25,286 nt of DNA, taken from positions 1 to 25,286 of the forward strand of contig CADBQL010000019.1 of the NCBI GenBank assembly GCA_902796815.1. The letters are read 5' to 3'. The position numbers were made by a program, and so were the translations under genes. Below, piece after piece: positions 1 through 25,286 of the stretch. The notes under the pieces are model-generated. The model ran no database searches. It was given only the letters and a program-made list of their open reading frames with translations, and was not told the origin of the DNA. This stretch comes from an uncultured Coriobacteriaceae bacterium. Lineage in GTDB: Bacteria > Actinomycetota > Coriobacteriia > Coriobacteriales > Eggerthellaceae. Position 1 is the first letter of the stretch; each line of letters begins with the position of its first letter.

Positions 1-17
1 ATCGGCGCTTTTCAGCG

Positions 18-46
18 ATGAGTCTCGCCCCTGGGGCGCGACTCAT
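18..46. repeat. 29-bp palindromic intergenic repeat, copy 1
   Basis: atgagtctcgcccc-t-ggggcgcgactcat: 14-bp arms with one mismatch; matches copies at 989, 3857 and 9305. Confidence 0.85.
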
Positions 47-98
47 CCGAAAATGAGATTAGCCCCGCAGCCGCGACTCGTATCGCAACTTACTCGAT

Positions 99-944
99 CT
101 ACGATTTGCGAAAGTTGATGATGGCGCGGATGAGGCAAAACGCAGATACGGCGCCTGCGACGATCATGAGGCTGCCATCGCCGCCGCGCTGGTACAGCTG
201 AATGACAAGCGAAGCGAAAATGATGGAGCCTGCAACCCATAGCAATGCGTTCATCTGGTTCAAGCGCTTTTCCCTCAGACGAGCCGTTGCGTTTCCGCTG
301 GCTGCGCGTTCTGCTTCCTCGGCAAGCCTCCGATCGCGTTCCTCCCAATACGCCTGGCCTTTTTCGTCGCGTCGACTTTGGTGTTCGATGACGAAGGCGC
401 GGTAGCAGCAAAGAAGCGCCTCCGCAGTGTCTGCGAGCGTGTTGCCTGGTTGTTTGATGTCGTAATATGCGCACATATCGAAAAGCGATGTCGTCGGCGC
501 AGGCTCGCCTGGGTAGTCTTGGGCGCAGTGGGCTTCGCGAAACTCGTCGCTCATGTCAAAGCTGCGATGTGCGGGCAGCGATATCCAACTTGCCTCGATG
601 AGCGTCTGGGCGAAAGCGGTGTGCTCGCATACCACGATAGACGCCTTGTCTACGATTTCGATGATTTCATCTTCGAATTGATAGAGCTCAGGTTCGTCGC
701 AGACATCGTCAGGCGCAATTCCTCCCGATGCATCGGAAGGAGCCCATTGCTCGACATTTTGGGGGTTTACCCGTTTGCGGAAGAGCTCGCGTCCACCAAA
801 ATCGCTAATGAAAAGCTCGACGATTTCGTCTCCCGCTAACGAAAAACCAGTTGTGTGCATTGTGATCACGCAGCCGTTTTCTAGCGGAAGCGCCGCTAAC
901 TCGAGCAAACGCTCGTCTCCCTGCTCGCGATATTCGTAGAGCAT
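99..944 (-). CDS. DnaQ/DEDDh 3'-5' exonuclease-like protein, catalytically degenerate, with two C-terminal TM helices (281 aa)
   Basis: ATG at 944 with GGAGAGG RBS upstream. ITMHTTG...DEIVEL resembles the DxETTG..DxIIEI motif I, and EHTAF resembles HNxxFD. Hydrophobic segments ALLWVAGSIIFASLVIQLY and LMIVAGAVSAFCLIRAII at the C-terminus. Confidence 0.7.
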   Translation of the reverse strand: MLYEYREQGDERLLELAALPLENGCVITMHTTGFSLAGDEIVELFISDFGGRELFRKRVNPQNVEQWAPSDASGGIAPDDVCDEPELYQFEDEIIEIVDKASIVVCEHTAFAQTLIEASWISLPAHRSFDMSDEFREAHCAQDYPGEPAPTTSLFDMCAYYDIKQPGNTLADTAEALLCCYRAFVIEHQSRRDEKGQAYWEERDRRLAEEAERAASGNATARLREKRLNQMNALLWVAGSIIFASLVIQLYQRGGDGSLMIVAGAVSAFCLIRAIINFRKS

Positions 945-988
945 TGCGCCCCTCTCCATCTCGAATGAGTTCTGCCCTCGGGATAAGA

Positions 989-1017
989 ATGAGTTTTGCC
1001 CCTGGGGCAAAACTCAT
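989..1017. repeat. 29-bp palindromic intergenic repeat, copy 2 (preceded by a degenerate half copy at 965-982)
   Basis: atgagttttgcccc-t-ggggcaaaactcat is a perfect palindrome; atgagttctgccctcggg lies 24 bp upstream. Confidence 0.85.
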
Positions 1018-1042
1018 TTTACTACGGCAGATGGCGGTAAAG

Positions 1043-1051
1043 TGCTATCAT
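1043..1051 (+). promoter_or_regulatory. possible extended -10 promoter for tRNA-Arg
   Basis: TGcTATCAT 13 nt upstream of the mature tRNA 5' end; no clear -35. Confidence 0.4.
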
Positions 1052-1064
1052 AGAGAAGTTACGC

Positions 1065-1141
1065 GCCCCCATAGCTCAGTTGTATAGAGCAGCTGCCTTC
1101 TAAGCAGCGGGTCGTAGGTTAGAGTCCTACTGGGGGCGCCA
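1065..1141 (+). tRNA. tRNA-Arg (anticodon TCT)
   Basis: Cloverleaf: acceptor GCCCCCA/TGGGGGC, D stem GCTC/GAGC, anticodon stem GCTGC/GCAGC with loop CTTCTAA, T stem GTAGG/CCTAC, encoded CCA; 77 nt. Confidence 0.95.
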
Positions 1142-1152
1142 GCCGACGATTG

Positions 1153-1181
1153 ACGAACCACCATTGCGGCGGTTCGTTTTG
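1153..1181 (+). terminator. intrinsic terminator after tRNA
   Basis: acgaaccacc-attgc-ggcggttcgt stem-loop followed by a T-rich run. Confidence 0.6.
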
Positions 1182-1260
1182 TTATTGAGCTGGAAACAAG
1201 ACCAAATGCGCCTGTGCAAAAATGGGTTCAGGTGTTGCGGACGACGAAACGGAGGATGTT

Positions 1261-2268
1261 ATGGGAAGCCTGAAAGGCCGCGATTTTTTGAAGCTGCTCG
1301 ATTTCTCGAGCGATGAGATCCGCCATCTGCTAGATCTGTCTCACCAGCTCAAGGCTATGAAACACAACGGAGTGCCCCATAAGTTCCTTGAGGGGAAAAA
1401 CATCGTGCTCCTGTTCGAAAAAACCTCGACGCGCACGCGCTGCTCGTTTGAGGTGGCAGGCTACGATTTGGGCATGGGCGTGACGTTTTTGGATCCGGGC
1501 AGCTCGCAGGTCTCCAAGAAAGAATCCATCGCCGACACGGCGCGTGTGCTTTCGCGTTTCTACGACGGTATCGAGTATCGCGGGTTTGGGCAAGATATTG
1601 TCGAGGAGCTGGCGCATTATGCCGATTGTCCGGTCTGGAATGGCCTTACCAACGAATGGCATCCGACGCAGATGATCGCTGACATCATGACGATGCAGGA
1701 AGCCTTCGGGCAAGATTTGAGTGGCCGTACGCTCGTGTTCATGGGCGATGCGCGCAATAACGTGGCCAATTCGCTCATGGTTGTATGCGCCAAGCTCGGC
1801 GTTAACTTTGTTGCGTGTGGTCCGGCGGAAAATCAGCCTGAGGGTTGGCTTGTGGAAACATGCACCGCCATCGCTGAGCAAAACGGCTCGACAGTGCTGG
1901 TGACAGACGATGTCGAGAAAGGGTGCGCTGGTGCCGACGCCATCTATACCGACGTTTGGGTCTCGATGGGCGAGCCTGATGAGGTTTGGGAACAGCGCAT
2001 CAAATCGCTTTCGCCGTATCAGGTGAATACCCATGTAATGCAGCTCGCATCGCCCGATGCCATTTTCCTGCACTGCCTGCCTTCGTTCCATGATACGAAG
2101 ACTACGATAGGCGCAAAGATCGCAGAGCGCTTCGGGCTGCCCGAAATGGAAGTGACCGATGAGGTGTTTGAATCGGCCCAATCGCGCGTGTTCGACGAAG
2201 CTGAGAATCGCATGCATGCAATCAAGGCGATTATGTATGCGACGCTTTTGGACGAACCGTTGAACTAA
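1261..2268 (+). CDS. argF: ornithine carbamoyltransferase (ArgF/ArcB family, 335 aa)
   Basis: GGAGG RBS at 1251-1255 before ATG 1261. Motifs FEKTSTRT, HPTQ, DVWVSMG, HCLP. Anabolic versus catabolic role cannot be resolved from sequence. Confidence 0.95.
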   Translation: MGSLKGRDFLKLLDFSSDEIRHLLDLSHQLKAMKHNGVPHKFLEGKNIVLLFEKTSTRTRCSFEVAGYDLGMGVTFLDPGSSQVSKKESIADTARVLSRFYDGIEYRGFGQDIVEELAHYADCPVWNGLTNEWHPTQMIADIMTMQEAFGQDLSGRTLVFMGDARNNVANSLMVVCAKLGVNFVACGPAENQPEGWLVETCTAIAEQNGSTVLVTDDVEKGCAGADAIYTDVWVSMGEPDEVWEQRIKSLSPYQVNTHVMQLASPDAIFLHCLPSFHDTKTTIGAKIAERFGLPEMEVTDEVFESAQSRVFDEAENRMHAIKAIMYATLLDEPLN

Positions 2269-2306
2269 AATAGCTCCTGACTGTTTTTGCCTGGAGGAGG
2301 AAGCGC

Positions 2307-3791
2307 ATGTCCCCAAACGATGAGTATTGGAATCATCAGCAACCGATTGCTCAGCCCCAGATGCAGCAAGGACCAACACAGCAGCCGCTGCCGCAGGATG
2401 AGTTATCCGGGCAGGTGGGCGCTTCTTCGCGGGTTCGCATGTCTAATCAGGCGCAATCGGGCCTGTCGGCACAGCCTATTGAAGAGGATCGGGAGCAATC
2501 GGGGGCGGCAAAGCCACAGCCGCAGGTTGTGCAGTCGGTCCAGGCACAGCGGCCAGTTGAATTTAGACCCCAGTATACTAATCAATTCGAGATGGGGGGC
2601 TCCGCCCAATTGTTTGAGCCCAATCAAGCCCAGCAGCAATCGCAAGTAGCGCACCTGATGCAGGCTTCGCAATTTGAGCCGGAACAGCAGCAGGCGCAAG
2701 CGCAGCCGGCTGCGCAATTCGTCGGCGATTGGAACGCCCCCGCACAAGCGCAGTCTCAACCAGCTGCGCAATTCGCAGGCGAATGGCATGCCCCCGCGGC
2801 GCCGCAGGCGCAAGCTGCAGGATATGCCACGCAAACATCGCAGCAAGCCACGGCTGCGGCGCAGAAAAAAAGCCGCGGTTGGATTGTCGCTATCGTCATC
2901 ACTTTGAGCGTGCTTGCATTCCTGTGCTTTTCGGTCTATTCGTGTACGAACACACTATCGGGCTTGTCTACGATCAACACGTCGGGCGATTATGGGTTGG
3001 ACGGCGTTGATGGCGATGTGGTTGCTGTCATCGATCTCGACGGTACCATCCAGTACGATGGCACGGCCTGCAGTCCCGAGGGACTCAAGGAGTTGCTCGA
3101 CCGCGCCCAGGAAAACAATCATGTCAAGGCTCTCGTGCTGCGCGTGAATTCTGGCGGCGGCACGGCGACTGCCGGCGAGGAGATGGCCGAGTATCTGAGG
3201 CAATTCGACAAGCCCGTCGTCGTTTCAAGCGCGTCTATCAATGCATCGGCTGCCTACGAGATTTCATCACAAGCCGATTATATTTATGTTGCCAAATCGA
3301 CCGAGATTGGAGCCATCGGCACAGTCATGCAGGTGACCGATTTGTCGGGTTTGTTCGAGAAGCTCGGCATCAAGATGGAAACCATTGCATCAGCGGAAAG
3401 CAAGGACTCGTCTTATGGCTACCGCTCGCTGACGGAAGAGGAGCGCGCATACTACCAGGATATGATTACGCAGATCAACGACATGTTCATCGAAAACGTG
3501 GCGACAGGGCGCAAGATGAAGGAAGCGGATGTGCGCAAGCTTGCGACAGGACTCGTTTTCACGGGTGCTACAGCCGTCGAAAACGGTCTTGCCGATGGGA
3601 TAGGGACGCGTGAGGATGCGGTGAAGAAGGCCGCTGAGCTTGCGGGAATTACGGAATACACGACCGCGAATCTCACGTTGACGTCATACGATTTGGGAAA
3701 CCTCGCCTACCTGCTCGGCGAAGATCGCTCGTCAGCTTCGGATCTGCTGAAGCTGCTCGAGCAGGCTGATGAGGCGAAGCTGCGCCAGTAA
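2307..3791 (+). CDS. sppA: signal peptide peptidase SppA (S49) with long Gln/Ala-rich N-terminal extension and one TM helix
   Basis: GGAGG RBS; LRVNSGGG, ASAAYEIS (catalytic Ser), EIGAIG, SKD (Lys) and GLADGIG motifs; TM WIVAIVITLSVLAFLCFSVY. Confidence 0.88.
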   Translation: MSPNDEYWNHQQPIAQPQMQQGPTQQPLPQDELSGQVGASSRVRMSNQAQSGLSAQPIEEDREQSGAAKPQPQVVQSVQAQRPVEFRPQYTNQFEMGGSAQLFEPNQAQQQSQVAHLMQASQFEPEQQQAQAQPAAQFVGDWNAPAQAQSQPAAQFAGEWHAPAAPQAQAAGYATQTSQQATAAAQKKSRGWIVAIVITLSVLAFLCFSVYSCTNTLSGLSTINTSGDYGLDGVDGDVVAVIDLDGTIQYDGTACSPEGLKELLDRAQENNHVKALVLRVNSGGGTATAGEEMAEYLRQFDKPVVVSSASINASAAYEISSQADYIYVAKSTEIGAIGTVMQVTDLSGLFEKLGIKMETIASAESKDSSYGYRSLTEEERAYYQDMITQINDMFIENVATGRKMKEADVRKLATGLVFTGATAVENGLADGIGTREDAVKKAAELAGITEYTTANLTLTSYDLGNLAYLLGEDRSSASDLLKLLEQADEAKLRQ

Positions 3792-3856
3792 GCTACGAGA
3801 GGGCGAATGAGCCAAGTCCTGTAGCTCGGCACATCGATTACGAGCCCGCCCGACTA

Positions 3857-3885
3857 ATGAGTTATGCTCCCGAGGCGTGACTCAT
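3857..3885. repeat. 29-bp palindromic intergenic repeat, copy 3 (diverged)
   Basis: atgagttatgctcc-c-gaggcgtgactcat: 3 of 4 deviations from perfect pairing are T:G wobble-compatible. Confidence 0.75.
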
Positions 3886-3916
3886 CGCACAGAACCAACA
3901 AGAGGGGATAAGAAGC

Positions 3917-5935
3917 ATGACGAAAAAGACCACAGCATTCGAGCGTCAGAAATGGCCGGCGCGCGCCGTCGTTACGGCGGGCATGCCGTATGGCAACAAG
4001 CCGCTGCACTTTGGGCACATTGCCGGCGTATTTGTTCCCGCTGATTGCTATGCCCGCTTTCTGCGCGATCGCATCGGCGAAGAGAATGTTCGCTTTATCA
4101 GCGGAACCGACTGCTTCGGATCTCCGATTGACGAAGGGTATCGCAAGCTCGTAGAAGCAGGGCAGTTCGACGGAACTATTTCGGAGTATGTGCAGCGAAA
4201 CCATGATGCGCAAAAGGCCACGCTCGATGCCTACGACATCTCGCTTAGCATCTACGAGGGTTCTGGCATCGGACGCGCTGGTGAACGCCAACAAGAGGTT
4301 TCCGAAAATCTCATCCGGCGCTTACACGAGAACGGTTGGCTGCATAAGCGCTCGACGCTGCAGTTTTTCGACGCTGAAGCCGGTATCTACCTCAATGGCC
4401 GTCAGGTGACTGGTCGTTGTCCTGTTCAGGGCTGCAAGTCCGATCAGGGTTATGCCGATGAGTGCTCGCTTGGCCACAGCTATGCCCCCGAGGACCTCAT
4501 CGCTCCCAAATCGACGGTAACAGGCACTGTGCCCGAGATGCGTCCAGTGGACAATTGGTATTTCGATCTTCCAGCGTTTAGGGATTTCCTCATCGAACAC
4601 GTTAAGAGTTTGGAGGCGGATCCCAATATTCGTTCCATCGTGCCACAGACGTGCGCCGAGTTTTTGGGCGCGCCCATCATATATGTCAAGAATGACGAAC
4701 GCGAGCTGTTCGAAGGCGTTTCGGCGCAGTTACCAGCGCATGTGGTGCGCGAGCCTGAGGCAGGCAAGGCGTCTTTCGAGGTCGAGTTCGAATCCATCGA
4801 TGCGCGCGACGATGCGCGTGACGTGTTGCGCCGAGCCGGCCTGCGTTTTCGCACCGGGAAAGCGCTTGTGCCGTTCCGTATCACCGGCAATATCGAATGG
4901 GGCGTAAAAGCGCCGGTTATCGATGGGGTTGAAGGCTTGACCGTGTGGTGCTGGCCCGAAAGCCTTTGGGCACCGATTTCGTTTACGATGGCGGCTAACG
5001 ACGGGCTTGGCTTGAGCGAAGACAGCTGGCGCGATTTCTGGTGTGATGAAGATGCCGAGGTTTACCAGTTCATCGGCCAAGATAATCTGTATTTCTATGG
5101 GGTCGTACAGCCGGCGCTTTGGGAAGCGCTGCGTCCAGGTGAGATTTTCTCGCACGATGCTACCGACCGTCCGTTGCGGCAGACGCGGCTCATCGCGAAC
5201 TACCACGTATTGCTCGGTAACAAGAAGGCCTCCTCTTCGGGGGCTGTCAAGCCTCCTACGGCTGATGAGCTGCTTGAGCATTACACGGCCGCGCAGTTAC
5301 GTGCGCATTTCCTTGCGCTTGGGCTCGATCAGAAGTCCGTCGGCTTCAAACCTAAGGCGTTTGATCCCGACGAGAGCGTGCGAAACGACACGCGCGTGGC
5401 CGATCCTGCGCTCAAGGAATCGAAGCTGCTGTCTAATGTGTTCAACCGTTTGGCGCGCAGTGTGCTCTATGAGGCAAAACGTAATTTCGATTGCAAGATT
5501 CCTATGTGCGCTCCCACGCCTGCGGTTGTTGAGCGGGCTTTGCGCACATTGGGGGATTACGATCGGATCATGAAGAAAGCGGAGCTGCATTCCATCATGT
5601 CACTTATGGACGAGTTCATTAGATTCGCGAATAAGACCTGGGCTGATGGTATTTCGGCAGCTGAAGAATCCGAGGATGCGAACGCCCGCCGCCAGGTGCT
5701 CGCCGATGCAGCGTATCTGCTGTGGATCTGTACGTTGCTCATGCATCCAGTTGTTCCAGCAGGTTGCGAAGATATCTGCGAAAAGCTCGACTTTGACCCG
5801 AAGACGTTTTTCAGCTGGGAGCACGAGTTCGCGTCGCTTGCAGAGCTGGCCATCGAGCCTGATGAGCCTGCCGTTTTGCCAGATGGCAGGCAGCATGTCG
5901 TGCAGGAACTTCCCCCTCGTTACGATTTCTTCTAA
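3917..5935 (+). CDS. metG: methionine--tRNA ligase (672 aa)
   Basis: TAGMPYGNKPLHFGH (HIGH), SGTDCFG, Zn knuckle CPVQGC...DECSLGH, VWCWPES, FIGQDN, KASSS at the KMSKS position. Confidence 0.93.
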   Translation: MTKKTTAFERQKWPARAVVTAGMPYGNKPLHFGHIAGVFVPADCYARFLRDRIGEENVRFISGTDCFGSPIDEGYRKLVEAGQFDGTISEYVQRNHDAQKATLDAYDISLSIYEGSGIGRAGERQQEVSENLIRRLHENGWLHKRSTLQFFDAEAGIYLNGRQVTGRCPVQGCKSDQGYADECSLGHSYAPEDLIAPKSTVTGTVPEMRPVDNWYFDLPAFRDFLIEHVKSLEADPNIRSIVPQTCAEFLGAPIIYVKNDERELFEGVSAQLPAHVVREPEAGKASFEVEFESIDARDDARDVLRRAGLRFRTGKALVPFRITGNIEWGVKAPVIDGVEGLTVWCWPESLWAPISFTMAANDGLGLSEDSWRDFWCDEDAEVYQFIGQDNLYFYGVVQPALWEALRPGEIFSHDATDRPLRQTRLIANYHVLLGNKKASSSGAVKPPTADELLEHYTAAQLRAHFLALGLDQKSVGFKPKAFDPDESVRNDTRVADPALKESKLLSNVFNRLARSVLYEAKRNFDCKIPMCAPTPAVVERALRTLGDYDRIMKKAELHSIMSLMDEFIRFANKTWADGISAAEESEDANARRQVLADAAYLLWICTLLMHPVVPAGCEDICEKLDFDPKTFFSWEHEFASLAELAIEPDEPAVLPDGRQHVVQELPPRYDFF

Positions 5936-5962
5936 CGCGTAAAAGGGTTGAGGTCAAAAGGA

Positions 5963-6000
5963 CGATGCCCGCGTGCATGTAGCATGCGGGCATCGGTTTC
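5963..6000 (+). terminator. intrinsic terminator after metG
   Basis: cgatgcccgcgtgc-atgta-gcatgcgggcatcg 14-bp stem followed by gtttc. Confidence 0.7.
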
Positions 6001-6161
6001 CTGTGTAATTTTTTGAACTATGTGCGCACTCTCGTCAAAACGTTATGGATGTTTCTCCTCTGGAAAATGACGCATTCAACATAAGAGGAGGTGAAAGGGC
6101 ATTTTTTTTTGCAAAAAGCAAACGGCGCACGTGTGCAACTTTTTTGTTCGAGCAAAATCGG

Positions 6162-6170
6162 TGGTAATCT
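6162..6170 (+). promoter_or_regulatory. possible extended -10 (TGgTAATCT) for NlpC/P60 gene 1
   Basis: An identical TGGTAATCT occurs upstream of the paralog (7692-7700) at a similar distance from the start codon. Confidence 0.45.
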
Positions 6171-6208
6171 TTGAGGGCACCCAAAGCAGGAATTGGAGGG
6201 ATAATTCA

Positions 6209-7426
6209 ATGAATTACTCACTCGGAAGAAGCCGCAGCGGGCAGTTCGTAGCTCTAATCGTAGCAACAATCGTAGCAAGCGCGATTCTGTTTATCGCAAC
6301 TCCGGCATATGCAGTCACTGCGGCGGAAAAAGAAGCAGAAGCCCAAGAAGCTCTGAATCAGCTGTACGCTCTGCAGGACACACTCGAACAAAAATCAGCT
6401 GAGTACTACCAATCTTTGGCCGAATACCAGGATGCCGTGACATTGCGCGATGCTGCGCAAGAGCGCATCGATGCGATTTCCGGCGAAATCACAGAGATTC
6501 AGGGCAGGTTGGGATCGCGTGCGCGTGAAATGTATCGCAACGGTGCCACGTCGTTTATCGACTTGCTGTTTGGTGCCACGTCGTTTGACGAGTTCACTCA
6601 GAATTGGGATATCCTGAATCGCCTGAATAGCAACGATGCCGAGCTTTCGACTAAGGCCAAGGCATTGCGCAACGAAACTAAGCGCAAGAAGACCGAGCTC
6701 ACGAAGCAGGCTGGCATTGCTGAGAAGAAATCGGCAAATGCACAGCGTGCCTTCAAAGAGTCGCAGGAGCTCGTTGCGCAGATGCAAGAGACCTACAATG
6801 GTCTTAGCGCAGAAGCGCGCAGGCTGTACGAAGAAGAGCAAGCCGCTGCCGCTGCGGCTGCCGCTGCAGCCGCCGCTGCCGCTGCTCAAGCGCAAGCCGA
6901 GGCTGAAGCCGCCGCTGCTGCCGAATACGACGGGGATGACGGATCCGGCGCTTATGAGGATGAGGAAACGGGCGAGACGTACTATTATTCCGATGGCGAC
7001 AACAACTATGTTGCCACGGAAGGTGCAGTCGAAAACGATGACGGCACGGTAACCGACATCAACACGGGTGAAACGTATGATTCGCCTACGGAATACACGG
7101 CATCGACCGGAAATGAAATCGTTGATCGCGCGGCATCTATGCTTGGTAGTGCCTACCAATACGGTGGCACGGGCGCTGACGGTACGTTCGACTGCTCGGG
7201 TCTTGTTGGCTATGCTCTGACCGGCACGACCGAGCGTATCGGTAACACCACCTCGTTCATGAGCGACTATAATCAGGTGAGCGATCCTCAGCCAGGTGAC
7301 ATTGCAGTGAACGCAGGCCATACCGGCATCTACATCGGCAACGGCCAGATGATTCACGCAGGCGATGAGTCTACGGGCGTCATTGTGGGCGACGTGCAAG
7401 ACGGTATGATTTACGTTCGTCCATAG
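6209..7426 (+). CDS. secreted coiled-coil + NlpC/P60 (C40) peptidoglycan endopeptidase, paralog 1 (405 aa)
   Basis: GGAGG RBS before ATG 6209; signal peptide ending AYA; PcsB/CwlO-like coiled coil; poly-Ala linker; FDCSGLV (Cys) and GHTGIYIGNGQMIHA (His). Confidence 0.92.
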   Translation: MNYSLGRSRSGQFVALIVATIVASAILFIATPAYAVTAAEKEAEAQEALNQLYALQDTLEQKSAEYYQSLAEYQDAVTLRDAAQERIDAISGEITEIQGRLGSRAREMYRNGATSFIDLLFGATSFDEFTQNWDILNRLNSNDAELSTKAKALRNETKRKKTELTKQAGIAEKKSANAQRAFKESQELVAQMQETYNGLSAEARRLYEEEQAAAAAAAAAAAAAAAQAQAEAEAAAAAEYDGDDGSGAYEDEETGETYYYSDGDNNYVATEGAVENDDGTVTDINTGETYDSPTEYTASTGNEIVDRAASMLGSAYQYGGTGADGTFDCSGLVGYALTGTTERIGNTTSFMSDYNQVSDPQPGDIAVNAGHTGIYIGNGQMIHAGDESTGVIVGDVQDGMIYVRP

Positions 7427-7466
7427 GTGTGCTTTTCAAGTACCGTACACAATGTTGTTCTAGTCG

Positions 7467-7500
7467 AGCGGCTGCAGCGAAGTGTTGCAGCCGCTTTTTT
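7467..7500 (+). terminator. intrinsic terminator after NlpC/P60 gene 1
   Basis: agcggctgcagc-gaagt-gttgcagccgct followed by a T run. Confidence 0.85.
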
Positions 7501-7691
7501 GTATTGTTCATGCAGGTTTGGGCACATATGCTTTTCGCCCGCCTTGTCACATGGGTAGTAGCAATAGCGCTCATATACACAATATGCTGTATATAGTCGT
7601 ACATACTATGTAGTTTCAGAGGTCAAAATATGGCTCTGACGTTGGGTTTTGATAACTCTTCAAAAGAAGTCAGTAATTGAAAACCCATATA

Positions 7692-7700
7692 TGGTAATCT
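7692..7700 (+). promoter_or_regulatory. possible extended -10 (TGgTAATCT) for NlpC/P60 gene 2
   Basis: Same 9-mer as at 6162-6170; 36 nt upstream of the ATG. Confidence 0.45.
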
Positions 7701-7736
7701 GGGTACCATGCGAAACGCTATGCAAACGGAGGTCAT

Positions 7737-9134
7737 ATGATGCAGCATACGACGCAAGATGAATCGCACTTCTTGGCAACAACAAGCAGGGTTTTATTCA
7801 TGCTTGCGGTTGCCGTTGGTGTCGCTTTGTTCGTATCGCCCCATTCAGCCCATGCAGTGACAGCAGCCGAGAAGCAAGCCGAAGCCGAAGCGGCTTATGC
7901 AAATCTCATGGCCATGCAGGAGTCTCTCGACCGCCTTTCGGCACAGTACGGCGAGGCTCTTTCCGCCCAAGAGGAAGCCGAGAAGAAGCATAAGGCCGCC
8001 GAAGTGAGGATCGGCGAGATTACCGAAGAGATAGAATCGGTTCAGTCGAGCCTGAATGAGCATGCGCGCGAAATGTATCGTTCTGGTAGCGTGAAGTTTT
8101 TGGAAATAGTTCTGGGCGCATCCTCGTTTGAGGAGTTTGCCACAAGCTTGGACATGGCAAATCGCGTAAATCAAAACGAAGCTGCACTGGTAGACGAGCA
8201 TCGAGCTCTGAAAGAGGAAGCCGTAGAGCAAGAGGCTATCCTACAAGAGCAAGCAGAAGTTGCTGCTAAGAAATCGGAAGAGGCAGCAGCGGCTGAACAG
8301 CAGGCGCAGGCGACCGTCGCCGAAATGGATGCGGTGTACCAGAGCCTGAGCGCCGAGGCTGCGGAATTGCTCGAAGAAGAGCGCAAGGCCCGTGAGGCGG
8401 AAGAAGCCGCGCGTGCTGCCGCTGTGCTCGAGGCGGCCAGGATTGCGGCAGAGCAAGAGGAAGCTGCGCGTGCGGCACAAGAAGCTGCCGAAGCGGAGGC
8501 GGAAGAAGAAGCTGAAGAGGACGAGGCTGCAGAGGATGAGTCCGACGAGTCCGACGAGTCCGATGGCGAGAACTATGTCGACGAGGATGGCGACGGCTAC
8601 GATGACGAGACCGGCGAAGAAATCAGCGAAGAAGAGGCAGAAGAAGGCGAGTCCGACGGGGAATCTGATGACGAATCATCGGACGAGAATGCGGATGACG
8701 AAGAATCCACCGATGACGAGGGTGACAAAGAATCCACCGACGAAGCGGGCGACGAAGAAGCTACTTCTGAAGAGCCTTCCGATGATGGTGGCAACGCAGC
8801 ACCTGCCTACGAGGGCGGAAGCGATACTGTAAGCCGTGCCCAGGCATGTCTGAGTGCCCCATATGTATGGGGAGGTGTCGGTCCTGAAGGATACGACTGC
8901 TCAGGACTGGTGAGTTACTGCCTGACCGGGAGCCACACGCGTCTCGGCACGACGGTAACGTTCATGGGATGGCCGCAGGTTGCGGATCCTCAGCCAGGTG
9001 ATATTGCCGTGAACTGGGGACATACCGGCGTCTATATCGGTGGCGGCCAGATGATTCATGCAGCAACTTATGGCGTAGGCGTTATCACCGGGCCAGTTCA
9101 GGACGGTATGATTTTCGTTCGTTATCCCGGTTAG
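7737..9134 (+). CDS. secreted coiled-coil + NlpC/P60 endopeptidase, paralog 2, with very acidic linker (465 aa)
   Basis: GGAGG RBS; signal peptide ending AHA then VTAAEK as in paralog 1; YDCSGLV and GHTGVYIGGGQMIHA; D/E-rich linker of ~100 aa. Confidence 0.92.
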   Translation: MMQHTTQDESHFLATTSRVLFMLAVAVGVALFVSPHSAHAVTAAEKQAEAEAAYANLMAMQESLDRLSAQYGEALSAQEEAEKKHKAAEVRIGEITEEIESVQSSLNEHAREMYRSGSVKFLEIVLGASSFEEFATSLDMANRVNQNEAALVDEHRALKEEAVEQEAILQEQAEVAAKKSEEAAAAEQQAQATVAEMDAVYQSLSAEAAELLEEERKAREAEEAARAAAVLEAARIAAEQEEAARAAQEAAEAEAEEEAEEDEAAEDESDESDESDGENYVDEDGDGYDDETGEEISEEEAEEGESDGESDDESSDENADDEESTDDEGDKESTDEAGDEEATSEEPSDDGGNAAPAYEGGSDTVSRAQACLSAPYVWGGVGPEGYDCSGLVSYCLTGSHTRLGTTVTFMGWPQVADPQPGDIAVNWGHTGVYIGGGQMIHAATYGVGVITGPVQDGMIFVRYPG

Positions 9135-9304
9135 GAATGGGTCGCGACCAGGACTCGGCTCATCTGGACGCTTTGCTGTTATTCTGCTGAGTGATGTCCA
9201 GAGGGGGACGAAGGGTAAGGTTTTCGCGCGTTGTTTCGCTTCGGTGCTGGATAACTGGCTGCTTGTATGCCGTCTGTGCACCCGCTGGGCATTACGTTTG
9301 TCTC

Positions 9305-9333
9305 ATGAGTCACGCCCCTGGGGCGTGACTCAT
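9305..9333. repeat. 29-bp palindromic intergenic repeat, copy 4
   Basis: atgagtcacgcccc-t-ggggcgtgactcat is a perfect palindrome, 19 nt upstream of the rnhA ATG. Confidence 0.85.
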
Positions 9334-9352
9334 TTTCGATAAGGATGTGGGT

Positions 9353-9835
9353 ATGGCAAAACACGTGGAGCTTTACTCGGATGGATCGTCGCGCGGCAAT
9401 CCAGGTCCTGGTGGCTATGGGACGGTGCTGCGCTATGTAGACGCCGGTGGCGTTGCGCACGAACGCGAGCTTTCGCAAGGGTTTGTTGAGACTACGAACA
9501 ATCGGATGGAGTTACTTGGGGCAATAACGGGCTTCGAGGCGCTCAAGTATCCGTGCACCGTGGATTTCTACTCTGATTCCCAATACGTTATTAAGGCTTT
9601 TACCGAAAATTGGATTGCTGGCTGGCTCAAGCGCGGTTGGAAGAACGCGAGCAGGCAGCCCGTCAAGAACGTCGATCTTTGGAAGCGTCTGATTGCCGCG
9701 GTTGAGCCCCATGACGTGACGTTTCATTGGGTGCGCGGTCATGCAGGCCATCCCGAAAACGAGCGATGCGACGCGCTTGCGACAGCAGCCGCTGATGGCG
9801 AAGAGCTTGTCGTCGACGAAGGGTTTTCGTTGTAA
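9353..9835 (+). CDS. rnhA: ribonuclease HI (160 aa)
   Basis: [50 protein letters not shown]; AAGGA RBS. Confidence 0.97.
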
Positions 9836-9985
9836 GGACGACCCTTGTTTCTGTTTGCGACCTGTTTTGCCCAATCGCGGCCTACCTCGCCTGACTACGG
9901 CGCACGGCATCAAACCGTAGCCTGTCGTGTCCGTATAGCCTTTTGGCGATTCGAATTGTGGGTTGCTGGCGTAAAGCAGATTTTT

Positions 9986-10567
9986 TTACATTACGTAACT
10001 TTTGATGATGCGTCGCAGCTCGTCCATGCCATCGCCTTTCAGCGAGGACGTGATGACCATCGGAACGTCGTCTCCTATGTTGAGTTGGCGTTTGATGGCT
10101 GCTCGCTGTTGGTTGCACTTTGATTTGGAAAGCTTATCGCCTTTGGTGAGCACGATGAGGTAGGGCAGCTCAGCTTCCTGTAAGAATCCGACCATGTTTT
10201 CGTCGAGCGCACTTGCAGGATGGCGCACATCGATGAGTGAGCAGACGAGGGCGAAATTGCGATCTTGGTTGAAATAGCCCTCTATGAGTTCAGACCACCG
10301 CTCGCGCTCGGATTTGGAGACTCTTGCAAATCCGTATCCAGGTAAATCGACGAGAAATGCGTTGCCTGCCTTGAAAAAATTGATCGTTGCGGTTTTGCCT
10401 GGTTTCTGCGAGACGCGCGCCAGGTTTTTTTGTCCGACGAGCTTGTTGAGCAGCGAAGACTTGCCAACGTTTGAGCGACCTGCGAATGCGACTTCAGGCA
10501 GGATCGATGGCGGCAGTTGGCGTGAGGTTCCAAACGATTTATCGTAGGTGACGTTTTTGAAGTCCAA
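9986..10567 (-). CDS. engB: ribosome biogenesis GTPase YihA/YsxC (193 aa)
   Basis: GRSNVGKSS (G1), KPGKT (G2), DLPGYG (G3), TKGD (G4); TTG start after GGAGG at 10576-10572. Confidence 0.95.
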   Translation of the reverse strand: MDFKNVTYDKSFGTSRQLPPSILPEVAFAGRSNVGKSSLLNKLVGQKNLARVSQKPGKTATINFFKAGNAFLVDLPGYGFARVSKSERERWSELIEGYFNQDRNFALVCSLIDVRHPASALDENMVGFLQEAELPYLIVLTKGDKLSKSKCNQQRAAIKRQLNIGDDVPMVITSSLKGDGMDELRRIIKSYVM

Positions 10568-11038
10568 AATGCCTCCAGACCGATCAAGGTGAGATTCGCT
10601 TGCGGGGTATTGCCGTCGAGCCGAGATGCGGTGTGCATGCATGTACCGCGCAACTAAGTGCAGTCTCATGTGCGCTCTGGCGATCGTTCAATATCCGCGT
10701 TATTTTATTGTATCCTCCCTGTCGTCAAACCTTGCGCGCAGCGAGCCAAAGCACATAATGAGTTGTTTTTCGGGTTCGTTTATGTTCATGTGGGATTTGT
10801 CGGCTTGTTTCCCAGGGCAACAGGGATTGGCTGTAGATTGCAGGTTTATGCAATGCGTTATTCGTTGGGTGTCGCTTAAGGGCTGGCAACGTTGCCAGCA
10901 TTATGCTTTTGCACGAGCTGCCAGCCTCATGCTTTCACGCGAATGTCGCTTGTGAGTTGACCTAATCCGCATCAGTCGCGTTACTATGATTACGTCGTTG
11001 GAAGAGCTTCGGCGACCCGTAAGCAAAAGGAGGGTTAC

Positions 11039-12337
11039 GTGCTGTATACGCCATTGACCAAACGAGCACTCACCATTTGTTTTGAGGCACACAAAAACCA
11101 GAAGGACAAATCTGATGCGCCTTATGTGTTTCATCCGTTTCATCTCGCAGAACAGATGCAAACGGAATCCGAGGTGTGCGTAGCGCTGCTCCACGACGTC
11201 GTAGAAGACACGCAGCTTACTGGAGACGACTTGCGTGCAGCGGGAATGCCCGACGACATCGTTGAAGCGGTAGAGCTGCTCACGCACGATGCGTCAGAGC
11301 CGTATATGGATTACGTGGCTCGTATTGCGCAAAACCCGCTTGCTGCCCGCGTGAAAAGGGCCGATCTAACGCATAATTCGGATTTGAGTCGCTTCGATGG
11401 GGAGCCCAGCGAGCGAGACATGGAACGTCGCGAAAAGTATCTGAAAGCGATTTCTCTGCTCAATCGTGCGTGCGATCGTACGCGGTGCAATTCGGGTAGC
11501 CTTTGTGCAGACGACTCGCTTCCCATGTTCGGTGCCATCGTGGGTGACATCGTAGGTAGCGTTTACGAGTGGGACAACATCAAAACGATGGAGTTCCCGC
11601 TGTTTTCGGACGGGTCGACATTCACCGACGATTCGGTCATGACCGTCGCGGTTGCGCAAGCCCTTTTGGAGGTGGCAGGCTCTGGTGAATCGAGGAGGTC
11701 GATTAGTCGGCCAAAGCTGCGTGAGACGGTCGTGTCATCCATGCAAGACCTGGGGCGTCGCTATCCTCGTGCAGGTTATGGCGGATCGTTCAGGAAATGG
11801 CTGCGCACGCACCATCCAACGCCTTACAACAGCTGGGGAAACGGTTCTGCGATGCGCGTCTCGCCCGTTGCTTGGGCAGCGAACAGCGTCGAGGAGGCCG
11901 AGTTTCTAGCTGCGGCGAGTGCTGAGGTGACGCACAATCATCCCGAAGGCATCAAGGGCGCGCAAGCTGCCGCCGCATGCATCTTCCTCGCTCGTATGGG
12001 GAGCTCGAATGACGAGATACGCCATTATGTTGAGGTTAACCATGGGTATGACCTGGGATTTACTCTTGACGATATCCGCGAAGAGTACAAGTTCGACGTC
12101 AGCTGCCAGGGGAGCGTGCCTCATGCCATCGTTGCCTTTTTGGAGAGCTCGGATTTCGAAGATGCCGTGCGTCGCGCTGTCTCCATCGGGGGCGATAGCG
12201 ACACGATTGCCGCAATCACCGGTGGTATCGCGCAAGCGCGCTATGGTGTGCCCGGCCGTATTGCCTTCGATGCCCGTCGCCGCCTACCCGAGGATTTCCT
12301 GACGACAATCGATGCGTTCTGCGAGTGCTTTTCGTAA
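11039..12337 (+). CDS. fusion of HD-domain hydrolase (RelA/SpoT-HD, Mesh1/SAH-like) and ADP-ribosylglycohydrolase (DraG/ARH) (432 aa)
   Basis: AGGAGG RBS, GTG start. N-terminal AH.Q.DK..PYVFHP...LLHDVVEDT; C-terminal GAIVGDIVGS, TDDS, GNGSAMR, THNHPEG, GGDSDTIAAITG. Confidence 0.88.
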   Translation: MLYTPLTKRALTICFEAHKNQKDKSDAPYVFHPFHLAEQMQTESEVCVALLHDVVEDTQLTGDDLRAAGMPDDIVEAVELLTHDASEPYMDYVARIAQNPLAARVKRADLTHNSDLSRFDGEPSERDMERREKYLKAISLLNRACDRTRCNSGSLCADDSLPMFGAIVGDIVGSVYEWDNIKTMEFPLFSDGSTFTDDSVMTVAVAQALLEVAGSGESRRSISRPKLRETVVSSMQDLGRRYPRAGYGGSFRKWLRTHHPTPYNSWGNGSAMRVSPVAWAANSVEEAEFLAAASAEVTHNHPEGIKGAQAAAACIFLARMGSSNDEIRHYVEVNHGYDLGFTLDDIREEYKFDVSCQGSVPHAIVAFLESSDFEDAVRRAVSIGGDSDTIAAITGGIAQARYGVPGRIAFDARRRLPEDFLTTIDAFCECFS

Positions 12338-12567
12338 GGTGTAACAGGTTGCATGCAAGGTGGCTCGAATGATGTACGGTGGCACAAGAGAAAACTCTTC
12401 GACTCGCGATGCGGCTCATGCCCAACGTGGAGCAGGTCGTCTGGTGTCTAGCCTGGCGCAAGGCAAGCCGCCTGTCTAAAGCGGCATTTTAGCAGCCTCT
12501 CCCGCCGCTCCCGCGGCAAGACTGCAAGCTTGGTGCGAGGCAAGCCCTCTTCCTGGTCAAACCCGAA

Positions 12568-13137
12568 CTATTGCGCCTGTTTTGCGAAATAGTGCATTTC
12601 GAGCGCATCGATGTCTTTCTCTTCGACCTTCGTTCCTCCCAAGCTGCTGCGGAAGAACGAAGCGCCGACTTGCTTATCGGCTTGTGCGTCGGGGTCGGCA
12701 ACAGCCCCCTTGCCTGTTATGTCGATTCCGCGAGAAAAAAGAGTGCCGTGTTGATAGAGCGTTGTCAAAGTGTCGAGCTTGTCGAGTTTGTCGAACTCGA
12801 CGATTGTGCAATAGTAATCTCCCTCGTCGGTGAAACTGCTCTTGACGAAATCCATAGAGTCAATATCGGGGTAGGATTTAGCGATTGTTTCCTTGACCTG
12901 GTCTTCTGACCATTTCGATTTTTCGAAATGGCTTTCGTCCACATATCCTGACAGGGTATCGCCCAAAGAAGTAGAGCCTGGCTTGTAGTAGACGACGTCG
13001 TATTCCATTACGCCTTGGTCTTTGTACCTGTCGATTTTGTAGACATCGTACGGATCAGCGCTTTCGGAACAGCCTACTGCCAAAATGGCAAAGGACGCGA
13101 ATGCTAGAGCGATAACCATTTTCGCAAGTCGTTTCAT
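12568..13137 (-). CDS. predicted lipoprotein of unknown function (189 aa)
   Basis: GAGGAGG RBS; basic N-terminus, hydrophobic stretch and lipobox LAVG-C. Confidence 0.8.
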   Translation of the reverse strand: MKRLAKMVIALAFASFAILAVGCSESADPYDVYKIDRYKDQGVMEYDVVYYKPGSTSLGDTLSGYVDESHFEKSKWSEDQVKETIAKSYPDIDSMDFVKSSFTDEGDYYCTIVEFDKLDKLDTLTTLYQHGTLFSRGIDITGKGAVADPDAQADKQVGASFFRSSLGGTKVEEKDIDALEMHYFAKQAQ

Positions 13138-13178
13138 AGAAGCCCCTCCTCTGAAGTTGATTATCTAACTGGCTGGTT

Positions 13179-13207
13179 AGTATACAAGGTGCTTGCTGGT
13201 ACCGCAA
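13179..13207 (-). promoter_or_regulatory. sigma70-type promoter for the lipoprotein gene
   Basis: On the minus strand: TTGCGG-17 bp-TATACT. Confidence 0.6.
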
Positions 13208-13312
13208 ACCGCGCCTTTGCGCTGCTGCACCAGGCGTGCTGAGGAGGGCATGAGTAAACGGTGCGACCAGTTTTGCTCCAAAGCCAATTGGACGCAGCGT
13301 CTGGTCAGCGCG

Positions 13313-14512
13313 TTACGACCCAATCCCGACCCCGATCCCGATTACCTGTCCAAAGTCAACCTTGTTTCTTCGGCGTTTCATCCTTGCGCTTCGGATGGCA
13401 GCATCCCCTGGGAGCAGTGACCAGATTAGTTCTTGTCGCATTTCTGTTAGCGTATGGTTTGCAATGGAGTGGCGTTGCGGCGAGAGGTCCCGATTGGCGA
13501 ACTGCTCGATAGCCGAAATCGCTTGGAGCATGACATTGTCGAGCGCACCGTATTCATACAGGTCTTCCTTGGTTACAGGGAAGATGATATACCCGTTTGC
13601 GGCGAGCTCGCGATTTCTGCGGATATCGTCTATTGCCTTGTTGCGCACTCGATGAACAGCATTTTTGAGAACGTCTTGGGCGACTTGGCTTTCGGGGTTC
13701 CGGCCAAGCTCAATTGCGGTGTCGGCGATAGACTCAAGGTCGAGATGACCGCCGCCATCGTAGTTGAAACCGATGTTAGTATCGGCAAGGAGTATGTCGG
13801 GGACGCGCGATTCCACGTGTGTTGTGCGTTTTAGTTCAGCGGGAGTGTATACGCGTTTGTTCATCAGGCAGGGAGAAAGCTCGTAGCCCAGCTGATGCAA
13901 AGGGAGATTTGCGAGCGCGGCAATGACCGATTCGGTTGGTGACCATGCGTTGTCCGCAATAAACTCGAGCGCCATGCGTGCAGACTTAGCCCCTCGGAGC
14001 CAATGCGTCTGATCGAGGAAAGCCCTGATGCGTTCAACGGTTGTGGCGGGGGCGATATCGAATGTGGCGTTGCCGCATCTGGGATCGGCCGCATCGCGCG
14101 AATACTCTCCGCAGAGCTCGAAACCGAGCAACAATAGCTCGGTGAGCGGAAGGACGTTTGCCATTTCTACAAACATGAGCTCAGGACTGCTCATAGCAAT
14201 TCCGTCATAAAGCTCAATAAACGCTCCTGCAGGGAGGCTTCTTTCATGCCCATAGACAGTGCTCTGAGCGCATTTGGAACGCAAACGGTCGCTGGCCCTG
14301 CTGACCGCGATATGTACATTGCGCTCCTCGAACGATGCGCCTGACACTTCGCTCACGATACGTTGCCACCTTTTAAGCGTCATGCGCTTAAAAGGACTCG
14401 AATCGGGCGGAACGAGGCTGCATCTACGGTGCCTGCGCATCTTGTGTTTGCTTTTGCAGCGTAAGGCACGCGTGATGAATAGCGCGGTTTGTTTTCCAAA
14501 AGTTACATTCAT
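13313..14512 (-). CDS. AbiEi-like/DUF559 (PD-(D/E)XK-fold) hypothetical protein of the type expanded in Actinobacteria (399 aa)
   Basis: SPELMFVEMA, RGAKSARMALEF...SPTES, RVPDILL....IGFNYDG..H and DIRRNRELAANGYIIFPVT match the pattern I recall for this family; start assumed at MNVTFGKQTAL. Confidence 0.65.
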   Translation of the reverse strand: MNVTFGKQTALFITRALRCKSKHKMRRHRRCSLVPPDSSPFKRMTLKRWQRIVSEVSGASFEERNVHIAVSRASDRLRSKCAQSTVYGHERSLPAGAFIELYDGIAMSSPELMFVEMANVLPLTELLLLGFELCGEYSRDAADPRCGNATFDIAPATTVERIRAFLDQTHWLRGAKSARMALEFIADNAWSPTESVIAALANLPLHQLGYELSPCLMNKRVYTPAELKRTTHVESRVPDILLADTNIGFNYDGGGHLDLESIADTAIELGRNPESQVAQDVLKNAVHRVRNKAIDDIRRNRELAANGYIIFPVTKEDLYEYGALDNVMLQAISAIEQFANRDLSPQRHSIANHTLTEMRQELIWSLLPGDAAIRSARMKRRRNKVDFGQVIGIGVGIGS

Positions 14513-14635
14513 ATTTAAATAATACAATTATTTAGATTCATACTTTGATGTAATTACAAATGCTATCCATTCTCCTTCGTATATTCATAATCCTTGCAGT
14601 TTCATTTTGTGTCGCTTTCCAAAATGTTGCAGCGA

Positions 14636-14720
14636 TGCAAAGAGCAGCCATTTTTTTGAAAGATGGCGGGTAACTCCAGGTCGAGTTTGGTGCAATGCAA
14701 AGAATGGCTAGTATTGCTGG
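14636..14720. repeat. ~85-bp inverted-repeat element, copy A
   Basis: gcag-ccattttt (14648-14655), 44 bp, aagaatgg-ctag-tattgctgg; core shares gggtaa and ccaggtcg with copy C. Confidence 0.55.
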
Positions 14721-14828
14721 TTAGTGGAGCAGAATTCGCATCAATCTGGTTTTGAATGCAATTGCGCAAATGTCCTAGCTCGTGATGCTCAGATCTTCGT
14801 AGGCGATCCTATTGAGAAATGAATCGTC

Positions 14829-14913
14829 CCAATTAGCAACCATTCTTCCAATTGACCGTCATAAAATCCCTTTTCGCTAAAAATGCGAAAGGAAAAATGG
14901 TTGCTATTACTGG
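14829..14913. repeat. ~85-bp inverted-repeat element, copy B
   Basis: ccaattagcaaccattcttcc ... ggaaaaatggttgctattactgg terminal IR; 45 bp between ccattctt and aaaaatgg. Confidence 0.65.
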
Positions 14914-14977
14914 AATTCAAAGAGCGCGATTGGGACGTGGGTGTTACAGGAAAGGATATGCCGCGAGCGTTGCTGGA

Positions 14978-15052
14978 GCGGAGCGGGCCGACTCGTTGGC
15001 GGGGCGGGCCGACTCGTGGGGCGGAGCGGGCCGACTCGTTGGCGGAGCGAGC
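14978..15052 (+). repeat. ~3.5 x 21-22 bp tandem direct repeat
   Basis: gcggagcgggccgactcgttg at 14978, 14999 (variant), 15021 and partial at 15042. Confidence 0.85.
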
Positions 15053-15152
15053 AGATGCGAAAGCCAAGCGCGAGAGAGGCGCGGGCGTTGAGGAAAAGGG
15101 AATAGCGCTTTTGGTTCTGCAATTTGCGCATGTACTCACCGATGTGTATTTC

Positions 15153-15344
15153 AGTCCAGAATCCGAGGCTCGCACCAGCCCAGAATCCGATGCGCGTCCC
15201 GACCCGGGGTGCGCGGTTCGCTTCAGCTCGGAATCCGATGCATGATCCAGCCTGCGATCCGAGACGCGTTCCCATTTGGGATTCGCGGCGCGCCCCGACC
15301 CGGGATTCGCGGCGCGCCCCAGCCCGAGATTCGCGGCGCGCCGT
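15153..15344 (+). repeat. 8 x 24-bp degenerate tandem repeat (minisatellite)
   Basis: Units start every 24 bp from 15153, e.g. agcccagaatccgatgcgcgtccc, gacccgggattcgcggcgcgcccc, agcccgagattcgcggcgcgccgt. Confidence 0.8.
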
Positions 15345-15470
15345 AAATCATGCGTGCAGAAACGTAAAACTCATCGGAGACGGACCGTGACAACAGGCCT
15401 ATCGGTTATGTGTGGTAGCACATGATACGATGTCCATGCGATGTACCCGTGAATCCTGAAAGAGGTTGCA

Positions 15471-17636
15471 GTGGCAAAGCAAGCGATTGTCGGACTCGTT
15501 GCGCATGTTGACGCGGGAAAAACCACCCTGGCTGAGGCCATGCTGTTCAACGCGGGGGCGATTAGGTCGATGGGTAGGGTCGACAAGGCGGATTCCCATC
15601 TTGATACCCATGCCATCGAGAAAACGCGTGGTATAACCATATTTACAGGGCAAGCCCATTTCATCTGGAAAAACCTTCACGTAGACGTGCTCGACGCGCC
15701 AGGACATGTTGACTTTTCGGCTGAGGCGGAGCGCACGATTCGCGCGCTTGACTACGCAATCCTCGTTATCGATGGAAACGATGGCGTGCAAACTCACACG
15801 CTGACTATGTGGCGCTTGTTGGAGCGGTATCATGTGCCCTGCTTCATATTCTTCAACAAAATGGACCTTGCGGTGAACGGTCGAGACGAGCTCCTTTTGC
15901 AAGTTGTCAATCGGTTTGGGAATGGATGCTTTGATGCGGCGCGATTAAACGCCCCCGAGATTCAGGAAGAGCTCGCGTCGATTGACGAACGAGCGATTGA
16001 GGAGTTTTTAACCCAAGAGGTGCTCAGCGTTTCGACGCTGAAACGGTTGGTGGCCGAGCGCAAGGCTCACCCCTGCTATTTCGGGTCTGCGCTCAAGAAT
16101 GAGGGGATAGCAGAGCTGCTCGATGGTCTCGTATGTTACGTTGCTGAATCGTCTGATTGCAGGCGTGCGGGTGGCGTTGCGGGTTTCGTATACCGAATTA
16201 ATCGCGATGTACGCGGCGATCGATTGTGCCATATAAAGCTAACGAGTGGAACGTTGAGACCAAAACAATTGGTCAAGGGTTTTTCCAAAAGAGGTGTTTG
16301 GGAAGAAAAAGTCGATCAAATACGCCTGTACTCGGGAGACAGGTTCGAGGCTATATCGGAGGTGGCGGCGGGTAGGGTGTGTGCTGTTACGGGGTTCTCG
16401 GTTGCCGGCATAGGCGATGTTCTCGGGGATGTTTTTGGCAATGCTTTCGGCGACGCCCCCGGTGGCGGCTTCGGATACGCTTTCGGCAACGCCTCTGGCG
16501 ACGTCCCCGGTGGCGGCTTCGGCAACGCCTCTGGCAACGCCCCCGGTGGCGGCTTCGGCAACGCTTTTGGCGACGCACGCGAAATGATGCCTATGCAGCA
16601 GTCCTCGGCGATAACCCCCGTAATGGCTTATAGCGTTTTACCAGGTAATCACGATGTACATACAGTGTATGCGGCATTAAGCGAGCTGGCAGAGGAAGAC
16701 CCGATGCTTGGCCTTGCCTGGGACGAGCGGCTTCAAGAAATACGCGTGATGATTATGGGGCGCATCCAGCTCGAAGTACTGCAGCAAACCATGGCCGAAC
16801 GGTTTGGGCTTACTGTAGGGTTCGGTGCTGGAGGCGTGCTTTACAAGGAAACGATTGCGGCGCCTGTGCGGGGCGTAGGTCATTTTGAACCATTGCGCCA
16901 TTACGCAGAGGTGCAGCTCATCATCGAGCCTGGAAAGCGGGGTTCGGGTGTGGTTTTTGGCACGCGTGCGAACTTGGATGATCTCGATTTGAATTGGCAG
17001 CGCCTGATACTTACGAACGCGATGGAGCGTGAGCATGTCGGAGTGCTTGTTGGTGCGCCGCTTACAGACGTGCGGATCACGCTGCTCGGCGGGCGCGCGC
17101 ACGCCAAGCACACGGAAGGTGGCGATTTTAGGCAGGCTACGTACCGCGCGATTCGTCAGGGTCTCATGAGCGCTCAAAGCGTGCTGCTCGAACCGTGGTA
17201 CCACTTTGAACTCGAAATACCAGCTGAGCGGGTTGGCCGCGCCCTTGGGGATTTGCACCGCATGGGCGCAAGGTTTAACCCTCCCGATACGTCTGGCATG
17301 GCCGCTCGGCTTGCAGGCGAGGTCCCTGCATCAGAGGTTGGTGATTATGCTGCCGAAGTGGCGGGTTACACGAGTGGCGCAGGCAGCCTGTCGCTCGAGT
17401 TTGGCGGATATGCCCCCTGCCATAATGCTGACAAAATCATCGCTGACAGGGCGTACAATCCCGAAGCCGACCTTCCAAATACACCTGACTCGGTTTTCTG
17501 CTCGCATGGCGCAGGTTTTACGGTGAAATGGGGCGAAGTGCCCTCGCATGCGCATGTCTCGATAGACGAATCGCGTTTACGTCCCTGGCGAGCTGCTGAT
17601 TCGTCGTTTTTTGCGAACGGGCATACGGCATTCTAG
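15471..17636 (+). CDS. EF-G-like translational GTPase of the TetM/TetW-related family (721 aa)
   Basis: GAGG RBS, GTG start; AHVDAGKTT, RGITI, DAPGH, NKMD; domain IV GVGHFEPLRHYAEV, HAKHTEGGDFRQAT; C-terminal NTPDSVFCSHGAG. Confidence 0.85.
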   Translation: MAKQAIVGLVAHVDAGKTTLAEAMLFNAGAIRSMGRVDKADSHLDTHAIEKTRGITIFTGQAHFIWKNLHVDVLDAPGHVDFSAEAERTIRALDYAILVIDGNDGVQTHTLTMWRLLERYHVPCFIFFNKMDLAVNGRDELLLQVVNRFGNGCFDAARLNAPEIQEELASIDERAIEEFLTQEVLSVSTLKRLVAERKAHPCYFGSALKNEGIAELLDGLVCYVAESSDCRRAGGVAGFVYRINRDVRGDRLCHIKLTSGTLRPKQLVKGFSKRGVWEEKVDQIRLYSGDRFEAISEVAAGRVCAVTGFSVAGIGDVLGDVFGNAFGDAPGGGFGYAFGNASGDVPGGGFGNASGNAPGGGFGNAFGDAREMMPMQQSSAITPVMAYSVLPGNHDVHTVYAALSELAEEDPMLGLAWDERLQEIRVMIMGRIQLEVLQQTMAERFGLTVGFGAGGVLYKETIAAPVRGVGHFEPLRHYAEVQLIIEPGKRGSGVVFGTRANLDDLDLNWQRLILTNAMEREHVGVLVGAPLTDVRITLLGGRAHAKHTEGGDFRQATYRAIRQGLMSAQSVLLEPWYHFELEIPAERVGRALGDLHRMGARFNPPDTSGMAARLAGEVPASEVGDYAAEVAGYTSGAGSLSLEFGGYAPCHNADKIIADRAYNPEADLPNTPDSVFCSHGAGFTVKWGEVPSHAHVSIDESRLRPWRAADSSFFANGHTAF
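16413..16580 (+). repeat. 14 x 12-bp in-frame repeat encoding G-x-x-(F/S/P) tetrapeptides
   Basis: GDVL GDVF GNAF GDAP GGGF GYAF GNAS GDVP GGGF GNAS GNAP GGGF GNAF GDAR. Confidence 0.9.
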
Positions 17637-17652
17637 GAATAAGCTGCACTGC

Positions 17653-17677
17653 GCATTGCTTTTGCAATGCCGTTTGC
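17653..17677 (+). terminator. probable terminator after the GTPase gene
   Basis: gcattgc-tttt-gcaatgc followed by cgtttgc; weak U tract. Confidence 0.5.
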
Positions 17678-17721
17678 TTGGGAAAACCTCATGGCTTTTC
17701 TCATAGCCTAGCTAGTGCTCA

Positions 17722-17808
17722 TAACTAATACTTGCCATTTTTCGTAAAGTTAGGGTAAATGCCCAGGTCGTTTTTTTCCATGGGCAAAAAATGGTTGCTA
17801 TTAACTGG
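17722..17808. repeat. ~85-bp inverted-repeat element, copy C
   Basis: taatacttg-ccattttt (17735-17742), 44 bp, aaaaatggttgctatta (17787-17803, identical to 14893-14909), then actgg. Confidence 0.65.
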
Positions 17809-18002
17809 TGAAGCCGGTCGACTCGCAGACGATAATGCTTGAGAAGAATGGGCTTCGCTTTTGGGGCGCCGCTTATTCGAGACGGCCTGATGGTTTGTAC
17901 CGTAATGCGTAAAAGAGTGGCTTGTACTGTGCATGTTCGACAAACTCTCTGTCTGGCCGGGATGGCGGGCATTGTGGCTGAGTGATTGATGCATTACGCA
18001 AC

Positions 18003-18029
18003 TGCGAGTATGCTCGCACCATCTATAAT
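18003..18029 (+). promoter_or_regulatory. TATAAT -10 box with an upstream palindrome
   Basis: tgcgag-tatg-ctcgca (18003-18018) and TATAAT (18024-18029), 69 nt upstream of the ATG at 18099. Confidence 0.45.
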
Positions 18030-18098
18030 GCTATTAAAAGCAATTGGAAATGGTGGCTTCAGCAAAAGCTTGCTTCATGTTGATGATGGGTTGGCGAA

Positions 18099-19577
18099 AT
18101 GACAGAGCGCGGAGATGAACAGAACGCCGATTTGCCAGTTGCTGCGCCGGTAGAAGAGGCGAGCAGGGCTCGGCGTCGATATTATTCGGGTTTGCGCCGT
18201 GAGCGCTCTGCTTCTGAGACGTCGGGGCTTGCGATTACCGATGCGGCGGATCAAACACCTAGAATCGCAACAGCGGTTTCGTCGGGCGACAGGACACATG
18301 TCGATCGACGAGTCGGGTATCGCTTGCGCGTCGGCGATCCTGAGCCCCAGCCGTGCGCGGCGCATGCTGACGCCGTCGGCGATCCTGAGCCCCAGCCGTC
18401 CGCGGCGCATGCTGACGCCGTCGGCGACCCCGAATCGCAACCGCTCGCGGCGTCCGTTACAAGCGTTAGCGACTCTGGAGCCCAAACATTCGCGGCGTCT
18501 ACTGGAAACGTTGACGGTCTCGAGTTCCAGTCGTCTGCGGCGCCAGTCGCCAAATCCGTTTCGGATGCGAACGGTGGGAATGTGGTTGCTGTTGCTGTCG
18601 AACGCGATGGCTATGCTTCGAGGCCTGCGGGTATTCGGCGTGAGATTTCTTCTGCTTCTGGGGCTACGAAGGCTGAAGCTGAGGGCGCATCGCTCGCGGA
18701 AAATACTCTCGAATCAGGGAAGGGCACCTCGCGTCCCGCCGGCGATTTTGCCGAACCTGAATCGGATGTTGCGCTGCTTTCAGGTGACCTTCGAGATCTT
18801 GGATTAAAGCCTTCGCAGCCTGAAGAGCTTCTTGTATCTGATTCGGGCAATTTCCAGCTCGAACATGAGCTGCAGTCGAAAATAGACGCCGAGCGCGCTG
18901 CGAATCCTTCAGAATCAAGACCAGAAGCAGAACCGCGCCTTGAGTCGGTGCGCCAGCAAGTCAGCCCGGAGGTTTTACCTCCAGCAGCTGAGGAATCGTC
19001 ATCGAGCACACCCAAAAAGCGTTCCGCAGATTGGGTATTATATGTTGCTTTTGCAGCCATAATCATCTACTTCCTTATGCCGCTCAGAGCGCCGGTTTCG
19101 AACGACGACAATCGGAGCTCGAGTTCGTCGCACAGCACGAGCGCCTATAGCGAGAAAAAAAGCGATAAAAGCTACGACGCCAATAGTTCCGACGCGAACG
19201 ATCCGGTAATCGAACTGGACATTCGTGATATCGACCCGGTCGTTCTCGTCGATGACGAGATCGTGCACATCGAAGTGACGGGAAAAGGTTCGATGTTCGG
19301 TCGGCGGCCCTGCTACAGGCTCTCCATTGAGAATAAAACCGATGTGTCCCTATCTATATATACTGACGGTGAGTTTACCGCCGATGGCAAATCTTGCAGC
19401 GCTTTCCTGCTAGATGGGGATGTTGGCCCTTCATCACATCTGGACGAAGCGAATCTGCGCCTAACATCGAGTATCTATACAGATGCGGGCGATATCCAGA
19501 ATCTACGTGGTGGTCTTATCGTTTTCGATTCGACGAATCACAAATTCAGCAAAACGTATCCGATCCTAATTAGCTAG
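18099..19577 (+). CDS. single-pass membrane protein: long acidic disordered N-terminus, TM helix, Ser-rich linker, ~120-aa beta-rich C-terminal domain (492 aa)
   Basis: Long ORF; TM WVLYVAFAAIIIYFLMPL after PKKR; start codon uncertain (weak RBS). Confidence 0.7.
   Translation: MTERGDEQNADLPVAAPVEEASRARRRYYSGLRRERSASETSGLAITDAADQTPRIATAVSSGDRTHVDRRVGYRLRVGDPEPQPCAAHADAVGDPEPQPSAAHADAVGDPESQPLAASVTSVSDSGAQTFAASTGNVDGLEFQSSAAPVAKSVSDANGGNVVAVAVERDGYASRPAGIRREISSASGATKAEAEGASLAENTLESGKGTSRPAGDFAEPESDVALLSGDLRDLGLKPSQPEELLVSDSGNFQLEHELQSKIDAERAANPSESRPEAEPRLESVRQQVSPEVLPPAAEESSSSTPKKRSADWVLYVAFAAIIIYFLMPLRAPVSNDDNRSSSSSHSTSAYSEKKSDKSYDANSSDANDPVIELDIRDIDPVVLVDDEIVHIEVTGKGSMFGRRPCYRLSIENKTDVSLSIYTDGEFTADGKSCSAFLLDGDVGPSSHLDEANLRLTSSIYTDAGDIQNLRGGLIVFDSTNHKFSKTYPILIS
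18330..18464 (+). repeat. 3 x 45-bp in-frame repeat (VGDPEPQPxAAHADA)
   Basis: Units at 18330, 18375 and 18420; the first two differ by one base. Confidence 0.85.
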
Positions 19578-19814
19578 CAAGTCGAATAGGCTTTTCCTTA
19601 TGAGAGCCCGCATATGAGCCAAAAAAGAAATCTTTCCTTAATGTGTGTCCGTTAATCCGTGTTTTGATGCCAGGCTGCTGGGCGCTTGATCGGAAGGCTT
19701 TGATAGCCTCCAAGGGTGCGTCCGCACCTAAGCGGAGATGGGTTCCATCTCAGGAGTGCGACCCATTGTGGTTTCAGGATGCTTGGCTGGCCACGAAACG
19801 CTTGCGCACCTGAT

Positions 19815-20891
19815 TTATCGGGACCGCTCGAACGACTCATCGAGTTTGAACGAGACGAGTATCGCGGTGGCCAAGCGATATGTCGCCGCATCATTTGCAG
19901 GCGGCTCTCCCAGTCCCAAATAGATTCTGTCACCTGGGGCGAGGGCGACAGCGCCCCTATGCACTGACGAGGGCTGGTGCACGTTTTCGACGTAGCTTCC
20001 ATTTGTGGAAAGGTCGTAATAGTACCAGTTGTCTCCTGTGCGCACGATGACGCCGTGAGCTCTTGACGTGCTTGTATGCGTATGCGAAAGGGGAAACGCA
20101 ATCGGCTTTTTCTGCTCAATCGCTGAAGCGAGCTCGCCGTCGCATACATTTGCGAAATTGGTGAAGTCAAGGTCACGCCCCAGAAAGATCGCGTGATCCT
20201 TGTCGTATGTGCCCGAATAACCAATAAGCCCTGCATCGTCGCAAAAAAGCTGGGTGAGGATAATCGAGCTCATGTCGACAGTCGCCTGTGGCAAAGCATT
20301 CGCCTCATCGCCCTTTTCGCGCACTGTTACGGTGTTGACACCCGACCGGGCTGCAGCGTGGTCGGGGCCGTAAATGAGGCCTGCTACGAGCGGAATCGCA
20401 AAGTTTCTAAATGTCTGCGGCAGCGTGACATCAATGTTTTCGAGGGCGTAATCGATTCCCTGCAAAAAGCACGCGATGTCAGAAGGATGGTAGCGTTCCG
20501 CCTCAAAGCCCTCGGCAATCGCTGGCAAAACCACGTTGTGAAAGTCCTTCGCAAAGGTGTCGGGTGCGCTTTGGAGCAATTCATACAGTGTTGAATCACC
20601 TGTTCGTGCACTCATGGTATGTACGCATGTATGAATTGCTTCGAGCTCGAAGTCTCGCCCATGCTTGCCGAGCCAGCTTTCTTCAAAGATCTTGAGGCGG
20701 TTCGAGCGCCCTTGAGCGCGGAAGCGCGAAAGCACCCATGTTTTGCTGGCCTTCGCCGAATCGTCAAAGCGACCGTCGCAGAAGATGTCGCGCCCGAAGT
20801 TTCCCCATCCGCTGTTGTTGTCAGGGAGACCCATCACCTGCGCACAAGCCTTGCAGTAGCCTTCAAGCCCTGAGCGATACCATTGACGCAT
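19815..20891 (-). CDS. FHA-domain protein with unknown N-terminal domain (358 aa)
   Basis: GAGG RBS before ATG 20891; FHA motifs IFLGR, TSRAH, YYDLSTNGS, LAPGDRIYLG in the C-terminal third. Confidence 0.8.
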   Translation of the reverse strand: MRQWYRSGLEGYCKACAQVMGLPDNNSGWGNFGRDIFCDGRFDDSAKASKTWVLSRFRAQGRSNRLKIFEESWLGKHGRDFELEAIHTCVHTMSARTGDSTLYELLQSAPDTFAKDFHNVVLPAIAEGFEAERYHPSDIACFLQGIDYALENIDVTLPQTFRNFAIPLVAGLIYGPDHAAARSGVNTVTVREKGDEANALPQATVDMSSIILTQLFCDDAGLIGYSGTYDKDHAIFLGRDLDFTNFANVCDGELASAIEQKKPIAFPLSHTHTSTSRAHGVIVRTGDNWYYYDLSTNGSYVENVHQPSSVHRGAVALAPGDRIYLGLGEPPANDAATYRLATAILVSFKLDESFERSR

Positions 20892-21011
20892 GTTGTACCT
20901 CGCTTTCGAAACGCAAGAAAAGGAACGCACGCTTTCTTTCAAAGCAACATAACGGGGGTGTGCTCCCTTTTGTGCAAAGAGTCAAAATCTAGGGTAAGTC
21001 ACCCTTGCGAC

Positions 21012-23246
21012 TTAGTTCGCCCACACCACGTCGTTCGAGCCGCCGGAAGAGCCGCCGCCGGACGAGTGCCCACCGCCGCCGGAAGAGCCGCCGCCAGACG
21101 AACCGCCGCCCCATGAGCCTCCGTCATCGTAGTATGGCTCGTAAACGGGCTCGACTACTATCGGAATGAGTTCGTAGTAGAACACGATGACGTTTTTTCC
21201 GGAATCGCGTGCAAGTGTGAGCGATTGCTCGTTTTCGGATTGCAGCTTGTAGCCATCAATTTCAAGTGCCGCCTCGTTGACCTGGGTCTTTTCGGCAATA
21301 CCGTCAACGGTCTTCGATGGCGAAACGTCTGCTTGCGAAGCTTTGTCGAGATAGCGCACCTCGTAACTAACGAGCTTTAGGTATTTGAACGTTATGACGT
21401 TTTTGGAATCGTTCTTCGTGACTTTGAATGAAACCTTGTGCTTGCCTTCAACAGCATACCCGTCGATGTCGAGCGCCTCTTCGATCACTTTCGATCCAAC
21501 TTTCGCCTCTTCAACGGTTTTTGGCTTGGCGAGTTCGTTTTCGTTGGCAGCATCTAGGTATTTGACCTTATAGGAAGCAAGGACCTTTTTCCAAGCGGCG
21601 TGCAGTGTCGTATCGGTATCCACGTCAAGGGGAAAAGTCGCTTCGTTTTTTCGTGCGTCATCGAGGTACCATCCCACAAACTCGTAATTCTTGCGGGTTG
21701 GTGGTTCTGGTTCTTCGACCGTTTGGGACCGGTTGACTGTTACCGGTTCTATGGTGCTCCCTTCCGCCACGTCGAATGAGACGGTGTATGCTGGTGAGAG
21801 CATGTGGTATGCAGCCGCTCCGGCAGCGATGCATACAATCGCAATCGCCGCTAGAGCTGCGATGAGCTTTCCGTGCCTCTTTTTCGGTGGCTCTTTCTTT
21901 GGCTGCGGTTCGGTGGTCGAAGGTTCGTGTTCCTGCGGCTGATGAGGGGTAGGCTCGGGTTCAGGCGATGGTTCGGATTCTGTTGCAGGTTCAGGCTCAG
22001 CCGCAGGCATGGGCTCAGTTGTTGCAGCAGCAGGCTTGGATGAGGGCGTCAGTGCAGGCCCGGATATCGGTTCGGACTCCATTGTCATCGTCAGCTCGCG
22101 CTCTGACGTGGGCTCGAGTTCCCACGTACGTTCGGGCTCTGACGTAGGCTCGGGCTCCGACTCAGACGTCGGTATCGAGCCGAATGGCGCTGAATCGCGT
22201 TGAGTATCGGGACCATTGCCAAAGCTCGTTTCATGGCCAGCGCTCGACTCGGGCGTGTCAGGAACATGATTCAATAGAGATGTCGCGCATGTCGTAGAAA
22301 GATCCTTCTTCATATCGGCGATGGATTGGTAGCGATCGCTACGCCTTGGGGCCATGCCCTTCTTCAGCACGTGCTCCTGTGCCGAAGATATATCGATTCC
22401 CATTTCGCTTGGCCAGACCATTTCTTCACCGATAAGCCTCTGGAGAGATTCATCTGGGGAAACGCCCGTTATCGCTCGGTAAATCGTTGCGCACAACGCA
22501 TAAATATCGGTCCACGGGCCCAGCTCGCCGCGCGCTCGATACTGCTCCTCGGGAGCGTAGCCCGATTTGAGCACCATCGAAACTGTCCGTTGGTCACCAA
22601 ACTCCAACTCGTGTGCCGCCCCGAAGTCCATGAGGCATAGGTTTCCGTTGCTGCACAACATAATATTGTCGGGACTAATATCGCGATGTATAACATGATT
22701 GGAATGGATGAGCTCGAGCGTGTCCAGGATCGGCTGCATGAGAGCAAAGGCTCGATCAGCCTCGATGGTCTCGCGTTGCAGGTAATCCTTGAGCGTTTCG
22801 CCCTCGAGGTAGTCCATGACGATGTAAGCGGTTTCGTTCTGCTCAAAGAAGTCCCGCACGTCGACGATGCCGGAACTCTCATGAAATTTCGCGAGCACGC
22901 GCGCCTCATTGAGAAAGCGCTTTCGGCCAGCTTCCAAGCGTTTCTGTGCTTGAGGGCTTAACGCTGTGACCGCATGAGCTGCTTCACTGGTTCGGCTTAC
23001 GAACAGTGTCGGAAAGTATTCCTTTATGGCGACACGCATGTTCAACATCAGGTCTCGCCCGATGTACGTTATGCCGAAACCCCCTTGTCCGAGCGCTCGC
23101 CCCACAAGATATCGTCCGTTTGCAAGCACGGTTCCTGCAGGAAGGTGATGCGCGATTCGTGCAACATGTCGACCATTGGTGCCGCAGCGAACGCATACGC
23201 CCGCTTCGTCGATTGGTTCCATGCAGTTCAGGCAGTATTCATTCAT
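21012..23246 (-). CDS. Hanks-type transmembrane Ser/Thr kinase: N-terminal Zn ribbon, kinase, P/E/T linker, TM, InlB B-repeat, two MucBP-like repeats, Gly/Ser tail (744 aa)
   Basis: CLNC...CVRC; GQGGFG, VAIKE, HRDISPDN, DFG, GYAPEE; TM LIAALAAIAIVCIAAGAAAY; YTVSFD...FVGWY...TLHAAW; Y.V.YLD...IDGY...NVI.F.Y twice. Confidence 0.9.
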   Translation of the reverse strand: MNEYCLNCMEPIDEAGVCVRCGTNGRHVARIAHHLPAGTVLANGRYLVGRALGQGGFGITYIGRDLMLNMRVAIKEYFPTLFVSRTSEAAHAVTALSPQAQKRLEAGRKRFLNEARVLAKFHESSGIVDVRDFFEQNETAYIVMDYLEGETLKDYLQRETIEADRAFALMQPILDTLELIHSNHVIHRDISPDNIMLCSNGNLCLMDFGAAHELEFGDQRTVSMVLKSGYAPEEQYRARGELGPWTDIYALCATIYRAITGVSPDESLQRLIGEEMVWPSEMGIDISSAQEHVLKKGMAPRRSDRYQSIADMKKDLSTTCATSLLNHVPDTPESSAGHETSFGNGPDTQRDSAPFGSIPTSESEPEPTSEPERTWELEPTSERELTMTMESEPISGPALTPSSKPAAATTEPMPAAEPEPATESEPSPEPEPTPHQPQEHEPSTTEPQPKKEPPKKRHGKLIAALAAIAIVCIAAGAAAYHMLSPAYTVSFDVAEGSTIEPVTVNRSQTVEEPEPPTRKNYEFVGWYLDDARKNEATFPLDVDTDTTLHAAWKKVLASYKVKYLDAANENELAKPKTVEEAKVGSKVIEEALDIDGYAVEGKHKVSFKVTKNDSKNVITFKYLKLVSYEVRYLDKASQADVSPSKTVDGIAEKTQVNEAALEIDGYKLQSENEQSLTLARDSGKNVIVFYYELIPIVVEPVYEPYYDDGGSWGGGSSGGGSSGGGGHSSGGGSSGGSNDVVWAN

Positions 23247-23305
23247 GAGTGTACCGTTCGCTGCACTTTCACCTATATGTCAGTTGGGAACTGGTCATGC
23301 CAGCG

Positions 23306-25286
23306 CTACTTCTTGAGGTCAACTGCTTTTGCGGTCGACCAGCCCGAGTAGTACGTTTTTCCACTGACGATTTGGTACGTTCTCATTTGCACGTACGAGC
23401 GTTTTCCGAGCCATCCAGGTGTGCGTACGCATAACGCTACCATCGATTGCTTGGCATAAGGCGTCGTGCTCTTGAAAGAGTACGAACAAGTTGAGTTGAA
23501 CGACTTGTTCGGGGACCAGCGCACTTGATAGCCGGCTATCGTCATGCCCGGTTTTTTCCACGTAGCGATAAAGCCCGATGATCCATCACTGTTTTTCTGC
23601 GCTATCAGAGACGTTATCCGAGGAGCTTTTGGCACGATAGTAAATCGCTTCGCCACCTTTGATTTGTACGACCCCTTGCCGGTGACAACCACTTTATATG
23701 TTCCGACCTTCTTGAGGCCCTTGGAATATGTTACGGTGTAATCGCGGTTGCTTTTGAGGACTTTCTTGCCCAGTTTTACCACAACTCTTGGTCTTTTTGC
23801 CTTCCCGTCGTAAGCGAAGGCAGTCGTTGAAAGCTTGACGGTTGCCTTCGCGATGGATTTGGGTTTCATTAGTTTGGCCACAGCTTTTGCAAAGCTGCCC
23901 GAATTAGCTGATTTCGCTTTTGCGGTCGTGGTGGCGAGTTGGGCTGCGCTCATGTTAGCGGCTTTGATCAGAGTTGAGCCGATGGTGCCGATCTTCTCCT
24001 TGGGTTTGCTGGTGATTGAGCTCGAAACGCTCGTGGTTTTGTTCGACGCCGCGACCGTAGTGCCGCTTGCGCTTGAGTTGGAATTACCGATCGAGCCACC
24101 AGTTCCAACGCTCGGATTCGTAGCGGCGCTGAGGTCATCACCGCCGGCGCTGTTGCTGGTCCCGCCTTCAGCATTATCGCCCGAATGGTCATCTGCATTC
24201 TGGTTTGCGGAGCCGCCCTCACCGTTGTTTTGCCCTCCATCGCCGGACCCGCTAGCGTTATTATCTGACCCGTTATCGCCGGATTCGTTGCCGCCCTGTT
24301 CCTCACCACTTCCGTTTCCCGTCTCGCCGTTGCCTTCCCCGCTTTTTACAGGCCAAAAATATCCAGGGGTCTCGGCGGTATCGATACGAGCGTAGGTCGC
24401 ATTATCGGCCACCGTCTCGGTATTCGGATCGGCCTTAACCGCGGCATATGAGGTACCGTTCGCCCCAACAAGGGCATCGCAGTGAACGAACATCTGGTCA
24501 AAGAAGACGCTTCCATCGTTTCGTTCCGGCAAATTCCACTTCTCGCCGACGATTACTTTCTGAAGCGATTGACACCAATTGAACATCTGATTTGCAGTTC
24601 GTACATGCGATGTGTCGATTGAAGACAGATCAACGGTTTCGAGTGAAAAACATTGATCAAACCAGTTGGACAAACACGTAACGTTCGCATTGCTGAAATC
24701 GGGTAACTTGACGTTTTTGAGTGATGTGCAACGGGCAAAGATATGCCAAGAATCACCGTAAACGGCAGAATTACCGAACGAGCTCGTGTCGAGCATCGAC
24801 ATGTCCACCGAAACCAGGCTCTTGCAGCCGTAGAACATGTTGCCGAAATTCATTACCTGCGACGTATCCAAGCCAGATAAATCCACATCAACGAGCTTTT
24901 CGCAATTCTCGAATAATCTGCATGTGGTACCTGTTACGGTAACTGTTCCGATCACTTGCGCAGATGTGATGCTGTTTCGGTAGGGGTACCAGGGTGGGCG
25001 ACCGTCTTCGGATGATGAAACTCCTGGGTCCGAGCTTACGGGATTATAGAAGTCAACGATTCCTGTATCGCCTTCTTTTGGAGCGAGCGTCAATTTGCCG
25101 TTCGCGTCGATTCTCCAGACACAGGTGCCGATTTCCCCTGCAGCGATATCGTTGGCCGCTTGGGGGCTAACTCCTGAATCGTTAGGCACCCCCGCCTGAA
25201 GCGTCGATTCGTCAATGGGCTCAGTCCCATCTGCGTCGTTATTCTGTGCTAAAGCCAGAATGGGATTGGTGATAGCAAGCAGCGCC
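23306..25286 (-). CDS. BspA-type (DUF285-like) leucine-rich-repeat surface protein with C-terminal Ig/FN3-like module; 5' end lies beyond the window
   Basis: Frame is open to the window edge (ALLAITNPILALA-Q resembles a signal peptide end); repeats LDTSQVMNFGNMFYGCKSL and IDTSHVRTANQMFNWCQSL; G/S/N linker; basic C-terminal DYTVTY...VTGKG.Y and TWKK..GYQVRWS...VQMRTY modules. Confidence 0.85.
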   Translation of the reverse strand, partial: ALLAITNPILALAQNNDADGTEPIDESTLQAGVPNDSGVSPQAANDIAAGEIGTCVWRIDANGKLTLAPKEGDTGIVDFYNPVSSDPGVSSSEDGRPPWYPYRNSITSAQVIGTVTVTGTTCRLFENCEKLVDVDLSGLDTSQVMNFGNMFYGCKSLVSVDMSMLDTSSFGNSAVYGDSWHIFARCTSLKNVKLPDFSNANVTCLSNWFDQCFSLETVDLSSIDTSHVRTANQMFNWCQSLQKVIVGEKWNLPERNDGSVFFDQMFVHCDALVGANGTSYAAVKADPNTETVADNATYARIDTAETPGYFWPVKSGEGNGETGNGSGEEQGGNESGDNGSDNNASGSGDGGQNNGEGGSANQNADDHSGDNAEGGTSNSAGGDDLSAATNPSVGTGGSIGNSNSSASGTTVAASNKTTSVSSSITSKPKEKIGTIGSTLIKAANMSAAQLATTTAKAKSANSGSFAKAVAKLMKPKSIAKATVKLSTTAFAYDGKAKRPRVVVKLGKKVLKSNRDYTVTYSKGLKKVGTYKVVVTGKGSYKSKVAKRFTIVPKAPRITSLIAQKNSDGSSGFIATWKKPGMTIAGYQVRWSPNKSFNSTCSYSFKSTTPYAKQSMVALCVRTPGWLGKRSYVQMRTYQIVSGKTYYSGWSTAKAVDLKK

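Follow-up and report, generated by a model that had tools for sequence, protein, structure and literature searches.

The window analysed here comprises the whole 25,286-nucleotide stretch of contig CADBQL010000019.1, from the genome of one uncultured cattle-gut Eggerthellaceae bacterium (G000; 2.34 Mb, 476 contigs, ~70% complete). Its first part carries a minus-strand gene (99-944), a tRNA (1065-1138), metG (3917-5935) and rnhA (9353-9835), the latter two confirmed by Pfam, along with short palindromic elements in the spacers. A first-pass annotation had described four such copies, all intergenic, with degenerate half copies beside two of them. Scoring the pattern ATGAGT-N3-GCCCC-T-GGGGC-N3-ACTCAT recovers the four at the same positions, three with 0 mismatches and the one at 3857-3885 with 3, while 100 dinucleotide shuffles contain 0 copies. 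The half copies are real elements too, but one (cgaaaatgag) is the start of a degenerate full copy (53-81) and the other a truncated copy (965-988). The elements of the window are as follows.

17-47 (core 18-46), plus strand: copy 1, 0 mismatches, nhmmer 35.3 bits
53-81, plus strand: degenerate full copy, 2 outer-arm mismatches, inner stem decayed
965-988, no strand assigned: truncated or decayed copy (ATGAGTTCTGCCCTCGGG...), from reading the sequence, under the nhmmer threshold
988-1018 (core 989-1017), no strand assigned: copy 2, 0 mismatches, nhmmer 35.7 bits
3807-3835, no strand assigned: possible strongly decayed relic (ATGAGCCAAG...CACATC), from reading the sequence, without statistical support
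3856-3886 (core 3857-3885), no strand assigned: copy 3, 3 mismatches, nhmmer 23.1 bits
9304-9334 (core 9305-9333), no strand assigned: copy 4, 0 mismatches, nhmmer 36.7 bits

All four copies do lie between genes, and the neighbours proposed for them (tRNA, metG, rnhA) are confirmed. Copy 1 is located at the contig end, past the stop codon of the minus-strand gene. It belongs to an asymmetric plus type, with CTC in the left and GCG in the right triplet, a central T and one T-C triplet mismatch, and forms with the degenerate copy a two-unit direct array whose 35-bp period is the modal one. Copy 2, immediately adjoined by the 965-988 remnant, has the tRNA on one side and on the other the minus-strand gene, whose true start is the ATG at 944. 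With TTT and AAA as triplets it is a perfect palindrome of a minority homotypic type, folding as single-stranded DNA with -14.3 kcal/mol. Copy 4 (CAC/GTG) is likewise a perfect palindrome of a minority type, lying ahead of rnhA at a distance of 8 nt from the Shine-Dalgarno sequence and 20 bp from the start; it is unchanged in two other assemblies found via rnhA, which represent the same strain and are uninformative in this respect. Copy 3, 32 bp ahead of the metG start, is the diverged member, and its decay, read from the sequence, amounts to three T:G wobbles and one C:A mismatch, in line with the predominance of T:G wobbles described before. Its fold is weak (z -1.3 on the plus strand, 0.14 on the minus strand). 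The possible relic lies 50 bp before copy 3, at the second modal spacing of the family, within a ~95-bp stretch that three congeners lack. An Rfam scan of positions 1-10000 with E up to 1 returned no match at any copy and only the tRNA.

Genome-wide counting, as the first-pass annotation had proposed, reveals a large family. By pattern (<=4 mismatches) there are 543 copies, 333 of them exact, against 0 in the shuffled genome, and an nhmmer profile counts ~600. This corresponds to about one copy per 4 kb and roughly 4% of intergenic DNA, distributed over 298 loci with 1-4 copies each beside unrelated genes. According to crude gene calls made in this analysis, 436 of the 543 copies are intergenic (~80% or more), in a genome that is 84% coding and 16% non-coding. 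Most of the remaining "genic" copies fall within the first ~40 codons of over-extended ORFs and are artefacts of the ORF start. The repeats provide ATG codons that lead to false N-terminal extensions in gene calls. They are also over-represented at contig ends and break up the assembly into its many contigs. Scans of wider genome and metagenome contig collections for the exact pattern gave no loci, but the own genome may be masked in them and the result carries no information on distribution.

Spacers between convergent genes contain copies at twice the frequency of tandem or divergent spacers. The orientation of copies displays no association with gene direction, contig GC skew or gene-strand bias, in what is a weak test for a fragmented genome; hence no replication-strand signature is seen. 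Target-site duplications of >=3 bp did not stand out, with scattered 0-17 matches in 540, and at k=2 the counts are near chance except at offset 2 (73 vs ~38). In the flank logo of 331 oriented copies, conservation is confined to R at -1 and Y at +30. Neither GTAG nor CGTC is conserved at the foot, so that the absence of a GTAG foot noted in the window extends to the family. A T-run after the hairpin is missing as well, with only T/C at +30, and we set aside a reading as terminators given this and the lack of orientation bias relative to transcription.

The repeat unit spans 29-31 bp and reads R-ATGAGT-YNY-GCCCC-W-GGGGC-RNR-ACTCAT-Y, an imperfect palindrome. Folded as a single strand, it adopts a foot stem of 6-7 bp, a 3x3 internal loop with mismatches or G:T in most cases, a GC stem of 4-5 bp and a 3-nt loop, with stabilities of -7 to -16 kcal/mol. 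From the four copies in the window, it had been proposed that the variable triplets change in both arms together and that pairing therefore matters more than sequence. The 543 copies contradict this, as the triplets are paired less often than independent arms would be: pair 7-23 is Watson-Crick in 203 copies (255 expected), pair 8-22 in 106 (193 expected) and pair 9-21 in 234 (273 expected). Perfectly complementary triplets occur in 44 copies, compared to 72.7 +/- 7.8 in shuffles. The triplets are a tolerated internal loop, unpaired and uncompensated, between the foot and GC stems, and the precedence of pairing over sequence does not apply to this segment. Real compensatory change is confined to the inner stem and to comparisons of sister families across species.

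Arrays comprise up to 4 units, with a modal spacing of 34-36 bp, a second class at 46-56 bp and variable spacers of 5-27 bp. Neighbouring pairs are direct in 189 cases vs 35 inverted. Of neighbouring pairs, 15.5% are identical at the variable positions, compared to 1.6% when pairs are drawn at random, and there are cases of duplicated spacers; local tandem duplication, not transposition, accounts for a share of the copies. The inverted doublets that define REPINs are thus not the rule in this genome. They do prevail in the sister family of congener G004, where 26 of 29 pairs are inverted, 37-40 or 67-70 bp apart.

A RAYT-like Y1 gene flanked by copies, of the kind that the first-pass annotation suggested looking for, is present. 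The genome has a single PF01797 match, on contig C318, encoding a protein of 265 aa; the only other Y1 trace in this ~70% complete assembly is a 42-aa fragment. On the upstream side, repeat copies are found 88 bp from the probable start codon, for which the second in-frame ATG is taken, and on the downstream side 30-50 bp from the gene, so that a single-copy Y1/HUH gene has the repeat on both sides, as in a REPtron. Across 37 homologues the HxH, Y-x-H-x-N-P and WSSY motifs are conserved, with invariant HUH and Tyr catalytic residues. The family also shares a strongly conserved C-terminal helix-turn-helix (HTH) motif, TGIGRNIVQRA, and a confident structure model of the C318 protein displays a helical C-terminal domain. 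This HTH scores 21.6 bits with HTH_23 and 20.8 bits with HTH_7, both slightly below the cut-offs, and these two families match 9-10 of the 37 homologues. The protein combines a Y1 core, a C-terminal HTH and a Ser motif after the Tyr, the combination that characterises TIRYT/subclass 2.1, where the HTH is of the HTH_23, HTH_28 or Bac_DnaA_C-like kind. Its best PDB match by profile is 4ER8, E. coli TnpA_REP (E 7e-7), and its best fold match is 4er8_A, with a TM of 0.74 normalised to the target. A profile is needed for this, as phmmer with the single protein finds no Y1 match in PDB. The NCBIfam REP_Tyr_transpos score is 56 bits, with an equivalog cut-off of 80.

Comparison with 19 congeners, each with 0-3 copies of this repeat family, points at parallel systems. 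Their RAYT homologues (34-51% identity) are flanked by 29-bp palindromes of their own, with the same ATGAGT/ACTCAT foot and different inner stems, and the same pairing of gene and hairpin, with differing hairpins, recurs in at least 5 related loci. The sister families number 359 or more, 45, 33 and 13 copies. Between families, 8 of 13 stem pairs carry compensatory change, and 95% of cells are paired vs 72% when shuffled. The main family of this genome reads GGGGCRYG, outside the GGGGWSAS core; a GGGGTCAG core, which fits it, is found in a minor family of the same genome and in the families of G006 and G013.

Orthologous sites, another comparison proposed earlier, are consistent with insertion. 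A GH13 gene of this genome harbors an in-frame insert of ~40 aa with two copies; the insert is missing from its orthologues in G011 and G013. The spacer upstream of metG is ~95 bp longer than in G007, G011 and G014, and copy 3 is absent from the orthologous spacer of all three. Mobility was not observed directly: presence/absence polymorphism of copies was not seen in four bovine/gut runs or in the two rnhA-bearing assemblies; read mapping from the four runs reached short contigs only, with copies 3 and 4 covered unchanged in one run. Apparent read "joints" between copies were other repeat loci mapping onto them.

Taken together, the four elements are members of a species-specific, high-copy REP-type family, quite probably spread by the genome's own RAYT-like transposase. 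The presence of ~550-600 hairpins and of a single RAYT-like gene flanked by copies indicates a Gram-positive counterpart of REP/RAYT rather than a regulatory site, and the number, intergenic placement and species specificity of the copies favor the first-pass proposal of REP/REPIN-like hairpins spread by a HUH/RAYT-type transposase over an operator. This reading builds on the observed abundance, intergenic location and species specificity of the repeats and on the copy-flanked transposase gene, and, from sequence comparison, on the parallel transposase-hairpin pairs of congeners, the insertions relative to orthologues and the failure to detect target-site duplications. The single cognate Y1/HUH tyrosine transposase on C318 would copy and scatter the units. 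From analogy with E. coli TnpA_REP and IS200/IS605, we infer that the enzyme is the mover and single-stranded DNA its target: it would recognise the folded hairpin there, and cut and rejoin it without target-site duplications. After insertion, local tandem duplication of units may lead to the direct arrays of 2-4 copies.

Could the repeats instead be kept by the host? They might act as mRNA 3'-end stabilisers, weak terminators or sites for nucleoid proteins or gyrase, spread through recombination or duplication, with the Y1 gene incidental or a dead relic. The enrichment at gene 3' ends, as seen in convergent spacers, the stable hairpins and the partial origin of arrays by tandem duplication all agree with this, and such secondary roles are known for E. 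coli REPs. However, copies show no orientation bias relative to transcription and no T-run, and they also occur within a coding gene. Congeners without this family argue against a conserved host function, and chance adjacency does not explain a gene-hairpin pairing that is repeated, with other hairpins, at five or more related loci. We consider a host role of this kind unlikely. Less likely still, indeed improbable, is that the palindromes are dyad-symmetric duplex sites of a dimeric HTH protein, serving as operators or in chromosome organisation and possibly bound by the HTH of the Y1 protein itself. The ATGAGT/ACTCAT outer half-sites with their constant 17-bp spacing and the conserved C-terminal HTH would suit such a protein, and a palindromic duplex site of a dimer would likewise keep its arms complementary. 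But ~600 sites at 298 loci beside unrelated genes rule out a single regulon, and the sites form arrays and occur within a gene. An inner stem that is wholly changed between species yet self-complementary, as well as invariant catalytic HUH and Tyr residues, fits hairpin processing better.

An origin as MITEs of a DDE-type insertion sequence or as CRISPR-like mini-arrays would account for short inverted-repeat units, or for a partly palindromic 29-bp repeat in direct arrays whose spacers vary. It is contradicted by the array geometry and the missing target-site duplications, and we regard it as highly implausible. A unit of 29-31 bp is too short to hold terminal repeats plus an interior, the sole associated gene is the Y1 transposase, and CRISPRs form long arrays of direct repeats with unique spacers of ~26-72 bp, mostly in the neighbourhood of cas genes, compared to spacers of 5-27 bp in groups of 1-4 units at ~300 loci here.

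Spread by the RAYT-like transposase could have a wider meaning. Tentatively, HTH-bearing TnpA_REP enzymes (subclass 2.1/TIRYT) might be true REP mobilisers that drive a genus-wide radiation in rumen Eggerthellaceae. Each species would then possess its own enzyme-hairpin pair with a conserved ATGAGT/ACTCAT foot and a swapped inner stem, and the organisation would switch between direct arrays, as in this genome, and REPIN-like inverted doublets, as in G004. Such pairs would constitute a naturally occurring series of specificity swaps among Y1/HUH enzymes of a Gram-positive phylum. To our knowledge, work on REP/REPIN-RAYT systems has been limited almost entirely to Proteobacteria. The gut actinobacterium described here has one of the denser REP-type populations seen. 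In surveys, RAYT groups 2 and 3 are the only ones associated with abundant repeats (PMC5581495), and the occurrence of an HTH-bearing subclass beside abundant repeats is unusual, as are direct arrays vs inverted doublets in sister species. With matched enzyme-hairpin pairs whose hairpins differ only in the inner stem, the congeners offer a comparative set for studying hairpin recognition by Y1/HUH enzymes, the rise and loss of repeat populations from one sister species to the next, and the reasons for doublets in some repeats and direct arrays in others.

The system resembles E. coli REP/BIME and TnpA_REP in its short imperfect palindromes with hundreds of often clustered extragenic copies, its single-copy Y1/HUH gene flanked by copies, the lack of target-site duplications and the match of the C318 protein to 4ER8 in both profile and fold. 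In contrast to E. coli, the GTAG foot is missing, neighbouring copies are direct instead of alternating, and the host belongs to the Gram-positive Coriobacteriia; the enzyme scores under the NCBIfam equivalog cut-off and is ~100 aa longer than TnpA_REP (165 aa, 4ER8), which lacks its C-terminal HTH. IS200/IS605 TnpA shares the Y1/HUH fold and the absence of target-site duplication, and the C318 gene recalls these elements by having subterminal hairpins on either side, oriented alike. Here, however, the gene is single-copy and far outnumbered by hairpins, and the PDB matches of its family to IS608, ISDra2 and IS200 are weaker than to 4ER8. We take the Y-x-H-x-N-P tyrosine motif to be of the RAYT type, unlike that of IS200/IS605 TnpA.

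In Pseudomonas, lineage-specific REPIN repeats are tied to one vertically inherited RAYT (Bertels & Rainey, PMC3116915; RAYT groups 2 and 3, PMC5581495). Related species similarly carry different families here, and the G004 inverted doublets resemble REPINs. In this genome, by contrast, a single hairpin occurs in direct arrays, without the inverted doublet, and the foot stays constant across the families of the genus while the inner stem is swapped. The closest descriptions show that the first-pass suggestion of an undescribed repeat class was overstated: TIRYT/TIRtrons (Di Nocera 2013, PMC3733652) already combine RAYT-like enzymes that have a C-terminal HTH with flanking repeats that lack GTAG, and TnpA_REP subclass 2.1 has a C-terminal HTH_23 or DnaA-like domain (Quentin 2018, PMC6006769). 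Likened to subclass 2.1 by description and not by the authors' models, the C318 enzyme probably belongs to this HTH-bearing subclass, with its RAYT-like core, C-terminal HTH and WSSY Ser motif after the catalytic Tyr. Its flanking repeats, without GTAG, are self-complementary and clustered, both of which are possible in TIRYT, and a GGGGWSAS-type core is shared by the sister and minor families, unlike the main family of this genome. Quentin et al. reported no REP-like sequences beside subclass 2.1 genes (PMC6006769) and Di Nocera et al. only moderately abundant repeat families (PMC3733652), compared to ~600 copies in 2.3 Mb here.

The first-pass annotation placed four copies of the main-family palindrome in the window, and pattern matching found them at those positions, with 0 matches in 100 dinucleotide-preserving shuffles. 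Their intergenic position was likewise upheld, with the adjoining genes confirmed by Pfam and the tRNA by Rfam.

Main-family copies and adjoining genes in the window
18-46: copy 1, exact match to ATGAGT-N3-GCCCC-T-GGGGC-N3-ACTCAT
989-1017: copy 2, exact match to the same pattern
1065-1138: tRNA (Rfam)
3857-3885: copy 3, three mismatches to the pattern
3917-5935: metG (Pfam)
9305-9333: copy 4, exact match to the pattern
9353-9835: RNase H (Pfam)

Two further sequences described as half copies are real repeat remnants, but of other kinds: the first is a degenerate full copy (53-81), which follows copy 1 by 35 bp, the most frequent array period of the genome, and the second is a truncated copy (965-988) abutting copy 2. 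The ORF at 99-1010 is over-extended (945-1010) into the repeat; the gene plausibly starts with the ATG at 944, which is preceded by GGAGAGG.

The genome-wide motif search recommended earlier returned a high copy number. The assembly (2.34 Mb in 476 contigs, 56.7% GC, completeness ~70%; the sequencing runs containing the window DNA are bovine gut metagenomes) holds 543 copies if ≤4 mismatches are allowed over the 22 fixed positions, of which 333 have none, compared to 0 in a shuffled genome. The window makes up contig C19 of this assembly, and the names carried by the nearest homologues of one of the genome's proteins indicate Eggerthellaceae/Coriobacteriales. A profile HMM built from these copies gave ~600 matches, among them truncated copies, copies with indels of 1 nt and copies interrupted by a contig end. 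As many as 101 of the 543 lie within 300 bp of a contig end, where only 12% of the sequence is found, indicating that the repeats help to fragment the assembly and that the true copy number is higher.

Genes were called by a simple in-house codon-usage caller (84% coding). By these calls, 436 copies lie wholly between genes, 56 sit at a gene edge and 51 fall within a called gene, mostly in its first ~40 codons. ORFs extend into the repeat because an ATG stands at its start and two of its frames are open; about 40 called genes are affected, and the peptides that the repeat encodes are MSxAPGAKLI or NExxPWGxTH. Grouped into 298 loci of 1-4 units each, the copies occupy convergent spacers (60/196) about twice as often as tandem (136/931) or divergent ones (30/196). 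A second abundant repeat, with the core ATGACATAAAGTCGGGTTTTTTGTCAT and its commonest 14-mers present ~46 times, is unrelated to the main family in sequence.

Two thirds of neighbouring copies are ≤120 bp apart, and their spacings peak at 34-36 bp and at 46-56 bp. Neighbours point in the same rather than the opposite direction, by 110 to 9 when judged by arm asymmetry and by 189 to 35 when judged by central-sequence similarity, and 15.5% of neighbour pairs are identical at the seven variable positions, compared to 1.6% of random pairs. Some successive spacers are near-identical and many others unrelated. The likeness of neighbours and of these spacers shows that the arrays grew partly by local tandem duplication. 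At C142:408-464, a half copy of 19 bp (CCCCTGGGGCGAAACTCAT) is repeated three times head to tail, giving a tandem array that consists solely of right arms.

The palindrome is one base longer per side than described, the added positions being R (-1) and Y (+30). Outside them no conserved flank was found in the copies of this genome, neither GTAG nor CGTC, in agreement with the reported absence of a GTAG foot, and no target-site duplication of ≥3 bp stood out. The claimed co-variation of the arms in the variable triplet does not hold across the 543 copies. Watson-Crick pairs at 7-23, 8-22 and 9-21 number 203, 106 and 234, fewer than the 255, 193 and 273 expected with independent arms, and perfectly complementary triplets are rarer than in shuffles (44 vs 72.7 ± 7.8). 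Triplet mismatches are tolerated and uncompensated. The most frequent form combines a TTY arm with a CRY arm (258 observed, 180 expected), an asymmetry that may reflect mere descent from an asymmetric master copy. The predicted ssDNA fold of a typical copy has -7 to -10 kcal/mol and consists of a foot of 7 bp, then an internal loop, a GC stem of 4-5 bp and a 3-nt loop. Perfect copies, which are rare, fold at -14 to -16 kcal/mol; copy 3, which is decayed, folds near background.

A RAYT-like gene flanked by copies, which the first-pass annotation proposed to look for, was found on contig C318, the site of the only Pfam Y1_Tnp match in the genome. Three copies lie on the upstream side of the gene (within ~90 bp) and one and a half on the downstream side (within 30-50 bp); those that can be oriented share one direction and are of the modal asymmetric type. 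The gene product, P0001, has 265 aa from the first in-frame ATG, with homologues aligning from M12. It scores 56 bits against the NCBIfam model 'REP-associated tyrosine transposase', under the 80-bit equivalog cut-off, and its C-terminus gives a weak HTH_23/HTH_7 match. Among 37 homologues, HxH (H71, H73), Y130-x-H-x-N-P and WSSY are invariant or nearly so. Against solved structures, the homologue profile matches E. coli TnpA_REP best (4ER8, E 7e-7), with ISDra2 and IS200 behind; Foldseek with the AlphaFold model (pLDDT 90) also ranks 4er8_A first (TM 0.74 on target), then the ISDra2, IS200 and IS608 transposases. An exhaustive search gave 516 cluster representatives at E ≤1e-30; the 150 listed are ~250 aa long and align over near full length, a few fragments excepted, and among the matches listed the nearest homologue outside the species has just 47% identity.

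In 40 related genomes, the main family itself amounts to 0-3 copies in 19 congeners and 0 elsewhere. P0001 homologues (34-51% identity) occur in 13 of the 19 congeners and in some other genera, and at ≥5 of 11 loci examined the homologue carries its own 29-bp palindrome on both sides. These genus palindromes keep the outer arms ATGAGT/ACTCAT, while their inner stems are entirely different and self-complementary; sister-family copy numbers range from 13 to >359 per genome. Among eleven hand-picked representative sequences, 8 of 13 stem pairs changed on both sides between families, and 95% of stem cells are paired, compared to 72% in shuffles and ~40% with the partner slid. These between-family stem changes are the genuine covariation of the system. 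A duplex site bound by a dimer would yield the same covariation.

The sister family of congener G004 (L039-L045; ATGAGT-AGCAGGA-NNN-TCCTGCT-ACTCAT, ≥359 copies) has the layout of classical REPINs: 26 of 29 pairs of neighbours are inverted doublets, with spacings of 37-40 or 67-70 bp, in contrast to the direct arrays of the main family. In congeners G006 and G013, a hybrid unit TGAGTCAGGGGCCAGGGCACCGACTCA is found in inverted pairs at a spacing of 37 bp (e.g. G006:C18:11172-11235); its inner halves are not self-complementary, so a long hairpin is possible only for the doublet. The genome of the window also carries a minor sister family, ATGAGC-...GGGGTC-W-GACCC...-GCTCAT, with 22 copies at 22 loci (e.g. 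C212:621, C324:5582, C441:6738); no intact Y1 gene cognate to this family is present in the assembly. A RAYT-like fragment of 42 aa with a stop lies at C451:2899-3024.

Insertion is suggested by a GH13 alpha-amylase-family gene on C318 (about 2190-2315; L001:621-745), where two main-family copies plus ~50 bp more add ~40 aa in frame (…EMSHAPGAKLIPEMSHAPGAVLISE…) after the catalytic part and before the C-terminal one. In congeners G011 and G013 the orthologues lack the insert and are continuous across the site. The insert is similar to the palindromic elements that Rickettsia carries in frame. Compared with three congeners, the spacer upstream of metG, in which copy 3 and a possible relic lie, is longer by ~95 bp. 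No within-species polymorphism of copies was found.

The proposal of REP/REPIN-like hairpins with a HUH/RAYT-type transposase is supported: as in REP/RAYT systems, the copies are numerous and mostly extragenic and flank a transposase gene. This interpretation of the main family is well supported, and the system is probably of REP/RAYT type in function; we infer that P0001 moves the copies. The family differs from REP/RAYT systems in lacking the GTAG foot and, in this genome, the inverted doublets. A full-text literature search found no REPs linked to Eggerthellaceae. P0001 resembles the HTH-bearing enzymes of TnpA_REP subclass 2.1, next to whose genes Quentin et al. 2018 found no REP-like sequences (PMC6006769), and those of TIRYT/TIRtrons, whose flanking-repeat families Di Nocera et al. 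2013 described as just moderately abundant, many with a GGGGWSAS core (PMC3733652). The sister and minor families share this core, whereas the main family lacks it. In Bertels et al. 2017, only RAYT groups 2 and 3 are linked to 16-mers that are abundant and flank the gene (PMC5581495). The element is of an expected kind, but both its lineage and its enzyme subclass are unexpected, its density is very high and its sister families form an informative set.

Follow-up and report, generated by a model that had tools for sequence, protein, structure and literature searches.

The window analyzed here (the whole stretch of DNA, 25,286 nucleotides) comes from a gut bacterium of the rumen and carries on its plus strand a fusion gene at 11039..12337, stop codon included, which according to the ORF list and its translation encodes a protein of 432 aa. 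The start codon is GTG, and a strong ribosome-binding site, AAAGGAGGG (11026..11034, plus strand), could be read directly from the sequence 5 nt upstream of it. In the alignment of fused homologues (n = 13) the N-terminus MLYT.LTK is kept, which fixes the start position of the ORF. The internal Met, M163 at 11525, was confirmed to be without an RBS, as an earlier note on this DNA had claimed, there being no purine-rich RBS ahead of it. A divergent intergenic region (10670..11025) separates the fusion gene from engB/ysxC, which was assigned through Pfam MMR_HSR1 and lies on the minus strand; the promoter of the fusion gene must be located within this region, and a promoter scan found no sigma-70-like site in it. 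The neighbours in the window are PcsB-like hydrolases, RNase H, EngB, a lipoprotein and a protein of unknown family, and beside the fusion gene there is no regulator, vWA, Macro or toxin gene in the window. Neither a Nudix-/WYL-HTH regulator nor a peptide-binding chaperone (vWA, SseB, TY-chaperones) is found among these neighbours, and no ART, sirtuin or RelA_SpoT-type toxin gene lies within the window, so that neighbourhood analysis bore out the statement that no cognate toxin is present nearby. The gene, if it is an immunity gene, would be an orphan one.

The earlier note had described a one-chain fusion with both catalytic centres intact. This description holds, as all the motifs it named were found in the single 432-aa ORF: PYVFHP (residues 28-33), LLHDVVED (50-57), GD (169-170), TDD (196-198), GNGSAMR (267-273) and GGDSDT (384-389). 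It may be argued that two neighbouring genes were joined because the linker was wrongly assembled or sequenced, since separate genes for the two domains are the rule among relatives of the same family, and the NCBI annotation has one ARH-only member of 276 aa inside a 90%-identity fusion cluster. However, the check for a stop or frameshift at the linker, which the note had called for, was run, and the junction is spanned with 0 differences by a contig from bovine DNA (X1, 11232-11959), by one from sheep DNA of another study (X4, 11373-11586) and by one from a bovine metatranscriptome (X17, 11315-11561). These contigs come from three independent runs in at least two studies, and no indels are reported in them. 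The same 432-aa ORF, identical or 99% identical, was found on several further contigs, more than 13 homologue clusters have one open frame with differing linker lengths, and the Clostridial fusions have Ile in place of the internal Met. A joining error is thus extremely improbable, and the independent junction-crossing contigs together with the many in-frame homologues led us to rule out an assembly chimera or frameshift. The AF2 model of the whole fusion protein, for which the input alignment was built without three rows from annotated phage records, has a mean pLDDT of 93.6.

The two domains and their linker

Residues 1-141 (11039..11461, plus strand) make up the N-terminal domain, a predicted (p)ppApp 3'-pyrophosphohydrolase of the Aph1 family on the basis of its matches to PDB 7SMG and phrog_990. 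The (p)ppApp hydrolase in 7SMG is adenosine 3'-pyrophosphohydrolase 1 (Aph1) of Bacteroides caccae (Ahmad et al. 2023, PNAS; PMC10083569), and it was matched by residues 5-141 in phmmer with E 2.8e-27 and by the domain in Foldseek with TMt 0.93, rmsd 1.5 A and 38% identity, while phrog_990 was matched with E 4e-45. The metal and catalytic residues H18, H52-D53 (the HD motif, 11192-11197, plus strand), E56-D57 and D109 are all there, with little or no variation across the 13 fusions. All six residues of the Aph1 signature, D24, R96, D116, R119, K133 and Y134 in Aph1 numbering (PMC10083569, section 9), are kept; in the alignment and column table they correspond to D23 (11105-11107), R95, D115, R118 (11390-11392) and K133-Y134 (11435-11440), all on the plus strand. 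From these sequence comparisons the domain is assigned to the Aph1 family and predicted to be (p)ppApp-specific.

The earlier note had labelled this domain Mesh1/SAH-like. Mesh1 and the small alarmone hydrolases do share with it the HD superfamily and the catalytic core, and Mesh1 and the hydrolase domains of Rel were also matched in the PDB (E 1e-3 to 1e-8), but the Aph1 match is about 20 orders of magnitude better. The (p)ppGpp hydrolases carry extra helices, which the domain here is without, and a guanine-contacting Arg (R43 of TtRel), whereas here position 23 is Asp and R118, K133 and Y134 are kept. The label therefore did not survive; Aph1 displaced the Mesh1/SAH identity on the 7SMG alignment, the structure match and the signature columns. 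Since the residues are Aph1-type and not Mesh1/SAH-like, hydrolysis of ppGpp or NADPH is not expected.

Like the N-terminal domain here, Aph1 has a short HD fold of about 140 aa, and most members of its family, like the gene here, are without an adjacent (p)ppApp synthetase. Aph1 is, however, a single-domain tetramer, while the N-terminal domain is covalently fused to an ADP-ribosylhydrolase. The aph1 gene adjoins those of Apk2, a MuF toxin, and Tis1, an immunity protein that acts by binding, without which the gene here stands. Apk2-Aph1 has been shown experimentally to be an enzymatic immunity pair (PMC10083569). Nevertheless, just 0.4% of Aph1 homologues were found near MuF, most lying away from toxins, for example among genes of translation and of the cell wall (Ahmad et al. 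2023, PMC10083569).

The C-terminal domain, residues 163-432 (11525..12334, plus strand), is a predicted short ARH3/BAH-like ADP-ribosylhydrolase, as judged from its matches to PF03747 and phrog_6572 and its structural neighbours. Pfam ADP_ribosyl_GH (PF03747) was matched by residues 163-404 with E 8.5e-39 and 134.4 bits against a cut-off of 26.2, and phrog_6572 with E 6e-53. Of the architecture that the earlier note had proposed to search for, ADP_ribosyl_GH was thus obtained, while HD_4 was not, its match to residues 10-79 (E 6e-4) being under the Pfam cut-off. The structural neighbours are ARH3, MJ1187 and Tri1, ARH3 being the nearest solved ARH. In ARH3 the binuclear metal site is T76-D77-D78 with D314-D316-T317 and the catalytic Glu is E41. 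Aligned to the ARH3 motifs, the domain has a catalytic Glu at E177 (11567-11569) and metal-site residues at T196-D197-D198 (11624-11632) and at D386-S387-D388-T389, the latter within G384-G385-D386-S387-D388-T389 (12188-12205), and the alignment further marks VTHNHPEG at residues 297-304, all on the plus strand. All of these residues are invariant in the 13 fusions with the exception of S387 (12/13). The label of ADP-ribosylglycohydrolase given in the note is upheld, the PF03747 match being above cut-off and the metal and catalytic residues (E177, TDD, DSDT) intact.

BAH, an ADP-ribosylhydrolase, has been shown experimentally to give immunity to Bxa, a MuF toxin of a prophage (PMC11699363), and its catalytic Glu is E15 (Alexei et al. 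2024, JBC; PMC11699363). It is a short ARH with the catalytic Glu at residue 15, and E177 is the 15th residue from M163. Phage homologues 43-47% identical to the C-terminal domain converge with a minor-capsid or ADPrib_exo_Tox toxin gene, and each such ARH homologue is followed by a small ORF, which matches the BAH/Bsi layout. The toxin Bxa and Bsi lie beside BAH, whereas no Bxa-like toxin or Bsi-like gene is found near the gene here, and BAH stands alone while the C-terminal domain is fused to Aph; the likeness is set by the arrangement and the position of the Glu.

The two domains are joined by a linker of about residues 142-162 (NRACDRTRCNSGSLCADDSLP; 11462..11524, plus strand), which has three Cys and is lineage-specific in the alignment and predicted to be flexible by AF2. 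Its pLDDT is 51-67, falling below 50 at residues 154-157, and it is the sole low-confidence stretch of the model. The Cys-containing linker pointed out earlier is therefore present, but it is not a general or conserved feature, since length and sequence are not kept among the 13 fusions, most of which have about 8 residues and no Cys. It is probably a lineage-specific, mere tether. A role of the Cys-rich linker as a metal or redox element was ruled out, as it is not conserved, Cys is missing in most fusions and pLDDT is low.

Recurrence of the fusion and its genomic setting

In trees of the ARH and of the Aph domain, the Coriobacteriia-type fusions (P0001, P0003-P0009) stand apart from the Clostridia-type fusions (P0014-P0018), and each of the two clades groups with unfused genes from its own phylum; the separation is starred in both trees. 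Two or more separate origins of the fusion are thereby suggested, one in Coriobacteriia and another in Clostridia. P0178 is a third fusion, more distant from these, and the reverse order, ARH first and then a (p)ppGpp-type HD domain with R at position 23, is seen in at least 5 clusters at 50% identity. The fused form is nevertheless rare, as 150 species genomes from the family yielded no further fusion, the fused relatives coming from metagenomic contigs. The Clostridial fusions lie 8 nt downstream of a Fic protein which matches the candidate defence family PDC-S04 (E 1.7e-113). Beside one of them (L106) a MuF fragment was considered as the cognate toxin and rejected; it gave no ART or RelA_SpoT match and was therefore taken as an unrelated inserted cassette. 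By eye, the C-terminal part of this fragment has an apparent JAB-type HxH...S..D motif.

Within the genus, the fusion gene is accessory, being inserted between engB and rpsB in some genomes and missing from this site in others, and two of three same-genus genomes are without the insert. It also diverges faster than its flanking genes, for the fusion protein is 65-66% identical between species while the flanking RNase H and EngB are 82-85% identical. Its GC content is 0.56 against 0.54 for the genome, and no PADLOC defence-system model matches the fusion. A cognate RelA_SpoT toxin elsewhere in the genome was likewise sought and discarded, as PF04607 finds only a long Rel and a RelP/RelQ-type SAS on other contigs, the latter with E 5e-28 to 6EWZ. 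A Sir2 gene lies on another contig. ADPrib_exo_Tox (PF03496) finds nothing in the genome, which is 70% complete, so that this negative result covers the assembled part only.

Several relatives have the same enzymes as adjoining or clustered genes. The order is Macro-ARH-Aph-vWA in a Roseburia MAG (L011), ARH-Aph-vWA in a contig which starts at the ARH gene (L012) and Aph-Macro/HTH-vWA-ARH in a genome of the same family (G057), and SseB is also found as a partner in such clusters besides vWA and Macro. A Macro gene is directly upstream of Aph in 13 of 80 loci (12 of 76 among sampled Aph loci), and a vWA gene follows Aph in 10 of the 12 sampled Macro-Aph loci. An ARH of the subfamily of the C-terminal domain occurs in only 4 of about 80 sampled Aph loci. 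Given the tight link of Aph to Macro-regulated cassettes, its real substrate could be an ADP-ribose derivative and not (p)ppApp.

Homologues of each domain were found in phages as well. Pneumococcal phage phiARI0746 has the order portal-MuF-69aa-HD_4, its HD_4 protein being 46% identical to the N-terminal domain, and in Bacteroides phage Versailles an 869-aa protein with a C-terminal ADPrib_exo_Tox is convergent with an ARH 43% identical to the C-terminal domain. These homologues beside MuF-type toxins mirror Apk2-Aph1 and Bxa-BAH and lend real support to the dual-antidote idea.

Writer-less 'ARG-centric' systems have been described by Iyer, Burroughs, Anand, de Souza and Aravind (2022, Viruses 14:1977; PMC9503650, section 3.8), in which an ARH was predicted to act against viral ART in company with an alarmone-type HD phosphatase, encoded next to it or within the same protein. 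In these systems the HD domain is swapped with rhodanese-type, calcineurin-type or HAD phosphatases, and a Nudix-/WYL-HTH regulator and vWA, SseB or TY-chaperones are frequent but non-universal (PMC9503650). The ARH is without a coupled ART or sirtuin in them, which is true of the gene here, and ARH and phosphatase are in one polypeptide, as in the fusion, or tightly linked, as in the clustered genes of the relatives. The vWA, SseB and Macro partners are confined to the relatives, however, and the gene here is solitary, with neither a Nudix/WYL regulator nor a chaperone or effector beside it. The HD domain is here pinned to the (p)ppApp-specific Aph1 family, which was defined one year after Iyer et al. 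2022, and the fusions differ from those of that study in their lineages, gut Coriobacteriia and Clostridia. The coupling of ARH with an alarmone-type HD domain is thus already predicted computationally in 2022, the Aph1 assignment of the HD domain being added here. Literature searches found no paper beyond Iyer et al. 2022 on (p)ppApp hydrolase-ADP-ribosylhydrolase fusions.

Proposed function and alternatives

With about even confidence, we propose that the fusion protein is a compact writer-less double eraser against foreign nucleotide-transferring toxins, with putative activities, substrates and protective role. Such a bifunctional 'eraser' would have two hydrolase domains which work independently and are held together by a flexible tether. 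The HD domain, with a Mn2+-type metal site formed by H18/H52/D53/D109, would cleave the 3'-pyrophosphate of (p)ppApp to give ADP/ATP, as Aph1 does, and the C-terminal binuclear-metal domain would take ADP-ribose off modified macromolecules, as do BAH and ARH1/ARH3. No maker of either modification lies beside the gene, and so the protein would act on damage inflicted from outside, the likely sources being (p)ppApp-synthesising (Apk/Tas1-type) and ADP-ribosylating (Bxa-type) toxin domains of gut phages and competitors, with MuF proteins as possible carriers. It may represent a minimal stand-alone form of the writer-less eraser systems (ARG-centric; macro-HTH/vWA cassettes), in which relatives hold the same two enzymes as adjoining genes. 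The patchy presence at a fixed site, the fast divergence and the defence-type Fic near the Clostridial fusions are signs of a conflict gene, while the core-gene surroundings without a regulator, vWA, Macro or toxin gene, the lack of a PADLOC match, the distance of most Aph1 homologues from toxins, the low number of Aph loci with such an ARH, the link of Aph to Macro-regulated cassettes and the rarity of the fused form stand against the double-eraser reading.

The protein could instead perform a housekeeping clean-up of stray products of the cell itself, the fusion merely co-expressing two adenine-nucleotide damage-control enzymes. The substrates would be (p)ppApp formed as a by-product of RelP/RelQ-type SAS and Rel on the one hand, and on the other O-acetyl-ADP-ribose or adventitious ADP-ribosyl adducts, to which sirtuin activity and free ADP-ribose would give rise. 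The genome does have a RelP/RelQ-like SAS, a long Rel and a Sir2 protein, and most Aph1 homologues are in non-toxin contexts (Ahmad et al. 2023, PMC10083569). The core-gene neighbours, the GC content of 0.56 close to 0.54 for the genome and the absence of a toxin gene nearby are also in keeping with such a role, and so is ARH3 as the nearest solved ARH. ARH3 also hydrolyses O-acetyl-ADP-ribose. But a housekeeping need predicts broad, stable conservation, and the patchiness within the genus (two of three same-genus genomes without the insert at the fixed site) therefore counts against it, as do the faster divergence of the gene than its flanks and the occurrence of relatives in mobile Macro/vWA cassettes, by defence-type Fic and in phage toxin loci. 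We consider this explanation rather unlikely.

We hold it unlikely, too, that both domains act in sequence on one composite molecule. The ARH would then free from a modified target an ADP-ribose-derived nucleotide, from whose adenosine the HD domain would strip the 2'/3'-(pyro)phosphate, or both domains would repair RNA/tRNA 3' ends which a toxin had ADP-ribosylated or pyrophosphorylated. Iyer et al. 2022 proposed that coupled phosphatases further process the ADP-ribose released by ARG (PMC9503650), and independent fusions in both domain orders, the place of Aph as a payload gene right after the Macro protein in many loci, and the HTH carried by the Macro protein of G057, read as an ADP-ribose-type sensor-regulator, all favour one pathway. 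The interchangeability of HD with other phosphatases in ARG-centric systems likewise argues for a shared phosphate-bearing product and not for a second unrelated toxin. However, the N-terminal domain retains all the (p)ppApp-specificity residues and fits onto Aph1 with an rmsd of 1.5 A, plain ADP-ribose offers no 3'-pyrophosphate for removal, the guanine-type (R43-like) residue of the reverse-order fusions is ill-suited to an adenosine product, and the long, variable, disordered linker suggests no fixed channel between the sites.

Should the double-eraser reading be true, gut and rumen communities would commonly possess broad-spectrum 'eraser' immunity as a compact means of resisting phage-borne or competitor toxins. 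Ahmad et al. 2023 left the question why (p)ppApp hydrolases are widespread when almost none is beside a (p)ppApp-making toxin (PMC10083569), and according to the prediction of Iyer et al. 2022, bacteria are protected against foreign ADP-ribosylation by writer-less ARH systems (PMC9503650). The gene here and its relatives connect this question with this prediction, since in gut bacteria an Aph1-type domain is time and again joined to an ADP-ribose eraser or encoded in a cluster with one. One small protein offers a simple test of whether two chemically different nucleotide toxins can be neutralised by one polypeptide, and a second question is opened, whether the Macro/vWA eraser cassettes also handle (p)ppApp.

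It is a more speculative and rather doubtful idea that the repeated fusion of Aph with ADP-ribose erasers reveals a mechanistic link, so far overlooked, between warfare by (p)ppApp and warfare by ADP-ribosylation. Its basis is the independent fusions, the Macro-Aph(-vWA) placement and the parallel ARH fusions with guanine-type SAH domains. Possibly the physiological substrate of the Aph family is an ADP-ribose-derived or RNA-end 3'-(pyro)phosphorylated species, or else ADP-ribose-type signals may be sensed and switch on (p)ppApp detoxification. Either form of the link, if true, would help to explain the thousands of Aph genes which occur without toxins.

The fused gene and its two domains

The fusion is encoded by an open reading frame of 432 aa with a GTG start (11039-12337, plus strand), which comprises an Aph1-type HD domain followed by an ADP-ribosylhydrolase (ARH). 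The GTG codon lies 5 nt downstream of AAAGGAGGG. The N-terminus MLYT.LTK is common to all fused homologues in the alignment, which indicates that the start is correct, and all the motifs listed in the earlier note were found in the 432-aa translation. The note's proposal of a single chain also held, since the junction is crossed with 0 differences by Logan contigs from three runs. Two of these are bovine, one covering 11232-11959 and the other, a metatranscriptome, 11315-11561; the third is from sheep in a separate study and covers 11373-11586. No indels at the junction were reported in these contigs. An artefact in which two neighbouring genes were wrongly joined is thus effectively excluded. 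The RNA contig over the junction is compatible with expression of the fusion, but does not prove it.

In each of the four sequencing runs, many unrelated contigs matched, at high depth, nothing but a stretch of ~40 nt in the window (11920-11970). This stretch codes for THNHPEGIKGAQA, a conserved motif that ARH genes from other organisms share, and is neither a repeat nor a mobile element.

For the N-terminal domain, the Pfam family HD_4 gave a sub-threshold match only (residues 10-79). A search of solved structures matched residues 5-141 to PDB 7SMG, Aph1 of Bacteroides caccae (E 2.8e-27), and Foldseek aligned the AlphaFold2 model of the domain to it with a TM score of 0.93 and an rmsd of 1.5 A. 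Aph1 is a monofunctional (p)ppApp hydrolase, in which D24, R96, D116, R119, K133 and Y134 separate the family from (p)ppGpp hydrolases, and the double change D24R and R119A made it accept ppGpp (Ahmad et al. 2023, PMC10083569). As all six residues are kept in the fusion (D23, R95, D115, R118, K133 and Y134; 7SMG alignment and column table), the domain is, judged from its sequence, of the Aph1 family and is predicted to be (p)ppApp-specific. The 7SMG match and the intact signature displace the Mesh1/SAH-like (small alarmone hydrolase) label that the HD domain had earlier been given.

The C-terminal domain is a short ARH of ~270 aa, with ADP_ribosyl_GH (Pfam) covering residues 163-404 (E 8.5e-39) and with ARH3, MJ1187 and Tri1 as structural neighbours in Foldseek. 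Its catalytic Glu (E177), two metal-binding clusters (T196-D197-D198 and D386-S387-D388-T389) and THNHPEG motif are invariant in 13 fusions, save S387 (12 of 13). If M163 is numbered as residue 1, E177 becomes residue 15, in agreement with BAH, an ARH that gives immunity to the phage toxin Bxa and has E15 as its catalytic Glu (PMC11699363). The three-Cys linker is confined to the window's lineage, other fusions having ~8 unrelated residues in its place, and the AlphaFold2 model, built from 84 sequences with a mean pLDDT of 93.6, is uncertain only at the linker (about 150-160).

Distribution, origin and chromosomal site

Among 5.8 billion protein clusters we found ~17 full-length Aph-ARH fusions of 418-441 aa. 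The Coriobacteriia-type fusions (clusters P0001-P0009, with one cluster member named Eggerthellaceae) are 65-99% identical and the Clostridia-type fusions (P0014-P0018) 51-52% identical; a search of 150 species genomes from the window's own family yielded no further fusion. Both Aph (~140 aa, 55-65% identical) and ARH (~260 aa, at most 68% identical) occur far more often as stand-alone genes. In the trees of both domains the two types form separate clades, each surrounded by unfused genes from that clade's phylum, and the branches dividing them carry a star in either tree. To account for the starred branches, the fused state must have changed at least 2-3 times. As such a change can be a loss as well as a gain, it is likely, though not proven, that the fusion arose on at least two occasions. 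P0178, from the 50%-identity library, is a third Aph-ARH fusion, more distantly related than these two types.

The same library holds at least five clusters with the reverse order, ARH then HD. Because their HD domains have a guanine-type Arg at position 23 (the D24 position of Aph1) and lack R118 (the R119 equivalent), they appear from sequence to be (p)ppGpp/Mesh1-like, and these proteins represent a second form of fusion between ARH and an alarmone hydrolase, reached by convergence. Taken with the forward fusions, they indicate that ARH was repeatedly joined to both kinds of alarmone-type hydrolase. The reverse-order fusions include the metagenomic proteins P0076, P0154, P0157, P0162, P0166 and P0222, at least P0076 having DUF6508 at its C-terminal end.

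In the window the fusion is flanked by engB/ysxC (minus strand) and a lipoprotein gene, with PcsB-like hydrolases, RNase H and an EF-G/TetM-like GTPase as wider neighbours. A related species has the order PcsB-PcsB-RNaseH-engB(-), fusion, rpsB-tsf, and in a second the fusion lies some genes farther from engB. Of the same-genus reference genomes, two have engB(-) followed by rpsB-tsf without any insert; the third and last gave no fusion match anywhere, and its rpsB was not found within the fetched stretch. Since the engB-rpsB site is empty in two same-genus genomes and filled in a related species, the fusion gene is an accessory insertion at a fixed site. Between species the fusion is 65-66% identical, against 82-85% for the flanking RNase H and EngB.

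Neighbourhoods, phage homologues and possible function

Consecutive Macro-ARH-Aph-vWA genes occur in a Roseburia MAG, ARH-Aph-vWA in an Acutalibacteraceae MAG whose contig starts at the ARH gene, and Aph-Macro/HTH-vWA-ARH in a genome of the window's own family (G057); one further locus has vWA and an ARH-SseB fusion with Aph three genes farther downstream. In 12 of 76 sampled Aph loci from gut and rumen Clostridia (13 of 80 with the Roseburia locus counted; examples L019:4398-6626, L050:6992-9154 and L056:6950-9202) the gene just before Aph is Macro, and in 10 of those 12 the gene just after it is vWA, giving a Macro-Aph-vWA cassette. ARH-vWA fusions and tandem ARHs are common among relatives. 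The Clostridial fusions lie downstream of an HTH-Fic protein, with a gap of 8 nt in one locus (L103:6097-8308). For this protein, matches were obtained to SoFic and to PDC-S04 (E 1.7e-113), a candidate defence family. At L106:3243-8311 Fic is split from the fusion by an inserted MuF-fragment toxin cassette, made up of a MuF C-terminal fragment, its C-terminal domain JAB-like by eye, and two small ORFs; a prophage also lies alongside in this genome.

Pneumococcal prophages encode an HD_4 protein that shares 46% identity with the N-terminal domain; the gene order there, portal-MuF-small ORF-HD_4, is the layout of Apk2-Tis1-Aph1. For the C-terminal domain, phages of Bacteroides and Porphyromonas have ARHs with 43-47% identity. 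The ARH gene is convergent in the Bacteroides phage with that of an 869-aa protein which has ADPrib_exo_Tox as its last domain, and in the Porphyromonas phage with that of a minor-capsid protein. A small ORF follows the ARH in both, as in Bxa-BAH-Bsi. By these layouts, each half of the fusion has close relatives placed as enzymatic immunity proteins of MuF-type polymorphic toxins.

ARHs without an ADP-ribosyltransferase have been described as 'ARG-centric' systems, with vWA, SseB, Macro and NADAR as partners and with an alarmone-type HD phosphatase fused to the ARH or encoded next to it among the listed couplings, and predicted to counter viral ADP-ribosylation (Iyer, Burroughs, Anand, de Souza and Aravind 2022, PMC9503650, section 3.8). 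The architecture of the fusion is therefore not new in kind, and it belongs to a known, though only predicted, kind of system; our literature searches found no paper describing the Aph-ARH fusion itself. What is added to that account is the Aph1-family identity of the HD domain with its (p)ppApp signature, domain trees that point to independent fusions in two phyla, the parallel reverse-order fusion with guanine-type SAH domains, the position of Aph directly after Macro, usually with vWA downstream, in many Clostridia, and a fusion able to stand alone at a core chromosomal site.

The function of the fusion rests entirely on inference. We give an about even chance to a compact double eraser, writer-less in having no coupled ADP-ribosylating enzyme, whose HD domain would destroy (p)ppApp and whose ARH domain would remove ADP-ribose, shielding the cell from nucleotide-transferring toxins of phages or competitors. 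Such a role in conflict is argued for by the patchy occurrence of the gene within the genus, its faster divergence than its flanks, the defence-type Fic adjoining the fusions of Clostridia, the immunity homologues that both domains have in phages and membership in Macro/vWA eraser neighbourhoods. The dual antidote of the earlier note is partly supported: it keeps its single chain and gains these homologues, having lost the Mesh1/SAH identity of its HD half. Housekeeping clean-up of endogenous by-products, for which a RelP/RelQ-type small alarmone synthetase, a long Rel and a Sir2 protein in the genome could supply the substrates, is unlikely. It is also unlikely that both domains process one ADP-ribose-derived or RNA-end substrate in a coupled pathway; Aph as a payload directly after a Macro protein (HTH-bearing at least in G057) and the interchange of HD with other phosphatases in ARG-centric systems would fit this, whereas the (p)ppApp signature, which is intact, and the linker, which is disordered and variable, speak against it. 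The protein is small and lends itself to testing, and it bears on why Aph enzymes are so widespread.

Other genes of the locus and of related genomes

The two PcsB-like genes (6131-7426 and 7737-9134, plus strand) form a tandem pair, kept in related species, with a coiled coil and NlpC/P60, and the second has a long, highly acidic Glu/Asp/Ser-rich low-complexity insert ahead of its catalytic domain. Two genes downstream of the fusion, a 404-aa protein (13313-14527, minus strand) had no match in Pfam, PADLOC or PHROG. It belongs to a multi-copy family, with a paralogue on contig C2 of the same genome (L002:2207-3208, plus strand; 46% identical, E 2e-101) that directly adjoins the small alarmone synthetase gene. 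G055, a genome of the same genus that lacks the Aph-ARH fusion, encodes on contig C31 a 400-aa protein (L114:2464-3666, minus strand) whose HD domain is Aph-type (57% identical) and is followed by another kind of C-terminal domain, ~250 aa long. A weak bilin-reductase-like Pfam match (E 2e-4) was the only one for this second domain. Genes for cpYpsA SLOG and radical-SAM proteins adjoin that of the 400-aa protein.

What the first reader, a model, noticed from the sequence alone, without database searches (positions are those of the whole stretch)
14636..17808. Three copies of an ~85-bp inverted-repeat element with fixed 44-45 bp spacer, next to the AbiEi/DUF559-like gene and bracketing the TetM-like gene
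Seen: the architecture A(A/T)(T/G)A-N4-CCATTYTT-[44-45 bp]-AARAATGG-N4-TATT-(R/AA)CTGG occurs at 14636-14720, 14829-14913 and 17722-17808. Copies B and C share an exact 17-mer, aaaaatggttgctatta. Copies A and C share ccaggtcg exactly 28 bp from the left CCATT, plus a nearby gggtaa. The conserved spacing despite a diverged core suggests geometric constraint. Inference: MITE-like non-autonomous elements, paired binding sites for an oligomeric protein (res/att-like), or a structured RNA. B and C flank a 2.9-kb segment with the GTPase gene, as cassette boundaries would, and A and B lie upstream of a nuclease-fold gene. This could be an undescribed repeat-plus-protein system analogous to REP/RAYT.
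Basis: partly seen in the sequence, partly recalled or inferred. Interest (0 to 1): 0.66.

Follow-up and report, generated by a model that had tools for sequence, protein, structure and literature searches.

The report
Hairpin repeats tied to nuclease gene
The three inverted-repeat copies are real members of a large, apparently undescribed family of hairpin-forming DNA repeats found across Eggerthellaceae gut bacteria, and these repeats typically flank copies of a multi-copy nuclease gene like the one next to them here, so gene and repeats probably form a selfish, possibly mobile, unit.

Summary
Copies A (14636-14720), B (14829-14913) and C (17722-17808) exist as described. The strict pattern occurs 3 times in this genome and once in 100 related genomes.

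They are not a local oddity. This incomplete genome (Eggerthellaceae, bovine gut) holds at least 24 such intergenic elements of six arm types. All have covarying inverted arms around a conserved centre, T-rich-GCGACCTGGG-A-rich. That centre occurs 410 times in 151 Eggerthellaceae genomes against 9 for a reversed control, and is near background in other Coriobacteriia families.

The neighbouring gene (13313-14512, minus strand, 399 aa) has an AbiEi-like N-terminal part and a Vsr/DUF559-like nuclease domain. It belongs to a family with up to 12 or more copies per genome. In 12 of 13 loci of its close relatives, and about 14 of 20 distant ones, the gene is flanked by these hairpins. The flanks are usually on both sides and share the same arms, while genomic contexts differ.

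A is therefore the 5' hairpin of this gene copy. B and C are solo copies of the same arm type.

A strand-specific RNA role and a TetM-like cassette role are not supported. The mechanism, with the nuclease acting on its own hairpins, is inferred. No mobility event was seen.

Another first-reader note on this window describes a different, far more abundant repeat family.

The parts
14636..14720 (-). Copy A: hairpin element of arm type I. It is the 5' flanking hairpin of the nuclease gene, 123 bp upstream of its ATG, with the centre on the gene's strand.
   Evidence: (nhmmer E 1e-14)
14676..14683 (-). Conserved centre of A; reads CGACCTGG on the minus strand.
14829..14913 (.). Copy B: solo hairpin of arm type I with the best-paired arms (TAGCAACCATTCTTCC / GGAAAAATGGTTGCTA). 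The centre is replaced or degenerate, and the spacer holds a small hairpin of its own (CCTTTTCGC..GCGAAAGG).
   Evidence: (I5)
17722..17808 (-). Copy C: solo hairpin of arm type I, between the TetM-like gene and the next gene.
17762..17770 (-). Conserved centre of C; reads CGACCTGGG on the minus strand.
13313..14512 (-). Partner gene, 399 aa: AbiEi-like N-terminal part plus a Vsr/DUF559-like PD-(D/E)xK nuclease domain. The start is set by alignment to homologues; the open frame runs up to a TTG at 14527.
15471..17636 (+). TetM-like translational GTPase bracketed by B and C. Judged a bystander, not cargo of the repeats.

Best explanation
A, B and C are copies of a family of intergenic, hairpin-forming (palindromic) DNA repeats that has multiplied in Eggerthellaceae.

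Each element has two inverted arms that change together between copies. The arm consensus is roughly AATAGTGTACATTTTTT ... AAAAAATGTACACTAAT, with an invariant C:G pair. The arms enclose an asymmetric centre, T-rich-GCGACCTGGG-A-rich.

The repeats are the cognate repeats of a multi-copy gene family encoding an AbiEi-like plus Vsr/DUF559-like nuclease. The full unit is hairpin-gene-hairpin, with the same arms at both ends. Solo hairpins are gene-less copies, either non-autonomous copies or what remains after the gene is lost by recombination between its two flanks. In the window, A is the 5' hairpin of the gene at 13313-14512, and B and C are solo copies of the same arm type.

Shown: the family, its covariation, its taxonomic range, the gene-repeat linkage, and the fold of the protein.

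Inferred: the protein binds the arms and cuts at or near the centre (which contains CCTGG). This would drive the spread or maintenance of the unit by homing-like repair or transposition, on DNA rather than RNA.
For: Family in this genome: 24 elements, all intergenic, in six arm types sharing the centre. GACCTGG flanked by strong inverted repeats occurs 14 times, against 0-2 for five control words.

Covariation: in alignment A4 of 19 hairpins, 16 of 17 arm pairs show changes on both sides. 92% of cells pair against 66% in shuffles (0 of 500 shuffles reach it). The covariation score is 0.64 against 0.20, and about 0.1 for slid controls. Twenty sites in G092 chosen by the centre alone all sit between inverted repeats.

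Range: the centre motif gives 410 hits against 9 control hits in 151 family genomes, up to 42 per genome, and 74 against 0 in G092 with a looser pattern. It is near background in other Coriobacteriia families.

Linkage: hairpins with matching arms flank the gene in C2 of this genome and in L025-L028, L030, L035, L036, L096 and L097; one side only in the window and L098. Distant homologues are flanked too. Background for inverted repeats on both sides of a gene in this genome is 3%. The gene sits in different housekeeping contexts in different genomes. Its stop codon lies inside the 3' hairpin arm in several loci. The two paralogues in this genome each have their own arm type, with solo copies of that type elsewhere.

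Protein: model pLDDT 90.8; fold matches to Vsr, I-Bth0305I, DUF559 and AbiEi; invariant PD, YDG..H and DD.RRNR motifs across 62 homologues. The family is found in 106 of 151 genomes with up to 12 or more copies. All 36 genomes with 3 or more centre motifs carry it.

DNA rather than RNA.
Against: No mobility event was seen. There are no target-site duplications by eye and no clean empty site. The one gene-less allele (L068, L071) is a decayed copy, not an unoccupied site. One solo copy is fixed in five other strains.

The orientation of the centre relative to the gene is not fixed: same strand in L027 and the window, opposite in C2, mixed in L096.

The window's own gene has no recognisable 3' hairpin. 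Four distant paralogues in this genome have none. In G016 one arm type occurs only at the gene.

Vsr-like nucleases are not known to act as transposases. Fold scores of Z about 8 are borderline by the tool's own note.

Many genomes with the protein family lack the exact centre motif. Related genomes are not independent samples.
Confidence: 0.55

Rival explanations
1. The hairpins are an independent MITE- or REP-like family moved by some other enzyme. The nuclease gene is found beside them only because it preferentially lands in or next to them (for example a free-standing homing nuclease that targets the repeat), or because both collect in the same permissive intergenic spots.
For: Solo copies far outnumber gene-linked ones: 20 of 20 sampled G092 sites have no family gene within 1 kb. 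The orientation of the centre relative to the gene varies. Several arm types here have no partner gene in the assembly. A Y1 transposase gene exists in this genome.
Against: The arms are the same at both ends of one gene and differ between paralogues. The stop codon is embedded in the 3' arm. The RAYT-like gene is flanked by the other repeat family. No DDE or Y1 partner sharing these arms was found.
Confidence: 0.2
2. The arms are operator half-sites. The AbiEi-like protein binds them as a repressor to control its own promoter, and solo copies are further regulated sites or decoys.
For: AbiEi antitoxins autoregulate by binding inverted repeats in their promoters (PMC7319586, abstract seen). 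The 5' hairpin ends 26-123 bp before the start codon. Arm type follows the paralogue.
Against: Hairpins also lie at the 3' end. Palindromes reach 57-bp arms. Spacer length varies from 13 to 130 nt. Solo copies sit between convergent genes. The fold match covers AbiEi's C-terminal domain, not clearly its winged helix. No AbiEii partner gene is present. The nuclease motifs are invariant.
Confidence: 0.15
3. The elements act as structured RNA: a small RNA, a stabiliser in untranslated regions, or a terminator.
For: Strong predicted hairpins. Type II copies are followed by a short GC hairpin and a T run. Covarying stems with a conserved loop are typical of RNAs.
Against: There is no orientation bias towards flanking genes: 9 same and 8 opposite on the 5' side, 8 and 11 on the 3' side. 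G.T and A.C mismatches are equal at 22 and 23. No Rfam family matches, even at a permissive threshold.
Confidence: 0.06
4. B and C are recombination or cassette boundaries that move or excise the TetM-like gene.
For: B and C share arms and an exact 17-mer in direct orientation, 2.9 kb apart.
Against: Seven orthologous loci in relatives lack such flanks. The window encodes no recombinase. No joints appeared in public runs, but only short contigs were available. attC core sites are absent.
Confidence: 0.03

Closest known systems
REP elements with their RAYT (Y1/HUH) transposase
   Same: Many intergenic palindromic repeats per genome; a dedicated protein gene flanked by its own repeats; no obvious target duplications; several repeat types per genome.
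   Different: The partner is a PD-(D/E)xK (Vsr/DUF559-like) protein, not a Y1 HUH enzyme. Elements are 75-190 bp rather than 20-40 nt. The conserved part is the centre, not a 5' GTAG foot. This genome has a separate REP family (ATGAGT..GCCCCWGGGGC..ACTCAT, about 500 copies) that flanks its RAYT-like gene.
MITEs and their parent insertion sequences
   Same: Short non-coding elements with terminal inverted repeats. A longer gene-bearing form is bounded by the same outer repeats.
   Different: No target-site duplication was seen and there is no DDE transposase. The gene-bearing form carries two complete hairpins rather than one split element. The arms vary while the centre is conserved, the reverse of most MITEs.
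I-Bth0305I, a Vsr-like (EDxHD) homing endonuclease (PMC3239194)
   Same: Multidomain nuclease with a Vsr-like catalytic fold (3r3p, Z 7.9). That enzyme is a homodimer that footprints about 60 bp, with highest specificity at a central pseudopalindrome (abstract), much like arms plus centre here.
   Different: The gene is free-standing in a bacterial chromosome, not inside a phage group I intron. The motif is NYDGxxHLD, not EDxHD. There is an AbiEi-like N-terminal part. No cleavage has been shown.
AbiEi antitoxins and their inverted-repeat operators (PMC7319586)
   Same: Fold similarity of residues 1-186 to AbiEi (6y8q, Z 7.9) and Rv2827c; inverted repeats just upstream of the gene.
   Different: There is no AbiEii toxin partner. 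The protein is fused to a nuclease. Repeats also occur at the 3' end and as dozens of solo copies.
IS200/IS605 family ends
   Same: Hairpins at both ends of a one-gene unit, no terminal duplications, possible action on single strands.
   Different: There is no TnpA or TnpB (no Pfam match). Only a weak leading-strand bias was found, 67 of 103.

Membership tests
REP/RAYT | Partner gene is a Y1 (HUH) tyrosine transposase flanked by the same repeats | tested here: not met
   The single PF01797 match (C318; L024:1429-2226) is flanked by ATGAGT..GCCCCWGGGGC..ACTCAT repeats, not by these hairpins. The hairpins' partner has no Y1 domain.
REP/RAYT | Short (about 20-40 nt) imperfect palindromes with a conserved 5' tetranucleotide | tested here: not met
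   Elements are 75-190 bp and the conserved part is central, GCGACCTGGG.
MITE | Terminal inverted repeats; small, non-coding, multi-copy | tested here: met
MITE | Target-site duplication at the ends | tested here: inconclusive
   None was seen by eye in aligned flanks of type II and type V copies. No systematic test was run and no empty site was found.
MITE | Parent element with a transposase sharing the terminal repeats | tested here: inconclusive
   A gene-bearing form with the same arms exists, but its protein is not a known transposase type.
IS200/IS605 | TnpA (Y1) and/or TnpB gene between subterminal hairpins | tested here: not met
   No Pfam, NCBIfam, PHROG or PADLOC family for the partner gene. 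The fold is Vsr/DUF559-like.
Integron attC / gene cassette | R''/R' core sites (RYYYAAC / GTTRRRY), cassettes in an array next to an IntI integrase | tested here: not met
   The arms read TAGCAACCATT / AATGGTTGCTA. No integrase is among the window's genes. Copies are dispersed among housekeeping genes.
AbiE (type IV toxin-antitoxin) operator | AbiEi gene in an operon with an AbiEii (DUF1814) nucleotidyltransferase, inverted repeats in the promoter | tested here: not met
   Neighbouring genes in four loci are unrelated housekeeping genes. Inverted repeats upstream are present.
EDxHD homing endonucleases | EDxHD catalytic motif; gene inside a group I intron or intein | tested here: not met
   The conserved motif is NYDG..H.D. 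The gene is free-standing and intergenic-flanked. The shared Vsr-like fold scores only Z 7.9.
DUF559 / Vsr-like PD-(D/E)xK superfamily (protein) | Vsr-like nuclease fold with conserved acidic and histidine residues | tested here: met
   1cw0 Z 8.0, 3hrl Z 7.7. AlphaFold DB clusters are named DUF559. The distant member L038 reaches PF04480 at 25.6 bits against a cut-off of 20.6. Invariant D239, D252 and H256.
Any Rfam RNA family | Match to a curated covariance model | tested here: not met
   Only a tRNA in the window. Nothing credible at E up to 1 on seven example loci.

The most novel reading that the evidence does not exclude
These units are a new class of prokaryotic selfish element. A Vsr/DUF559-like PD-(D/E)xK nuclease with an AbiEi-like DNA-binding part recognises hairpin or cruciform repeats by their covarying arms and cuts at the conserved CGACCTGGG centre. 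It thereby copies or moves hairpin-gene-hairpin units and leaves solo hairpins behind. This would give a function to at least the Eggerthellaceae members of the widespread AbiEi/DUF559-type genes.
Probability: 0.3. Interest if true: 0.85.

Novelty: new variant of a known kind. Interest (0 to 1): 0.72.

Why it matters
DUF559 and AbiEi-like genes are common in bacterial genomes and are multi-copy here, yet I found no assigned role for this architecture. No paper in the searchable library holds both terms, and none links DUF559 to flanking repeats.

The data give a concrete, testable link: each gene copy carries its own pair of hairpins, and dozens of gene-less hairpins with the same conserved centre are scattered through the genomes of a whole family of gut bacteria.

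If the nuclease acts on them, this would be a repeat-plus-enzyme system built on a different catalytic fold from REP/RAYT or IS200/IS605. It could also be a source of sequence- and structure-specific nucleases.

In practice, the repeats explain part of the fragmentation of Eggerthellaceae metagenome assemblies. Annotation pipelines should not read them as RNA genes or cassette sites.

Tried and rejected
1. Rfam at gathering and at permissive thresholds found nothing.

2. Promoter readings, sigma-70 and sigma-54, done by eye only: spacing and hexamers do not fit consistently, so I dropped them.

3. Integron attC: no core sites and no integrase.

4. Public sequencing runs: the species is rare, only 150-350-bp contigs were laid, and there were no joints. 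This says nothing about excision.

5. Exact-protein look-ups of the TetM-like and the 492-aa proteins: not on record.

6. Empty-site search at the arginine deiminase / ornithine carbamoyltransferase locus: the gene-less allele is a decayed copy with three gene fragments. Its differences begin inside the outer arm of the 5' hairpin and end just after the 3' hairpin. This is suggestive of unit boundaries but is not an empty site.

7. The solo copy beside the homoserine O-succinyltransferase-like gene is identical in spacing in five other strains, so there is no polymorphism.

8. Plasmid and phage collections: no homologue of the protein.

9. Foldseek against solved structures gave nothing for the whole two-domain model. 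The exhaustive aligner gave the domain matches.

10. Replication-strand bias: the centre is on the leading strand in 48 of 74 sites in G092 and in 67 of 103 over five complete genomes. For the four other genomes the terminus was taken as opposite dnaA. This is weak and could follow from gene orientation.

11. The simple count 'any inverted repeat near the gene' is a poor test in this genome: 34% of genes have one within 400 bp because of the other repeat family. The both-sides, same-arm and shared-centre criteria carry the argument instead.
Full report
**Observation.** The window is contig C19 of a 2.34-Mb, 476-contig, 70%-complete metagenome genome with 57% G+C. Source names of homologous proteins place it in Eggerthellaceae, and public runs holding it are bovine and other gut samples.

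B and C share the exact 17-mer, B's arms are 94% complementary, and A and C share CCAGGTCG at the same offset. The strict pattern occurs three times in this genome, all here. It occurs once in 100 other genomes of the family, against six for the backward control.

**More copies.** A profile of the copies finds two more of the same arm type on contigs C36 and C435. It also finds a second type with different arms, TAGTGTACATATTTT / AAAATATGTACACTA, but the same centre, GCGACCTGGGCAAA.

Anchoring on GACCTGG and asking for flanking inverted repeats gives 14 strong cases, against 0-2 for five control words. A genome-wide inverted-repeat scan adds further members. I curated 24 elements in six arm types. 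All are intergenic in a genome that is 83% coding by my rough gene calls.

Within types there are compensatory differences, and some copies are near-perfect palindromes of more than 110 bp. The centre sits at the top of the predicted hairpin in every type.

**Covariation.** In an alignment of 19 hairpins from this genome and six others, 16 of 17 arm pairs show changes on both sides. 92% of cells pair against 66% in shuffles, with none of 500 shuffles reaching the observed value. The covariation score is 0.64 against 0.20, and about 0.1 when partners are slid. One C:G pair is invariant.

These sequences were partly picked by their inverted repeats. As an unbiased check, I took 20 sites in another genome (G092) chosen by the centre motif alone. 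All 20 lie between inverted repeats, which fall into several different arm types.

**Range.** The motif WWWNNCGACCTGGGNWWW occurs 410 times in 151 Eggerthellaceae genomes against 9 for the reversed control, with up to 42 in one genome. With a looser pattern G092 has 74 hits against none. In 175 genomes of other Coriobacteriia families it is close to background.

**DNA or RNA.** Orientation of the centre relative to neighbouring genes is random: 9 same and 8 opposite on the 5' side, 8 and 11 on the 3' side. Mismatches in the arms are as often A.C as G.T, 23 and 22, which a strand-specific RNA would not give. Rfam has nothing. I therefore read the elements as acting at the DNA level.

In G092, dnaA and sampled GC skew place the origin near 2.29 Mb and the terminus near 0.6 Mb. 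The centre reads CGACCTGGG on the leading strand in 48 of 74 sites there, and in 67 of 103 over five complete genomes. This bias is weak and I do not build on it.

**The neighbouring gene.** The open frame 13313-14527 (minus strand) has no Pfam, NCBIfam, PADLOC or meaningful PHROG match. It has more than 280 homologues, and alignment puts the start at 14512.

A confident model (pLDDT 90.8) matches AlphaFold DB clusters named DUF559 and AbiEi. In an exhaustive comparison with solved chains its best matches are Vsr (Z 8.0), the Vsr-like homing endonuclease I-Bth0305I (7.9), AbiEi (7.9, residues 1-186) and a DUF559 protein (7.7). The tool notes that Z about 8 alone is borderline, but the four top matches agree with each other and with the cluster names. 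A distant family member also reaches Pfam DUF559.

PD, YDG..H and DD.RRNR motifs are invariant in 62 homologues. Residues 21-100 and the C-terminal tail are the most variable parts. The superfamily is present in 106 of 151 family genomes, with up to 12 or more copies, and has six members here.

**Linkage.** In homologue loci fetched from public assemblies, the gene sits in unrelated housekeeping contexts: after prolyl-tRNA synthetase, between arginine deiminase and ornithine carbamoyltransferase, next to a methyltransferase repair gene, and next to a nitroreductase gene. In each it is flanked within about 150 bp by hairpins of this architecture. The arms are the same at both ends of one gene and differ between loci.

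The same holds for the paralogue on C2 of this genome, which has type III arms on both sides. It also holds for further genomes. In several loci the stop codon lies inside the left arm of the 3' hairpin.

The tally for the close, roughly 400-aa subfamily is 12 of 13 loci with at least one hairpin and 9-10 with both. Once spacers up to 140 nt are allowed, about 14 of 20 loci of distant, roughly 330-aa relatives have a strong flanking palindrome, often with a CGACC(T/A)GG centre.

As background, 34% of genes in this repeat-rich genome have some inverted repeat nearby, but only 3% have one on both sides. All 36 genomes with three or more centre motifs carry the protein family, although related genomes are not independent samples.

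**Reading of the window.** A, 123 bp upstream of the gene and with its centre on the gene's strand, is the gene's 5' hairpin. I found no 3' hairpin. B and C are solo copies of the same arm type, and further type I solos lie on C36 and C435.

The TetM-like gene between B and C looks like a bystander, because its orthologues in seven relatives have no such flanks.

**Mechanism (inferred).** The pattern is matching arms at both ends of each gene copy, arm types that follow paralogues, a centre conserved across genera, invariant nuclease motifs, many gene-less copies and varied genomic contexts. This is what a selfish gene with cognate repeats would give.

I-Bth0305I offers a physical precedent. 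It is a homodimer that footprints about 60 bp, with highest specificity at a central pseudopalindrome (PMC3239194). However, spacer lengths from 13 to 130 nt and very long perfect palindromes fit recognition of a folded hairpin or cruciform better than a rigid duplex site.

A homing-like route is possible. A cut in a solo hairpin would be repaired from a hairpin-gene-hairpin donor, giving a gene between two full hairpins. Recombination between the flanks would return a solo copy. None of this was observed.

**Weaknesses.** There are no target duplications, no clean empty site and no polymorphic copy. The orientation of the centre relative to the gene varies. Some family genes lack hairpins and some arm types lack a gene.

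The main rivals are an independent repeat family that the gene merely associates with, and autoregulatory operators of an AbiEi-like repressor (PMC7319586).

**Relation to the other repeat family.** This genome also holds about 500 copies of a 29-bp palindrome, ATGAGT..GCCCCWGGGGC..ACTCAT. These flank its only Y1-transposase (RAYT-like) gene. That is the classical REP/RAYT pair and is the subject of another first-reader note on this window (e1-5302137). It is distinct from the elements studied here.

Noticed in passing
window 18-46, 989-1017, 3857-3885, 9305-9333; L024:600-700, 1200-1380, 2250-2310: A separate, very abundant 29-bp palindrome, ATGAGTnnnGCCCCWGGGGCnnnACTCAT, gives about 1075 strand-hits on 195 contigs. 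It flanks the genome's only Y1-transposase (RAYT-like) gene, 265 aa at L024:1429-2226. This looks like a classical REP/RAYT pair.
   Followed up: partly
window 14974-15055 and 15152-15350: GC-rich tandem repeats lie in the 940-bp divergent intergenic region between B and the TetM-like gene. One array has a period of about 21-22 bp (GGAGCGGGCCGACTCGTTGGCG) and the other a period of 24 bp (CAGNCCAGAATCCGA...). They are unexplained.
   Followed up: no
window 16401-16576: The TetM-like GTPase carries a 12/36-bp periodic Gly/Phe-rich insertion. The protein scores 380 bits on the NCBIfam ribosomal-protection model, against a cut-off of 775.
   Followed up: no
L023:1955-2030 (contig C2): Four tandem copies of about 18 bp (CCATCCATTGCCAAAAAA) lie just upstream of the 5' hairpin of the paralogous nuclease gene. 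The CCATTGCCAAAA unit resembles the inner half of type I arms.
   Followed up: no
L019:2265-2425, L020:640-800, L021:2700-2870, L022:845-1005: Type II copies are part of a longer unit of about 165 bp with outer inverted ends, GTCYAAAWAA ... TTTTTTAGAC, and a GC hairpin plus T run after the main hairpin. Type V copies end in the same TTTTTTAGACG-like motif.
   Followed up: partly
L068:3102-3500 versus L066:1913-3500: Between arginine deiminase and ornithine carbamoyltransferase, some strains have hairpin-gene-hairpin. Others have 399 bp holding three short fragments of the gene and no hairpins. The two alleles diverge inside the outer arm of the 5' hairpin and re-join just after the 3' hairpin.
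   Followed up: partly
G092 whole chromosome: The centre reads CGACCTGGG on the leading strand in 21 of 26 sites on one replichore and 27 of 48 on the other. Over five complete genomes the count is 67 of 103. The bias is weak.
   Followed up: partly
L026:5181-5257, L028:5194-5285, L030:721-797: The stop codon of the nuclease gene lies inside the left arm of its 3' hairpin (for example TGATAACG...), so gene and hairpin overlap.
   Followed up: no
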